Shown: in pieces, positions 1 through 64,000 of the stretch
Layout of the letters: each line of letters starts with the position of its first letter
Numbering within the stretch: position 1 is the first letter of the stretch
Source: Nitrospirota bacterium
GTDB taxonomy: Bacteria > Nitrospirota > UBA9217
Assembly: GCA_963663225.1 (NCBI GenBank)
Contig: OY760142.1
Coordinates: 2,400,001 to 2,464,000, forward strand
Reading direction: 5' to 3'
DNA length: 64,000 nt
Translations under genes and position numbers: made by a program
Notes under the pieces: model-generated
What the model saw: only the letters and a program-made list of their open reading frames with translations
Databases searched by the model: none
What the model was told of the DNA's origin: nothing

Positions 1-1694
1 GCAGCAAGGCTCGGTGTGTAGCCGATGAACCAGGCATCACGATAATCGTTTGTTGTTCCGGTTTTTCCTGCGGCAGGTGTGCCGAGTTCGCGGGCCTGCC
101 ATCCGGTTCCCCGGGTGATGACGCCCTTAAGCAGGCTTGTCATCAGGTACGCTGTTTCCGGACTGATGACCTGTGCGGGCAATGCGTCATTAATGTAAAG
201 TACTCTGCCGGTGTTATCGCTGATGGTAAGGATGGAAACCGGGCCAATCCTGATTCCGTGGTTGGCAAATACAGTATACGCGGATGTGAGTTCCAGCAGT
301 GTTACGTCCGAGCTTCCGAGCGCCAGGGAAAGGTAGGGGGCCAGTGTGCTCGTAATGCCGATTTTCTGCGCATATTGAATGGTTTCATCAACGCCGATTT
401 TTTCAAGCAGCCTGACTGTGGGGATATTCAAAGACTGGCTGATCGCCCTGCTCAAAGTAACCGGTCCCTGGTACGTCCGGGTGAAATTTTCCGGCGTCCA
501 GCTTTTTTTCCGGTCTATTTTAATGGTAAGTGGAGCGTCATCAAGAATATCGGAAGCGCCAAACCCCCGGTTCACGGCGGCTGCAAAAATTACCGGTTTA
601 AATGCTGAGCCGGGCTGACGAAGGGCCTGTACTGAACGGTTAAACTGGCTCTGCGCATAATCGCGGCCGCCTACCATGGCCCGGATGCGGCCAGTCAACG
701 GCTCGATGGCTATTAGTGCCGCCTGCAGGGGCGCTTTCGACGGTTTTCTGAGACGGCTTTCGATTTTCCGGAGACCGCTTGCCACGGCATCTTCGGCATA
801 TTTCTGCAGCTCATCATTTATGGTTGTGTAGATATTAAGGCCGCCGGTATACAGAATGCTTGATCCGAATCGTTCTTCGACCCGTTGTCTGATGTATTCC
901 ACAAAATAAGGTGCGGGACCTCCGGATTTGACCGGTGTCTGTATCGGGGTCGGAGTTCTCTTTGCTTCTTCCGCTTCCATTTTGGTAATAGCCCCGGTTG
1001 CAACCATGCGGTTCAGGACATAGGTGCGCCGGCTCAGTGCACTTGCCGGTGATTTGAATGGAGAATAGTGCTTCGGTGAACGGGGCAGACCGGCAAGAAG
1101 CGCGCATTCTTCGAGGGTGAGTTCTCTGGCTGATTTTCCGAAATAGACCTGGGCTGCGGCCTCAATACCATAGGCTCCGCTGCCGAAGTATATCTGATTC
1201 AGATATAATGAAAGAATTTCGCGCTTGGTGTATCGCTGCTCGATTCTGAGCGCGAGGGCCATTTCTTTCAGCTTTCGCGTATAACTTCGTTCGGGAGTGA
1301 GAAAAAGGACTTTTGCAAGTTGCTGGGTGAGGGTGCTTCCTCCTTCCAGCACTTTTCCTGCGCGAATATTTCTGAACATGGCTCGTGTCATGCCCCGAAA
1401 ATCCAGCCCATGATGGCTGTAAAACCGTGCATCTTCCGTCGCGATGAGTGCTTTTATCAGCATATCAGGCACGTTTTCCAGCAAGACAGGTGTCCGGTTT
1501 TCGAGAAAAAATTCCGCCAGCAGTTTATTGTTATCAGAGTAGACCCGCGAGGTGATGCTCGGTTTATATTCTTCAAGCGCCTGTACTTCAGGAAGGTCCC
1601 ACACAGAGAAGATCGCGAAGCCGGTTGCCCCACCGATAAGGATCGCCGTGAGTGCCAGAACGAGGTACAGGAGCAGGGATTTTCTTGTTCTCAT
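1..1694 (-). CDS. mrcA: Penicillin-binding protein 1A (transglycosylase/transpeptidase), 3'-truncated by window edge
   Basis: Not in ORF track; manual translation gives N-terminal TM segment, EDARF and STLTQQLAK transglycosylase motifs, RQPGSAFKP and AAGKTGTTNDYRDAWFIG transpeptidase motifs. Start 1694 chosen because the ATG at 1703 overlaps the -10 box. Confidence 0.92.
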   Translation of the reverse strand, partial: MRTRKSLLLYLVLALTAILIGGATGFAIFSVWDLPEVQALEEYKPSITSRVYSDNNKLLAEFFLENRTPVLLENVPDMLIKALIATEDARFYSHHGLDFRGMTRAMFRNIRAGKVLEGGSTLTQQLAKVLFLTPERSYTRKLKEMALALRIEQRYTKREILSLYLNQIYFGSGAYGIEAAAQVYFGKSARELTLEECALLAGLPRSPKHYSPFKSPASALSRRTYVLNRMVATGAITKMEAEEAKRTPTPIQTPVKSGGPAPYFVEYIRQRVEERFGSSILYTGGLNIYTTINDELQKYAEDAVASGLRKIESRLRKPSKAPLQAALIAIEPLTGRIRAMVGGRDYAQSQFNRSVQALRQPGSAFKPVIFAAAVNRGFGASDILDDAPLTIKIDRKKSWTPENFTRTYQGPVTLSRAISQSLNIPTVRLLEKIGVDETIQYAQKIGITSTLAPYLSLALGSSDVTLLELTSAYTVFANHGIRIGPVSILTISDNTGRVLYINDALPAQVISPETAYLMTSLLKGVITRGTGWQARELGTPAAGKTGTTNDYRDAWFIGYTPSLA

Positions 1695-1701
1695 ACTACG
1701 C

Positions 1702-1730
1702 ATTATACATTCCGAAATTAGAAAAAGCAA
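1702..1730 (-). promoter_or_regulatory. Sigma70 promoter of PBP1A gene (probably leaderless mRNA)
   Basis: TTGCTT-N17-TATAAT, 7 nt before ATG 1694, no SD. Confidence 0.7.
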
Positions 1731-1881
1731 AGCAAGAGAAAATCATCTGACGGTTTTTGACGAAATGTATTTGCGTACTGCGCGGTTTTTGCGCCTGTAA
1801 TGGTCGTTCTTGTATTGAGTTTTTATCCTCATGATGATATTATTTATGCATTGCTTTCAATTAACCGGCAAGGAGTTAGGC

Positions 1882-2412
1882 GTGCGCAAAGGGCTCATAA
1901 TTGTTTTTACAGGTGACGGCAAGGGAAAAACAAGTGCGGCTCTCGGCATTGCGCTTCGTGCTTTTGGCCATCATATGTCTGTATCCATAATTCAGTTTAT
2001 TAAAGAGTCAGCTGCGACGGGTGAGGGATTGGCGGCGGAACGACTCGGACCGGAGCTGGAATTTCGTTCGCAAGGACGGGGATTTGTGATCGGGACCGAT
2101 AATGACCACCTGCTGTCCCAACACCGCACGGCAGCGGAACAGGCACTTGAACTTGCACGCCAACGGATGCTTTCCGGTTCGTGCGATGTCCTTATTCTGG
2201 ATGAAATCAATAATGCCGTACACCTTGGTTTGATCGACATTAAAGCTCTGCTCGATTTCATCGAAAACAAACCTCCGAGACTCCATCTGGTTTTGACCGG
2301 TCGCGATGCCCATCCTGACCTCATCTCGGCAGCGGACATGGTGACGGAAATGCGGTCAGTTAAACACCCCTTTCATTCAGGAATACCGGCTCAAAAAGGA
2401 ATAGACTATTAA
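1882..2412 (+). CDS. cobO: Cob(I)yrinic acid a,c-diamide adenosyltransferase
   Basis: TGDGKGKTSAA P-loop, ILDEI, LTGR, KHPF..G..A.KGIDY; GTG 1882 follows AGGAG. Confidence 0.93.
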   Translation: MRKGLIIVFTGDGKGKTSAALGIALRAFGHHMSVSIIQFIKESAATGEGLAAERLGPELEFRSQGRGFVIGTDNDHLLSQHRTAAEQALELARQRMLSGSCDVLILDEINNAVHLGLIDIKALLDFIENKPPRLHLVLTGRDAHPDLISAADMVTEMRSVKHPFHSGIPAQKGIDY

Positions 2413-2420
2413 AAGTCAAA

Positions 2421-2449
2421 TTGACTTTGATTTTTCTAAGTGCTACTAT
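2421..2449 (+). promoter_or_regulatory. Sigma70 promoter of phoH operon
   Basis: TTGACT-N17-TACTAT with extended -10 TG; palindrome AAAGTCAA-A-TTGACTTT overlaps the -35. Confidence 0.7.
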
Positions 2450-2456
2450 TTTCTTA

Positions 2457-3422
2457 ATGAAGACGAATGTGGCAACGGTAACCATCGAAAATGAGCATCA
2501 TCTCCCGGTTCTGTACGGCGATATGGACGCCAATCTCAGGCTGATAGAGAACTCCTTTGGAGTGGTCCTGAATGCCAGAGGGAACAGGATTCAGATTGAA
2601 GGGGAAGAAAAGGTTGTTGAAAAAGTAGAACATCTTATCAGACAACTTGCAGACCTGTTGACGCAGGGCGTTATCACCCAGAAAGACGATGTGAACACCG
2701 CGATCCTCGCTTTTTCCAATCAATCATCCGCAGGTTTAAAAGAACTTTTTCAAAAAACAATACCGGTATCGGGCAGAAAACGGCCGGTTGTCCCTAAAAA
2801 CGAGGCCCAGCGCAAATACGTTGAAGCAATCAGGCAGCATGACATTGTTTTCGGCATAGGGCCGGCCGGAACGGGCAAAACCTATCTTGCCATGGCTACC
2901 GCAGTTTCCGCGTTGCTCCGGCGCGAGGTAAGCAGGATTATTTTGGTGCGTCCCGCCGTAGAAGCAGGCGAGAAACTCGGTTTTCTTCCCGGTGATCTCT
3001 ATGAAAAGGTCAATCCGTATTTGCGGCCGCTTTATGACGCGCTTTATGACATGATTGAGACGGAGAAAGCCAATAAGCTCATAGAGCGCGGCGACATAGA
3101 AATAGCTCCACTCGCGTTTATGCGCGGCCGCACCTTGAATGATTCTTTTATTATTCTGGATGAAGCGCAGAATACCACATCCGAGCAGATGAAAATGTTT
3201 CTCACCCGGCTCGGGTTCAACTCAAAAACAGTGGTGACCGGAGATATTACTCAAATTGACCTCCCGGCCGGCAGAAGCTCCGGACTTATCGAAGTCCAGG
3301 GAATCCTTGAAGGAATCAGCGGTATACGTTTTGTCTATTTTACCAACAGGGATGTCGTACGCCATAAACTGGTTCAACAGATTATCAAAGCGTACGAGCA
3401 ATATGAGGCAGTAGATGAATAG
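2457..3422 (+). CDS. phoH: PhoH-family ATPase
   Basis: GPAGTGKT, RPAVEAGEKLGFLPG, MRGRT, DEAQN, GDITQIDLP. Confidence 0.95.
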   Translation: MKTNVATVTIENEHHLPVLYGDMDANLRLIENSFGVVLNARGNRIQIEGEEKVVEKVEHLIRQLADLLTQGVITQKDDVNTAILAFSNQSSAGLKELFQKTIPVSGRKRPVVPKNEAQRKYVEAIRQHDIVFGIGPAGTGKTYLAMATAVSALLRREVSRIILVRPAVEAGEKLGFLPGDLYEKVNPYLRPLYDALYDMIETEKANKLIERGDIEIAPLAFMRGRTLNDSFIILDEAQNTTSEQMKMFLTRLGFNSKTVVTGDITQIDLPAGRSSGLIEVQGILEGISGIRFVYFTNRDVVRHKLVQQIIKAYEQYEAVDE

Positions 3423-5202
3423 CAAAGATAAAACCCAGGTGAAGCTTTTGCCAAAGACGAAATCCCAGGAACAGGAGAAGGAAGAGTCTCCGGCATTGCC
3501 GCCGCGAAAAGTTTACAATATAGGCATCGGCCTCGTGACAGCGTTGCTGCTGGCGTTTGCCTTGCTGCCCAGAACGCCTCATCTGGAAAAAGGAGAAGTG
3601 GCGACCCGGGACATTACGGCGCCCTATACGCTGTACGTGGAGTTTCTGAGCCAGGATCAGACTCCGGTTTCCTTCAAAGTAAATAAAGGGGACCTCATTG
3701 TTGAATCCGGCCACCGGGTATCGGAACGGTCGGCACGGATTCTTGAGGAAATAGCACGCCGGGAGGGAATCGGCAATAGGCTTCATGCCTATGCAGGTCT
3801 TGTTGCGCTGATCCTTATTCTTTTTTATCTCTTCTACCGCGATATCAAGCGATATCGCGCCGCTCTCATTTCAGATGCAAGAAAAATGGCCCTGATAGCC
3901 TTTCTGCTGATCTTTACGCTCATCATGACACAGGCGTTCAGGTTTGTTTTTTCACTTCTAGCCGACAAACTCCAATTGGACATTACGACAATCGGTTTTG
4001 CACTGCCGGTCGCTGCGGGAGCAATGCTGACCAGCCTGCTGCTGGACTTTCACCTTGCCCTGGCTTTTTCCTTCGTGGTCAGCATCCTGCTCGGCATTGC
4101 GTTCCAGGGAGAGCCGTTTATCGGAATCTATTGCTTTCTCGGAAGCATTATAGCAGCACTCAAAGTAATCCGATGCAAGCGAAGAACGGCCTTGCTGAAG
4201 GCGGGAGCTTTTACGGCATTGGTCAATATTCTGGTTATTGTTTGCATTGACATCTACCACGGCGTTCTGATGACGCGTGGTGTCGACGACCTGATTGCGG
4301 GATTTCTCGGCGCTGTTATGGTGACGATGATCGTCTCAGTCACTTTGCCGTTTTTTGAGTCGGCGTTCGATATAGCAACCGATATCAAGCTGCTTGAACT
4401 TATGGATCCCAACCAGCCGCTGTTGAAGGAATTGGTTTTCAAAAGTCCGGGCACGTATCATCACAGTATTCTTATCGGAAATCTGGCTGAGTCGGCTGCT
4501 GAAGCGATTGGCGAAAATCCCATCCTCGCCCGTGTCGGCGCCTACTACCACGATATCGGGAAAATCCCCAAATCTGAATATTTTATCGAAAACCAACGCC
4601 CGGCAGAAAATAAACACGATAAACTAATGCCTTCCATGAGCAGTCTGATTATTGCTTCCCATGTCAAGGAGGGTGTGGAGCTTGCCCGCGCCCATCGTTT
4701 GCCATCATCGATCGTCGACATCATCCAGCAGCACCATGGTACGTCGTTGATTACCTATTTTTACCAGAAGGCAAAAGAGCTCCAGCCGTATGCTCTTATC
4801 TCCGAGGAAGAATACCGGTATCACGGACCGCGGCCCCGGACAAAGGTGGCGGCCATTGTGATGCTTTCAGACGCAGTGGAAGCAGCATCAAGAACCCTTG
4901 AAGAGCCGACGCCACAACGCATCCAGACGCTTACCAACAGCATTATCACCAGAATTTTCCTCGATGATCAGCTGAGTATGTGCGATCTTACCTTGAAAGA
5001 CCTCCGGGAAATATCCAAGAGCTTCAATTTTGTTCTCACTGGCATTTACCACCACCGTATTGATTATCCAGGCGTGGATTTTTTTGGAGAAAAAAAGCAA
5101 AGTGAACATCCTGATAAAAAGCAACCTGAAGAAAGAAAGCCCGCCAACAACAAGAATAAAGAAACAATTCAGGAGCCTGCTGCGGAACATAGGCCTGCCT
5201 GA
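3415..5202 (+). CDS. pgpH: 7TM-HD (HDIG) phosphohydrolase, PgpH-like c-di-AMP phosphodiesterase
   Basis: Multiple TM helices, PGTYHHS, YYHDIGK, YFIENQ, QHHGT; phoH-pgpH-ybeY-dgkA synteny. Confidence 0.85.
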   Translation: MNSKDKTQVKLLPKTKSQEQEKEESPALPPRKVYNIGIGLVTALLLAFALLPRTPHLEKGEVATRDITAPYTLYVEFLSQDQTPVSFKVNKGDLIVESGHRVSERSARILEEIARREGIGNRLHAYAGLVALILILFYLFYRDIKRYRAALISDARKMALIAFLLIFTLIMTQAFRFVFSLLADKLQLDITTIGFALPVAAGAMLTSLLLDFHLALAFSFVVSILLGIAFQGEPFIGIYCFLGSIIAALKVIRCKRRTALLKAGAFTALVNILVIVCIDIYHGVLMTRGVDDLIAGFLGAVMVTMIVSVTLPFFESAFDIATDIKLLELMDPNQPLLKELVFKSPGTYHHSILIGNLAESAAEAIGENPILARVGAYYHDIGKIPKSEYFIENQRPAENKHDKLMPSMSSLIIASHVKEGVELARAHRLPSSIVDIIQQHHGTSLITYFYQKAKELQPYALISEEEYRYHGPRPRTKVAAIVMLSDAVEAASRTLEEPTPQRIQTLTNSIITRIFLDDQLSMCDLTLKDLREISKSFNFVLTGIYHHRIDYPGVDFFGEKKQSEHPDKKQPEERKPANNKNKETIQEPAAEHRPA

Positions 5203-5536
5203 TGCGGAACTGAGCATCCTGTTTGTCGGCGACAGGGCCATGCGGACGCTGAACCGGCGTTATCGTGCCAAGGACAAAACCACGGATGTCCTCTCCTTTT
5301 CTTTCAAGGAAGGGAAGTTCAATACGATCCGGACGGAAATGCTCGGAGATATTGTGATTTCCGTGCCCGCTGCCCGCCGGCAGGCAAAGGCTTTCGGACA
5401 GAGGGTCAGCGTGGAAATTCAGCGTTTGCTGGTGCACGGTCTGGTTCATCTCCTCGGCTATGACCATGAGCGCAGTGCACGGGAAGCCCGGCGCATGGAG
5501 CGGATGGAACAGCTGCTTCTGAAAAAACTCATATGA
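5102..5536 (+). CDS. ybeY: rRNA maturation endoribonuclease YbeY
   Basis: LNRRYR.KDK.TDVLSF, LGDIVIS, HGLVHLLGYDH; probable GTG start overlaps pgpH by ~100 nt. Confidence 0.93.
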   Translation: MNILIKSNLKKESPPTTRIKKQFRSLLRNIGLPDAELSILFVGDRAMRTLNRRYRAKDKTTDVLSFSFKEGKFNTIRTEMLGDIVISVPAARRQAKAFGQRVSVEIQRLLVHGLVHLLGYDHERSAREARRMERMEQLLLKKLI

Positions 5537-6234
5537 AACCAAAAACCTGGTTCCAGAGCGTCAATCTCGCGATTGAGGGAATCATCTATGCCGTCAGGAC
5601 CCAGCGGCATATGCGCTATCATTTTTATGCCGCCTTGGCGACCCTGGTGCTCAGCTTGTTGCTGAGCATATCCCGGATTGAATTTATCCTGCTCTGCACG
5701 GCTATTGTGCTGGTGCTGGTGGCTGAAATGCTGAATACTGCCATTGAAGTCACCGTTGATATGATTTCGGAAGAATTCCATCCCATGGCCAAGATTGCCA
5801 AGGATATTGCCGCCGGCGTTGTCCTTATTGCATCGGTTGGCGCTCTGACACTCGCGTATCTTATTCTGTATCCGGCGCTTACAGCTGCCTTCGCGGGCGG
5901 CAACTGGCATGTGCGCAAAGTATCGAACGACCTGATTGCATTTTCCGCACTTTCCGTTGTTATTATTTTGGTTATTATCATCAAGGCCTTTTTGGGAAAA
6001 GGAGAACCGCTCAGAGGGGGAATGCCGAGCGGACACGCCGCCGTATCGTTTTCCATCTGGGTGGCTGCGTGCTATCTTACGCGCAGCATTCCCATTATTG
6101 TTCTTACGTGTCTGCTTGCCGTCATGGTAAGCTGGAGCAGATGGTCATCAGGCATCCACAAGCCGATTGAGGTAATTTTAGGCGCCCTGCTTGGTTCTGG
6201 GATAACCCTGCTCTTTTTTTGGTTGTTTGGCTGA
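5533..6234 (+). CDS. dgkA: Diacylglycerol/undecaprenol kinase fused to PAP2 phosphatase domain
   Basis: EMLNTAIE..VD, AKIAKDIAAG (DgkA); MPSGHA and SR....IH...E (PAP2). Confidence 0.85.
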   Translation: MKPKTWFQSVNLAIEGIIYAVRTQRHMRYHFYAALATLVLSLLLSISRIEFILLCTAIVLVLVAEMLNTAIEVTVDMISEEFHPMAKIAKDIAAGVVLIASVGALTLAYLILYPALTAAFAGGNWHVRKVSNDLIAFSALSVVIILVIIIKAFLGKGEPLRGGMPSGHAAVSFSIWVAACYLTRSIPIIVLTCLLAVMVSWSRWSSGIHKPIEVILGALLGSGITLLFFWLFG

Positions 6235-6275
6235 TATAACCGGCAGATTCTGAAACGTTATTTGTGGAGGTGTGT

Positions 6276-6629
6276 TTGATTAACCGTATTCTAGAGGATC
6301 TTCTTGCATCAGTAAACGGTGCCCAGGCCGTGATCTTTCTGGACGGCGATGGTGAAGCCATTGCCCAGGTTGGGGAGGCGGCCAGAGATATCAAACTGGC
6401 CGGTGCCTGGAAGGAAATACAGCTTGATCATATTAAGGAAATCGCAGAGCGCCTTAAACTCGGCAATGTGCAGGCAGTGCTGTTTTCGCTCGAAGAGGGG
6501 AATGAACTGATCGCCCCGATGTCAGGAGAGTACTGCCTCCTTCTTTTTTTGTCAGCATATGCAAACATTCAGTCCGCAATGGAAGAGCTCAAAAACGCAA
6601 TTGAACTTCTCAAGAAGGACATTGAATAA
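6276..6629 (+). CDS. Roadblock/LC7 (MglB-like) domain protein
   Basis: V.GA.AVIFLDGDGE motif, ~118 aa; TTG after GGAGG. Confidence 0.7.
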   Translation: MINRILEDLLASVNGAQAVIFLDGDGEAIAQVGEAARDIKLAGAWKEIQLDHIKEIAERLKLGNVQAVLFSLEEGNELIAPMSGEYCLLLFLSAYANIQSAMEELKNAIELLKKDIE

Positions 6630-6640
6630 CAATGGCGGTT

Positions 6641-7600
6641 CTAGAGCTGATCAAACAGCCCTAATTTTCTGTATTTCTCGTATCGGAGTCGTACGAGCTC
6701 CTGAGCCGGAATATTTTTTATATCCATCAGGTTTCTGATGATGGCATCTTTCAGCAACTCTGCAGCTCTGCGCGGATCGCGGTGAGCGCCGCCAATGGGC
6801 TCCTCCACGACTTCGTCGATCACCTTCATTTGGAAAAGGTCCGGGGCGGTAATTTTCAGAAGTTCCGCCGCCTCACTGGCCTTGGAGCTGTTGTCCCACA
6901 GAATGGCTGCGCACCCCTCCGGTGATATGACGGAATAGGTGGCATGCTCCAGCATGAGCACGCGGTCAGCAACGCCCAGAGCAAGCGCGCCGCCGCTTCC
7001 CCCTTCACCAATCACCGCGGAGATAATAGGCACGGCAAGCGTCGACATCACTGCAAGATTTCGAGCAATGGATTCGCCCTGTCCCCGCTCTTCAGCACCG
7101 ATTCCCGGGGCAGCTCCCTGGGTATCGATGAAGGTTATGATCGGCCGGTTGAATCTTTCGGCAAACCGCATCAACCGCAGCGCCTTTCGGTAACCTTCAG
7201 GGTTTGCCTGGCCGAAATTGCGCATCACCCGTTCCTTGATCGTTCTGCCTTTCTGGTGGCCGATTATGACGACCGGCATGCCGTCCAGCTTCGCGATGCC
7301 GCAAACGATGGCAGGATCGTCCGCGAAGCCGCGGTCGCCGTGTATTTCTATAAAATCGGTAAGCATGGCCTCGATATAGTCAAGGGTATAGGGGCGGTTG
7401 GCGTGCCGTGAAATCTGCACTTTCTGCCAGGGAGTGAGGCGCGAATAGATTTCAGTCAGCAGCTGGTCGGATTTTTTCTGAAGCTTGAGAATTTCTTCTT
7501 CGAGGTCAATGCCGCCATTGGAGGTGAAAAGGGTCAGCTCTTCGATTTTTTTCTCCAATTCAGCAATCGGTTTTTCAAAATCCAGATATTCCTGCGGCAA
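6641..7600 (-). CDS. accA: Acetyl-CoA carboxylase carboxyltransferase alpha subunit
   Basis: [36 protein letters not shown]; TTG start after GAGGAG. Confidence 0.97.
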
Positions 7601-7689
7601 AACAAGCTCCTCGCAACGTCAGAATTCTAAAACAGTGATGCCGCTCATAATGACGCGGCAGGGGACAAAAACAATTCAATTGTTTGTCT

Positions 7690-7769
7690 ATTATCGGATA
7701 TTAAACTATTCTTGTCAAGAATTAGTAGAAAAATTCGTTGTTGACAGGTAGCCTCGGTTTTGGTAGTAT
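7690..7769. promoter_or_regulatory. Back-to-back sigma70 promoters for accA (-) and rplI (+)
   Basis: Minus: TTGACA(7718-7713)-N17-GATAAT; plus: TTGACA(7741)-N17-TAGTAT. Confidence 0.7.
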
Positions 7770-7808
7770 CGTCCATTCATACGCCGTTCGAAAGGAGCAG
7801 TCCCAGCA

Positions 7809-8255
7809 ATGCAGGTGATATTACGCGAAGATATTGAAAAATTAGGCAAGATCGGCGACCTCGTGAAGGTTGCAGATGGTTATGCCAGGAATTATCTGGT
7901 CCCGAAGAAAAAAGCAATTGAGGCGACACCGAAGAACCTGAATGCCATGAATCATGCAAAAAAGATGGTGTCGGACCGCATCCGCAAAATCAAAAAAGAA
8001 GCGACTGCTGAGGCGGATAAGATGAAGGGCCTCTCCGTCACCATTCGCGCCAAAGCGGGAGAAGAGGGAAAACTGTTTGGTTCCGTCACGTCCATGGATA
8101 TTGCAGAGGCCATGAAAGTACAGGGTATTGCCGTCGATAAACGGAAAGTTGTGCTCGATGAACCGATTAAACGGCTCGGCGATTTTACGGTGTCCATTAA
8201 ACTGCATACCGACATTACGGCAGACGTTAAAGTCTCGGTTATCGCAGAGGAGTAG
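7809..8255 (+). CDS. rplI: 50S ribosomal protein L9
   Basis: MQVIL, V.DGYARNYL.P, KLFGSVT. Confidence 0.97.
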   Translation: MQVILREDIEKLGKIGDLVKVADGYARNYLVPKKKAIEATPKNLNAMNHAKKMVSDRIRKIKKEATAEADKMKGLSVTIRAKAGEEGKLFGSVTSMDIAEAMKVQGIAVDKRKVVLDEPIKRLGDFTVSIKLHTDITADVKVSVIAEE

Positions 8256-8312
8256 AGCCCGGCCCGCTTCTCAGATGATATTTCGTTTCCTTCAGAAAAC
8301 AACAACCCTATC

Positions 8313-8348
8313 AGGCTGGTGCGTGCACCAGCCTTAGTTTTTTATTTC
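8313..8348 (+). terminator. Intrinsic terminator between rplI and dnaB
   Basis: AGGCTGGTG-CGTG-CACCAGCCT followed by T-rich tail. Confidence 0.6.
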
Positions 8349-8372
8349 TCTGGTAAAAGTCCGAGGTTGCCC

Positions 8373-9761
8373 ATGTCTGTGCAAACCGAAGTTCCCCTTC
8401 AAAAACTTCCTCCTCAAAACCTCGAAGCTGAGCAAATGGTCCTCGGAGCGATTCTCATAGAAAATGACTCCATGAACAAGGTTATCGATCTCATTGAGCC
8501 CGATGACTTCTATAAAGACGCGCACCGGCGGATTTTCAGGACCATGATCGACATGTTTGAGTCCGGAGAGGCCATCGATCTGATAACGCTGACAGACGCG
8601 CTTCGCGGAAAAGTCGGGCTTGAAACAATAGGCGGAGCGTCCTATCTTGCCTATCTGGTAAGCGTGGTGCCGACGGCTGCAAATATCAAAAACCATGCCC
8701 GGATTGTGCGTGAAAAGGCCGTTCTAAGAAAACTGATCCACACCGCAACGGATATTATAACCCAAAGCTACGATGATTCGCGGACGATCGTTAACATCGA
8801 TGAACTTCTCGACCGTGCGGAAAAATCGATTTTTGAAATTGCACAGAAGAAAATTCGCGAATCTTTTGTTTCGATGAAAAACATCGTGGGGCACAGTTTT
8901 GCCATTGTTGAAAAACTGTATGAGCGGAAGGAAATGGTCACCGGTCTTCCGACCGGTTTTGTCGACCTCGACGAGCGTACCTCGGGGCTGCATCCCAGCG
9001 ATTTGATTATTGTCGCCGGCAGGCCGTCCATGGGTAAAACGGCGTTTTGTCTGAACATAGCTGCCCATGCGGCTATTGAGAAAGGGAAAAGCGTAGGCAT
9101 ATTCAGTCTCGAAATGGCCAAAGAGCAGCTGGTATTGCGCCTGTTGGGATCCGAGTCGCGGGTGGATGCCCATAAACTGCGGACCGGCCATTTGTCCCAG
9201 CGTGATTGGACCCCCCTGTCCAATGCTGCGGGCAGGCTGGCTGAAGCGCCGATTTTCATCGATGATACGGCCGCGATATCAGTGCTTGAAATGCGCGCGA
9301 AGGCCCGAAGGCTGAAGGCTGACCAGGGGCTGGATCTGATTATCGTTGATTATCTTCAGCTTATGCGCGGCAGAGGGGATGAAGGCAACCGTGAGCAGGA
9401 AATATCAAGCATTTCACGCTCGTTAAAAGCCCTTGCCAAGGAACTGCAGATTCCGGTTATTGCGCTCTCGCAGTTGAACCGTTCAGTGGAAACGCGTCCC
9501 GGCAAGGATAAAAAGCCATTGCTCGCAGACCTGCGCGAGTCCGGAGCCATTGAACAGGATGCGGATGTGATATTATTTATCTATCGGGACGAGGTCTATA
9601 ATAAATGCGAATGCCCGCCGGATGGGGAATGTCTTTGTGGCCAGAGAGGCCGGGCAGAAGTGATCATCGGCAAACAAAGAAATGGTCCCATCGGCAAGGT
9701 AGATTTGACATTTATCAATCGGTTTACACGGTTTGAAAATTCGGAGAAGAGAGAGCTTTAA
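8373..9761 (+). CDS. dnaB: Replicative DNA helicase
   Basis: PPQNLEAEQ, GRPSMGKT, IVDYLQLM, LSQLNR, DLRESGAIEQDAD, KQRNGP. Confidence 0.97.
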   Translation: MSVQTEVPLQKLPPQNLEAEQMVLGAILIENDSMNKVIDLIEPDDFYKDAHRRIFRTMIDMFESGEAIDLITLTDALRGKVGLETIGGASYLAYLVSVVPTAANIKNHARIVREKAVLRKLIHTATDIITQSYDDSRTIVNIDELLDRAEKSIFEIAQKKIRESFVSMKNIVGHSFAIVEKLYERKEMVTGLPTGFVDLDERTSGLHPSDLIIVAGRPSMGKTAFCLNIAAHAAIEKGKSVGIFSLEMAKEQLVLRLLGSESRVDAHKLRTGHLSQRDWTPLSNAAGRLAEAPIFIDDTAAISVLEMRAKARRLKADQGLDLIIVDYLQLMRGRGDEGNREQEISSISRSLKALAKELQIPVIALSQLNRSVETRPGKDKKPLLADLRESGAIEQDADVILFIYRDEVYNKCECPPDGECLCGQRGRAEVIIGKQRNGPIGKVDLTFINRFTRFENSEKREL

Positions 9762-9850
9762 CAGGCGGAAATTTATTTCCCTTGCAGGACGTTAAAAACA
9801 CCGCTGCACTGTTTTATAACCACAGCATATTTTTCTTTTGGGAGGGACCC

Positions 9851-10633
9851 TTGGCTTCGGAAAAAGCAGTGTTATCTGAAAATGTCCAGAAATACCTGCA
9901 AAAACTGGACTGGAAATCCGCTATTTTAGAAATGGAAAAATTATTTGCTGTTGATCCGGACCCCATCGTCCGTGTGCGCATCGGGGATGCGCGCCAGAAA
10001 CTCGACCAAAAAGTGGAAGCTGCAAGAGAGTACGTCAGGGCGGCAAATCTCTATGCGGAAAAAGGGTTTGTAGTGAAAGCTCTTGCATTGTATAAGCTGG
10101 CGCTGCGACTCGATCCAGCGAATAAACAGGCCCAATCGCACATGGAATCACTGCATTCCAATAAAACCATCAGTGAACGAAAAACCGAACCCGTTGAGGC
10201 CGGTGCTTCGACGCCGGTGCGGAGCGTCATTCCGCTTTTCTCAGATTTCACCCAGCAGGAGTTCAATGAATTCACAAAACGCATGATTATTTCGACTGTT
10301 CCGGCTGGGAAAAAAATTATACGGGAAGGGGAGGCGGGAAATTCCATTTATGTTCTTACCCGCGGGGGAGTCCAGGTGTATGCGACCATTCAAGGAAAAA
10401 AAGTCGATCTTGCCGTTCTCCAACCGAGCGATTTCTTCGGAGAGATCGCGTTTCTTACCGGAAAGCCCAGAACAGCGACTGTCGAGACGACCGAGGAGTC
10501 GGATATACTCGAGATCGCTGAGGAGGATATACTGGATATGATCCAGAAAAGCCCGCGGATACGGGAAGTTCTCCAGAACTACCACACCATGCGCCTCCAG
10601 AGCACGCTTGAAAAGGTGAAAGAAGTTTTGTAG
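9851..10633 (+). CDS. TPR-like + cyclic-nucleotide-binding domain protein (paralogue 1)
   Basis: N-terminal TPR-like helices; FFGEIAFLTGKPRTATV phosphate-binding cassette; TTG start aligned to paralogue 2. Confidence 0.85.
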   Translation: MASEKAVLSENVQKYLQKLDWKSAILEMEKLFAVDPDPIVRVRIGDARQKLDQKVEAAREYVRAANLYAEKGFVVKALALYKLALRLDPANKQAQSHMESLHSNKTISERKTEPVEAGASTPVRSVIPLFSDFTQQEFNEFTKRMIISTVPAGKKIIREGEAGNSIYVLTRGGVQVYATIQGKKVDLAVLQPSDFFGEIAFLTGKPRTATVETTEESDILEIAEEDILDMIQKSPRIREVLQNYHTMRLQSTLEKVKEVL

Positions 10634-10681
10634 CGCCTGTTTGTCCTGTTCAAATTTTGTCCAGAAACGGAGATACCTTAT

Positions 10682-11470
10682 ATGGCGTCGGAAAAGGCGC
10701 AGTTGATCGAAGCGATCCAGAACTACGTGAGCAAAGCCAATTATAAGGCAGCCATTCCGGAAATGGAGAAACTGTTTACGCTTGATCCTGATCCCATCAT
10801 CAGGGTTCGCATGGGCGACGCCTATCAAAAGCTTAATCAGAAGTCTGATGCCGTGAAAGAATATATCCGCGCCGCAGACTTATATGCACAAGGCGGAGCT
10901 GTGGTCAAGTCCCTTGCCCAGTATAAGCTGGCGCTGCGGCTCGAACCGGGAAACAAACAGGCTCAGGAGCGGATCGAAGGTCTCCATGCAAACAAAACGG
11001 TGAAGGAAAGCAGGGTGGAGACTGAGGCCAAGACAGTGCAAAAGCCGGATAACAGTGTTTTGCCGCTCTTTGCACGGTTTTCGCAGGATGAGTTTAATGC
11101 GTTTACAAAAGTGATGAATGTCCATCCGCTTCCCGGAGGATTTCCCATAGTACAGCAGAATGATACCGGCAAATCCGTTTATATTATCGCAGGCGGGTCC
11201 GTCAAGGTCTACACAACACTGATGTCCGGTGAACGGGTGGATCTTGCCATGCTCCGGCCCGGTGACTTTTTCGGTGAAATATCTTTTCTGACCGGTAAGC
11301 CGCGCACCGCTACCGTGGAGACGGCAGAGGATTCGATCATCCTTGAGGTGACCGAGGACAAATTGCGCGAAATTATCTCGCAAAAACCAAGAATTAGAGA
11401 AGTACTGCAAAAATATTCCGAAATCCGCTCTAAAGGCACAGCCGAAAAAATTCAGGAAACAAATAAATAA
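10682..11470 (+). CDS. TPR-like + cyclic-nucleotide-binding domain protein (paralogue 2)
   Basis: Collinear with paralogue 1; FFGEISFLTGKPRTATV. Confidence 0.85.
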   Translation: MASEKAQLIEAIQNYVSKANYKAAIPEMEKLFTLDPDPIIRVRMGDAYQKLNQKSDAVKEYIRAADLYAQGGAVVKSLAQYKLALRLEPGNKQAQERIEGLHANKTVKESRVETEAKTVQKPDNSVLPLFARFSQDEFNAFTKVMNVHPLPGGFPIVQQNDTGKSVYIIAGGSVKVYTTLMSGERVDLAMLRPGDFFGEISFLTGKPRTATVETAEDSIILEVTEDKLREIISQKPRIREVLQKYSEIRSKGTAEKIQETNK

Positions 11471-11495
11471 CGCTCCCCTCACCGTGGAGGCGCTT

Positions 11496-12308
11496 ATGCT
11501 CCGTCAGCCGGCAGTCGCAGGTCGCTTTTATAATGGCACTTCGGAATCATTGCGGAAACAGGTGCAGAACTATGTTTTCCCGGTGGCCGACCGGAAAAAG
11601 GTTTTGGGCATACTCTCCCCTCATGCGGGCCTGATGTATTCCGGACCGGTGGCAGGCGCCGTGTACTCCAGTATTATAATCCCGGATAGTGTCGTATTGA
11701 TCGGACCGAACCATACCGGTCTCGGTTCCCCGGTGTCAATTATGACCGAAGGGGACTGGGAAACACCCCTCGGAAAAGTGAGTATCGATCAGCCGTTGGC
11801 ATGTTCCATTCTTGCAAAATCACCACGCATTCGGGAGGATTCACTTGCTCATCTGCACGAGCACTCCCTTGAAGTCCAACTCCCCTTTATTCAGTTTTGC
11901 ACGGATTCTTTCAGCATGGTGCCGATCCAGATGCTGGACGTAAAACTCGACACCTGCCTGGAAGTCGGAAAGGCGATTGCGGAAGCTATACAAGAACAAA
12001 ACAAGAAGGCTGGTGAAGTGCTGATTGTGGCCAGTTCGGACATGAGCCATTATGAGCGTGCTGAATCTGCGCGGGAAAAAGATCTCAAGGCAATCCAGCA
12101 CGTTCTGGACCTCGATCCCCAGGGGCTGTATCGGACGGTAAAGAATTACGGCATCACCATGTGCGGATACGGACCCGCAGTTGCCATGCTTGCTGCAACG
12201 AAACTCCTCGGCGCGACACACGCGTCACTTATCAAATATGCAAATTCCGGCGACGTGAGCGGTGACTACGAGCAGGTTGTCGGATATGCCGGCGCTATCA
12301 TTATGTAA
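11496..12308 (+). CDS. AmmeMemoRadiSam system protein B (MEMO1 family)
   Basis: RQPAVAG.FY, PHAG.MYSG, GPNH, EHSLEVQLPF, SSDMSHY, MCG, VVGYA. Confidence 0.92.
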   Translation: MLRQPAVAGRFYNGTSESLRKQVQNYVFPVADRKKVLGILSPHAGLMYSGPVAGAVYSSIIIPDSVVLIGPNHTGLGSPVSIMTEGDWETPLGKVSIDQPLACSILAKSPRIREDSLAHLHEHSLEVQLPFIQFCTDSFSMVPIQMLDVKLDTCLEVGKAIAEAIQEQNKKAGEVLIVASSDMSHYERAESAREKDLKAIQHVLDLDPQGLYRTVKNYGITMCGYGPAVAMLAATKLLGATHASLIKYANSGDVSGDYEQVVGYAGAIIM

Positions 12309-12391
12309 TCCATTTCACATTCGGTAACCTACTATCCCTCGCGGCTATTCTGAGACAAGTCCATCTAACTGAAAAATAGCATTACCATTAT

Positions 12392-12407
12392 TGGTATGTA
12401 TGTTGCA
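12392..12407 (+). promoter_or_regulatory. Sigma54 (-24/-12) promoter of minor-pilin operon 1
   Basis: TGGTATGTATGTTGCA fits TGGCACG-N4-TTGCW with exact GG-N10-GC spacing. Confidence 0.7.
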
Positions 12408-12478
12408 TTAACTAGCAGCATGTTTTAACGGCTGCATAAGTATCCATTTCTGCTAAAACTAGAAAAGGCTGATGCAAT

Positions 12479-12916
12479 ATGCTTAATACGTTACGCTGTT
12501 CAAATAAGGAGCAAGGTGGTTTTACTTTACTGGAACTGTTGATAGCTTTAACGATTCTGGCTATCGGATTGTTGGCTTTGGCCGCCATGCAGGGTGTCGC
12601 CATTAATTCCAATTCAGTTGCAAACAAGCAAACTGTGCATAGCATGCTGGCACAACAAGCGGTTGAAGATATTGCTTCCTATGCTTATTCTGATGGAATT
12701 TTTAGCAGTACCGTATCAGGGGCTACCTATTCAACCATGGTCGTAACAGGCGCTGGGACATATAACGCAACGTATGCTGTCAACTTGGCGCCGGTTATTA
12801 CAGATAATCTCGCCACGAGTGCAACGCAAACGACGTTGGCAAGCATCAAGGTAACAGTGACTCATAATGCTTCCGGTAATTCGAAATCTTATACGGTATT
12901 GAAACTGGTGAAATAA
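12479..12916 (+). CDS. pilV: Type IV minor pilin PilV-like (cluster 1)
   Basis: Prepilin cleavage motif GG/FTLLELLIAL..LAIGLL.LA.MQ. Confidence 0.82.
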   Translation: MLNTLRCSNKEQGGFTLLELLIALTILAIGLLALAAMQGVAINSNSVANKQTVHSMLAQQAVEDIASYAYSDGIFSSTVSGATYSTMVVTGAGTYNATYAVNLAPVITDNLATSATQTTLASIKVTVTHNASGNSKSYTVLKLVK

Positions 12917-12917
12917 A

Positions 12918-13880
12918 ATGAACAAAGCATCCATAACAAGTCTTCGAGGGTTTACCATCATTGAACTGTTGATGGTCACCGTCATGGTCGGCCTTATAAT
13001 AGGGACTATTTATTCCTTGTACATTACGCATCAGCGGAGCGCATATATTCAAGATGAAGTTGTGGAGGTCCAGCAGAATCTGAGAATAGCGATGGACAGT
13101 ATGGCGCGGGACATCAGGATGGCCGGTTTTCTGGCTTCGGGAAATACCGTGAGCACCACTAGCAGTCACGAGTCTGGACCATCATCAACGGCTTATCTTT
13201 CTTCAGAATACCAAGTGCCTTCTGATAAACTTGCCTTGAATGGAGGAACTGGTCTTGGATCGTCTATTGCAACGGTTTTGACAGCGGTAACGGCACTCTC
13301 CGCTCCAATTCCGGTGGATTCCGTTTATCTTCCAGATGGCACTCAGAAATTTTTAGTCAATAATGCCGTTACCGTCATAAGGCAACAGAACAAGGCACAA
13401 CCTGGAGGCACGAATGTCGCCTTTAGGGTATCAAACGTGGATACAGCTAACTCTACAATAACTCTTTCAGGAACTCTTTCCGGCAGCTTTATAGTAGGCG
13501 ACATAATAATTAAATTGGCTGACACCTATGATGGAAGCACCACCTATCCTGCTACAAGCACGATTACATATTTTCTTGCAGGTCATTCCGATTACTCGGA
13601 CTGTCCTGCCGGTACCGATCAGATGTGTCTTATTAGGATTGACAGCAGTGACAGTAATGGTGCCCAGGTTGTCGCCCAAAATATCGCAAGTGTTAAATTT
13701 TCCTACTTAATGGACAGCGATTCCAGTACACAAGAGTATTCCAGCCCGTCTTCCTATGGCAAAATACGAGCAGTCAGAGTGAGGCTTTTCGGCCAAACAG
13801 TATCAACGAAAGCACTTTCCGGAGGAACACCAAAAATCCGGATGCTGGAATCAGTGATTCATTTCAGGAACAGGTCATAA
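12918..13880 (+). CDS. pilW: Type IV minor pilin PilW-like (cluster 1)
   Basis: G/FTIIELL, VQQNLRIAMD.M.RDIRMAG, C-terminal IRAVRV.L. Confidence 0.85.
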   Translation: MNKASITSLRGFTIIELLMVTVMVGLIIGTIYSLYITHQRSAYIQDEVVEVQQNLRIAMDSMARDIRMAGFLASGNTVSTTSSHESGPSSTAYLSSEYQVPSDKLALNGGTGLGSSIATVLTAVTALSAPIPVDSVYLPDGTQKFLVNNAVTVIRQQNKAQPGGTNVAFRVSNVDTANSTITLSGTLSGSFIVGDIIIKLADTYDGSTTYPATSTITYFLAGHSDYSDCPAGTDQMCLIRIDSSDSNGAQVVAQNIASVKFSYLMDSDSSTQEYSSPSSYGKIRAVRVRLFGQTVSTKALSGGTPKIRMLESVIHFRNRS

Positions 13881-13890
13881 GAGAGAGAAT

Positions 13891-14409
13891 ATGGTGACTC
13901 ACAAAGAAAAAAATTATCCAAGCAGTTTTTCAGTTCCTCAAAATATAGGGCTACGAAATGAACGCGGCATCGCCCTGATAATAGTTCTGGGAGTTTTGGT
14001 TTTGCTTACTATTTTGGGAGCATGGGTCTTGAATACTTCATCGACTGATCTGCGTATTGCAGGCAATGCAAGGAATTATCAACTCGCATTGTATTATGCG
14101 GAATCGGGTCTCGAATATGCGAAAACCCCTGTTCCGCTCAAAACAGCACAGAGCGCAGGCTCACAGTATGCATGGAAGATGAGTTTGTCTACTGGCGAAA
14201 CTGCGACTGGCAATACGAGGTATGTAGCAATCGTAGATATTCCTGCTGCATCTTCCTCGGGGAGTAGCGTGACAGAAGCAAACACGGGTGAATCGAGCAG
14301 CTATAAAGGACTTTATTATATTATAAATTCTTTTGGCACTAGCAATAATGCAAAGGTTATCATTCAGGATGGTATACAGGAGATGACGTTAGTTTCTACT
14401 ACAAATTAA
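13891..14409 (+). CDS. pilX: Type IV minor pilin PilX-like (cluster 1)
   Basis: NERG/IALIIVL without Glu5, IAGN, A.Y.AESG. Confidence 0.82.
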   Translation: MVTHKEKNYPSSFSVPQNIGLRNERGIALIIVLGVLVLLTILGAWVLNTSSTDLRIAGNARNYQLALYYAESGLEYAKTPVPLKTAQSAGSQYAWKMSLSTGETATGNTRYVAIVDIPAASSSGSSVTEANTGESSSYKGLYYIINSFGTSNNAKVIIQDGIQEMTLVSTTN

Positions 14410-14446
14410 TTAACTGTCATCTCCCGTTGAGCTATGGAGGTTTATC

Positions 14447-14839
14447 GTGAAAAAGCTTTTCTTTATTCCAGCTATAGTTTTTCTTATCGGAGTATTTGTA
14501 AATATCGGTTTTGCTTCGGAGCAGAAAAGCTCCAAAGGAGTTACCGTTCAGGTCGGTGCCCAGTACAATCCGGCCATAAAATATGCCGGGGACTATCGAT
14601 CTGATCTGCTGTTTTTTAAACCCAATGCAGGAAAATACTGGCGTCGTATCCCTCGCTTTGACCGTTTAAAATATGTTACCTGCTCCGATACCACTGCTGC
14701 GCTTCAAAAAGAAGGCATATGGGAAGGGCATTTGAGGTTGAAAGACGGTTCCTGCTCATCATCAGATGAACCGTCAAGCTGGGCTTTGGGGAACAGATTG
14801 AATTTTGACGAACAGATAAATCAGCTCGAATCCAACTAA
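14447..14839 (+). CDS. Small secreted 2-Cys protein resembling the PilY1 vWA-inserted subdomain (cluster 1)
   Basis: Sec signal peptide, GGAGG SD; paralogue of 22826..23206. Confidence 0.8.
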   Translation: MKKLFFIPAIVFLIGVFVNIGFASEQKSSKGVTVQVGAQYNPAIKYAGDYRSDLLFFKPNAGKYWRRIPRFDRLKYVTCSDTTAALQKEGIWEGHLRLKDGSCSSSDEPSSWALGNRLNFDEQINQLESN

Positions 14840-14906
14840 AAAAGCTTTAAAGCATGGATTGACTCTATTCATAAAATTATTCTGAAGTCGTTGTGAGGGA
14901 GAATAT

Positions 14907-17900
14907 ATGCTAAAGAAAGAGATCTTTTTTGCCGCGTTGCTTGTTTTAACGCTTGCAATAGGGGTTTCCCCTAGATATGCAGTAGCTACCCCGGATCAGT
15001 TTGTTGGTGACAGCGCAATTTATGGCGGACAGCCTACCGTTCTTCAGCCAAATGTTCTCATTATTATTGATACAACAGGCAGTATGGCAGATCCTCCTAC
15101 TTCTTCCGGCACCACAACGACTGTCAACTATAGCTCAAGTACAACGTTTGACAAAACTCCTAACTGCTATGATTCAAGTGGTTTGATAGGATATTGTGAT
15201 CCTACTGTTGTTTATGATGCTTCATATAATTACTTCAATTCTTCGGTCAGTAATATCACGACGTCGTGTTTTGGCAGTAATCCTCAGAGCAGTCTTTCTA
15301 CCTATGGCTACTACAATGGTTATAAGCTGAACTCAGACGGCAGCTGTTGTACGAAAACAACAGGATCAGGTTCTAGCAAGAAGACAACTAACTGCGGTTC
15401 CGCTCAATATCAAATTGGGAATTATATCAACTGGGTGTATGACTATAACCAGTCGAACGCATTGAGCAAACTCGAGATTGCACAAAGCGTAATTGGAACT
15501 CTTATTATGTCTACAAGCTCGGTAAAATTCGGGCTTATGGGATTTCGTTATCTCAGTGGTGCCAATAAAGGGGCGACATTGGTCAGCGCGACCGTGTCCA
15601 GCGGCACTTATATATCTGAAGTAAAAGATATGGATACGATATTTACCGGAACGGTTACGAACAGAGAAGCATTGGTCCAGACATTAAACACGCTCACTGC
15701 ACAAGGCGGAACGCCGCTTGGTACGTCTCTTTTTGAAGCGCTCCGTTATTTTCAGGGTGGCGCATCTCTCTCAGGCTCATCAATAGGAATAACAAGCGGC
15801 GTTTATACTACTCCCATAGAATATGGATGTCAGAAAAACTATGTTATTTTTATAACGGATGGCATGTCTAATTCCGACAGCAGTTCTGTGCTGACAAGCA
15901 CGATTTATAACACCTACAGCAGTTACGACGGGACTGCCGGAAGCGCCTACAAAAGCAACATCAATCATTCACTTGCCGGTGTCGCTAAGTATATGTATGA
16001 GCATGATCTGCTGTCCGGTGTAACCGGAACTCAAAATGTAACCACGTATACGATCGGATTTGGATTAAGCTCCACGAGCTCGGATGAAGCTGAAGGAATA
16101 GCTCTTCTCCAGTTGGCTGCGGACAGTTCACACGGTCGCGGCGCATATTACGCGGCGACAAGCGCACAAACTTTGAGCAAAGCCTTGACATCCGTGATTT
16201 CACAAATATTTACTGTGAATACATCATTTGTGGCGCCGGTGGTCCCGGTAAACCCCCAGAACAATGTTTATAGCGGGGAACGAGTATACATGGGCTTTTT
16301 TAAACCTGAATCAGGAGCAGATTGGGCCGGAAATCTTAAAAAATATGCCCTTGCCTCATATACAACTTCAACAACAACATATTACAGTCAGGTTGTCGAT
16401 GTCAACGGCAGCCTGGCAACATATGTTGACGAAAATGGAGATGGATATGATGATCGTGACGGCCTTGCCCTGCCGAGCGGTACGAGCAACGGCGGATTCA
16501 GAGCTACGGTGCCTAATGTTGCAAAATCGTTCTGGAGCGCAACCGCAGATGGAAGTGATGTGATGTCCGGAGGTGTCGGTGCACTATTGTATTCGCGGTC
16601 CAATGCAATTAGCTGCTCGACATGCAGTATAACCGGTACTCCCCGTAAGATTTATACATATCTGGGAAGCAGTACTGATTTGACGAATTCAACGAATCTT
16701 TTTAATGTTTCAAACTCTAATATAACCGCAACCATCCTGGGATTGCCCGGTTCAATTATTTCAACCTCAACGACAACTGATGTAAAACAACTTATTAATT
16801 ATGTCCATGGTTTTGACGTATATGATGATAACTCAAATGGGAGCTCTACTGATAAAAGGAGCTGGTCCCTTGGTGATATACTCCATTCAAAACCACAAGT
16901 AATAAGTTATGCATCGTATTCATTCGATGCGGCCAACGAGGCAAATTGTACAAAAAATAAAACCATAATTTATGTTGGATCGAATGACGGAATGCTTCAT
17001 GCCTTTAATGACTGTGACGGCAGCGAGGCATGGGCTTTTATTCCTCCTGATCTGCTGAGCACGCTTCAATATCTGCGGGATACGACCCATACGTACTTCG
17101 TGGATAATAGCGTCCAATCGTATGTTTACGACGCAAATAAAAATGGAACTATCGATTCCGGAGATAAAGTAATTCTTATTGTCGGGCTGAGAAGAGGCGG
17201 AGGAGTGATGAACTCGACCCCAACAGCTGGTTTTTATTATGCACTTGACGTTACGGATCCATCCGCGCCAAAATATATGTGGAAAATTTCGAATGCCGCG
17301 ACGGGATTCACGGATATGGGCGAAGCATGGAGCGACGCAAAGTTATCTAAAATTCTGGTTGGTTCATCAGTAAAAGAAGCCATGTTCATTGGCGGCGGAT
17401 ATGATAACTGCAATGAGGATTCGCGTTTTGGGTCCACACAGATGTTTACCGGTACGTGCGTGACCGTGACGGCAACCACGGACGGCGGTGTTGACAGCAG
17501 CGGTAATCCGATCACGAGTTCAGGATCAGCACTCGTAAGCAGTCTTACATCGACCAACTATAAAGGAAGATCTGTTTATCTAGTTGAATTGGCGACCCTG
17601 AACAGCGGAGTCCCGGATTTTTCAAATAGCGGCAGTAAAATATGGGGCTATACTATGACCGGATCTCCTGCGCTTGAATTCTCGATGGTGAGCGACATGG
17701 CACTCATAGATAGCAACTATGATGGCTATGTTGATCGTGCCTATATGGGGGACTCAGGCGGCAATATGTGGCGATTTGATCTTACAGATACCAGTACTGC
17801 TAATTGGAAAGTCACCAAGATATTCAGCGCAAATCCCGGCTACACGAATTATGCATCTGATGGTTCAAACGGCAGAAAAATATTTTACAGACCATCAGTT

Positions 17901-18644
17901 GTTATAGCAGGCACGACAGTAACGATGAATGGCAAAACGCAGGCCATGGCGAGACTTTATTTCGGGACAGGTGACAGAGAGCATCCGTTGAACAGGGCCG
18001 TGGTTGATCGCTTCTATGAAGTCCTCGACAAAGGACAGTTGTCAGCGGTAACAGAAGCGAAATTAGTGGATGTTACAGATGATCTCCTCCAGACCGGGAC
18101 CGATACGCAAGTTTCAGCAGAATATGCAAGACTGAGCGAAAAAGAAGACTCTACCAATACAAATTATTACGGCTGGTATATCAGGCTCAATAGCGGAGAT
18201 AGAACAACGCAGGTTCTCTGCAACGGTGTGGCCTGTCCCGGTGAAAAGGTGTTGGCACAACCCACGGTCTATAATGGTGTGGTCTATTTTACGACGTATG
18301 CTCCGACAACAGATACGTCCAGTTCAGATCCTTGCAGCACGGGAAATCTCGGTACGGGTTACACCTATGCGGTAAAATATTGGAGCGGTGCTTCTGTTTA
18401 TAATTACGATACGTCTAACGACTCTCTCTATAGCAGCTACAAAAGTAATTCCTATGCAACCAGCTCAGGTTCCAGTAATGTTCTATTGCGGACTGATCGT
18501 CACGTGGCGCTGTCGAGCGGAATACCATCCAGTGTTGTTGTTGTGCCTGGGCAGTCACCCTTAATCGGATGTGGCGGTGGACTTTGTACGACAAACCTGT
18601 CCACGGGTTCGCGCGTTTTAAATATTTATTGGCGTGCTAATTAA
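14907..18644 (+). CDS. pilY1: PilY1/PilC pilus tip adhesin (cluster 1)
   Basis: Signal peptide, vWA MIDAS-like DTTGSM, TPL, ITDG, LGDILHS, GSNDGMLHAF, Ca-loop DSNYDGYVD, FGTGD. Confidence 0.92.
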   Translation: MLKKEIFFAALLVLTLAIGVSPRYAVATPDQFVGDSAIYGGQPTVLQPNVLIIIDTTGSMADPPTSSGTTTTVNYSSSTTFDKTPNCYDSSGLIGYCDPTVVYDASYNYFNSSVSNITTSCFGSNPQSSLSTYGYYNGYKLNSDGSCCTKTTGSGSSKKTTNCGSAQYQIGNYINWVYDYNQSNALSKLEIAQSVIGTLIMSTSSVKFGLMGFRYLSGANKGATLVSATVSSGTYISEVKDMDTIFTGTVTNREALVQTLNTLTAQGGTPLGTSLFEALRYFQGGASLSGSSIGITSGVYTTPIEYGCQKNYVIFITDGMSNSDSSSVLTSTIYNTYSSYDGTAGSAYKSNINHSLAGVAKYMYEHDLLSGVTGTQNVTTYTIGFGLSSTSSDEAEGIALLQLAADSSHGRGAYYAATSAQTLSKALTSVISQIFTVNTSFVAPVVPVNPQNNVYSGERVYMGFFKPESGADWAGNLKKYALASYTTSTTTYYSQVVDVNGSLATYVDENGDGYDDRDGLALPSGTSNGGFRATVPNVAKSFWSATADGSDVMSGGVGALLYSRSNAISCSTCSITGTPRKIYTYLGSSTDLTNSTNLFNVSNSNITATILGLPGSIISTSTTTDVKQLINYVHGFDVYDDNSNGSSTDKRSWSLGDILHSKPQVISYASYSFDAANEANCTKNKTIIYVGSNDGMLHAFNDCDGSEAWAFIPPDLLSTLQYLRDTTHTYFVDNSVQSYVYDANKNGTIDSGDKVILIVGLRRGGGVMNSTPTAGFYYALDVTDPSAPKYMWKISNAATGFTDMGEAWSDAKLSKILVGSSVKEAMFIGGGYDNCNEDSRFGSTQMFTGTCVTVTATTDGGVDSSGNPITSSGSALVSSLTSTNYKGRSVYLVELATLNSGVPDFSNSGSKIWGYTMTGSPALEFSMVSDMALIDSNYDGYVDRAYMGDSGGNMWRFDLTDTSTANWKVTKIFSANPGYTNYASDGSNGRKIFYRPSVVIAGTTVTMNGKTQAMARLYFGTGDREHPLNRAVVDRFYEVLDKGQLSAVTEAKLVDVTDDLLQTGTDTQVSAEYARLSEKEDSTNTNYYGWYIRLNSGDRTTQVLCNGVACPGEKVLAQPTVYNGVVYFTTYAPTTDTSSSDPCSTGNLGTGYTYAVKYWSGASVYNYDTSNDSLYSSYKSNSYATSSGSSNVLLRTDRHVALSSGIPSSVVVVPGQSPLIGCGGGLCTTNLSTGSRVLNIYWRAN

Positions 18645-18672
18645 CGTATTCGTATGACACATGTAGTAAACG

Positions 18673-19611
18673 ATGAGGAAGATACAAAAATATCAGATTC
18701 TAATCATACTATTCTTAATAATAGTGTTGCCTTCGTGTCTTCGGGAAGAAATAAATACTCGAAGGGGCATTACTTCCCAGACACGCGATAATGCTAAAGA
18801 TGGAATCACTACCTCGCAAGAGCAACTACCGCCTAGTATAACGGTCAGAGTGCTGCCTGAGATACCTACCGTGACGACTGACTTGCAGGTTGTGCATTCC
18901 GGACAGGGGACTGCATCTTATGAATGGCAGCGCAATGGACTGAACATTATTGGAGAAATGACGGATCGGCTTCCTAAAAGCTTATTTACTAAAAAGGACA
19001 CGATCGCCGTGATAGTGCGAGCGGATAACGGTGTGGGTACCGCTTCGGTTGTTATAGCTAATAGCCTGCCTCGTGTTGAATCGGTACCGTTTCATAATGC
19101 CGGTATTTCTGCTGGAAATGATATTACTGTCAAACCAATAGGTTTTGATCCCGATGGCGATACTGTTACCTTCCATTATAAGTGGTCAGTCAATGGGCAA
19201 GATCAGCCGGAAGATTCTCCAACATTGCCCGGTGACAGGTTTAAACGAGGAGATACTGTGTCCTTAACCGTAATCCCTTGTGATCTGGATGGAGAAGGGC
19301 AGGCATTTATTTCAAAACCAATGGTCATCCCGGATGCGCTGCCGCGGATAGTTTCACATCCTTCCCAGCATTTGGGTGGTCCAACGTATACCTATCAGGT
19401 TATAGCAGAAGATCCTGATGGAGGCTCTATACGATATTCTTTGGCATCTGCCCCGACAGGAATGGTCATTAACAATAACACAGGATTAATAACATGGCAA
19501 TTGGGTCCGCAGTCTGAAGGATCGCATCAAATCGAAATAGTAGTCGAAAAGCAAAACAACATGAAAAGCAGTCAAAAATATACGCTTGCCATTAGATTTG
19601 AGGGCAAATAA
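18673..19611 (+). CDS. Lipoprotein with three Ig-like/cadherin-like domains (cluster 1)
   Basis: Lipobox LPSC; DPDGD...Y.W..NG repeats; C-terminal He_PIG-like YSL..AP.GM.I...TG.ITW. Confidence 0.78.
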   Translation: MRKIQKYQILIILFLIIVLPSCLREEINTRRGITSQTRDNAKDGITTSQEQLPPSITVRVLPEIPTVTTDLQVVHSGQGTASYEWQRNGLNIIGEMTDRLPKSLFTKKDTIAVIVRADNGVGTASVVIANSLPRVESVPFHNAGISAGNDITVKPIGFDPDGDTVTFHYKWSVNGQDQPEDSPTLPGDRFKRGDTVSLTVIPCDLDGEGQAFISKPMVIPDALPRIVSHPSQHLGGPTYTYQVIAEDPDGGSIRYSLASAPTGMVINNNTGLITWQLGPQSEGSHQIEIVVEKQNNMKSSQKYTLAIRFEGK

Positions 19612-20114
19612 TGAAGAACTCAAATGACCAAATACGATTACGATCGCCGAAAGGATTTACCTTAATAGAGATGTTTGTTGTCCTTTCAATTATTACCATT
19701 CTTATTACCATAGCGCTACCGAGTATCTGGCAATGGCGTGAGAATCTTGACGCGCGAACTACCGCACGTCAATTTGCTGAAATGCTTAGACAAGCAAGAA
19801 GTGATGCCATTACTACAAATCTTGAATATCAAGTCAAATTCGATGCGACAAACCGACGGTATGGCAAGAGGTCATCTTTCAATACGTCTCGCAACACTGA
19901 TTTTACACTAGCCTCTATTCCTGCGTTAACGAATTGGACAACGTATCCATCCTCGGTGGAAGCGACTCCTGCAGGAGAAACAAACATTCAATTTACACCA
20001 GATGGTGCTGCAAATTATACCGGAGCGAATACGATTTTTATCGTGAATACTAGGACAACTACGACGTACAGCGTAACAGTAGCAAAAAACGGACGCATTA
20101 GCGTGAATCGTTAG
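19611..20114 (+). CDS. fimU: FimT/FimU (GspH-like) minor pilin (cluster 1)
   Basis: KG/FTLIE, A.PS, L.QARS.AI, I.F.PDG, V...GRI. Confidence 0.82.
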   Translation: MKNSNDQIRLRSPKGFTLIEMFVVLSIITILITIALPSIWQWRENLDARTTARQFAEMLRQARSDAITTNLEYQVKFDATNRRYGKRSSFNTSRNTDFTLASIPALTNWTTYPSSVEATPAGETNIQFTPDGAANYTGANTIFIVNTRTTTTYSVTVAKNGRISVNR

Positions 20115-20501
20115 TTGTCTTATGACTGATTCAACCAGTTCATGATCTCGTTCTCATTGCTTTTCTGATAACCAACATATAATTAGATTTTATCTGACGT
20201 GGCTCTCGTCCTCTCTCCCAGACAATCTCAAAGGAATTACGCCGTAACAAACATATCTATCCTTCCGATTCGAACTCAACAATTTACATAATTGTTGAAC
20301 ATTAAAACTCTTAATATATTTTCCCTTTTGAAAAAATACGAACAACCTATCGACAAACACTTGTTGTGTTGTGCATCGCTGATGGTTTTATCGGACGGAT
20401 ACATTACAAATTGTGTAACTTATTACATATTTAGGAAAGCATTTGCCGATGACGACTACCTAAATTTCTTATATCTATTTGAAAAATAATAAAATTTATG
20501 A

Positions 20502-20517
20502 TGGTATAAATATTGCT
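20502..20517 (+). promoter_or_regulatory. Sigma54 (-24/-12) promoter of minor-pilin operon 2
   Basis: TGGTATAAATATTGCT, exact GG-N10-GC spacing, same position as in operon 1. Confidence 0.72.
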
Positions 20518-20568
20518 TATACTCTTGCATAAAGAATTAGGGTTTGGTTTAATAGAGGAGTGTAATGT

Positions 20569-21090
20569 ATGATAAAAAAAATGGCCTACAAGAAGCAAGC
20601 ACAGTCCGGTTTCACCTTGATCGAGCTTCTTATTGCTCTTGTGATATTAACTATTGGTCTTCTTGCTGCAGCCGCCATGCAGGGCACGGCAATCAATTCC
20701 AATGCGTTTGCGTATCGTCATGCACAGATTACAGCAGTCGGCCAAATGGTCATGGATGATCTTCTTTCGCAGTATCTGCAAGCTACATCCCCTCCCAGCC
20801 TTTTTTATCAGCAATTTAATCCGAATCCATTAAATCCTGCTCAACAGAATTTTGTATACCAATACAATCGCTTTCCACCGTATAACTGGGAATCGAATCC
20901 GGTTGCCACTACCAACTATGTTGTTCCGGGCGTGGGTACGTTTCAGGCGACATATACTATAACGACAAATAACCCCGCCAGAAATATTTCCAGGATTCAG
21001 GTGCAGATTTTCATGTTAGATACGGCCGGAATTGCACATCCCGTGCCGTTTAACTTGATTAACTATAGAAAAATGCCACCGAGTGCATAA
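20569..21090 (+). CDS. pilV: Type IV minor pilin PilV-like (cluster 2)
   Basis: SG/FTLIELLIALVILTIGLLAAAAMQG. Confidence 0.82.
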   Translation: MIKKMAYKKQAQSGFTLIELLIALVILTIGLLAAAAMQGTAINSNAFAYRHAQITAVGQMVMDDLLSQYLQATSPPSLFYQQFNPNPLNPAQQNFVYQYNRFPPYNWESNPVATTNYVVPGVGTFQATYTITTNNPARNISRIQVQIFMLDTAGIAHPVPFNLINYRKMPPSA

Positions 21091-22222
21091 AACGGAGTAC
21101 ATGCTTATGATGATTGCCTGTAGACGAGACAAACAAAAAGGTTTCACGCTGATTGAGCTTTTGATGGTAGCGTTTATGCTCGGACTGGTTATGATATCGC
21201 TCTATTCTCTCTATACTTCCAGCCAGCGGCATGCGTACGTTCAGGAAGAGGTTGCCGATGTTCAGCAGAACCTGCGGGTCGCAATGGACAGCCTAACCAG
21301 AGATGTACGGCACGCGGGTTTTATGTTAACGGAGTTTTATAATGCTGCTGGTTCTCTCGGAAGAGGTACGATAAATCCTGCTACAAATGGCAATTCGACC
21401 CAGACTATTAGTACCGCGTTAAGCAATGCTGCAAACTCAGCTGCTTTACCTGTTACTCGTGATGTTATAACAGGGGTGACAGGAGTACATGCAGATTTTC
21501 TGACTCTGAATATTGCAGCGCCGACTATCACTTTTGCCAGACTTGATTCGAAGCAGAACTGGACCGCGGGCTCTGTTTTTACGTTCACGGTGTCAACGCC
21601 TGAATCAGTCGATCTTTTCAATGTTGATGCTGCAAATCCTGATTATGTAAGAATTATTGATCCAGTAGCCCATAGGCAGTCGACATATGATGCAAATACG
21701 GCAGTTGGGGGAACTGTTTTCCGGGTGAGCAATAAGAACAGGGCCACTCAATCCATAGAATTGACCTTTGTGTCCGGAAATACTCCCGTCCATGAGTATA
21801 AGCGAAATGATATTATTGTAAAAATAGCAGGTATTGCCGCCCCATTTCCTACAGCAGTAACCTATTGCCTCGGCCCGACTACGGGCTGTCCGCCTGCCGG
21901 TGCAACTGCCGTAGGCGCAAACCAGTGCGTGCAGAAAGGGCCGAATGACCAGACGATGTGTCTCCTGAGGATCGAAAACAATGTAACACAAGTTGTGGCT
22001 TCCGGACTATCAGGACTTCAATTTACCTATCTTCTGGATAATCTGAATGAGGTGCCCAATGCGGTCACGGCTTTGCCGCTTACGGATCTTACTCCAATAC
22101 GGGCAATTCGCGTTAACATCACCGGCCAGACCGCAACCGCAAGGTCCCTGACAGGCACAGGCGAACATGTCCGCACCATGACGTCAGTTGTCAAGCTGCA
22201 AAACAGATATATGTCCCAGTAA
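21083..22222 (+). CDS. pilW: Type IV minor pilin PilW-like (cluster 2)
   Basis: KG/FTLIELL, VQQNLRVAMD.L.RDVRHAG; true start may be an ATG at ~21101-21110. Confidence 0.85.
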   Translation: MHKTEYMLMMIACRRDKQKGFTLIELLMVAFMLGLVMISLYSLYTSSQRHAYVQEEVADVQQNLRVAMDSLTRDVRHAGFMLTEFYNAAGSLGRGTINPATNGNSTQTISTALSNAANSAALPVTRDVITGVTGVHADFLTLNIAAPTITFARLDSKQNWTAGSVFTFTVSTPESVDLFNVDAANPDYVRIIDPVAHRQSTYDANTAVGGTVFRVSNKNRATQSIELTFVSGNTPVHEYKRNDIIVKIAGIAAPFPTAVTYCLGPTTGCPPAGATAVGANQCVQKGPNDQTMCLLRIENNVTQVVASGLSGLQFTYLLDNLNEVPNAVTALPLTDLTPIRAIRVNITGQTATARSLTGTGEHVRTMTSVVKLQNRYMSQ

Positions 22223-22263
22223 TAGTTTGAGAGCGTTTCTCTTCTAAAAGGAGACAGACAGCA

Positions 22264-22803
22264 GTGAAAACTACTCGAAAACAAAATGTAGAATCAAGCG
22301 CGATGCAGAATAACAATAAATACAAAATTGGTAATGAGCGCGGCATGGCCCTCATTATAGCGTTGGTGATGCTTGCTGTTCTGGGTATGCTCGGAGTGCT
22401 TGCTCTGAATACATCCACAACGGAACTGCGCATTGCCGGCAATTATCGGAATGATAATATTGCTTTTTATAATTCTAATATGCCTGAAGCCTATGGTCCT
22501 AACAATACTCTAATTGAAAACCAGGTGGCGAAAGATAGTACTACTGCATCCGTATATCCAAGCAATCCACTGGTACCATTTGCATCGATACCGGCAACGG
22601 ATCGACCAGCCAATGCTCTTGGGCAAACATCAATCAGAATACAGTATCTCTGCGTCAGTCAGGCGCCTCCGGGTCTGCCAAGTGATGTTAAGGCTTTTCA
22701 CTATGTGGTTACCGTAGTAGGCAAAGGGCTTAACAATGCTGAATATGTTACAGAGTCAGAAATAATCAAGCTGCTGCCGATAGACATCGAAACCGATTGT
22801 TGA
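22264..22803 (+). CDS. pilX: Type IV minor pilin PilX-like (cluster 2)
   Basis: NERG/MALIIALVML, ELRIAGNYR....AFY. Confidence 0.82.
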   Translation: MKTTRKQNVESSAMQNNNKYKIGNERGMALIIALVMLAVLGMLGVLALNTSTTELRIAGNYRNDNIAFYNSNMPEAYGPNNTLIENQVAKDSTTASVYPSNPLVPFASIPATDRPANALGQTSIRIQYLCVSQAPPGLPSDVKAFHYVVTVVGKGLNNAEYVTESEIIKLLPIDIETDC

Positions 22804-22825
22804 AAAGAGAAAAGGAGAAGCTGTT

Positions 22826-23206
22826 ATGAAAAGAAAACTCTTTCTTGCTTTACTGTTGATTGTTTGTTCCTGTGTTCCGACAGCTATCGCAGCAGAAACA
22901 ACCAATAATGCGGCAGCAACCGTGACGGGTCCCTACAATCCTGCAATAACCTATCCGGGTATCTATATCTCGGAAAGCCTTTTATTTAAAAACAGACCGA
23001 CAAGCCAGTCATGGCAGGCCATACCAATGCTTAACACGCTCAAAAAGGTGACATGCGCTGACGCGATGACAAGTTTGCAGCGTGAAGGCAAATGGCAGGG
23101 AAATTTAAATCTTGACGGTTCGTGCGGGTCAACATACGAACCGGCTGAGTGGATACTGGGAAACAGGCTTAACTATGAAGAGGCACGGCAGCAGTCTTCT
23201 CGGTAG
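22826..23206 (+). CDS. Small secreted 2-Cys protein resembling the PilY1 vWA-inserted subdomain (cluster 2)
   Basis: Signal peptide, AAGGAG SD; shares YNPAI.Y, VTC, EG.W.G.L, DGSC, W.LGNRLN with 14447..14839. Confidence 0.8.
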   Translation: MKRKLFLALLLIVCSCVPTAIAAETTNNAAATVTGPYNPAITYPGIYISESLLFKNRPTSQSWQAIPMLNTLKKVTCADAMTSLQREGKWQGNLNLDGSCGSTYEPAEWILGNRLNYEEARQQSSR

Positions 23207-23238
23207 CTGACAAAGATTATCAGGAGGAGAGATAGTAT

Positions 23239-26200
23239 ATGAAAAAAACTTTTTTGACCATATTGGTTGCCCTATTCACGGCATTTCTATTTTTCGGCAT
23301 TGCCTCGGCTGCTCCGGACCAATACTGCGGTGATACCTCGCTTTATGGCGGTGCCCCTACAGTTCTCCAGCCGAATGTGCTGATTTTCATAGACGACTCC
23401 GGGAGTATGGCGAATACAGTTCCCTCCGGTTCATATGATCCGCTAGTAACATATGCGTCTACCAATAACTGCGCCAACAGCAGCGGACAGTATCCTCGTG
23501 CATGTAGCACGAACGCGGTGTATAGAACGACGGATGGAGGCTCCTCCGGTGGGACATTTCTGAACTCCAGCGTGAACAATATTACTACATCGTGCTCCGG
23601 GTACGATCCGCAGACTCTTTTAAAAACCTACGGAACGTACAATGGCAGCAGATTGAATAGTGACGGTTCATGCAATACTTCATCTGCCAGAACGTATGTA
23701 ACGGGAAATTATGTAAACTGGTATCATAGTTCGGCTGCCGGCTGGACATCAAAAGTACAGGTTGCAAAAAATGTTATCAACAGTCTTATAAACAGTACTC
23801 AAGGCGTGAAATTCGGGCTGATGACCTTCCACTACCCAAATAGTTATACCTACGAAGGTTCTCAATTCTTGAGCACGTCGGTTTCCGGCGCTACTTATGT
23901 TACCACAATCAAAGACATGGATGGTATCCATACCGGGACAACAACGAATAGGCAGGCCCTGGTAGCAGCTATAAATACCCTGACAAGTCTGTATAATACT
24001 CCGTTGGGTGAATCTCTCTATGAAACAATGCGTTATTTCCAGGGAGCCCAAACCGCTTTTGGCAATTCAATCGGTGTTGACGCAAGCGGAAACTATACCT
24101 CGCCAATTCAATGGGGTTGCCAGAAAAACTATGTTATTTTTGTTACCGACGGCATGTCAAACGCGGATAATAATTCCGCGTTGAATCCCGTTTATACCAA
24201 ATACGGAAGATGGGACGGAGGCACCTGTAACACGTCTGTTTATTCTACCTGCGACGGAACCGATATGAATCATTCGCTGGCTGGTGTTGCGAAATATATG
24301 TACGAAACCGATCTGAGAACAGATATAACCGGCACTCAAAATGTTGTAACCTATACCATAGGTTTTGGACTTACCGGCGCAGATCAGGAAGCGATTGATC
24401 TTTTGAAGCTGACCGCGGATACCAATCATGGCCGCGGAGCGTATTATAATGCGGGGAGTGAAACAGAACTGAGCGCGGCGCTGACGACAGTCATCGGCAA
24501 CATATTCTCAGTGGATACGTCATTCGTTGCTCCGGTGGTTCCCGTGAGCCCTGAAAACAGAACATACAGCGGCAGCAGGGTATATATGGGTTTTTTCAAA
24601 CCCGCGAGTGAAAAGTTCTGGAGCGGAAACCTGAAGAAATTCGCTCTTAATGAGAATAATTATATTCTCGATTCAAACGGCAATTATGCAAACTATTATG
24701 ACGCCAACAAAGATGGATTTGACGACCGGGATAGTGCTTCCCTGGGAAGTAACGCAAATGGAAGCTTCAGATCGACATCTCAATCGTACTGGAGCACGAT
24801 AGCTGACAGCGGCGCTGTTGAGGAAGGCGGCATAGGCGAAGTGCTGCTGAACAGAACGACGACCAGAAATATTTACACTTTTTTGGGCACGAATACACAG
24901 CTAAGTCATTCTACAAATGCCTTCACGACAAGTATTATAACGGAAACACAGCTTGGATTTACCTCCGGAGATACGGCGAGCAGGGACAAACTTGTTAATT
25001 TTCTGCATGGAGTGGATACCTATGATGCAGACTCTGATACAAATGTTACTGAGAAAAGACAGTGGATTTTAGGAGACATTCTTCATTCCAAGCCTCAAAT
25101 TGTATCGTACAACACCTATACGTATTCGCATGAAACGGATTGCAGCGGAACTTTTGTAAGCGGTGCCAGCACGAATAACGCCAACAATACGTATATTTTT
25201 GTCGGAGCGAATGACGGCATGCTGCATGCTTTCAAGGACTGCGACGGCAGCGAGGCCTGGGCATTCATCCCGCCTGATTTGCTGCCGATTCTTCAGTATC
25301 TGGGGCCGACGGGCGGTGCGCATACGTACTTTGTCGATTTTTCACCATCCGTTTATATATATAATAAAGACAAGACAGGCAATGTTAACGCTTCCAATGG
25401 AGATAAGGTCATTCTTGTTTTTGGTCTTCGAAGGGGAGGTGGTCTCGATACTTCTCCTACGAAGGGCTATTATTATGCTCTTGATGTTACCAATCCTTTG
25501 GATCCAATTTTTCTGGGAAGCATCAGCAATACCACGGTAAGAAATGGCCTTACGACGGTTGCTTCCACGGATTTCAGTGAATTGGGAGAGGTCTGGAGCG
25601 ACATTTCATTTGGAAGAATCAAGTACGGATCCGATATTAAAATTGCGACATTCTTGGGCGCGGGCTATGACAATTGCAATGAAGATGGACGATATGGCTC
25701 CACGCAGACTTTTACCGGTGCTTGCGTGGCTCCGCCCACGAGCGACAATGGCGCAACGACAAGCTCCGGCAGTTCGGCACCGCTCAATTCCAAAGGAAGA
25801 GGAATCTATGTGATAGAAATAGGTCAGATCAATGCATCAACCGGGAATCTCTCCTTGAGCGGTATCGGCACAAAATTGTGGGGTTACACAAATGCAGACG
25901 ACCCCACGAGAATGATTTTCTCTATCCCCGCCCGAATCAAAGCGGTTGATACGAACTACGATAATTATATTGACAGGCTTTATTTCGGAGATGCCGGCGG
26001 CAATATGTGGAGAGCCAATATAAAAGACACTTCTCCAACAAACTGGACGGTAAACAGGATTTTCAGCTCTAATCCTGGTTATTCGAACGGTTCAGCGGAC
26101 GCTTCGAATGGACGAAAGATTTTTTATGAACCTTCAACTTTTGTGCTTACCGACGGTTCGGTGCGCTTATACTTCGGCACCGGAGACAGAGAACATCCTT

Positions 26201-26823
26201 TGAATACTGCAGTACTGGACAGAATGTACTCCCTTATTGATCGGGGGCAAACGACAGCATCAAGCATCAATGAATTGAATCTGGTTGACGTCACTGATGA
26301 CACATTGCAAGGATTAAGTACCACGTCAACACAGGCCCAGTCTATTATCAGTCAACTGACGAGTTCGACGAAATACGGCTGGTATATCAGGCTGAACGAA
26401 AATACCGGCGAAAAGGTTCTGGCTCCTTCAGTTCTCTATAATGGAGTCACGGTGTATACAACCTACTCACCGCTGACAACGGCCAGCACAGACCCTTGTG
26501 TTACTGGGAATTTGGGCACAGCAAGGGCTTATGCTGTAGACTACTTGACTGGTGCCGCAGTGACTAATTATGATACAACAAATGACACGACATCTACTAC
26601 GAATACGTGGGCACGCGCCACCGGCACTACCTATAATCTGCTCAGAAGTGACCGGGTAGTTACTCTCGGAAGCGGCATCCCATCGGGAGGTGTCGTCGTC
26701 ATATCATCGACAGGTCAGACGAGTTTGATGATCGGTGTTGGCGGTAGTTTTCAGACGATGAAAATTTCCGGTACAAGTGCGACGCTGCCACTTTATTGGA
26801 GGCAGAAATCCGAACATTTATAG
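23239..26823 (+). CDS. pilY1: PilY1/PilC pilus tip adhesin (cluster 2)
   Basis: Signal peptide, MIDAS DDSGSM, TPLGE, VTDG, LGDILHS, GANDGMLHAF, DTNYDNYID, FGTGD. Confidence 0.92.
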   Translation: MKKTFLTILVALFTAFLFFGIASAAPDQYCGDTSLYGGAPTVLQPNVLIFIDDSGSMANTVPSGSYDPLVTYASTNNCANSSGQYPRACSTNAVYRTTDGGSSGGTFLNSSVNNITTSCSGYDPQTLLKTYGTYNGSRLNSDGSCNTSSARTYVTGNYVNWYHSSAAGWTSKVQVAKNVINSLINSTQGVKFGLMTFHYPNSYTYEGSQFLSTSVSGATYVTTIKDMDGIHTGTTTNRQALVAAINTLTSLYNTPLGESLYETMRYFQGAQTAFGNSIGVDASGNYTSPIQWGCQKNYVIFVTDGMSNADNNSALNPVYTKYGRWDGGTCNTSVYSTCDGTDMNHSLAGVAKYMYETDLRTDITGTQNVVTYTIGFGLTGADQEAIDLLKLTADTNHGRGAYYNAGSETELSAALTTVIGNIFSVDTSFVAPVVPVSPENRTYSGSRVYMGFFKPASEKFWSGNLKKFALNENNYILDSNGNYANYYDANKDGFDDRDSASLGSNANGSFRSTSQSYWSTIADSGAVEEGGIGEVLLNRTTTRNIYTFLGTNTQLSHSTNAFTTSIITETQLGFTSGDTASRDKLVNFLHGVDTYDADSDTNVTEKRQWILGDILHSKPQIVSYNTYTYSHETDCSGTFVSGASTNNANNTYIFVGANDGMLHAFKDCDGSEAWAFIPPDLLPILQYLGPTGGAHTYFVDFSPSVYIYNKDKTGNVNASNGDKVILVFGLRRGGGLDTSPTKGYYYALDVTNPLDPIFLGSISNTTVRNGLTTVASTDFSELGEVWSDISFGRIKYGSDIKIATFLGAGYDNCNEDGRYGSTQTFTGACVAPPTSDNGATTSSGSSAPLNSKGRGIYVIEIGQINASTGNLSLSGIGTKLWGYTNADDPTRMIFSIPARIKAVDTNYDNYIDRLYFGDAGGNMWRANIKDTSPTNWTVNRIFSSNPGYSNGSADASNGRKIFYEPSTFVLTDGSVRLYFGTGDREHPLNTAVLDRMYSLIDRGQTTASSINELNLVDVTDDTLQGLSTTSTQAQSIISQLTSSTKYGWYIRLNENTGEKVLAPSVLYNGVTVYTTYSPLTTASTDPCVTGNLGTARAYAVDYLTGAAVTNYDTTNDTTSTTNTWARATGTTYNLLRSDRVVTLGSGIPSGGVVVISSTGQTSLMIGVGGSFQTMKISGTSATLPLYWRQKSEHL

Positions 26824-26917
26824 CAAGTATGCGTTCGCAAAAGAGAGAAACTTTTACTACAGGACCATACTGAATTTGAAGAACAGTCGGACTATGTGCT
26901 GTAACATATAGTGAAAA

Positions 26918-27838
26918 ATGCAAAACAAACTAAAAATTATACTTTTTATTCTTTGCAGTGCCGTCATAGTGACTAACACAGCATGCAAGAAAGAACAAAC
27001 CAGCGCATCCCATGCGAATTTTCCTCCTTCAGAAGAAGGAAAAGCAGCTGTGTTAAAAACATTAACCGTTAATATGCTGCCAGAAAAACCGTTAGCCGGT
27101 ACAACGCTTCAGGCACTCGCTGTTTCTCAAACAGGAACCCAGATAAACTATCAATGGGAATTAAATGGAATGATTTTGGCAGGGGAAAGTTCGCCTTACT
27201 TGGACTCAAGAAACCGTTTTGCGAAAGGGGATCGGATATCTGTTCTTGTGACGTCGGATAATACCTCGGTGTCAGCATCGGTAACAATAAAAAACAGTCC
27301 GCCAGTCGTGAAATCATTGACTGTAAAGCCAGAAATTCTTTACGCTGGTATTGATATTATTGCCGAGCCTGTCGGCTACGACGCTGACGGAGATACTATA
27401 CAGTTTTTCTATAAGTGGTCGATCAACGATGTTGATCAACCCGATAATTCTGCAGTTTTGCCTGGAGATAAGTACAAACGGGGAGATCGAATAGCTCTTA
27501 CCGTAATCCCTAAAGATAGTGAAGAAGAAGGTGACCCTTTTGCATCTAAGCCAGTTGTAATTCCGAATGGCCCACCACGATTTATATCAACACCACCATT
27601 GGATTTTAAGGCAGAGATTTACTCCTACCAGGCTATTGCCGTCGATCCTGATAATGACACTTTGACTTATTCGCTTCGTACTGCACCAAATGGAATGGTT
27701 ATTGATGCGCGAACGGGGTTGATTACTCTACAGATTAAAAAAGAACACGCAGGAACACATATCGTCGAGATTGAAGCACAGGATACACAAGGTTTAAAAG
27801 CCGTTCAAAAATACTCACTAACATTAACTGTTCCCTGA
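26918..27838 (+). CDS. Lipoprotein with three Ig-like/cadherin-like domains (cluster 2)
   Basis: Lipobox-like NTAC; collinear with 18673..19611. Confidence 0.78.
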   Translation: MQNKLKIILFILCSAVIVTNTACKKEQTSASHANFPPSEEGKAAVLKTLTVNMLPEKPLAGTTLQALAVSQTGTQINYQWELNGMILAGESSPYLDSRNRFAKGDRISVLVTSDNTSVSASVTIKNSPPVVKSLTVKPEILYAGIDIIAEPVGYDADGDTIQFFYKWSINDVDQPDNSAVLPGDKYKRGDRIALTVIPKDSEEEGDPFASKPVVIPNGPPRFISTPPLDFKAEIYSYQAIAVDPDNDTLTYSLRTAPNGMVIDARTGLITLQIKKEHAGTHIVEIEAQDTQGLKAVQKYSLTLTVP

Positions 27839-27847
27839 GAGGTATTC

Positions 27848-28366
27848 ATGAGAAACAATACATTATTACGCTCAGCCAGCGGTCTTACCCTTATAGAATT
27901 AATAGTGGTGCTTTCCCTTTTGGCTATTCTTAGTGCGATTGTTCTTCCACCTTTTTTGCAATGGCGCGCTAGTCTTGACTACCGCACAACCGCAAGCGGC
28001 ATTTTTAATATACTCAAACAAGCCAAAAGCCGGACTATCACGAACAGTCTTCAATGCAGAGTAGAGTTTCAGGTTGCCCCCACCAGACAATATCGCATGA
28101 CGCAGGGTGACAGAGCTGCGAACAGCGCCAACTGGGGTGCCACTTCTCAGGATATTATTCAAAACTGGACTACGATACCGACTACCGTAACCTTGGTTAC
28201 TGCAAATACATTAAACAACAATATTGAATTTAATACCAATGGTACTGCCAATCTTGCTTTAGGATTTAATTCCTCCACCATACAAATTCAAGACAATACC
28301 GGTGCCGTCAGATTCACGATTCAAGTAGATACTACAGGTAGAATCGCAATGCGTTCTGGCTCATAA
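27848..28366 (+). CDS. fimU: FimT/FimU minor pilin (cluster 2)
   Basis: SG/LTLIEL, LKQAKS, IEFN.NG.A, V..TGRI. Confidence 0.8.
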   Translation: MRNNTLLRSASGLTLIELIVVLSLLAILSAIVLPPFLQWRASLDYRTTASGIFNILKQAKSRTITNSLQCRVEFQVAPTRQYRMTQGDRAANSANWGATSQDIIQNWTTIPTTVTLVTANTLNNNIEFNTNGTANLALGFNSSTIQIQDNTGAVRFTIQVDTTGRIAMRSGS

Positions 28367-28537
28367 TGATATAAATAAAGTATCAGAAAATTCTGTCATA
28401 TGTCTTCTTTCCGCGCCGCAGTTGCTTTAGTCTACCTCGGCATTGTGTCCTCGATAAAACTTTCCATATAATTACCTGCTTCCTCGTTTTCGCAAATAAC
28501 TGTTTAACAAAATTGTATGCTTTGCATATCACCTAAA

Positions 28538-28585
28538 AATACCCATAACTGGGTATTGCATCTCACTATTACTTCTTGATATATA
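28538..28585 (+). promoter_or_regulatory. Inverted repeat (NarL-type 7-2-7) abutting a putative sigma70 promoter of the third fimU
   Basis: AATACCCA-TAAC-TGGGTATT, i.e. TACCCAT-AA-CTGGGTA, immediately upstream of TTGCAT and a TATAT element. Confidence 0.45.
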
Positions 28586-28684
28586 TCGTGTATCCACTAA
28601 TTTAAAATACGAATATTTTAACCAGCATCGATTAAGCGATTGCGTGGTTTGATTATTCGTTAATTTCTTTTGCGAGGCTATCTA

Positions 28685-29164
28685 ATGTTTGAATATGCGA
28701 ATTTTTTTAAAAAATTATTTTTTAAAAAAGGGTTTACAATTATTGAGGTTATGGTTGTTATAATAATTGCAGCAATATTAAGCAGCATTGCTTTGCCTTC
28801 GTATATCGAGTGGCGCAAATCTATACAATATCATGCATCGGCGCGAAGCATTGTCCTTGCTTTCCGAGAAGCAAGAGCCAGAGCTATAGCCAGTAATTAT
28901 GAACATCGGATAGAATTTGAAAATGCAAATAGAAGATTTCGCATAATGAGAGGAAATCGGGCAAGTTCCAGCTCGGATTGGAGCACAGTAGTTAGCAGCT
29001 GGTATGTTCTTCCACAAGAAGTCTGCATGCATGCAAACGTGACGAAAATTCACTTAAATCCCATGGGGACAGCAAACGCTGGTACTGTTGCGATTCAGGA
29101 TGAGAATGGACAAATAAAATGTCAAGTCCGAATATTAAGCACGGGCCGCGCCCGTATTCTCTAG
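28685..29164 (+). CDS. fimU: Third, stand-alone FimT/FimU minor pilin
   Basis: KG/FTIIEV, ALPS, REARARAI, V...TGR; similar to 27848..28366 (G.RA..S..W). Confidence 0.8.
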   Translation: MFEYANFFKKLFFKKGFTIIEVMVVIIIAAILSSIALPSYIEWRKSIQYHASARSIVLAFREARARAIASNYEHRIEFENANRRFRIMRGNRASSSSDWSTVVSSWYVLPQEVCMHANVTKIHLNPMGTANAGTVAIQDENGQIKCQVRILSTGRARIL

Positions 29165-29287
29165 CTCGTTGTGTAGGCAAATACCAAACAGTATATTGAA
29201 AATAAATTTTTCATTCTTGACGAACTATGATGCATCACGTAATATAATATTGTACTTTAATCCTATTCTAGGATTTTCGGTGAGTGA

Positions 29288-30007
29288 ATGGATTTGATCG
29301 CTGACGGTTTCTCAAAAGCCTTTGATCTGATATTTCATTTTGATCCGGAATTGCTCGCTATCATTTTTTTGTCTCTGAAAGTATCCGGTCTAGCCCTCTT
29401 GATTGCAACGTTGTTTGGTGTTCCCCTTGGTGCCATAGTAGCATTAAAACGCATTCCCGCAAAAGGTATCCTTATCAGCCTCCTGAATACGTTGATGAGC
29501 CTCCCCTCGGTCGTTGTCGGCCTTTTTGTATATCTCATGCTTTCGCGAAGTGGGCCACTCGGGTTTCTTGGTCTTCTCTATACACCCGGCGCGATGATCG
29601 TTGCACAAACTATTCTTGCATTTCCCATTGTTATGTCACTCTCCCGTTCCGCTGTAGTGAGTGTCGATCCTCTTATCCGCCAGGCTGCCATGACTCTCGG
29701 GGCATCGCCTTCCCAGGTAACACGGACAGTAATAGCCGAGGCACGATACGGAATTCTGACGGCTGTTGTAGCGGCCTTCGGAAGAGTTATCGCCGAAGTC
29801 GGTGCTATTCTTATTGTTGGTGGCAATATTGCCGGACTCACGAGAGCCATGACTACGGCTATCGCTCTGGAAACGGACAAGGGGAATTTTGAGCTTGCGC
29901 TTGCACTTGGCATCATTCTTCTGATACTGTCATTGTTGATCAATCTCGTGCTGCATATGATCCAAAGAAAAGGGGCAGCAGATACGGAGCAATGGACCTG
30001 GACCTGA
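29288..30007 (+). CDS. tupB: Tungstate ABC transporter permease TupB-like
   Basis: LP.VVVGL..Y..LSRSGPLG, FGRVIAEVGA...VGGNI.G.TR.MTTAIALET.KG. Confidence 0.85.
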   Translation: MDLIADGFSKAFDLIFHFDPELLAIIFLSLKVSGLALLIATLFGVPLGAIVALKRIPAKGILISLLNTLMSLPSVVVGLFVYLMLSRSGPLGFLGLLYTPGAMIVAQTILAFPIVMSLSRSAVVSVDPLIRQAAMTLGASPSQVTRTVIAEARYGILTAVVAAFGRVIAEVGAILIVGGNIAGLTRAMTTAIALETDKGNFELALALGIILLILSLLINLVLHMIQRKGAADTEQWTWT

Positions 30008-30654
30008 ACCTGAAGATAACCGATATACAAAAAAAGTATAACGGTAAAAACATACTCCAAAATTGCACGTTTAATTTTGAACCGGGCGGAGTGTATGCTC
30101 TCATGGGCCCGAATGGGTGCGGGAAATCGACACTGCTCAGGATATGCGCTCTTCTGGAGCCGCCTGACCACGGTGCCGTTGTTTTTTCTTCGGCGGGGAA
30201 TATGCTGCCGCATGATCTTGCTTTGAGACGCAAATTAACGCTTGTCCTGCCACGGGTAGGGGTGTTTAATACGACAGTATTTAAAAATATTGCTTATGGT
30301 TTGACGATGCGGGGCAGGGAAAAGAATGAGCGTGTCAGGTTGGTATCCGTGGTTCTCGATGCCGTAAGGCTGACGCATAAGCAACATCAAAATGCCTTGA
30401 CGCTTTCGAGTGGAGAAACGCAGCGGCTTGGCATTGCGCGTGCCATGGTACTGGATCCGGATATGCTGTTTCTGGATGAACCAACTGCGTTTATTGATGA
30501 AGAGAATACCGCTATTATAGAACGTAGTATTCTTGATTTAAAACGAGCCGGCAAGACAACGGTTATCTTGTCAACCCATGACCGTGATCAGGCAGAACGC
30601 CTGGCGGATCAAGTACTTCTGATGCAAAACGGTGCCATACTGAATAAACCCTGA
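29992..30654 (+). CDS. tupC: ABC ATP-binding subunit TupC-like
   Basis: GPNGCGKS, LSSGETQR, LDEPTA; overlaps tupB. Confidence 0.78.
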   Translation: MDLDLNLKITDIQKKYNGKNILQNCTFNFEPGGVYALMGPNGCGKSTLLRICALLEPPDHGAVVFSSAGNMLPHDLALRRKLTLVLPRVGVFNTTVFKNIAYGLTMRGREKNERVRLVSVVLDAVRLTHKQHQNALTLSSGETQRLGIARAMVLDPDMLFLDEPTAFIDEENTAIIERSILDLKRAGKTTVILSTHDRDQAERLADQVLLMQNGAILNKP

Positions 30655-30676
30655 TTCGTAAATACGGTCAACTTCT

Positions 30677-31255
30677 ATGAACATTCCCATTATTCTTGCA
30701 TCCAGATCTCCACGTCGCAAAAACCTCCTTCATCAGATAGGCCTAAATTTTACTATAGACGAAACAGACGTAGATGAGCGGGTTCTGTCGGGTGAAAAAG
30801 CACCGGCTTATGCTGTACGAGTTGCCGTCGACAAGGCAAAAGCAGTCAGTTCTCGGAGAAACACAGGTATTATTATTGCTGCTGATACGGTGGTAGTGCT
30901 CAAGAGTGTAATTCTAGGAAAACCGTTGGACATCCATGATGCAGAACGAATGCTCACCATGCTCTCCGGCAGAACGCATACGGTAATCACCGGCCTTGCC
31001 GTGTTGGACGCAGGCAGTGGTACTATGCAAACTGGAAGCGCCACCACAAAAGTGCGATTTCTTGCAGTAACGCAGGAACAAATCACATCATATCTAAAAA
31101 CAGGAGAACCTCTTGATAAAGCAGGGGCATATGGTATTCAGGGAAAAGGTGCTCTTCTGGTTGATAGAATAGAAGGTTGTTATACTAATGTTGTAGGCTT
31201 GCCATTATCACTTCTGGGTCGTATGCTTTCTCGTTTTGGAATCAAGCTGCCTTAA
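30677..31255 (+). CDS. maf: Maf nucleoside triphosphate pyrophosphatase
   Basis: ILAS.SPRR, ADTVV, LGKP, DKAGAYGIQG, NVVGLP. Confidence 0.93.
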   Translation: MNIPIILASRSPRRKNLLHQIGLNFTIDETDVDERVLSGEKAPAYAVRVAVDKAKAVSSRRNTGIIIAADTVVVLKSVILGKPLDIHDAERMLTMLSGRTHTVITGLAVLDAGSGTMQTGSATTKVRFLAVTQEQITSYLKTGEPLDKAGAYGIQGKGALLVDRIEGCYTNVVGLPLSLLGRMLSRFGIKLP

Positions 31256-31411
31256 ATATCTTGTTTATTTTGCAAACTGGAATTCAATTGCTTATTTGTC
31301 CGGAAAAAAATACTTTTTTCCTACCTTGACAAGCTTCATATCCCATTCTACACTAATATACAGAATACTTTTTTTCTGACATATCTAAAACTAATGCTGG
31401 AGGGTGGGGCA

Positions 31412-32059
31412 ATGATGGATAAGATTCGAATTATGCTGGTTGAAAACGATCCCGTTCATCAGCAGGAGATGGCTGCAGTCTTCGCCGCACAAAGCGATAT
31501 TGAAGTTATATCAATGGTTACGACGCGGGAGACAGCTGTCAAACAACTATCAACTGTTCCCGATATTCTGTTCCTGAACCCGGTTGTTCTGAAAGAACAT
31601 ACCTTTTCCCGGTTTATTCGCTCAGTGCATACCAAATCACCGCATACAAGAGTGATGCTTTATTTGACGGATGTGCCATCGGATGAGAGCCTGATCTCCG
31701 ATATTCGGTTGGGTATGAGGGGATATGTGAAACATACCGATTCGCCGGACATCGTACTGAAAGCTGCCCGTGCAGTGCATGAAGGTGAAATATGGGCCGA
31801 ACGCAGAATTCTCGAAAAAGCCATCGCGAAACCCATGATTTTGCCGGAAACTCTACAGGTACAGGTGCCTGGACTTTCTCCCCTTACAAACAGAGAAACG
31901 GAAATGCTTACCATGGTGTTGCAGGGCGCCTCGAACCGGGAGATTGCGAGCAGAAGCAGTATAAGCGAGCGGACCGTCAAAACGCACCTTTACCGCGTTT
32001 ATCGGAAATTAAAAGTTAAAAGCAGAACAAAGGCTATAGCCTTGTTGTCTCAGCAATAA
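31412..32059 (+). CDS. LuxR/NarL-family regulator with atypical receiver domain
   Basis: LTNRE...G.SNREIA....ISERTVKTH HTH; phosphoacceptor position reads DILFLN (Asn). Confidence 0.85.
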   Translation: MMDKIRIMLVENDPVHQQEMAAVFAAQSDIEVISMVTTRETAVKQLSTVPDILFLNPVVLKEHTFSRFIRSVHTKSPHTRVMLYLTDVPSDESLISDIRLGMRGYVKHTDSPDIVLKAARAVHEGEIWAERRILEKAIAKPMILPETLQVQVPGLSPLTNRETEMLTMVLQGASNREIASRSSISERTVKTHLYRVYRKLKVKSRTKAIALLSQQ

Positions 32060-32103
32060 GGCTTGTAAAAACAAGAATTGACGGAAATAAGACTTTTGAT
32101 CGA

Positions 32104-32131
32104 TTGACTTTTAATTTCTTATTGCTATTCT
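32104..32131 (+). promoter_or_regulatory. Sigma70 promoter of candidate ncRNA
   Basis: TTGACT-N16-TATTCT with extended -10 TG. Confidence 0.6.
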
Positions 32132-32141
32132 TTAAACATAA

Positions 32142-32319
32142 GCTGTGCTGTTAGGAGGCACGTTACGTGCCGAGGCGGCAATTCATCTGCGGCATATACT
32201 CCATCCCCCCCTTAACAAAAGTATAGGCCGTATGTGAGGCCATCAACGGGTGGCGCCGGAGTGCAGTTGCTGTGGACCTATCCACAGCAAGATGAGACTG
32301 CATATTGAAACAGCACAGC
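32142..32319 (+). ncRNA. Candidate structured ncRNA of unrecognised family (~180 nt)
   Basis: Perfect 11-bp 5'/3' closing stem plus four internal helices; own promoter and terminator. Confidence 0.6.
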
Positions 32320-32323
32320 ATCT

Positions 32324-32389
32324 AAGGCGTCTCGATAATACATCAGGAAAAGATTTAAGAAGCAGCCATCGGGACGCCTTGTCTTTTTC
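32324..32389 (+). terminator. Intrinsic terminator after candidate ncRNA
   Basis: AAGGCGTCTCGAT...ATCGGGACGCCTT then GTCTTTTT; loop is unusually large. Confidence 0.55.
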
Positions 32390-32454
32390 ATGGTATTTCC
32401 CTGCCAAATTCTATATTTCTTGACGCCTCGTCATAATATCTGTATCATGACCCT

Positions 32455-33696
32455 ATGATATATATACTCTTTTTGCTTTTTATCGCAGTTGTCGGCACCG
32501 GGTACTGGCTAAAGTATCTGAATTTGTCTTATCTTAAAATACACGGTCATACGGTTCCGCCGGAATTTGAAGGCAAAATAGATCCTGATGTTCTTCGCAG
32601 AATTTCCGATTATATTGCTGAAAATAACAGAATAGGACTAATCGAGTCACTTGCGGATAATTTTTTGCTCGCGCTTTTTCTCTTTGGCGGATTGCTGGAA
32701 ATCTATGACCAATGGATTGCTTCCTGCGCCGGATCATTTATAGGAGCAGGGGTGCTCTTTGTCCTGATTCTTCTGGCTGTCGGTACGGTGTTGGACATAC
32801 CGTTCAGTCTTTACAGCAATTTCAAGATTGAAAAACGCTATGGATTCAACACCATGACCATGCGCATCTGGCTGACCGACTTTATCAAATCGGCAATTAT
32901 TTCTTTTGTGCTGGGGGCTTTTGTCGTCATGGTCATCCTCAGCATTATTCAAGGGAGTCCGGTTCTGTGGTGGCTTTGGGTCTGGCTTTTTTTGCTGCTG
33001 TTCGGTGTTTTCATGATGTATGTTTCTCCTTACATAATAGAGCCGCTTTTTTTCAAATTTGAACCTATTAAAAAAGAAGGTTTGGAGGAAAAAATACGGA
33101 CTCTCGCGGAACGGGCAGGGATTAAAGTCAGCAAAATCTTTCAGGTGGATGCCTCCCGCAGAAGCAGGCACTCAAACGCATACTTTACCGGTATCGGGCA
33201 GGTCAAACGGATTGTTCTGTTCGACACCCTGATTGAACAGATGACCGAAGAAGAAATCCTTGCAGTTCTGGCGCATGAAATGGGCCACTGGAAAAAACGA
33301 CACGTGATCAAACGCTTAATCCAGACCGAAGCAATTGCCTTTTGCAGTCTGGTGGCGGCATTTTATCTTCTTGCATGGGAGCAGTTGCCGGCGCTGTTCA
33401 ATCTCGCTGATGCTTCATTTTATGTCCGCGTAATTATTGTGGGCTTTCTGGGGTTTTTGGTTATGTTTCCTCTTACTCCGCTGTTTTCTTATTTATCACG
33501 GCGCGACGAGCAGGAGGCGGACCGATTTGCGGCTGAATTGACGGGAAATCCGAAAGCCATGGCCTCGGCGTTGGTTCAACTTTCGAAGGAAAATCTTTCC
33601 AATTTGCACCCACATCCCCTGTATGCACAGTTCTATTACTCTCACCCTCCGGTGGTGGAAAGAATCAGAAAATTGAGGGCGCTGAGCGATAGGTAA
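32455..33696 (+). CDS. M48 family (Ste24/CAAX-type) membrane zinc metalloprotease
   Basis: NAYFTG.G..KRIVLFDTL, AHEMGH, E.EAD, YSHPP..ERI. Confidence 0.92.
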   Translation: MIYILFLLFIAVVGTGYWLKYLNLSYLKIHGHTVPPEFEGKIDPDVLRRISDYIAENNRIGLIESLADNFLLALFLFGGLLEIYDQWIASCAGSFIGAGVLFVLILLAVGTVLDIPFSLYSNFKIEKRYGFNTMTMRIWLTDFIKSAIISFVLGAFVVMVILSIIQGSPVLWWLWVWLFLLLFGVFMMYVSPYIIEPLFFKFEPIKKEGLEEKIRTLAERAGIKVSKIFQVDASRRSRHSNAYFTGIGQVKRIVLFDTLIEQMTEEEILAVLAHEMGHWKKRHVIKRLIQTEAIAFCSLVAAFYLLAWEQLPALFNLADASFYVRVIIVGFLGFLVMFPLTPLFSYLSRRDEQEADRFAAELTGNPKAMASALVQLSKENLSNLHPHPLYAQFYYSHPPVVERIRKLRALSDR

Positions 33697-33810
33697 TGCA
33701 CCTGTTCTGCAGCAGATGCGTTGATCAAGACAAATCTCCAGTATACTATGTTGTTCCCCAAAAACAGATTTTCGGGTTGACCGACTCTGGTCTCTGTGCT
33801 ATTTTTACTC

Positions 33811-35097
33811 ATGGTGTTAAACGAGAGCGAAATCAGCCGTCTCAACCAGAAGATCCTGCGCCTCTCCGCGCTTATTGACGTAAACGGAATAATCAGCTCA
33901 TCACTCAATCTGGAGGAAATCCTTGAAAATGTAATGACCATCTCCAAACAGGTGATGAACGCCGATGCGTCGAGTCTCATGCTGATAGACGAAAAAACGA
34001 ACGAACTGGTGTACGAAGTTGCTCTCGGCACTGTGGGGCAGAAACTAAAACAGGAGCACAGGCTCAAGATGGGGCAGGGGATCGCCGGCAGCGTGGCACA
34101 GGAGGGGAAACCGCTTTTATTGGAAGATGTTTATACCCACCCCCAGTTCTACCGCGGACATGATGAAGCAACAGGCTACCGTACCAAATCCATGATTACC
34201 GTTCCTCTCAAGGTCAGGGAGCGCATAACAGGCGTTGCGCAGGTGATCAACCGTCTTGATAATGAACCGTTCGATTCAGATGATCTTGAGCTCTTCATTG
34301 CCTTGTGCAGTTTGGCTTCTATTGCCATTGACAACGCAAAAATGCACATTGCTCTGATGGAAAAACAGCGGCTTATCAAAGACATGGAATTCGCTCGTAC
34401 CGTGCAGGAAAGTTTTCTTCCGCAGCAGCCACCTGAAATTCCCCACTATCAATTCAGCTCCCATTATACGCCTGCTCAGGAAGTAAGCGGCGATTTCTAC
34501 GATTTTATCCAGCTCGATGCGAACCGTATGGGAATCATGATCGGCGATGTCTCCGGAAAGGGTGTGCCTGCCGCACTGTATATGGCAAAGCTGGGAAGTG
34601 ATCTGCGCACGCTTCTTCTCACGGAAAAATCGTCCGCCTCAGCCCTCGAAAAATTAAATGATCTCCTGGTGGAGCGGAGCCGACGCGGTATGTTCGCCAC
34701 ACTTCTCTACCTGGAACTTGATATCGCACAGAAAGCCCTGACAATATTGAACGCCGGGCATCTGCCTCCGGTCATTAAAAGAGCCGAGGGACCGGCTGAG
34801 AAACTTCCGCGCTCAAGCAGCGCTCCTCTCGGTATCCTGCCCGGCATGATACTTTTGCCTGAAACGGTGACGTTGACCTGCGGAGACAGCATCGTTTTGT
34901 ATACAGACGGCATTACCGAAGCGATGAATGCACAAAAAGAGCTGTTCGGATATGAACGATTCATTGCGCTTATTCAGCGCAGCGCTGCTGCTCCGGATGT
35001 ATTGCAGGCTGAGATTACCAGAAAGGTAAAGCAATTTACCGGTCTTAGTCCTCAGCACGATGACATAACTCTGGTTTGCTTCGGAGTGCTTTCATGA
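33811..35097 (+). CDS. GAF + PP2C (SpoIIE/RsbU-type) Ser phosphatase
   Basis: GAF (GQGIAG.VA, D.ATGY.TKS); GDFYD, GDVSGKG, YTDG, DDIT. Confidence 0.92.
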   Translation: MVLNESEISRLNQKILRLSALIDVNGIISSSLNLEEILENVMTISKQVMNADASSLMLIDEKTNELVYEVALGTVGQKLKQEHRLKMGQGIAGSVAQEGKPLLLEDVYTHPQFYRGHDEATGYRTKSMITVPLKVRERITGVAQVINRLDNEPFDSDDLELFIALCSLASIAIDNAKMHIALMEKQRLIKDMEFARTVQESFLPQQPPEIPHYQFSSHYTPAQEVSGDFYDFIQLDANRMGIMIGDVSGKGVPAALYMAKLGSDLRTLLLTEKSSASALEKLNDLLVERSRRGMFATLLYLELDIAQKALTILNAGHLPPVIKRAEGPAEKLPRSSSAPLGILPGMILLPETVTLTCGDSIVLYTDGITEAMNAQKELFGYERFIALIQRSAAAPDVLQAEITRKVKQFTGLSPQHDDITLVCFGVLS

Positions 35098-35513
35098 CAG
35101 AGATTGTTACCCTGATTGTGCCCAGCCATCCCAAATACCTGCGTATCATACGAAGCGCGCTGCAACCGTTCCTCGAAGACGCCGGTTTCCCTGAAACAGA
35201 AGCCCGGAAAATTATCCTTGCGGTGGATGAGGCCTGTTCCAATATCATAAAATATGCCTATGAAGGTGATTATACAAAAACGATCTCCTTGGTGCTCACC
35301 AACAAGCGGGAAAAGCTTATAATTGAATTGAAAGATTCCGGCAAAAAACCGGATATATCGAAAATTGCACCGCGCAAGCTTGATGACATTCGGCCGGGAG
35401 GACTGGGAACGCATTTTATAGCGTCAGTCTTTGATACCGTCGAATACGATACGGACAAGGAATCGGGAACGGTATTGACGTTGACAAAATTGAATCGGGA
35501 ACGTTGTTCGTGA
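35094..35513 (+). CDS. RsbW/SpoIIAB-like anti-sigma Ser kinase
   Basis: LAVDEACSNII.YAY, DSG, GGLG. Confidence 0.88.
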   Translation: MTEIVTLIVPSHPKYLRIIRSALQPFLEDAGFPETEARKIILAVDEACSNIIKYAYEGDYTKTISLVLTNKREKLIIELKDSGKKPDISKIAPRKLDDIRPGGLGTHFIASVFDTVEYDTDKESGTVLTLTKLNRERCS

Positions 35514-35522
35514 GGTCGGCTG

Positions 35523-35870
35523 ATGAACCTGGAGATTACTACCGAAAAAAACGGTCCGTTTTTTCTGCTGCAGCTGAGCGGCGAGGTGGACATGAACACC
35601 TCCACGAAGGTAAGAGCCGTCATGCAGGAGACGTTTCAGCGGATTACTGCCGATATAAAGACGCTGCTCATTGACTTGTCACACGTGCGGTACATGGACA
35701 GCTCCGGCATAGCAACACTCATTGAGATTATGCAAAACTGCCGGAAAAAAAACATACGGCTCAGACTCTGTGCGTTAAGCCCTTCGGTAAAAGACGTGTT
35801 TGAACTCGCGCGGCTTGGAAGCGTGTTTGAAATTTATCAGACGGTTGATGAAGCAATGGCGGGACTCTAA
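35523..35870 (+). CDS. STAS anti-sigma antagonist (RsbV/SpoIIAA-like)
   Basis: LSGEVD, DLS.V.YMDSSG with the phosphorylatable Ser. Confidence 0.9.
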   Translation: MNLEITTEKNGPFFLLQLSGEVDMNTSTKVRAVMQETFQRITADIKTLLIDLSHVRYMDSSGIATLIEIMQNCRKKNIRLRLCALSPSVKDVFELARLGSVFEIYQTVDEAMAGL

Positions 35871-35976
35871 TACTATTATAAAAACAGAATTCTGATGCTC
35901 TTCGAAGCTCCCGCGGAGCAATCCAACAAAGGATGCAACGGTTTTGCTGACGCACTTTTCTGTTCCGGAGTTATTT

Positions 35977-36765
35977 GTGAAGCACATATTCGGCTACATC
36001 GGCAGAACATTTATAACTTTTTTGCAGGACCTTTCAGGTTTATGGTATCTGTTTCGCGAGACCATCCTCCAGTCGGTCCTTGTTCTGAAGGACCGGAAAA
36101 AACGGAAACAGGCCAACCTGCTTGCTCAGGTGGACCAGATTGGAACACAGTCGCTGGCGCTTATTCTCATGGTGGCTGTCCTTCTGGGCATTGCGTTGAC
36201 GGTGCTTATTTCATTCCAACTGAAGGAAATTGCCGGTTACAGCTATATCCCGGGTTTTGTGGCGATTGCGGTGTTTCGCGAGGTGGGACCGCTTATGACG
36301 GCGGTAATCATAGCCGGAAAAGTAGGCGCCGCTTTCACCGCACGAATCGGGACCATGAAGGTTTCAGACGAGATATTAGCGCTTGAAACCATGGCGATCA
36401 ATCCCGTCCGCTTTCTCGTTGTTCAGCGGTTCATAGCACTGCTGCTTTCTCTTCCGGCGCTTACGCTCATCGCGAATTTTAGCGCAGTGTTCGGCGGTTT
36501 TCTGTTTGGTTCAATGAGACTGGGCATCAGACCGGATACGTACGTACGGGCGACGCTGGACGTGCTGATTTTCAAGGACCTGTATTCCGGGATGATCAAG
36601 GCCGCGGTTTTTGCCGTGGTCATCGTCATGGTGGGATGCTATCGGGGGCTGGTCGTGGAAGGCGGAGCTGAAGATGTCGGAAAAGCGACAATGCTTTCAG
36701 TAGTGTCTTCCATGCTGATGATTATCATGATCGACACGGTCATGACAACCGCATTTTATGGATAA
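35977..36765 (+). CDS. mlaE: MlaE-family ABC permease
   Basis: REVGPLMTAVIIAGKVGA, IGTMKV.DEI.ALE.M.I.P, GGAE.VG.AT; GTG after GGAG. Confidence 0.9.
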   Translation: MKHIFGYIGRTFITFLQDLSGLWYLFRETILQSVLVLKDRKKRKQANLLAQVDQIGTQSLALILMVAVLLGIALTVLISFQLKEIAGYSYIPGFVAIAVFREVGPLMTAVIIAGKVGAAFTARIGTMKVSDEILALETMAINPVRFLVVQRFIALLLSLPALTLIANFSAVFGGFLFGSMRLGIRPDTYVRATLDVLIFKDLYSGMIKAAVFAVVIVMVGCYRGLVVEGGAEDVGKATMLSVVSSMLMIIMIDTVMTTAFYG

Positions 36766-36777
36766 CGCCGATATATT

Positions 36778-37563
36778 ATGATCAGACTGCACGGCATTCA
36801 GAAACAATTTGCTGCCCGCAAGATACTGAACGATGTCAGTTTCATCGCGGAACAGAGAAGGATAACCTATATATTAGGCACAAGCGGAGGAGGAAAAAGC
36901 ACCCTGCTGAAAATCCTCATCGGAGCGCTGAAGCCGGATGCCGGCGAGGTTTTTTTCAAGGACCAGGACTTAACAAAACTCACGGGAAGAGAGCTCGACC
37001 CGTTTCGAAAGAAAATGGGCATGCTGTTTCAGCATGGCGGGCTGCTGCACTCTCTCACCGTGGGAGAAAACATCGCGCTTCCGATCAAAGAGCACACATC
37101 GCTGGACGAATCAATCATAAAAATTATGGTGAAAATGAAACTGGATCTTGTCGGACTCCGGGATTTCGAAAACCTGCAGCCGTCCCAGTTGTCCGGTGGC
37201 ATGCTGAAGCGGGTCGCACTTGCACGCGCTCTTGCACTGGATCCGGAACTGGTTTTTTTCGATGAACCGACCTCAGGGCTTGACCCGATCGTTACGGCGG
37301 TCATCACCAAGCTGATTGCCGACCTGAACAGGCTTCTCGGCATCACCTGTATCGTGGTCACCCATTCAGTGGAAGAAGCTATGCGGATTGCCGACAAGAT
37401 TATTATCCTGTACATGGGCACCGTGCTCGCGGAAGGGTCGCCGAAGGAAATACGTGCCAGTACAAACCCTCTCGTTCAGCAGTTTATAACCGGGACTCCG
37501 GATGGTCCCATATCTTTTCACGCCTCAAGCCGGGATTTGCGTGAAGATCTGCTGCTGGAATGA
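36778..37563 (+). CDS. mlaF: MlaF-family ABC ATPase
   Basis: GTSGGGKS, LSGGMLKRVALARA, DEPTSGLDP, QF..G.PDGP. Confidence 0.9.
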   Translation: MIRLHGIQKQFAARKILNDVSFIAEQRRITYILGTSGGGKSTLLKILIGALKPDAGEVFFKDQDLTKLTGRELDPFRKKMGMLFQHGGLLHSLTVGENIALPIKEHTSLDESIIKIMVKMKLDLVGLRDFENLQPSQLSGGMLKRVALARALALDPELVFFDEPTSGLDPIVTAVITKLIADLNRLLGITCIVVTHSVEEAMRIADKIIILYMGTVLAEGSPKEIRASTNPLVQQFITGTPDGPISFHASSRDLREDLLLE

Positions 37564-37605
37564 AAAGAAATCGGGCAAAAAACGTTCAATGGCAGGGAGC
37601 TGATT

Positions 37606-38406
37606 ATGGAATACCGACGAAGTGAAATCCGGGCAGGAATATTTCTCCTGATTTCTTTTACCATCCTGGCCGTCATGGTGTTCGCGATAAGCGATATTCA
37701 GAGCCTTTTCAAAAAAAAGCAGGACGTCAAAGTCCTCTTTCTTTACAGCGATGGCATTGAAAAAGACGCACCAGTCAGATTTTCCGGCGTCAAAGTCGGG
37801 AAAGTTATGAATGTACGCGTCGCTCCGGAACAGGGAGATAAGATTGAACTTACCTTAAGCATATTCAAGGACATGGTGATCAAAACGGACACACGGGCCA
37901 GAATCATGACCCTCGGACTGGTAGGCGGAAAATATGTGGAATTGACGGCAGGTTCGCCGAGTGCTCATCTTCTGGAGCAGGGCCGCCCCCTTATCGGCGA
38001 GGAATCCATGAAACTGGAGGACCTTACAAGAACTGCGCTTGACGTAATCGCGCGGCTCAGGAAAATCGCCATTAATCTTGATACCATGCTGGGCGACCCG
38101 GCCATGGCGAAATCGCTGAAGAGCACGATTCAAAATATGCAGGAGGCAACTGCGAACATCAAAGTCATGACTTCAAGCAGGGAAGAGGTCGCACAAGGGC
38201 TTAAAAACCTCCCGGAAATATTAAAGAAGCTTGATGAAAGTTCAAACAATCTCAAAACAATAACGGAAAAGACCGACAAACTGATCGGGGAAAACAGAAA
38301 GAATATCGGTATCATGATCGAGAATTTCAAAGATCTGTCCACGAACCTGAAAGAAACTTCTGAAGACGTCAAGGTCAATCCGTGGAAGCTTCTCCGTAAA
38401 CCGTGA
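37606..38406 (+). CDS. mlaD: MCE/MlaD protein with helical C-terminal extension
   Basis: N-terminal TM, G....APV...GVKVGKV, GLVG.KYVEL. Confidence 0.88.
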   Translation: MEYRRSEIRAGIFLLISFTILAVMVFAISDIQSLFKKKQDVKVLFLYSDGIEKDAPVRFSGVKVGKVMNVRVAPEQGDKIELTLSIFKDMVIKTDTRARIMTLGLVGGKYVELTAGSPSAHLLEQGRPLIGEESMKLEDLTRTALDVIARLRKIAINLDTMLGDPAMAKSLKSTIQNMQEATANIKVMTSSREEVAQGLKNLPEILKKLDESSNNLKTITEKTDKLIGENRKNIGIMIENFKDLSTNLKETSEDVKVNPWKLLRKP

Positions 38407-38489
38407 ACTCGCACCATAGAGCGGCAACGGAAACATATTCTTGATCGAAGACCAGGTATCAGAAATTCGCACTACTAAAAGGAGCATGT

Positions 38490-39755
38490 ATGTCAATTCA
38501 GGCAATTAAAGGCGTAAAAGACATTCTGCCGGGAGATATAGCCGCGTGGCAGCGCATCGAGGAAACGGCCCGCAGGCTGTTTGAGGATTTTGGATTCTCA
38601 GAAATCCGCGTACCGATTTTTGAATATACCGACTTGTTCGCGAGAAGCATAGGGGCGTCAACGGACATTGTGGAAAAAGAAATGTACACCTTCGATGACC
38701 GGGACGGAAAAAAGATAACTCTTCGGCCGGAAGGCACCGCGGGAGTCGTGCGTGCGTTTATCGAGCATAAGATGTACGCGGATATGCCGCTGGCAAAACT
38801 GTACTACATGGGACCCATGTTCCGGCACGAACGTCCTCAAAAAGGCAGATACCGCCAATTTTATCAAATAGGCGTTGAGGCTATCGGAGTCGATCATCCC
38901 CATGTCGACATAGAAATTCTTTCGATGCTCTATACGCTTTTCAGCAGATTGAAAATTGAAGGGTTGACCCTCCAGATAAACTCTTTGGGCGACGGAGCCT
39001 GCAGAGGGGCGTATCGAGATGCGCTTAAGCAGTACTTAAAGACGAAACTTCCGGTATTATGCGGCGATTGTCAGCGCCGTTACGAGACGAACCCTTTGCG
39101 CGTGCTTGACTGCAAGGTTGATGCGGGAAAATTCGAGGACGCGCCGGTAATGCTGGATTATCTTTGTGAACCCTGCAAGAAGCATTTCCACACCGTTGAA
39201 GACGGCCTTAAAAGCCTCAATATCCCTTTCGTGATCAATGCACGCCTGGTTCGCGGACTTGATTATTACACCCGTACGACCTTTGAACTGGTGATGGAGC
39301 ACACGGGAGCCCAGAATACCGTTGCAGCCGGCGGACGCTATGACGGCCTTGTTCAGGAAATCGGCGGCCCTGCAAGCCCGGGGATCGGCTTTGCACTTGG
39401 TGTAGAACGGGCAATTTCGCTTATGGACACGAGGACGATTCCCGTTCCGCGTCCTGCGCTGTTTGTCTGCGCTTTAGGACCGGAGGCAGGGGCAATTGTG
39501 CTGCCGGTTATCTATCAACTAAGGTCGTCGGGCATTATGGTCGAAACGGATTACACAGACGCCAGCCTGAAAAGCAAAATGAAGAAAGCGGACAAATCCG
39601 GCGCCGGCTATACGCTGATTATCGGCGAACAGGAAATGGAAAAAGGAAAAGCCGTTTTGCGGAATATGCAGACCAAAGAGCAAAAGGAGCTTCCCTTGGC
39701 TCATATCGAGCTTGCCCTGCAAGACCTGTTATCAGCACGCAATCAAAAAGAATGA
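38490..39755 (+). CDS. hisS: Histidine--tRNA ligase
   Basis: LRPEGTA, FRHERPQKGRYRQF, LVRGLDYY, GGRYD. Confidence 0.97.
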   Translation: MSIQAIKGVKDILPGDIAAWQRIEETARRLFEDFGFSEIRVPIFEYTDLFARSIGASTDIVEKEMYTFDDRDGKKITLRPEGTAGVVRAFIEHKMYADMPLAKLYYMGPMFRHERPQKGRYRQFYQIGVEAIGVDHPHVDIEILSMLYTLFSRLKIEGLTLQINSLGDGACRGAYRDALKQYLKTKLPVLCGDCQRRYETNPLRVLDCKVDAGKFEDAPVMLDYLCEPCKKHFHTVEDGLKSLNIPFVINARLVRGLDYYTRTTFELVMEHTGAQNTVAAGGRYDGLVQEIGGPASPGIGFALGVERAISLMDTRTIPVPRPALFVCALGPEAGAIVLPVIYQLRSSGIMVETDYTDASLKSKMKKADKSGAGYTLIIGEQEMEKGKAVLRNMQTKEQKELPLAHIELALQDLLSARNQKE

Positions 39756-39870
39756 CCTTGCCTTCGCCGGCATAGATACCCGCTGCTGACCACGCAGGGT
39801 TCGCATGCTGCATAGGTCCGCAGCGTCCTTTTAAGTTGCAAACTGGTTTTGTTTATGATATTTTTTTTAC

Positions 39871-41301
39871 ATGACGGCCGATAAAATTAAATTCGGTGCA
39901 TCCGGATGGCACGGGGTACTAGCCGATGATTTTACCGTTGCCCGAGTCAAAACCGTCACCCAGGCGATTGCAGATCATATAGCTTCACGAGGCATGAAGG
40001 ACAGGGGAGTGGTCGTGGGTTATGACACCCGTTTCATGTCGGATTTTTTTGCCGAAGAGTCCGCGAAAATCCTTGCCGCAAATGGCATCCATGTGTATCT
40101 GTCGAACCGCGACACACCTGCTCCGGTGGTCACCTTTGAACTTTTACGAAAAAAGACTGCCGGAAGCATCATCGTCTCCGCCCCCCACCAACCCCCGTAT
40201 TATCATGGCCTGCAATTTCTACCAGCCTGGGGAGGTCCAGCGCCTTCCGATGTGATAAAAGATATCGAAACAAGAACCAATGTACTTATAGAAAAAAATG
40301 CACAGGGTGCGTTTCCGAGCAGCGAAAGCAGGGAAAAAACCGCAATAGAGACGGTCGACCTGCGCAAAGCGTATCTTGAAGACCTGAAAAGAAAAATCGA
40401 TATTGATCTGCTCAAAAAAGCAAAGCTTAAAGTAGCTCTCGACCTCCACTGCGGCACCGCGAGAGATTATCTTGATGCTTTTTTAACGGATGCCGGATGC
40501 GCGGTCTCGCTTTTCCACGGAAATCGGGACCCTCTGTTCAGCGGGTGTCTTACGGACCTCTCGGGGAAAAACCTTGCCAGCCTGTCAGACCACATGAAGA
40601 GAGGAAAATACGAGATAGGCCTGGCGGTGAATGACGTCGCTGACCAGTTCGCAATTCTTGATGGAGACGGCACCTATATTAACCCGAACCAGATACTGGC
40701 GCTTCTGCTCGATTTCTTATGCAGAACGCGTGGATGGAAAGGCGGCGCAGCGCGGTCGATAGCGACCTCGCACCTTATTGATGCCGTCGCCAAAAAATAT
40801 GGAATTGAAGTGTATGAGACCGGCATCGGTTTTCACTTCATCGGCGACCTGCTTATGCAGGGGAAAATCATATTTGGGGGCGAGGAAAACGCAGGTTTGA
40901 CTATTAAAGATCATCTGCCCGAACGAGACGGTATCCTTGCTTGTTTGCTGGTCGCCGAGATGGTCGCAACAGAAAGGAAATCCATAAAAGAACTGCTCAA
41001 GCGGCTGTATAAAGAAGTGGGCACTGTCCTGGCTGAACGGGTTGTGATTCCTCTTCCGGAAACAACCTGGAAGGCATTTGCGGGAAAACTCAGCCTGCCC
41101 CTTATGGAACTCGGCGGAATGCGGGTCAAGGGCAAAAAAACCACTTCAGACGGCACCAAATATATGCTTGAAGACGACAGCTGGCTGCTCTTGCGTTTTT
41201 CGGATGCAGAAAGGGCCGTCCTGCTTTATGCTGAATCTTCATTGGAAGAAAAAACAAATGAATTGATAAAAGCAGGAAGCAGGTTTGTCTTGGAAGGGTG
41301 A
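39871..41301 (+). CDS. Phosphoglucomutase/phosphomannomutase-family protein with degenerate active site (probable pseudoenzyme)
   Basis: Full four-domain length, but SAPHQP for TASHNP, NDVADQ for DGDADR, RFSDAER for RPSGTEP. Confidence 0.85.
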   Translation: MTADKIKFGASGWHGVLADDFTVARVKTVTQAIADHIASRGMKDRGVVVGYDTRFMSDFFAEESAKILAANGIHVYLSNRDTPAPVVTFELLRKKTAGSIIVSAPHQPPYYHGLQFLPAWGGPAPSDVIKDIETRTNVLIEKNAQGAFPSSESREKTAIETVDLRKAYLEDLKRKIDIDLLKKAKLKVALDLHCGTARDYLDAFLTDAGCAVSLFHGNRDPLFSGCLTDLSGKNLASLSDHMKRGKYEIGLAVNDVADQFAILDGDGTYINPNQILALLLDFLCRTRGWKGGAARSIATSHLIDAVAKKYGIEVYETGIGFHFIGDLLMQGKIIFGGEENAGLTIKDHLPERDGILACLLVAEMVATERKSIKELLKRLYKEVGTVLAERVVIPLPETTWKAFAGKLSLPLMELGGMRVKGKKTTSDGTKYMLEDDSWLLLRFSDAERAVLLYAESSLEEKTNELIKAGSRFVLEG

Positions 41302-41309
41302 GTATTTAG

Positions 41310-42674
<1,365 letters not shown>

Positions 42675-42732
42675 GAGCAACAAAAGCAAAGAGACGGCAG
42701 AGCCCAAGTCATCAACTCTTATTATCTACTAC

Positions 42733-42772
42733 CTGTCCTGGTTCTTTCCAATGAACCAGGACAGTCTATTTT
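42733..42772 (+). terminator. Intrinsic terminator after eno
   Basis: CTGTCCTGGTTC-N8-GAACCAGGACAG then TCTATTTT. Confidence 0.65.
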
Positions 42773-42778
42773 GCCATC

Positions 42779-43243
42779 ATGAACAAAGCCGCTTTTGAAA
42801 AAATAGTACGGCACGCTCTCCGGCAACTGCCGCCCAGGTTTAAGCACAAGCTCAAAAATATCTCTATTGAGATAGAGGACAGACCCTCGCCGGCGCTTCT
42901 TAAAGACATGCAGATAGAATCCGGCTCGCTTTTCGGTCTATATCAGGGTGTTCCGCTTCCCGATCGTGAATGGAATTACGGCAACGCTCTTCCTGACCGC
43001 ATCGTGATTTATCAGCATCCGATTGAAGCGGCCGCACATTCACCTGAGGAAATAGAACAGATTGTTATTGATACCGTTCGGCATGAGATTGGGCATTATT
43101 TCGGATTTGATGACGATACGTTGTATTTTATAGAATCTAACAAAAAAAGCCTCGAAGATGGGAAAAAGATGCAGTCAGAGAGGAATGATAAGACGGGGAA
43201 ATTGTCAGGTAGTAAGAAGAGAAGAAAATATCCGTACAAATAA
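42779..43243 (+). CDS. Minimal zincin metallopeptidase (Zincin_1/DUF1025-like)
   Basis: LFGLYQGVPL..R, PDRI.IY..PI, HEIGHYFG. Confidence 0.85.
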   Translation: MNKAAFEKIVRHALRQLPPRFKHKLKNISIEIEDRPSPALLKDMQIESGSLFGLYQGVPLPDREWNYGNALPDRIVIYQHPIEAAAHSPEEIEQIVIDTVRHEIGHYFGFDDDTLYFIESNKKSLEDGKKMQSERNDKTGKLSGSKKRRKYPYK

Positions 43244-43306
43244 ACTTTTCGTACGCTTTCAGAAATTATTCGATTGAAAAATGTCCCGAAGAGACTGCGG
43301 ACAGAA

Positions 43307-43786
43307 TTATTTATATTTCTTCAAAATTTTTTCAATAATCCCTGTTGTCGAGGCGCCTTCGATATATCCGGTGCTGATCACCTTGCCGCCCCGTCCTTCA
43401 ACGATAGTACGTCCGATGATTTTCTCGATCGGCCAGTCCCCCCCCTTTACCAGAACATCAGGCAGGAGTTCGGAAATAATTTTCCCTGGGTCAGGTTCAT
43501 GGAACAGTACGACAAAGTCGACGGATTCGAGCGCGGCAAGAGTCTCCATGCGGTCTTGTTCCGTATTGATCGGCCGCTTGTCTCCCTTGATCATGCGCAC
43601 AGAGGCATCGCTGTTTACTGCAACAACCAGAATGTGCCCAAGCGATTTTGCTTTTGCGAGATAGCGCGTGTGGCCGGTATGGATGAGATCGAAACACCCG
43701 TTTGTAAAAACAATTTTTTGTCCGGCAGCCCGGAGAATATCGAGAACAGGTTTGAGTTCCTGGACGGTTTTAATTTTTTTATGCAT
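43307..43786 (-). CDS. rfaE2: D-glycero-beta-D-manno-heptose 1-phosphate adenylyltransferase
   Basis: FTNGCFDLIH.GH, NSD.SV...KG..RP, LVKGGDW, STT. Confidence 0.93.
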   Translation of the reverse strand: MHKKIKTVQELKPVLDILRAAGQKIVFTNGCFDLIHTGHTRYLAKAKSLGHILVVAVNSDASVRMIKGDKRPINTEQDRMETLAALESVDFVVLFHEPDPGKIISELLPDVLVKGGDWPIEKIIGRTIVEGRGGKVISTGYIEGASTTGIIEKILKKYK

Positions 43787-43904
43787 GCAAAAATATAATA
43801 TAAAATGATCAGGAATGCAAGCAGCATTGTCGAAGAGAGAAGAGGCGGACGGGGGTTGGAAAAACAGGAACAACGAGCGCTGCTATGGAAGATGACGGCT
43901 GGCT

Positions 43905-44978
43905 CTACAACTGATGGCTTTTGAATATTTCATCGAACGCAAGAGCAACTTCATTGAATGCTTTGAGAACTTCAGGGCAGAAATGCTCGGGATTTGTCCT
44001 GCCGTCGCCTTTGATAATAATGGTGCACGCTTCTTCATGGCTGAATTCCGGTTTGTAAGGCCTCCTGCTCCTCAGGGCATCATATTGATCGACGAGCATG
44101 ACAATCCTTCCCTCAAGAGGGATATCGTTGCCTTTCAAGCCTCTTGGATATCCGTCGCCGCACCACCGCTCATGATGATTTAATGCCACTGAAGCGGCTA
44201 GTCTGAGTTGAGGAAAAGAAGACCCTGCAAGCATTTTTTCTCCGATAAGAGTGTGCTTTTTTATGATCTCAAATTCTTCAGAAGAGAGGGGGCCTGGTTT
44301 CAGGAGAACATTGTCGGGTATGCCGATTTTCCCCAGGTCGTGCATCGGGCTCGCAAAGGTCAAAGCTTCAACAAAGTCATCCGGAAGTCCCATGGCTTTT
44401 GCAATTTTGTTTGAGTAGAGTCCGATCCTTCCGATATGAGCACCGGTATCTGTGTCGCGATATTCAGCGACAGAGGTCAACCGTCTGATGACTTCATTGC
44501 TCAGATTTTTTACCATCATCAGTGCATCAGCCAGTTCACGAGTCCGTATCTTGACTGTATCCTCCAGCATGTCCTTATAGTTCTTTTCCATTTGAATAAA
44601 CCGGGTGTATTTGACCGCTTTTTCCAGGGAGTGAAGGAGGTAATCCGGATTGTATGGTTTTGTAATAAAATCGAATGCGCCTTTTTTTATGGCATCGACT
44701 GCAACGTCAAGTTCGGCAAAGGCAGTCATCAGGATTACGGGAATCTGTGGATTGTAGTTGTGAATATTCTGAAGAAGGTCAATGCCGGTCACCTGCGGCA
44801 TCTTGATATCGGTCAGAACGAGATCAAATTTGATTTCCTGTACCATTTTTATGGCATCGTGAGCATTTTGACAGGTATAAACCTTATAGCCAAATTCAGT
44901 TAACAATGTTGAAATGGACTCGAGTATGTACGGGTCGTCATCGACGACAAGCAGCATATACTTTTCCTGTTCATTCAT
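43905..44978 (-). CDS. Response regulator with HD-GYP c-di-GMP phosphodiesterase domain (RpfG-like)
   Basis: Intact REC (DDD, D..MP, T, KP); HDLGK and HHERW.G.GYP; ATG after AAGGAG. Confidence 0.92.
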
Positions 44979-45277
44979 AATTGTTGAACTCTCCTTGGCA
45001 CCCATGCGATTCGCTTCTGATGCTGCAGAAAATGGAAAAAGCACTCTGTGTGCAGTATGGCAGCCTGTTCGTGAAAGACGTCGGGCCAAGCCCGTGCGCA
45101 CAGTGTTTGGCGCGGGCAGGGAGCTTTGCACCATCCGACATGGGATAACTATACCACAAATGCCGATGCCGTACGTAAAAAAATGGAAGGAAAACGATGG
45201 TTTTCTGATATAATAACGTGAAAGTTCCATGCTGGACTGCGTTCTTATACAGAGTTCTTCGCTCCAAGGAGTTAACC

Positions 45278-47041
45278 ATGGCCATTCCGGGCATAAAGAA
45301 AAAGATGCTGGGCGAAATGCTGGTTGCCGGTGGGCTGATCAAGGACGATCAGCTGAAGCGCGCGCTGGAAGAACAGAGAAAAAAAGGCGGGAAGATAGGA
45401 GAGATCCTCGTTGATCTGGGATTTATCAACGAACATAACCTTGCCACGTTTCTCGGCAGGCAGTTCCATCTTCCTTTTGTCGAAATCGACAAGCAGCTTA
45501 TGGACCCGGAAACCTTGACGCTGATCCCCGCTGATCTGGCAAGAAGGCTTACTGCCATCCCGTTATACCGGGACAAGGACGCTGTGGTTGTCGCCATGTC
45601 GGATCCCTTGAATATCTTCGGCCTCGATGATATCAAAAAGGCGGCTGGCAGGGAAATCAAACAGGTGGTTGCCACCCGGAGCGACATTCAACGGGCAATT
45701 GACCGTCATTACGGCATGAGCCAGACCATTGAAGCCGCAGCGATGAACTTCGCTGAAGAAATGGGTACTGCAGTCGAAGAAATAACGGAAATCTCCGGTG
45801 CCACGGCAGAAGATGCGCCGGTTGTCAAGCTCGTAAGCATGCTGCTGGCACAGGCAATGATGGATCATGCCAGCGACATCCACATAGATCCGGAGGGGAA
45901 TCAGATCAAAGTCCGGTATCGTATAGACGGCATACTGACGGAAGTGCGGACATTGCCGCGTGAAATGCATTCCCCTATCGTGTCACGCATCAAGATTCTT
46001 GCAAACATGGATATTGCGGAAAAGCGGGTTCCGCAGGACGGACGCTTTCAGGTGCGCATAACGCACGGCGAAGCGGGACCGGTCGTAACGTCGGTATTCA
46101 GCGAACGGAGCACGCTCCGTATGGATGGAGACACAACTGTGGACATCCGTGTTTCTACCCTTCCGGTAATCCAGGGAGAGACCATTGTGATGCGCATCCT
46201 TGACCGGTCCCAGATCATCATGACTCTCGACGGATTGCATTTTTCGCCGGAGATGTTGGAACAATACCGCAAGCTTATCGCAAGGCCATACGGCATGATT
46301 CTGGTGACCGGACCGACCGGCAGCGGCAAGACCACGACACTGTATGCCAGCATTAATACTATTGACCGAAAAGCGAATAATATCGTGACAGTTGAAGACC
46401 CGGTCGAATACCAAATTATGGGGGTCAATCAGCTGCAGGTGAATCCCAAGGCGGGCGTTACCTTTGCAAGCGGTCTTCGCTCCATTCTCCGGCAGGATCC
46501 CGATATCATCATGGTAGGAGAGATACGGGACCGGGAAACAGCGGAAATTGCAATCCATGCGGCTTTGACCGGACATCTGGTTTTCGCAACACTGCACACG
46601 AATGACGCGGCCGGTGCCACAACCAGGCTTATCGACATGGGGATCGAACCGTTTCTTATTTCTTCATCGGTGATCGGGATCCTGGCCCAGCGACTGGCAC
46701 GGAAAATTTGCAGCCACTGCGGAAAGCCGTATGCGTCCACGCCTGATCTGCTCAGGAGCCTTGGTGTTTCCGACAGTAATGCAACATTTTTCCGGGGGGA
46801 AGGGTGCCCAGCCTGCAAGAATACCGGATATCAGGGCAGAGTTGCGGTTTTCGAACTTATGGCTATGAACGAAACAATCCGCAATTGCATTATTGCGAAG
46901 GCTTCAAGTTCTTCCATAAGGGCTGCAGCGGCCCAGTCAGGATTCAAAACCCTGCGCCAGGAAGGGCTGATCAAGGCTGCCGCGGGCATTACTACGGTGG
47001 AAGAAGTACTCAGGGTGACGCAAGAGTCTGAAGGAGTATAA
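45278..47041 (+). CDS. pilB: PilB/GspE-family assembly ATPase with N-terminal MshEN-like domain
   Basis: Tandem xLGxxLxxxGxI..xLxxxLxx[23 protein letters not shown]...TLH, two CxxC. Confidence 0.88.
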
Positions 47042-47054
47042 TCGCGGATGAAGA

Positions 47055-48773
47055 TCAGCGGATGTATGCTTCCGTTACATAACGCCGCATCATGCGATGG
47101 CTGTTGAAGTAGTATGCGTTTTTGCTCACGGCATTTTTCATCATCCGGATCCAGTTGCCTTTATTCTCGGCATAATATTTCGGAATAATCCGGTTTTCAA
47201 GCTTGTCATAAAGATCAGCCGCATCTTCCGCGTCCGACGCGCCCGGCTTCGTCGTTTCAGTCGGCGCTGCGCCGATGGACCACCCCGTGAACTCTTCGAT
47301 ATGCCCTTCTATCCACCAGCCGTCCAGTACGCTGAAATTCAACACTCCGTTGTGCGCGGCTTTCATGCCGCTGGTGCCTGAGGCTTCGAGCGGACGGAGC
47401 GGCGTATTCAGCCATATGTCGACGCCGGAAACAAGTTTAAGCGCGATATCCATATCGTAACCGGGGAGGAATGAGACGGCGATCTTTCCTTTCAGCCTGT
47501 CCCGGTATCCGTAGATGCCTTGAATCAGCCTCTTGCCGTTTTCATCGTGCGGATGCGCTTTGCCTGCATACACTATTTGAATCCTGCCTTTTTTATTGAT
47601 CGCGAGCAGCCGCTCGATATCCGAGAAGAGCAGATGCGGTCGTTTGTATCCGGTGGCCCGTCGAGCGAAACCGATGGTGAGTACACCGGGATCCATGGTG
47701 ACGCCGGTTGTCTGCTCCACAACGGTAAGCAGCTTTTGCTTTGCCCGCTGGTGCGCATCCCATATTTCAGACTCCGGGATAATCCCCGACCGTACGAACA
47801 ACTCAGGCTCATTCGCCCATCCGGGGATATATTTATCAAAAAGTTTCGCCATCTCGTCGCATGTCCAGGTAAACGAGTGGACGCCGTTCGTAATGGCGTG
47901 GATATGGTACCCGGGAAACATGTGCTGTGAGACTTCGCCATGCTTTTTGGCGACGCCGTTTATATATTTGCTCAGATTGAGCGCCAACAGCGTCATATTC
48001 AGGCTGTCTTTGCCCGCGATGTCCTTCAGGACCTCAAGGGGAATGATGTCGCCGAGCACCTGCCTGACCAGCGGATAGGGGAATTTGTCGTGTCCCGCCT
48101 CTACCGGTGTGTGCGTGGTAAACACGCAAAGATTGCGCACCCGGCCGATGTCCCAGCAGGAGCGCTCGTCCCATACGCTTTCGATATCGCGCTTGCACCT
48201 GAGGAGGATGTCGAGGGCGAGAAAGCTTGCGTGTCCTTCGTTCATATGATATTTCTTGATCTGAAACTCAAGCGCTGTCAGCATGCGCACTCCGCCCATG
48301 CCGAGGACAACCTCTTGTTTGATGCGATAGAGGCTGTCGCCGCCATACAAGATGTCTGTAATCGTCTGGTCCTCCGAGGTATTTTCAGGCAGATGGGTGT
48401 CCAGAAAGAGAATGGGGACCTTGCCGCCGGTGGGGCTGATGACCTGGTAGAGCCATGCCTGGATGAAAACGTCACGACCTTCTATCTGTACTTTGACTTT
48501 TTGCGGCAGCAATGTCATATGGCTTGACGGATCCCAGCTTACCGGGCTCTCTTTTTGCCATCCTGCGGCATCGATGTCCTGTTTGAAGTAGCCTTTGCGG
48601 GTGATCAGCGTGACCGCAACGAGGGGAAGCTGCAGATCCGCAGCGGATTTAATGGTGTCTCCTGCAAGGATGCCGAGACCGCCGCTGTATGTTGGGATAT
48701 CGGTTTTGATCCCGATTTCCATGGAAAAATAGGCAATCATCGGTTCGGCGGTAAATTCATGAAGATGGTTCAT
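47055..48773 (-). CDS. glgP: Alpha-glucan (glycogen) phosphorylase
   Basis: YFSME.G, YSGGLG.LAGD, NEGH, ARR...YKR, EASGTSGMK. Confidence 0.95.
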   Translation of the reverse strand: MNHLHEFTAEPMIAYFSMEIGIKTDIPTYSGGLGILAGDTIKSAADLQLPLVAVTLITRKGYFKQDIDAAGWQKESPVSWDPSSHMTLLPQKVKVQIEGRDVFIQAWLYQVISPTGGKVPILFLDTHLPENTSEDQTITDILYGGDSLYRIKQEVVLGMGGVRMLTALEFQIKKYHMNEGHASFLALDILLRCKRDIESVWDERSCWDIGRVRNLCVFTTHTPVEAGHDKFPYPLVRQVLGDIIPLEVLKDIAGKDSLNMTLLALNLSKYINGVAKKHGEVSQHMFPGYHIHAITNGVHSFTWTCDEMAKLFDKYIPGWANEPELFVRSGIIPESEIWDAHQRAKQKLLTVVEQTTGVTMDPGVLTIGFARRATGYKRPHLLFSDIERLLAINKKGRIQIVYAGKAHPHDENGKRLIQGIYGYRDRLKGKIAVSFLPGYDMDIALKLVSGVDIWLNTPLRPLEASGTSGMKAAHNGVLNFSVLDGWWIEGHIEEFTGWSIGAAPTETTKPGASDAEDAADLYDKLENRIIPKYYAENKGNWIRMMKNAVSKNAYYFNSHRMMRRYVTEAYIR

Positions 48774-49080
48774 AATGCTCCCTGTTCCGGACTTTCGGAG
48801 GATAAATTTAAAAAAACGGTATTCTGCCTTCCCCTGTCTTCAGAAAAAAGAAATATTCCCGCTGTACTGCTTTTTTTAGCCATATTTGGACTATAGCATA
48901 AAGACAGGTGCGGAGCAAGAGGACCGGAAGCGGCTGAAGACCCGGTACGCTGTTAATACGGTGCATTTGCGTTTCGGTTGACTCCAACAGGGCGAGATGA
49001 TAGCCTATATTTGTACTTCGATTTTATATGAATCGATTGATCTGCGTTCTCTTTGCGGATGCAGAAGAGGAAAAATACGG

Positions 49081-50052
49081 GTGAATAAAAGCATTATCAC
49101 AATATTATTTCTGTCTGTTTTTCTTCCTGCGTGTGCCGATCAGAAAACAGTCCAAAAAACAGAATTTATCATGGGTACGGACATCACTATTACGGTCGTC
49201 GCCCGAAACGCTGAACAGGGAGAATCAGCCATAGAACTCGGGATGGCTGAACTGCGCCGGCTTGATGCCATGTTGTCACGCTTTAAGGAGTTGAGTGAAG
49301 TAGCCAGAATAAATAGAAATGCCGGGATAAAGCCGGTCAGAGTCTCACCGGAGTTGCTGGATGTCGTGGAACGGGCAACAGCTGTTTCAAAGCTCTCAGG
49401 CGGCATTTTCGATATTACGATAGGCCCCCTGGTGGTTTTATGGCAGTCCAGGATGCAAGAAGGGAAAATACCGTCAAATAATGAAATCAATTCGATACTC
49501 CCTCTTGTTAACTACCGCAATATAATTATCGACAAAAAAGCGTCCACGATCTTCCTCAAAAAAACAGGTATGATTATCGACCTCGGCGGCATGAAAGGGT
49601 ATGGAGCTGACCGGGTGGCTGATCTCTATAAAAGCCGCGGTATACACAACGCGCTTATTGCCGTTGCAGGCGATATCAGAGCGCTGGGCTTCCGGGAAGA
49701 CGGTAGTCCGTGGAAAATAGGGGTGCAACATCCACGTGACCCGGGGAAAATGCTTACCATACTCAGATTGACCGATAAATGCGTCTCAACATCAGGAGAT
49801 TACGAACGCTTCGTCATTAAGGACAACAAGCGCTATCATCATATTATCGACCCTCGCACGGGAAGGCCTTCGACCGGAGTTACCTCCGTGACCCTTATCG
49901 GAGAGACCGGATCGTTTGTCGATCCTCTTGCAAAAATCCCGTTTATACTCGGTCCTGAAAAGGGATTGGAGCTTATAAAAAAATTCGGCGTAGAAGCCAT
50001 CATTGTTGACGATGCGGGCACCATCACAACAACAGCCGGGATCACGTTGTAG
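49081..50052 (+). CDS. apbE: FAD:protein FMN transferase ApbE lipoprotein
   Basis: Lipobox LPAC, MGT, FDIT.GP, DLGG.KG, STSGDYER, HHIIDPRTG. Confidence 0.92.
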   Translation: MNKSIITILFLSVFLPACADQKTVQKTEFIMGTDITITVVARNAEQGESAIELGMAELRRLDAMLSRFKELSEVARINRNAGIKPVRVSPELLDVVERATAVSKLSGGIFDITIGPLVVLWQSRMQEGKIPSNNEINSILPLVNYRNIIIDKKASTIFLKKTGMIIDLGGMKGYGADRVADLYKSRGIHNALIAVAGDIRALGFREDGSPWKIGVQHPRDPGKMLTILRLTDKCVSTSGDYERFVIKDNKRYHHIIDPRTGRPSTGVTSVTLIGETGSFVDPLAKIPFILGPEKGLELIKKFGVEAIIVDDAGTITTTAGITL

Positions 50053-50265
50053 GCAGCCGTATCCTTGAGGAGCTATCCTCTAAAAAAATAGTCGGCCTAC
50101 TTGCTCTGTGCTTTTTCTGCAAACTGCCGGAGCGTGTTGGTGAACAATATATCTCCTTGACCAGGATGGAGGAATGCGTTATGATATGTAAACCAATAAA
50201 ATTATTTTCACGTAAGTTTATTGGTTTAAGCGCGATAACGACACTCGTTTGTTACGACGCGGGGA

Positions 50266-51813
50266 ATGAGCATGCACAGGATTTCAGATCTTCTTGACAT
50301 GTCCATGGTACAGAAGCTCGCTGATTCAAATTTTCGCGCCACCGGCTTGCCCATTTCGATTATTGATACTGTTGATGGCACGGTTCTGGTCAAAGCGGGC
50401 TGGTCGGCTATCTGCACAAATATCCACCGGTTTAATCCGATGTTCCATCAACGCTGCCAGGAGAGCGATCATTATCTCGATGAGCATCTGGGAGAACAAG
50501 AATATTTTCAATATCGATGCAAGAACGGGCTTTGGCATATCGCCATACCCATTATGGTTGCCGGCAATCACCTGGCAACCTTGTTCCTTTCGCAGTTCTG
50601 GTTCGAAGGAGATGTGCCGGACCGTGAATACTTCGCCCGTCAGGCAACGGATTTCGGCTGTGATCTCGAAACCTATCTCAAAGAAATCAGCCGCATCCCT
50701 GTTTTTTCGAAAGAAAAAGTCGCTTATAGTATTGTGTTTTACCGGTCGCTTGCCCGCTTTATAGCCGACCTCGCCGATCGTTCATTGCATCTTCTGGAAG
50801 CAAAACAGTCTATATTTGAAAGTGAAAACAAATACCGCAGTCTTGTAAATAACATACCGGTCGGCATCTACAGCAATACGCCTGCGCGAGGCAGATTTCT
50901 TCATGGAAATCCTGCGATGGTCAGAATTACCGGCTGCGATTCCCTGGAAGAATTGCTGTCGAAGGATATGAGCGATTTCTACCAGAAACCGGAAGACAGA
51001 ATAAAGCTGCTCGAGGAGTTGAAAATCAAGGGCTTTATAAAAGACCGCGAGCTGGCAATGAAAAAAAAGGACGGTACACCCATTTGGTGTTCGACGACCG
51101 TCACCGCGCATTTCAACGAACAGGGCGACATCATTATGACGGAAGGCGTCGTCGAGGACATTACCGTACGCAAGCAGAATCAGGACGAATTGCTTAAGAT
51201 CCACCATGAGCTTGAAATGCGGATCCAGGAACGTACCGCTGATCTTGCAAGGACCAATGAATTGCTCTTGCTGGAGATTGCCGAGCGCAAGCGCGCTGAA
51301 GAAAAATTGCGGGAGTTGTCGGAAATGGACCCGCTGACGATGACGTATAACAGAAGGAAACTCCTTGAACTGTTGATGCTGGAAATAGAAAAAGTAAAAC
51401 GGCACTCGCATCCGCTTTCTCTGATTATGCTGGATATTGATTTTTTTAAAAAAATAAACGATAAGCACGGGCATAATGCGGGAGATGCCGTCCTGAAATC
51501 AACCACGACCATCATCTGCGGTATTATCAGAAAAATAGACATTTTTGCGCGGTACGGGGGAGACGAATTTATTATCCTTTCTCCGGAGACGGACCGGGAA
51601 GGGGCGCTGGTGATTGCGGACAAGATACGGGATGTCATAGCCCGGCACCCCTATCCGGCGATGGAACCCATTACCATCAGCGTTGGAGTGGCAGAGTTGT
51701 CCCCGGAGGATTCCGGAGCCACCTTGATTGAAAAGGCTGACGAAGCACTCTACCTTGCCAAAAAAAGAGGAAGAAACAAGGTTGAGTTATTTATCCCGAA
51801 ACAGCGCCCATGA
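50266..51813 (+). CDS. Diguanylate cyclase with PocR sensor and PAS domains
   Basis: PocR Cys pattern (W..IC...HR, C..SD, Y.C.NG), PAS (KDG..W), RKID I-site and RYGGDEF. Confidence 0.9.
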   Translation: MSMHRISDLLDMSMVQKLADSNFRATGLPISIIDTVDGTVLVKAGWSAICTNIHRFNPMFHQRCQESDHYLDEHLGEQEYFQYRCKNGLWHIAIPIMVAGNHLATLFLSQFWFEGDVPDREYFARQATDFGCDLETYLKEISRIPVFSKEKVAYSIVFYRSLARFIADLADRSLHLLEAKQSIFESENKYRSLVNNIPVGIYSNTPARGRFLHGNPAMVRITGCDSLEELLSKDMSDFYQKPEDRIKLLEELKIKGFIKDRELAMKKKDGTPIWCSTTVTAHFNEQGDIIMTEGVVEDITVRKQNQDELLKIHHELEMRIQERTADLARTNELLLLEIAERKRAEEKLRELSEMDPLTMTYNRRKLLELLMLEIEKVKRHSHPLSLIMLDIDFFKKINDKHGHNAGDAVLKSTTTIICGIIRKIDIFARYGGDEFIILSPETDREGALVIADKIRDVIARHPYPAMEPITISVGVAELSPEDSGATLIEKADEALYLAKKRGRNKVELFIPKQRP

Positions 51814-51944
51814 TTTTTTGTTTGTTGGCTTGACGTTTCTTTGAGCTTCTTCCCGCAACTTATTGCTCACCAAAATGCCTATTCTACTTGACAACATTTC
51901 ACTTCTGTATTAGTTTTGTAAAAAAGGTATATTTCGGAGGGCGT

Positions 51945-52364
51945 ATGTCAGAACTCATCCGTTTCGGCGTATCCATAGACAATCAACTTATAAAGAAATT
52001 CGATGACCTTATCGAGAAAAAAGGCTACACAACGCGGTCCGAGGCCATACGCGACATGATCCGGGACACGCTGGTCGAGCAGGAATGGGAGTCCGGCGAT
52101 CAGGAAACGGTCGGCACGATTACGCTGGTCTATAATCACCATACCCGTGAACTTGACCACGCGCTTACGGACATGCAGCACAAGTCTTTCCATCAGATTA
52201 TCTCCGCTCTCCATGTACACCTTGATGCGCACAACTGCCTCGAGGTCCTTGTCGTCAAAGGCAAGAGCAAAGAAATAAAAATGATTGCGGACCGTTTGAT
52301 AGGCACCAAGGGCGTAAAGCACGGTAAACTGACGACGACAACGACGGGCAAGGAATTGACATGA
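51945..52364 (+). CDS. nikR: Nickel-responsive regulator NikR
   Basis: RFGVSI, RSEAIRD, YNHH, H.HLD.HNCLE. Confidence 0.96.
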
Positions 52365-52511
52365 TGCAGTAAGCAGATTTTAACAAGCTACATGTTAAAA
52401 CAAACTACAAACCGTACCAACTCCTCCTTCACGCAACTATGTGTTGCCTTATTTTGACAACACGATTCCTCCTCTTCTTTCTCGAAGTTTACATCCGCAC
52501 AAAGATAAGAC

Positions 52512-52557
52512 TTGACAGAATTATGAAATAGTGCTACAAAATTAAAAATCGTAGCAT
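52512..52557 (+). promoter_or_regulatory. Sigma70 promoter with overlapping NikR operator
   Basis: TTGACA-N17-TACAAA; GTGCTAC-N13-GTAGCAT palindrome (52531-52557) resembles the deltaproteobacterial NikR motif. Confidence 0.75.
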
Positions 52558-52666
52558 TTAGCTCGTTCAAATATTCACAAATGATATAGCCAAGATGCAT
52601 CAATGAACATCCGGAACGTCGGATATGTGCAGATGCGCAAATATCGATTGAAAGGATATATCGATA

Positions 52667-53449
52667 ATGTTTTTTAAAAAAGTCATTGGATCTGTCCTCT
52701 TCTGTTCTTTTTTGTTTGCATCCACTCCGTCGTGGGCCATGCATCCGCTCATTACGGACGACACAGGCACACAGGGAAAGGGAAAATTCCAGCTGGAGAA
52801 AAACGGGCAGTACGATTATGAAAAAGAAACAATTTCCGGTGTACGTGTCGAGGAAAAGTCCGCACTGGGCAATACGATCCTGACATACGGCATTATCGAG
52901 AACGTGGATCTGATTCTGAACGTTCCGTATATGTGGATCAAGGTCCGGGAAAACGGCATTGTAACGACAAACGCAAAAGGATTTTCCGATGCAACGTTTG
53001 AAACGAAGTGGAGGTTTTTCGATAAAGACAATCTGAGCCTTGCATTAAAACCGGGTCTCATCATTCCGATCGGAGACCATGAAAAAGGGCTGGGGGCCGG
53101 GAAGGTCGGGTATACGGCCTTTCTCATAGCAACAAAAGAAATCGAGCCCTGGGCGTTCCACGCAAATCTTGGTTATAAACGGAATGAAAGCACTGAGGAC
53201 CTACGGAGCGACATCTGGCATGCCTCCGTGGCTGTGGTCAGGACGTTGACTAAAAGCCTAAAACTGGTTGCCGACATCGGGATGGAGACAAACCAGGAAA
53301 AAGAGTTGACTACCGACCCGGCTTTTATTCTTGCCGGTGCTGTTTATTCGATCAAGGAACATGTAGATCTTGATCTGGGAGTCAAGTATGGTTTGACAAA
53401 ACCGGAGACCAATTACTCGGTGCTGGCAGGCATTACTGTCAGATTTTGA
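52667..53449 (+). CDS. Outer-membrane beta-barrel protein (MetA-pathway/'transporter'-like)
   Basis: Signal peptide, HPL.TDD.GT, alternating beta strands, C-terminal Phe (AGITVRF). Confidence 0.75.
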   Translation: MFFKKVIGSVLFCSFLFASTPSWAMHPLITDDTGTQGKGKFQLEKNGQYDYEKETISGVRVEEKSALGNTILTYGIIENVDLILNVPYMWIKVRENGIVTTNAKGFSDATFETKWRFFDKDNLSLALKPGLIIPIGDHEKGLGAGKVGYTAFLIATKEIEPWAFHANLGYKRNESTEDLRSDIWHASVAVVRTLTKSLKLVADIGMETNQEKELTTDPAFILAGAVYSIKEHVDLDLGVKYGLTKPETNYSVLAGITVRF

Positions 53450-53486
53450 ATTGCCATAGCACAGACATCTCCGAGGAGGAAGCATT

Positions 53487-54155
53487 ATGCACATCCCCGA
53501 TGGCTACTTGGGGCCGGCCACCTATAGCGCCATGTATGTCGCGACCATTCCTTTTTGGGCCGTTGCCTCATGGAAATTGAATAAGACGTTAAAAGCAAAA
53601 CAGGCGCCGTATCTCGCGCTTGGAGCGGCTTTCAGTTTTGTGATCATGATGTTCAATATCCCGGTATTCGGCGGTACAACAGGACACGCGACCGGGGCCA
53701 CACTGATTGCCATTCTGCTTGGTCCCTGGGCTGCCATGATTTCTGTTTCAGTGGCTCTTGTTATTCAGGCGCTGCTGTTCGGAGATGGAGGCATTACCGC
53801 CATTGGCGCAAATTGTTTTAACATGGCGGTTGTCGGCGTGTTCACGGGCTATGGAATCTATCGCCTGATTGCGTGGGGGGCCGATGTGAACAATAGACGC
53901 CGGTTGACCGCTGCTGCGGTTGCCGCATATGTAAGCCTGAATATTTCTGCACTTGTTACCGCAATCCAGTTCGGCGTACAGCCCATACTAGAGAGATCTC
54001 CTGCCGGGCAACCTCTGTATTCGCCTTTTCCGCTGAGCATCGCAGTACCGGCAATGGCCATCGAACATCTGCTGCTTTTTGGCTTTGTGGAAGCTTTAGT
54101 CACGGTATTAGTGCTAAAATATTTTCAGAAACATGACCCCGAAATGCTGAAATGA
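53487..54155 (+). CDS. nikM: ECF Ni/Co transporter substrate component NikM/CbiM
   Basis: N-terminal MHIPDG metal motif, GGTTGH, GDGG..A.G.N. Confidence 0.92.
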   Translation: MHIPDGYLGPATYSAMYVATIPFWAVASWKLNKTLKAKQAPYLALGAAFSFVIMMFNIPVFGGTTGHATGATLIAILLGPWAAMISVSVALVIQALLFGDGGITAIGANCFNMAVVGVFTGYGIYRLIAWGADVNNRRRLTAAAVAAYVSLNISALVTAIQFGVQPILERSPAGQPLYSPFPLSIAVPAMAIEHLLLFGFVEALVTVLVLKYFQKHDPEMLK

Positions 54156-54195
54156 TAGAAAATAGCATCATCAGGTGAAGAGAAGGTAACGCGCG

Positions 54196-54537
54196 ATGAA
54201 AACGATGAAAAAACACTGGATAGGCATCGGTATTTTGATATTGCTTACTCCGCTCGGATTGATCGTGCCGAAATGGTTCGGTGCAGAAGGAGCCTGGGGT
54301 GAGTGGGGGATGGACGAAATCGAAAAAATCGCCGGTTTTGTTCCCGAAGGCATGAAACTCCTTGCAGAAATATGGAAAGCTCCGTTGCCTGACTACGCAG
54401 TGCCGGGTCAGAGCAAGGGACCAGTTCTGGAGGGTTTCGGATACATTCTTTCCGGGGTCGTCGGGATCGCCTGTACAGCCGGCGTCATGTATGGTATCGC
54501 AAAGCTGTTGAGCAGAAACAGCAAGAGTAAACAATAA
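54196..54537 (+). CDS. nikN: ECF accessory component NikN (PDGLE-like)
   Basis: TPLGL, AWGEW, APLPDY, two TM helices. Confidence 0.8.
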   Translation: MKTMKKHWIGIGILILLTPLGLIVPKWFGAEGAWGEWGMDEIEKIAGFVPEGMKLLAEIWKAPLPDYAVPGQSKGPVLEGFGYILSGVVGIACTAGVMYGIAKLLSRNSKSKQ

Positions 54538-54560
54538 CAATATACTGAAGGACGATTTTC

Positions 54561-55439
54561 GTGTCACAAACCCGGTTTCTGGATAAAACGCTTCTGGCGG
54601 TCGCGAACGTAGCGGAGCAGTCTCTGTTTTCCGAGGCCTATGCCCGTAAGCGGGGAATCCTCCAGAGGCTTGATGTCAGGATCAAAGTAGTCAGTTTTCT
54701 CGTCATTCTCGTTCTGATCAGTGTGCTTCACGCACCGCAATCGCTCTGGATTGCATACGGTTTGAGTCTTGTGCTCGCTGTGTGTTCACAGGTTCCGCTG
54801 GGTTTTTTTCAGAAGCGCGTCTGGTTGTTCGTCCCTCTTTTCTCCGCGGCGATTGTTCTGCCTGCTCTTTTGAATGTCATAACACCGGGGGAACCGCTCT
54901 GGATTCTGTTTACGCTGAAACAGTCGTATACGTGGGGGCCTTATGTCATACCCCAGGAAATAGCGGTTACCCGGCAGGGGGCCTGGGGCGCGATCACGTT
55001 TGTTTCTCGAGTTGCTGCGTCGGTTTCCTTTGCCATGCTGTTTGCGCTTACAACCAGATGGTCGCAGGTTTTTACCGGATTTCGGGCGTTGTTTGTCCCC
55101 CGCGTTTTTGTTATGACGCTCAATCTTACGGAACGGTATCTTTTCGTTTTTCTGCGGATGGTCCAGGACATGTACCGGGGACGAAAAAGCAGGACCATCC
55201 GGTCTCTTTCCGCGGCTGCCGACAGAAGCTGGACCGCGTCACGTATCGGTGTCACGTTCAGGAAAACCCTTGCGATGAGCGACGATGTATACAACGCAAT
55301 GCTCTCCCGGGGGTTTCACGGAGAGTTCAGGTCCGTAAACAGGTTTCAGGCCGTTGCTCGTGATTATATCTGGCTGATGACAGTGATTTGCATTGGTGGT
55401 ATATTGCTTTTGTTTGAGAGGGGTTTCTTTCGCTCATGA
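54561..55439 (+). CDS. nikQ: ECF transmembrane component NikQ/CbiQ
   Basis: LD.RIK, RYLF, KSR and AMLSRGF.GE coupling motifs. Confidence 0.88.
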   Translation: MSQTRFLDKTLLAVANVAEQSLFSEAYARKRGILQRLDVRIKVVSFLVILVLISVLHAPQSLWIAYGLSLVLAVCSQVPLGFFQKRVWLFVPLFSAAIVLPALLNVITPGEPLWILFTLKQSYTWGPYVIPQEIAVTRQGAWGAITFVSRVAASVSFAMLFALTTRWSQVFTGFRALFVPRVFVMTLNLTERYLFVFLRMVQDMYRGRKSRTIRSLSAAADRSWTASRIGVTFRKTLAMSDDVYNAMLSRGFHGEFRSVNRFQAVARDYIWLMTVICIGGILLLFERGFFRS

Positions 55440-56545
55440 AGGCTTTTTGTCTGCGCAATGTTGTATATTCCTACACCCATGACGAAACAGTATTGAACGA
55501 TTTGACCATCGATTTCCAACAGGGGGAGCGTACCGTCATTCTCGGCTCAAACGGGACGGGGAAATCCACACTTTTGTCTCTTCTCGATGGCCTTGTCTTT
55601 CCGGTCTCCGGGTCCATTCATGCTTTCGGGAAGCCCCTGACCGAAGAGAGTCTTGAACAGAAGGCATTTTCGATGGATTTCCGGAAGCGGGTGGCGTTTG
55701 TATTTCAAAACCCCGATGTCCAGTTGTTTTCTTCAACGGTCTGGGACGAAGTAGCATTTGGACCGCTTCAGCTCGGATTGCCGCTTTCCGAGATCAGATC
55801 CACGGTGGACTATCTTCTTGAAACGCTTCGCATAGCCGAGCTGCGCGACCGTGCGCCGCACACCCTGTCGGACGGGCAGAAAAAAAAGGTCGCCATCGCA
55901 TCCAGTCTCGCTACCGACCCCGATGTGCTGCTTCTCGATGAACCCACGAACGGTCTGGATCCCAGGACACAGGTTTGGCTCATAGAGGTTCTGAACGAAC
56001 TGCATAGGCGAGGAAAGACCATTATATCCGCCACACACGATCTGTCCATCGCCGGTGATATCGCGGAACGGGCAATTGTTTTTTCCGAAGATCATTCCGT
56101 GGCCGCAGACGGGGCGTTTTTTGATATAATTGCCAATGATGAATTGCTGCTCGCCGTCAACCTGATTCATGAGCATGCGCATCGTCACGGCGATAAAGCC
56201 CATGTGCACCGCCATGGACATTACGGACACTTTCACATGAACGGAGGCTTAAAGGACGACATGCATAAGGGACATTCACACAATCACGGCCATGGACACA
56301 GTCATGAGCATTCTCAGGAGGGGACGGAAACGCTCCGCAAGCTGCTGGCCATGCTGGAGCATTGGATCGACCATGATGACAGCCATGTAGAGCATTATCA
56401 GGAATGGGCGGCAAAGGCGAGTGAAGCCGGCGAGGAAGAAATTGCGAAAGAGATATATCTTGCGGTCAGTGAAAGCGAGCAGGTCAAGGGGCACCTCAAG
56501 CGGGCAAAGGCAATCCTGGCCGCCAAACTGGTGCTGCTGAAGTAA
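55436..56545 (+). CDS. nikO: ECF ATPase NikO/CbiO fused to His-rich linker and helical His/Glu domain
   Basis: GSNGTGKS, FQNPD.QLF, DEPT; His-rich tract; HWIDHDDSHVEHY..W C-terminal domain. Confidence 0.88.
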   Translation: MKAFCLRNVVYSYTHDETVLNDLTIDFQQGERTVILGSNGTGKSTLLSLLDGLVFPVSGSIHAFGKPLTEESLEQKAFSMDFRKRVAFVFQNPDVQLFSSTVWDEVAFGPLQLGLPLSEIRSTVDYLLETLRIAELRDRAPHTLSDGQKKKVAIASSLATDPDVLLLDEPTNGLDPRTQVWLIEVLNELHRRGKTIISATHDLSIAGDIAERAIVFSEDHSVAADGAFFDIIANDELLLAVNLIHEHAHRHGDKAHVHRHGHYGHFHMNGGLKDDMHKGHSHNHGHGHSHEHSQEGTETLRKLLAMLEHWIDHDDSHVEHYQEWAAKASEAGEEEIAKEIYLAVSESEQVKGHLKRAKAILAAKLVLLK

Positions 56546-56639
56546 CGTTGCGTATAGCGCATAACCGGCTCATTACTCGCTGAAACCGCATGCAGACTCA
56601 CCTGCTGTCTGGTATGCAACAGCATCGAGGAGTTCTTTT

Positions 56640-57230
56640 ATGAAAGAAAAACACCACGACGATCTGACTGATGTTATACGGTTTCACGGTCATCTCTGTC
56701 CGGGGCTTGCGCTCGGATACCGCGTGGCAAAGGCCGCGCTCAGGGAACTTCGCGCAGAGCGGCCGCAGGATGAGGAACTCGTTGCCGTCGTGGAGAATGA
56801 TTCCTGCGCGGTCGATGCGGTCCAGTTTATTACTGGTTGCACGTTCGGCAAAGGAAATTTTCTTTTTCGGGATTACGGCAAGCATGTCTATACGTTTTAT
56901 AACAGGCAGACCGGAAAAGGCATTCGTATATCCGAGGATTACCGGGGATTTGAGAACGATCCGCGTTTTGCCGAACTTAAAAAACGGCAGGATGCCGGCG
57001 AAGACGTTTCAGCTGAGAGAAAAGCATATCTGCTGGAAAAGGCGGACGCTATTCTCAAGGCAGATGAAGCGGAAATTATGGCCATAACGCCTGAGACATC
57101 GCTTCCTCCCGAAGAGGCGAAAATACACGGTTCTGTACGCTGTGCAGTTTGCGGCGAGAAGCTTATGGTGTCCCGCGGAAAAGAAAAAAACGGTAACATC
57201 GTCTGTATACCCTGTTTTCATGCCGCCTGA
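56640..57230 (+). CDS. FmdE/FwdE-family metal-binding protein
   Basis: FHGHLCPG, ENDSC.VDA.Q..TGCT.GKGN, C-terminal CxxC...CxxC. Confidence 0.88.
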   Translation: MKEKHHDDLTDVIRFHGHLCPGLALGYRVAKAALRELRAERPQDEELVAVVENDSCAVDAVQFITGCTFGKGNFLFRDYGKHVYTFYNRQTGKGIRISEDYRGFENDPRFAELKKRQDAGEDVSAERKAYLLEKADAILKADEAEIMAITPETSLPPEEAKIHGSVRCAVCGEKLMVSRGKEKNGNIVCIPCFHAA

Positions 57231-57411
57231 ACGCTACTGCCTACCGGAAACCCGTAAACAGTAGCGCTCGCCGCATTTTCCCCCTCAGGAATATTCCAAA
57301 AACGAATAAGTACTTATTTCAACTACAATATTCTTGACAATACACCACGCTGAAGTTATTATAAACCAATTCTGCGACTCATCACAGCACATCATACGCC
57401 AGGAGGAAAAC

Positions 57412-58125
57412 ATGAAAAAGTTGATAATTTTTCCGCTATTTGCTGTATTGCTGTTCTTTGGATGCGCGAAGACGGTCCCTCTTCAGCAGTACGATGCTAA
57501 GGCTAAAGAAGTGGAAGATTTGACGATTCAAACCAGCAACCTTCAGGCACAGGTAAAGAAACTTACCGGCGATGTGGACACGCTGAAGAAAGACAATGAA
57601 ACCCTGCAGGCCAGGGTAAAGGAACTTTCTCCAAAGGCGGAGAAGGCGGAACAGCTGGAAAAGGCAACCCAGACCTATCAGAATCTTGCCAAAAAGCTTG
57701 AAAAGGAAATTCAGGAAGGCCAGGTGCAGATTACGGAAATGAAGAACCGCCTGACCATGACCATGGTGGACAAGATATTGTTTCCTTCCGGCAGCGCACA
57801 AATCAGCAAGGAAGGGAAGGCTGTGCTCGATAAAGTGGTCAGCATCCTGAAGGACGTGCAGGATAAAAGAATACAGATAGAAGGACATACGGACAATGTC
57901 CAGATTGTGAGCGCGCTTAAAAAACGGTTTCCTACGAACTGGGAACTTTCAACAGCCCGCGCCACCGAAGTAGTGCGGTATCTTCAGGAACACGGCAATC
58001 TTGATCCGCGTCTGCTGTCTGCAACCGGCTATGCGGAATATCAGCCTGTTGACTCCAACGATACGGAGAAAGGGAAGTCTAAAAACCGCAGAATCGAGAT
58101 TGTTCTGCTGCCGCTTCTAAAATAA
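57412..58125 (+). CDS. OmpA/MotB-family lipoprotein with coiled coil
   Basis: Lipobox FFGC, coiled coil, EGHTD, NWELS.ARA, NRRIEI. Confidence 0.85.
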   Translation: MKKLIIFPLFAVLLFFGCAKTVPLQQYDAKAKEVEDLTIQTSNLQAQVKKLTGDVDTLKKDNETLQARVKELSPKAEKAEQLEKATQTYQNLAKKLEKEIQEGQVQITEMKNRLTMTMVDKILFPSGSAQISKEGKAVLDKVVSILKDVQDKRIQIEGHTDNVQIVSALKKRFPTNWELSTARATEVVRYLQEHGNLDPRLLSATGYAEYQPVDSNDTEKGKSKNRRIEIVLLPLLK

Positions 58126-58233
58126 GATTACGGTGTAGCAGTCGGATCTGCCTCAGGCAGCAATTCGAAGATGCCTTGTGCGGCTGTGCTAGAATATGCT
58201 TAGCTGCTCACTCGTGCGGAGAAAATAGTACAG

Positions 58234-58872
58234 ATGTTTACCGGCATGGTGGAAGAGATGGGTGAAGTAAAAATGTTCAGGCGTGATGCGGGCGGTGTCC
58301 GGCTCACGATTTCAGCTTCCACGGTGCTTGCCGGCACGATGATCGGGGACAGCATTGACGTCAACGGAGTATGCCTCACGGTGGTAGAGAAGGGGAACGC
58401 AGATTTTTCGGCTGATGTAGCACAGGAAACCCTGAACGTGTCGAACCTTGGCAGCCTGCGCGTGGGCCAGAAGGTGAACCTTGAACGGGCGCTTCAGTTG
58501 TCGGGGAGACTAGGCGGACATCTGGTAACGGGCCACGTTGATGCCGTCGGGAGAATCAGGGAGAGGCGTCAGGAAGGACATTCGTGGCGTATTTTTATCG
58601 AATCGCCGCGGGATGCGCTCCGGTATATTATCAAGAAAGGCTCGGTTGCCGTGGACGGCATCAGCCTGACTGTTGCTGATGTGGATGCATCGGGTTTTTC
58701 CGTTGCCATGATTCCGCATACGGCGAAGCTCACGACGCTTGGTTTCAAGGCGGCGGGTGACAGTGTAAATCTGGAAACGGACATAATCGGAAAATATGTG
58801 GAAAAGCTGCTGTCCGGAAAGACTGAAGGAAGCCTGAATCTGGACTCGCTGAAAAAAGCCGGTTTTGCATAG
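58234..58872 (+). CDS. ribE: Riboflavin synthase (alpha)
   Basis: MFTG, NGVCLT, GGHLV.GHVD, DGISLT, NLE.D. Confidence 0.95.
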
Positions 58873-58946
58873 GCGCAGAAAGATACAAAGCACGGCTTCC
58901 GGTGTAGAAACGGCGTGCCTTGTGCACAGCTTTCAGAGGTGAATAC

Positions 58947-60152
58947 ATGAAGTTCAATACTGTTGAAGAAGCTATCGAGGACATCCGAAAAGGAAAAATG
59001 GTGATCCTTGTTGATGACGAAGACCGCGAGAACGAGGGCGATTTGACAATGGCGGCGGAAGCAGTAACCCCGGAAGCCATCAATTTCATGGCTAAACACG
59101 GACGCGGGCTTGTCTGTCTTTCGCTCACCCCCGAGCGTGTAGAGCACCTGCAGCTTCCTCTGATGACCACGGACAACACCTCGTCTTTCGGTACGGCTTT
59201 TACCATTTCCATTGAAGCAAAAAAAGGCGTGACCACCGGCATTTCAGCGGCCGATCGGGCAACGACAATCCGTACGGCCATAAGTCCTAAAGCCAATCCT
59301 GAAGACTTGGCACGGCCCGGTCATGTATTTCCGCTTCGTGCAAAACCGGGAGGGGTGCTGCAGCGTGCAGGCCAGACGGAGGGATCGGTTGATCTCGCTA
59401 GGCTTGCAGGCCTCTATCCGGCAGGTGTAATTTGTGAAATAATGAATGATGACGGAACGATGGCGCGCGTCCCCCAGCTTCTGGACTTTGCAAAAAAATT
59501 CAGCCTCAAAGTTATTACCGTCAAAGACCTCATCGCCTATCGTGTGCGGAAAGAATCTCTTGTCCGCCGGGTTGCGGTTACCAAATTACCTACCAGCTAC
59601 GGGGGGGATTACACAGCCATCCTGTATGCAAATGACATTGATCGTTTGAACCATATTGCTCTGGTGAAAGGTGACATAAAACCCGATGAAGAAGTGCTTG
59701 TCAGGGTCCATTCCGAATGTCTTACCGGAGACGTATTCGGTTCGCTTCGATGCGATTGCGGTGATCAGCTGCATAACGCTATGAAGATAATTGCACAGGA
59801 AGGCAAAGGGGTAATTCTGTACATGCGCCAGGAAGGCCGGGGCATCGGTCTTGAGGGCAAGCTGAAGGCGTATGAACTTCAGGACAAAGGCAAGGATACG
59901 GTCGAAGCAAACCTGGCACTCGGGTTTAAACCGGATCTCAGGGATTACGGTGTCGGGGCCCAGATACTGCGCGACATCGGCCTCAAGAAAATTCGGCTGC
60001 TTACCAATAATCCGAAGAAAATAATCGGTCTTGAAGGGTATGGTCTGGCCGTAGTGGGGCGGGTTCCCATTGAAATCCATCCGCACGAGAAGAATATCCG
60101 CTACCTCAAAGTAAAAAAGAGCAAGCTTGGTCATTTATTGGAAAAAGTATAA
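58947..60152 (+). CDS. ribBA: Bifunctional DHBP synthase / GTP cyclohydrolase II
   Basis: [26 protein letters not shown]...S.RCDC, QEGRGIG. Confidence 0.96.
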
Positions 60153-60234
60153 TGTTTGATGAAGTGCCGGGCAGCGGAACGAAGTTCCGTCTGCGGTCGC
60201 AGATTTCTATGTCGCTCATTTCCCGGAGGATACT

Positions 60235-60702
60235 ATGTCAAAATTGATTCAGGGTGATCTGACTGCTCAAGGGTTCAAATTCGGTATCGTTGCCGCCCGT
60301 TTTAATGATTTCATCACGAGCAAACTGCTGGACGGCGCGCTTGACGCTCTCCAGCGGCATGGCGCGTCTGAAGCAGACATCGATATCGTCAAGGTTCCGG
60401 GGGCTTACGAAATACCGCTTGCCGCGAAAGTGCTTGCGCAGTCAAAAAAATATAATGCAGTCATCTGTCTGGGGGCTGTTATTCGCGGCGCGACGCCGCA
60501 TTTCGAGTATGTAAGCGCGGAGGTGACCAAGGGGATCGCAGCAGCTTCTCTGGAAACAAGCCTGCCGGTCATTTTCGGAGTACTTACCACCGATACCATC
60601 GAACAGGCGGTGGAACGGGCAGGCACCAAAAGCGGAAATAAGGGCTGGGATGCCGCACTTTCCGCCATTGAAATGGCAAATGTCATGAAACAGCTGGTAT
60701 AG
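60235..60702 (+). CDS. ribH: 6,7-dimethyl-8-ribityllumazine synthase
   Basis: RFN, VPGA.E.P, IRG.T.HF, NKG. Confidence 0.96.
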
Positions 60703-60745
60703 AACGCATCGAAATCATGAAACGACAGTCAGCAGACGATACCGT

Positions 60746-61177
60746 ATGAAAAGGCGTAAAGCAAGGGAGCATGCGCTCCAACTACTATTCCAGCTTGACA
60801 TGAGGAAAGACAAACCATCGGCATTCATCCTGAAGAATTACTGGGCTGAATATAATCCCGATGATGAAATTAAGGCATTTGCAGAAGAAATTGTAAAAGG
60901 AACACTCAAACATGTGGCGGCGATCGACAAACTGATCCGCCGGTGTGCAAAAAACTGGAGTCTTGACCGCATGGCTGTTGTGGACCGTAATGTGCTCAGA
61001 ATGGCTGTGTACGAGATCCTCTATCGTCTGGAAATTCCTACCAGTGTTACTATCAATGAAGCCATTGAAATAGCAAAAAAATTCGGGACTGATGAATCAG
61101 GCGCTTTTGTCAACGGGATACTGGACAGAGTGGCCAGGGAAACCGGGAAACTCGAAGAAGGGAAAATCGAACACTAA
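60746..61177 (+). CDS. nusB: Transcription antitermination factor NusB
   Basis: RRKARE, W...R...VDR, INEAIEIAK, FVNGILD. Confidence 0.95.
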   Translation: MKRRKAREHALQLLFQLDMRKDKPSAFILKNYWAEYNPDDEIKAFAEEIVKGTLKHVAAIDKLIRRCAKNWSLDRMAVVDRNVLRMAVYEILYRLEIPTSVTINEAIEIAKKFGTDESGAFVNGILDRVARETGKLEEGKIEH

Positions 61178-61263
61178 ACAGCGCTGTAGAATTTTTTTGC
61201 GGCGACTGCGGCCGGAAGATTTTTTTGTCATTAAATGTCTGCGCGCGCAGCAGTGACGGAACG

Positions 61264-61743
61264 ATGAAGGTATTATTCCAGGATATAAAGAAACTTGAAA
61301 CAGAAGCCCTCATCGTCGGTTTCTTTGAAGACGTCAGGCCTCTCAAGGGTCTTGCAGGGGAACTTGACTGGTTGCTTTGCGGTTCTCTTTCCAACCTTAT
61401 TATTAGCAGAAAACTGAGCGGTTCGCTCGGAGATATTGCGCTGCTTACCTCACAGGGGAAATTGCCGGTTCAGAAGATTTTTATGCTTGGCCTCGGCCGC
61501 AGAGCGGATTTTTCTGCTTCAATCTTGCACAATGTGGCAATGACTGCGGCAGCCAGCGTGCTGGGGACGGGGGTCACACAAGCCGCACTCGAATTCTTCC
61601 TGCCGGCCAATGTATCCTATGACAGCGTTTTATCCGCCCTGAGCGAGGGATTGACGCAGGGCGCGCAGGGGCGTACCCTTGATGTATCCCTTCTTGCTCC
61701 AACTGCGACTGCGTATGAGAAACTTGCGCAATTGCTCCTGTAA
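61264..61743 (+). CDS. Stand-alone leucyl aminopeptidase (M17) N-terminal-like domain protein
   Basis: FED.RPL.GLAG.LDW.LCG.LS, G..G...L, LGLG; no catalytic domain. Confidence 0.65.
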   Translation: MKVLFQDIKKLETEALIVGFFEDVRPLKGLAGELDWLLCGSLSNLIISRKLSGSLGDIALLTSQGKLPVQKIFMLGLGRRADFSASILHNVAMTAAASVLGTGVTQAALEFFLPANVSYDSVLSALSEGLTQGAQGRTLDVSLLAPTATAYEKLAQLLL

Positions 61744-61850
61744 GCATTATAGAGCTAAGCCCTTGCTCAATCAGAATGTAGGTTCCCGTACGAAGAAGTC
61801 GCTCCGTGAATGTGACAAAAAAATTATAGATACAAAGACAGGAGACCTTG

Positions 61851-63155
61851 ATGATCCCTCGTTACAGCAGACCCGAAATGGCCGGGCTATGGGAGCCTGT
61901 GAATAGATATCAAGCATGGCTCGATGTGGAAATTCTTGCATGCGAGGCAAATGCCAAGCTGGGATTGATACCCGCAAAGGCCCTGGCGACCATTAAAAAA
62001 AAGGCGGACTTTGATGTAAAGCGGGTTGATGAGCTTGAACAAACGGTAAAGCACGATGTAATAGCCTTCCTTACCGCGGTTGGTGAAAAAGTCGGGCCTG
62101 AGTCCCGCTTTATTCATTTAGGCCTCACGTCTTCTGACGTGCTGGATACATCTCTGGCCGTGCTCATGCGCAGAGCGGCGGATATCATTATTGACGACAT
62201 CCGGATTGTGCTAAAGGCGCTCAAAAAAAAGGCTTTACGATACCGCCATACGGTCATGATCGGACGATCGCACGGTATCCACGCCGAACCGGTCACATTC
62301 GGCCTGAAAATGGCCCTCTGGTATGAAGAAATGGGACGCGCTTTGGAGCGCATGCTGCGTGCCAAAGAGGTTATCAGCGTCGGCAAGGTTTCCGGCGCGG
62401 TGGGAACGTTTGCAAACATTGATCCTTTTGTAGAATCCTATGTCTGCAGGAAGCTCGGGTTGAAGCCGGAACCGGCGGCAACACAGGTGGTGCAACGGGA
62501 CCGTCATGCGGAGTTTCTGTCTGCCCTCGCCCTTATTGCGTCGTCCATCGAGAAATTTTCAGTAGAGCTGCGTCATCTCCAACGGACCGAGGTCCTTGAA
62601 GCCGAAGAGTTTTTTTCAGCGGGGCAAAAGGGTTCGTCAGCCATGCCTCACAAAAGGAACCCGATATCAGCGGAGAATCTTACAGGCCTCGCGCGAGTGA
62701 TCCGTTCCAATGCCTTTGCTGCTCTGGAGAATGTCGCTTTGTGGCACGAGCGGGACATAAGCCATTCGTCAGTTGAACGGATCATTATTCCCGACAGCAC
62801 CATTCTGATTGATTATATGCTGATACGCTTCAGCAATCTGATTGAGCGCCTCTTTGTGTATCCCGAGAACATGCAGCGGAATATGAAAATTTCCAAAGGA
62901 CTTTTTCATTCCGAGACCGTTATGCTGGCTTTGGTAGGCAAGGGTCTTTCCCGCGAAACTGCATACGCATTCGTGCAGAGAAACGCAATGGAAGTATGGA
63001 AGCAGGGCGGAGATTTTAAAGAACGCTTGAAAAGCGACAGCGACATCAGCAGCTATCTGAGCGACCGGGAAATTGACGATTGCTTTGACCTTTCGCATAC
63101 GCTCCGCAAAATTGACTTTATCTTTACGAGAGTTTTTAAAAAAAGCCGGAAATGA
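61851..63155 (+). CDS. purB: Adenylosuccinate lyase
   Basis: MIPRY, HDV.AF, GRSHG.HAEP, GSSAMPHKRNP. Confidence 0.97.
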   Translation: MIPRYSRPEMAGLWEPVNRYQAWLDVEILACEANAKLGLIPAKALATIKKKADFDVKRVDELEQTVKHDVIAFLTAVGEKVGPESRFIHLGLTSSDVLDTSLAVLMRRAADIIIDDIRIVLKALKKKALRYRHTVMIGRSHGIHAEPVTFGLKMALWYEEMGRALERMLRAKEVISVGKVSGAVGTFANIDPFVESYVCRKLGLKPEPAATQVVQRDRHAEFLSALALIASSIEKFSVELRHLQRTEVLEAEEFFSAGQKGSSAMPHKRNPISAENLTGLARVIRSNAFAALENVALWHERDISHSSVERIIIPDSTILIDYMLIRFSNLIERLFVYPENMQRNMKISKGLFHSETVMLALVGKGLSRETAYAFVQRNAMEVWKQGGDFKERLKSDSDISSYLSDREIDDCFDLSHTLRKIDFIFTRVFKKSRK

Positions 63156-63204
63156 ACGTCACAGATTGGTATTCTGGCTGACAAAAAACAACAGAGGAAT
63201 GATT

Positions 63205-64000
63205 ATGTTTGACAAGCTTCATGAAGAATGCGGGGTATTTGGTATTTTCGGCCATCCCGACGCCGCGAATCTCGTGTATCTGGGGCTGTATGCACTCCAG
63301 CACCGGGGGCAGGAATCGGCGGGCATTGTTTCAAGCGATGGCAGCAGGCTTTATAGTGAAAAGGCCATGGGGCTCGTCGCAGATATCTTCAATGAAGACC
63401 GCATCAAAAGGCTGCCGGGACATACCGCGATCGGACACAACCGATATTCAACAACCGGCGAAAGCATCGCCATTAATATTCAGCCCATTCTTGCAAATTT
63501 TGCCCTCGGCAGTCTTGCGATCGCGCACAACGGCAATTTGGTTAATGCCGGCATTCTGAAGGATGAACTTGAAGCATACGGGTCTATTTTCCAGTCTACC
63601 ATGGACAGCGAGGTGATAGTTCACCTCATTGCCCAGTCGCGCATGGCGACTCTGCCTGAGCGCATTGTGGACGCTCTCGGCCCTGTCCAGGGGTCATACA
63701 GCTTGCTGATGCTGACGCCGCATGAGCTGATAGCGGTTCGCGATCCGCACGGGTTCAGGCCCCTTTCGATCGGGGAATTGAACGGTGCCTACGTTGTCGC
63801 ATCGGAAACATGCGCGTTTGATCTGATCGAGGCGAACTATATCCGCGATATCGCACCGGGAGAGATGGTGATAATCAACAGCAAGGGCATCCAGTCCACT
63901 TTTCCGTTTCCGCAGAAGCAGCCTTCACACTGCATATTCGAATTTATCTACTTTGCGCGTCCCGACAGCATGGTGTTCGGTCAAAATGTGTATTCCATCA
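63205..64000 (+). CDS. purF: Amidophosphoribosyltransferase, 3'-truncated by window edge
   Basis: Manual translation MFDKLHEE/CGVFG, LQHRGQE, GHNRYST, HNGNL, RDP.G.RPL, FEFIYFARPDS. Confidence 0.95.
   Translation, partial: MFDKLHEECGVFGIFGHPDAANLVYLGLYALQHRGQESAGIVSSDGSRLYSEKAMGLVADIFNEDRIKRLPGHTAIGHNRYSTTGESIAINIQPILANFALGSLAIAHNGNLVNAGILKDELEAYGSIFQSTMDSEVIVHLIAQSRMATLPERIVDALGPVQGSYSLLMLTPHELIAVRDPHGFRPLSIGELNGAYVVASETCAFDLIEANYIRDIAPGEMVIINSKGIQSTFPFPQKQPSHCIFEFIYFARPDSMVFGQNVYSI

Follow-up and report, generated by a model that had tools for sequence, protein, structure and literature searches.

A conserved, structured RNA gene with an exposed C-rich loop in one family of Nitrospirota

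We describe a conserved RNA gene, found in a single family of Nitrospirota, which is predicted to yield a transcript of about 250 nt with a closing stem, a long arm capped by an exposed C-rich loop, a 3' arm that varies and an intrinsic terminator. The gene lies in a window of 64,000 nucleotides of a Nitrospirota genome (GenBank assembly GCA_963663225.1, contig OY760142.1, positions 2,400,001 to 2,464,000; all positions below are those of this window unless given as contig positions). It is, in our view, highly probable that the + strand here carries a genuine RNA gene, both conserved and structured. The RNA family is uncatalogued and in this sense new, and its kind is an ordinary one: a bacterial sRNA with a C-rich seed loop. 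By comparison with known regulators, its product is most likely a trans-acting sRNA, possibly assisted by Hfq, in which the run of C residues would act as the seed.

A promoter scan detected a sigma-70-type promoter with an extended -10 TG at 32104-32131 on the + strand, in the place where an initial annotation of this DNA had put one. It consists of a -35 box TTGACT (32104-32109), a 16-nt spacer bearing the TG and a -10 box TATTCT (32126-32131), and it sits 10 nt 5' of GCUGUGCUGUU, the first strand of the closing stem. From the geometry of this promoter, transcription is predicted to start at about 32138-32140. Some 40 homologues keep the promoter: when 42 upstream regions were aligned on their -35 boxes, TTGACA, a spacer of about 16 nt and TGnTATnnT proved to be retained. 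The same alignment revealed a conserved 25-nt element directly 5' of the -35 box, which reads GGAAATAAGACTTTTG in the window (32083-32098, + strand) and for which the family consensus is TGCAAYTCCAnAAAATRCRACTTTnG. This element may serve as an UP element or bind an activator, and its conservation suggests that the RNA is controlled by an activator, possibly the adjacent NarL-type regulator.

At the 3' end, an intrinsic terminator occupies 32323-32389 on the + strand, with a stem UAAGGCGUCUCGAU / AUCGGGACGCCUUG, a 31-nt loop and then UCUUUUUC. The stem has 14 bp in the fold of the full transcript (32323-32336 with 32368-32381 in the fold of 32138-32391; -99.9 kcal/mol, z -5.6). A simple scan overlooked this terminator because of the size of its loop, which spans from about 3 to 45 nt among homologues. 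By contrast with this variable loop, the stem sequence is almost invariant in the family (GGCGUCYCGAU/AUCGGGACGCC), and a U-run also follows the terminal hairpin in the aligned homologues. The initial annotation had likewise placed a terminator after the RNA, and the one found here is conserved in about 40 homologues. Its estimate of about 180 nt for the length of the RNA has to be revised: the terminator hairpin belongs to the RNA, and the predicted transcript is hence about 250 nt long (roughly 32138-32388).

The core of the RNA (32140-32321) has a minimum free energy (MFE) of -79.8 kcal/mol as compared to -55.5 +/- 4.4 kcal/mol in dinucleotide shuffles (z -5.5), with 0 of 200 shuffles folding as well. 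This fold reproduced every helix that had been listed from the sequence alone. The closing stem, P1, is formed on the + strand by GCUGUGCUGUU (32142-32152) and the perfectly complementary AACAGCACAGC (32309-32319), whose arms are separated by 157 nt; both strands are supported by the MFE fold and by covariation. Enclosed by P1 on the same strand is a local hairpin, GGCACGUUACGUGCC (32158-32171), of 5-6 bp (GGCACG/CGUGCC), which is present only in genus g1, that of the window. It is followed in the MFE fold by a long arm with an apical loop (32176-32258), built of CGGC/GCCG, UUCAU/GUGAG, P3 and UAUACU/AGUAUA, in which P3 pairs UGCGGC with GCCGUA (32188-32193 with 32227-32232) and has the added support of covariation. 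The apical loop, CCAUCCCCCCCUUAACAAA (32201-32219), contains a run of seven C residues at 32205-32211 that is the proposed seed, based on the fold and on the conservation of the C-run. A hairpin GCCAUC-AACG-GGUGGC (32239-32254) overlaps the motif CCAnCAnG; the motif is conserved and the helix lacks family-wide support. The last element before the closing strand is a 3' arm, GUGCAGUUGCUGUGGA / UCCACAGCA .. ACUGCAU (32261-32303), which varies in sequence and length; most members have a hairpin in this place, yet it cannot be aligned across the family.

The distribution of the RNA was determined by searches with sequence, synteny and a covariance model. BLAST among 41 relatives returned close copies and two more distant sequences that matched on the terminator only; one further BLAST match (locus L007 in genome G011) was rejected as a chance match within a coding region. 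A search with the upstream NarL/LuxR-type gene led to 44 loci, 37 of which were given to a covariance model, R1 (242 positions, 26 pairs), built on a 27-sequence MAFFT alignment. R1 matched 32 of these 37 loci at E<=0.001, and the remaining 7 of the 44 loci had, by eye, no promoter, C-run or hairpin. One locus without an R1 match, L042, resembles a member by eye. Within the GTDB family of the window, R1 matched 41 of 64 genomes and 16 of 19 genera, nearly always as a single copy; of the 32 family genomes with a completeness of 90% or more, 23 had a match. When the phylum was sampled evenly, the model matched 17 of 27 further family members as compared to 1 of 123 Nitrospirota genomes of other families. 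Genome G141, from another family, shares a terminator-like hairpin only, without synteny, and was not counted as a member. The element is also single-copy in the genome of the window, as judged by the words of the hairpin and P1. A second GCTGTGCTGTTA (contig position 2681618) and TCGGGACGCCTT (contig position 2696587) were considered as further copies and rejected, as they form no such structure; by eye, the surroundings of both are unrelated and apparently coding.

Evidence for selection on the fold comes from covariation. In the MAFFT alignment of 27 sequences, pairing reached 94.6% over P1, the four core pairs of P3 and the terminator stem, and 12 pairs had changed on both sides, as compared to 4.9 in shuffles (0 of 500 as high). 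In 43 model-aligned sequences, which are related to each other and whose alignment was fitted to R1, 96.4% of the cells of the 26 pairs were paired as compared to 89.7% in shuffles and 33-49% in slid controls. Changes on both sides were observed in 16 pairs of this set (7.1 in shuffles; 0 of 500 as high), and none of the 500 shuffles reached the observed values on all five covariation measures. The signal is present in each helix: P1 is paired in 94.8% of cells with 9 of 11 pairs changed on both sides, the 4-bp P3 core in 97.4% with 3 of 4 pairs changed, and the terminator stem in 97.7% with 4 of 11 pairs changed and 2 that never vary. Hence P1, the GCGGC/GCCGC stem and the terminator stem came through the covariation check above shuffles (0 of 500 as high), and the alignments show that these helices are maintained by compensatory changes.

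The strand could not be decided by folding energy alone because the opposite strand folds almost as well (z -4.9 as compared to -5.5 for the + strand). Among the 1080 cells of the 26 pairs there are 83 G·U and 19 A·C cells, and the pairing has therefore been selected in the RNA of the + strand, in keeping with the orientation of promoter and U-run. On this comparison of homologues, the + strand is shown to be the functional one.

The interior of the RNA is far less uniform. The consensus fold contains only P1, P3 with the C-rich loop and the terminator stem as elements conserved family-wide, and it recovers just these because the interior does not align. The helices of the initial annotation divide along the same line, with the closing stem and the P3 part of the long arm being conserved and GGCACG/CGUGCC and GCCAUC/GGUGGC being lineage-specific. 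In most members, the segment after P1 is predicted to pair long-range with the segment 3' of P3, producing a single long arm beneath the C-loop. A test of this pairing, from which 4 of 43 rows were dropped, gave a mean of 14.7 long-range pairs in MFE folds as compared to 8.1 in shuffled sequences, with at least six such pairs in 35 of 39 sequences. The consensus fold of an 8-sequence subgroup has long-range P2 helices below P3 with some compensatory changes; that of a second subgroup of 9 sequences yielded little. These models support the long-range pairing between the two segments only indirectly.

Candidates for other conserved helices in the interior were not sustained. The GCCAUC/GGUGGC helix was paired in 69.7% of cells as compared to 67.6% in shuffles (72 of 500 as high), and it was rejected as a family-wide hairpin, there being no covariation above controls. 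A pseudoknot between the loop sequence CCAUCC and GGGUGG had also been suggested, but the G-run partner has no conservation outside the genus. What is kept in this region is a sequence, the motif GAG..CCAnCAnG, which is present whether the hairpin forms or not. P1 keeps GACUGCGCUGUU in most members. In both P1 and the terminator stem, sequence is preserved to a degree that pairing alone would not require, and most changes in the terminator are exchanges between G-C and G·U.

The claim that this RNA is of an unrecognised family has stood up to a search with the covariance models of Rfam 15, which found no match on the RNA or on 14 homologues. At the gathering score there were 0 matches across the whole window; at E<=10, the region 31900-32600 had just two chance matches (snoZ196 and RAGATH-30), both upstream of the RNA; and at E<=1, nothing was detected on the RNA in the 14 homologous loci. 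The literature searches gave no title or abstract that reports a regulatory RNA of Nitrospirota, this RNA included, and the supplementary tables of large motif-discovery papers could hold it. Two features expected of an Hfq-associated sRNA are present in the gene, a promoter of its own and a 3'-terminal intrinsic hairpin followed by a U tail, and the genome has an Hfq gene (PF17209, 109.6 bits, contig position 67341-67526). CsrA (PF02599) had no match at E<=0.01 in this 98.99%-complete, single-contig genome, and a protein sponge of the CsrB/RsmY type was rejected, as its CsrA/RsmA partner was not found. ProQ was likewise not found in the 99%-complete genome.

The neighbourhood is largely conserved. 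Over 43 loci the usual order is maf, regulator, RNA and M48 peptidase, with maf upstream in 40 loci, the regulator upstream in 39 and the M48 gene downstream in 30; the count for the regulator is inflated, as 34 of the 43 loci were found through the regulator gene. In the window, the upstream gene (31394-32059, + strand) encodes a NarL/LuxR-type regulator with a GerE helix-turn-helix and an atypical receiver domain, as assigned with Pfam and NCBIfam; this domain mostly lacks the phospho-acceptor aspartate. The downstream gene (32420-33696, + strand) encodes an M48 (Ste24/HtpX-like) peptidase and has the promoter of its own that the initial annotation had noticed (TTGACG, 17 nt, TATCAT at 32420-48), which is visibly conserved in homologous loci. 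In 29 of the 30 loci with an M48 gene, this gene lies 53-290 nt 3' of the RNA on the same strand; the distance is 706 nt in L051. In the other 13 of the 43 loci, the 500-1600 nt of downstream sequence examined contain no M48 gene, and in 4 loci (four genomes) of genus g11 the RNA comes directly after maf, with neither a LuxR nor an M48 neighbour. Independence of the gene, as originally proposed, is thus upheld by the conserved promoter and terminator, by the downstream promoter and by the presence of M48 in only 30 of 43 loci. A simple scan found no terminator between the regulator gene and the RNA, so transcription of the regulator gene may run on into the RNA.

Comparison of close relatives indicates that the RNA is non-coding. 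In contigs of approximately 95%-identical relatives, from two runs, the stretch 32212-32357 shows six indels of one base each, whereas the flanking genes have one compensating indel pair only. The length of the C-run varies among close relatives. We conclude from the single-base indels among these relatives that the RNA is non-coding.

The best-conserved exposed element of the RNA is the C-rich loop, which the initial annotation had considered as a possible anti-Shine-Dalgarno element. Of 40 members, 35 have a C-run of at least 5 nt in the apical loop and 34 have one of at least 6 nt; the 5 members that lack a run of at least 5 possess a short C/U-rich stretch at most, with C-runs of 3-4 nt in four of them and no C-run in the fifth. 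The mean predicted unpaired probability is 0.84 for the C-run as compared to 0.38 for the rest of the RNA. We propose that an RNA of about 250 nt would be made from its own promoter, under the control of an activator, possibly the adjacent NarL-type regulator, acting through the element before the -35 box, and that it would fold into P1, the long arm ending in the exposed C-loop, the variable 3' arm and the terminator. Read-through from the regulator gene could yield an extra, 3'-UTR-derived form. The single-stranded C-run (consensus CUUCUUCCCCCCC; CUCCAUCCCCCCC in the window) would then pair with G-rich ribosome-binding regions of mRNAs and block or alter their translation, in the manner of the C-rich loops of 6C and sX13, and the U-tailed terminator hairpin together with the Hfq of the genome may assist. 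We regard this mechanism of C-loop pairing as tentative, slightly short of an even chance; the identity as a conserved structured sRNA gene and the C-loop mechanism, taken jointly, are in our view evenly poised between right and wrong.

Searches for targets yielded two leads and no conserved target. Across 64 genomes, 14 exact complements of the consensus loop lie elsewhere than in the sRNA gene as compared to 9 for a reversed control, and the sequence is not enriched; 5 of these 14 sites fall in one conserved coding sequence. The loop and the start region of the adjacent regulator gene showed no co-evolution (-13.7 kcal/mol for cognate and -13.9 kcal/mol for non-cognate pairs). When the start regions of the genome itself were ranked, no shared functional theme was apparent, and several of the top ones were internal start codons. 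The top-scoring start region belongs to a 165-aa ORF (contig position 2231348) with 11 consecutive G residues as its ribosome-binding site. This ORF was found in 2 of 64 genomes, and its only orthologue, in G002, has a run of 9 G residues at that place; on these sequences, the 165-aa ORF may be taken as a candidate target, and as a lead only. The second lead, a site complementary at 18 of 19 positions, lies upstream of an MFS transporter gene (contig position 18229-18246); it is kept only in the 95%-identical genome G004 and is therefore uninformative.

RNAs with C-rich pairing motifs are known from other phyla. RoxS/RsaE of Firmicutes is a conserved sRNA whose C-rich motifs target Shine-Dalgarno regions and whose transcription is controlled by a response regulator; it is about 100 nt long and has a fold different from that of the Nitrospirota RNA. 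There is no Rfam match linking the two at this locus. The 6C RNA is another C-rich sRNA that is much smaller than 250 nt. The account of 6C in Actinobacteria (B11/6C in Mycobacterium) describes conserved, exposed C-rich loops that pair with G-rich single-stranded sites in several mRNAs, at or near translation starts, and act without chaperones (PMC6486639). With 6C, as there described, the Nitrospirota RNA would share a transcription unit of its own and the pairing of an exposed C-loop proposed here. It differs in being a branched RNA of about 250 nt with one such loop, where several C-rich loops are described for 6C, and in belonging to another phylum, with no Rfam match to link them and with Hfq encoded in the genome. 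A similar description is available for sX13 of Xanthomonas, an Hfq-independent RNA with three stems and three C-rich loops, in which the apical C-rich loops require G-rich motifs near the translation starts of the mRNAs that are repressed (PMC3771888). Against the three C-rich loops of that description, a single C-run is present here, with no sequence or covariance-model similarity between the two RNAs. An RNA of the 6C/sX13 type would be expected to have at least two C-loop hairpins; one conserved C-run per molecule was observed. We would hence see the similarity to 6C and sX13 as one of proposed mode of action and not of membership.

Other explanations of this locus have to be weighed against an sRNA gene. 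The ornate conserved fold followed by an intrinsic terminator, placed 53-290 nt before a same-strand M48 gene in 29 of 30 loci, is what might be expected of a cis-regulatory leader, either a riboswitch or an attenuator, with the hairpin serving as the terminator of an expression platform. We consider such a leader very unlikely, since a separate conserved promoter lies between the terminator and the start of M48, the RNA has its own strong promoter immediately 3' of another gene, 13 of 43 loci have no M48 gene within 500-1600 nt downstream, and the homologue alignments show no conserved alternative pairing to the terminator. The view of the initial annotation that this is not a riboswitch thus agrees with the intervening promoter and with a downstream gene that is not constant (M48 in 30 of 43 loci). 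It is also conceivable that the inverted repeats act in the DNA, as protein-binding palindromes or as remnants of a mobile element, and the near-equal folding of both strands and the conservation of the repeats in sequence would fit with this. However, the excess of G·U over A·C cells (83 to 19) indicates selection for pairing in the + strand RNA, the promoter and U-run are oriented for transcription of that strand, the distance between the arms is 157 nt for P1 and ranges from 3 to 45 nt for the terminal hairpin, and the element is single-copy and syntenic across 16 genera, unlike a mobile element. A role in the DNA is, in our opinion, barely credible. Some bacteria have two 6S RNAs, and a second, divergent 6S-like RNA that binds RNA polymerase is suggested by the comparable size and by a closing stem in which the two ends of the RNA pair. 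Here the evidence is equally adverse and such an identity is extremely improbable: RF00013 had no match at the locus even at E<=10, the fold is branched and lacks a central bubble resembling an open promoter, and the canonical 6S RNA of the genome was found elsewhere (101.1 bits, contig position 1011616-1011797), so that this locus is not the 6S gene. The earlier description of the RNA as more branched than 6S and distinct from it was accurate.

A more serious alternative is that the RNA binds a protein or serves as a scaffold, with the internal motifs, P1 and the terminal hairpin as recognition sites through which it sequesters or delivers a dedicated protein. Such a protein might be a nuclease or some regulator, perhaps the NarL-type protein of the adjacent gene, and the C-run would be a protein contact or one of two functions. 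Several of our observations point in this direction: stems are conserved in sequence beyond pairing (2 of 11 terminator pairs are invariant and P1 keeps GACUGCGCUGUU), GAG..CCAnCAnG is conserved with or without the hairpin, in 39 of 43 loci the RNA accompanies the same regulator gene, and a large, branched molecule of about 250 nt exceeds the needs of a simple sRNA with a seed and a terminator. However, no candidate partner emerged, and CsrA and ProQ were not found in the genome; the RNA persists without an adjacent regulator gene in 4 loci; and the linkage to the regulator is inflated by the 34 of 43 loci that were found through its gene. We therefore think of a scaffold as rather unlikely, with a clearly better case than the leader, DNA element or second 6S RNA. 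A bolder and less probable extension is that this family of Nitrospirota has a dedicated module of its own, a ribonucleoprotein or a signalling device, of which the RNA is one half and in which a specific protein reads the terminal hairpin, P1 and GAG..CCAnCAnG. This protein might be the NarL-type regulator, and the C-rich loop would then be an output or a sensing surface. As part of such a module, the regulator would need an input other than phosphorylation because its receiver domain mostly lacks the phospho-acceptor aspartate.

In summary, an sRNA gene with a C-rich seed loop remains our preferred reading of this locus, and it gives the Nitrospirota a well-delimited RNA family that has a promoter and a covarying fold and whose taxonomic range is defined, at 41 of the 64 genomes in a single family. 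These bacteria are known mostly through metagenome-assembled genomes, and the family can be used in catalogues of the Rfam type and in the annotation of such genomes. It also gives rise to a testable hypothesis, that a C-run seed acts on G-rich ribosome-binding sites with Hfq being available. If the sequence-invariant terminal hairpin is indeed a protein site, this RNA would be more than a routine sRNA. Finally, the conserved promoter element may define the regulon of an unusual NarL-type regulator that lacks the phospho-acceptor aspartate.

The regulator gene that adjoins the sRNA on its upstream side (window positions 31394 to 32059, plus strand) encodes a NarL/LuxR-type protein with an atypical receiver domain. 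The Pfam model Response_reg found no match in this protein, even at an E value of ≤10. At the phospho-acceptor position, which lies in the motif LFLNP, an Asn is present in the window copy and in 31 of the 45 orthologues read, while an Asp occurs in only 8. Translation of the regulator probably begins at one of two ATG codons, 31412 or 31415, 3' of GGAGGGUGGGG. The M48 peptidase gene on the downstream side has a −10 box (TATCAT, 32443 to 32448, plus strand, within the region 32420 to 32457) that stops 6 nt short of the ATG at 32455, and the same 6-nt gap is found in homologous loci. The M48 peptidase mRNA may be leaderless.

Three loci in related genomes (L039, L041 and L043) carry no structured RNA past the regulator gene (~40 to 130 nt). 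In L039 the TTGACA promoter is retained, and after it come a short CCCCCC-bearing stretch and a small hairpin with UUUU; this post-regulator region resembles a copy that has been reduced or is decaying, and it gave no match to the covariance model built from the sRNA homologues. A look-alike was observed in G141, a genome of another GTDB family, where locus L094 (1532 to 1714, minus strand) has a terminator hairpin whose stem is identical to that of the sRNA (GGCGUCCCGAU, loop A, AUCGGGACGCC and then a U-run). Beyond this hairpin, L094 showed no further likeness to the sRNA locus and no synteny.

Outside the window, the genome to which the window belongs encodes a canonical 6S RNA (RF00013, 101.1 bits) at contig positions 1011616 to 1011797 (plus strand). 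Three tandem Hfq-domain matches (66.6, 56.9 and 18.7 bits) were detected at contig positions 9183 to 9820 (plus strand), within open frames that are 210 and 139 aa long, and may represent a multi-Hfq-domain protein; an ordinary hfq gene lies separately at 67341 to 67526.

Runs of six or more G residues (equivalently C residues) are rarer in this genome than expected, with 399 on both strands versus ~1,090 predicted from base composition; runs of at least seven number 68. Also outside the window (contig positions 2231300 to 2231350, plus strand), a 165-aa ORF that starts like a signal peptide has a run of 11 G as its ribosome-binding region; the orthologue in the related genome G002 has 9 G residues. 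The sRNA could target this run; alternatively, the run could be a tract prone to slippage, as in phase variation.
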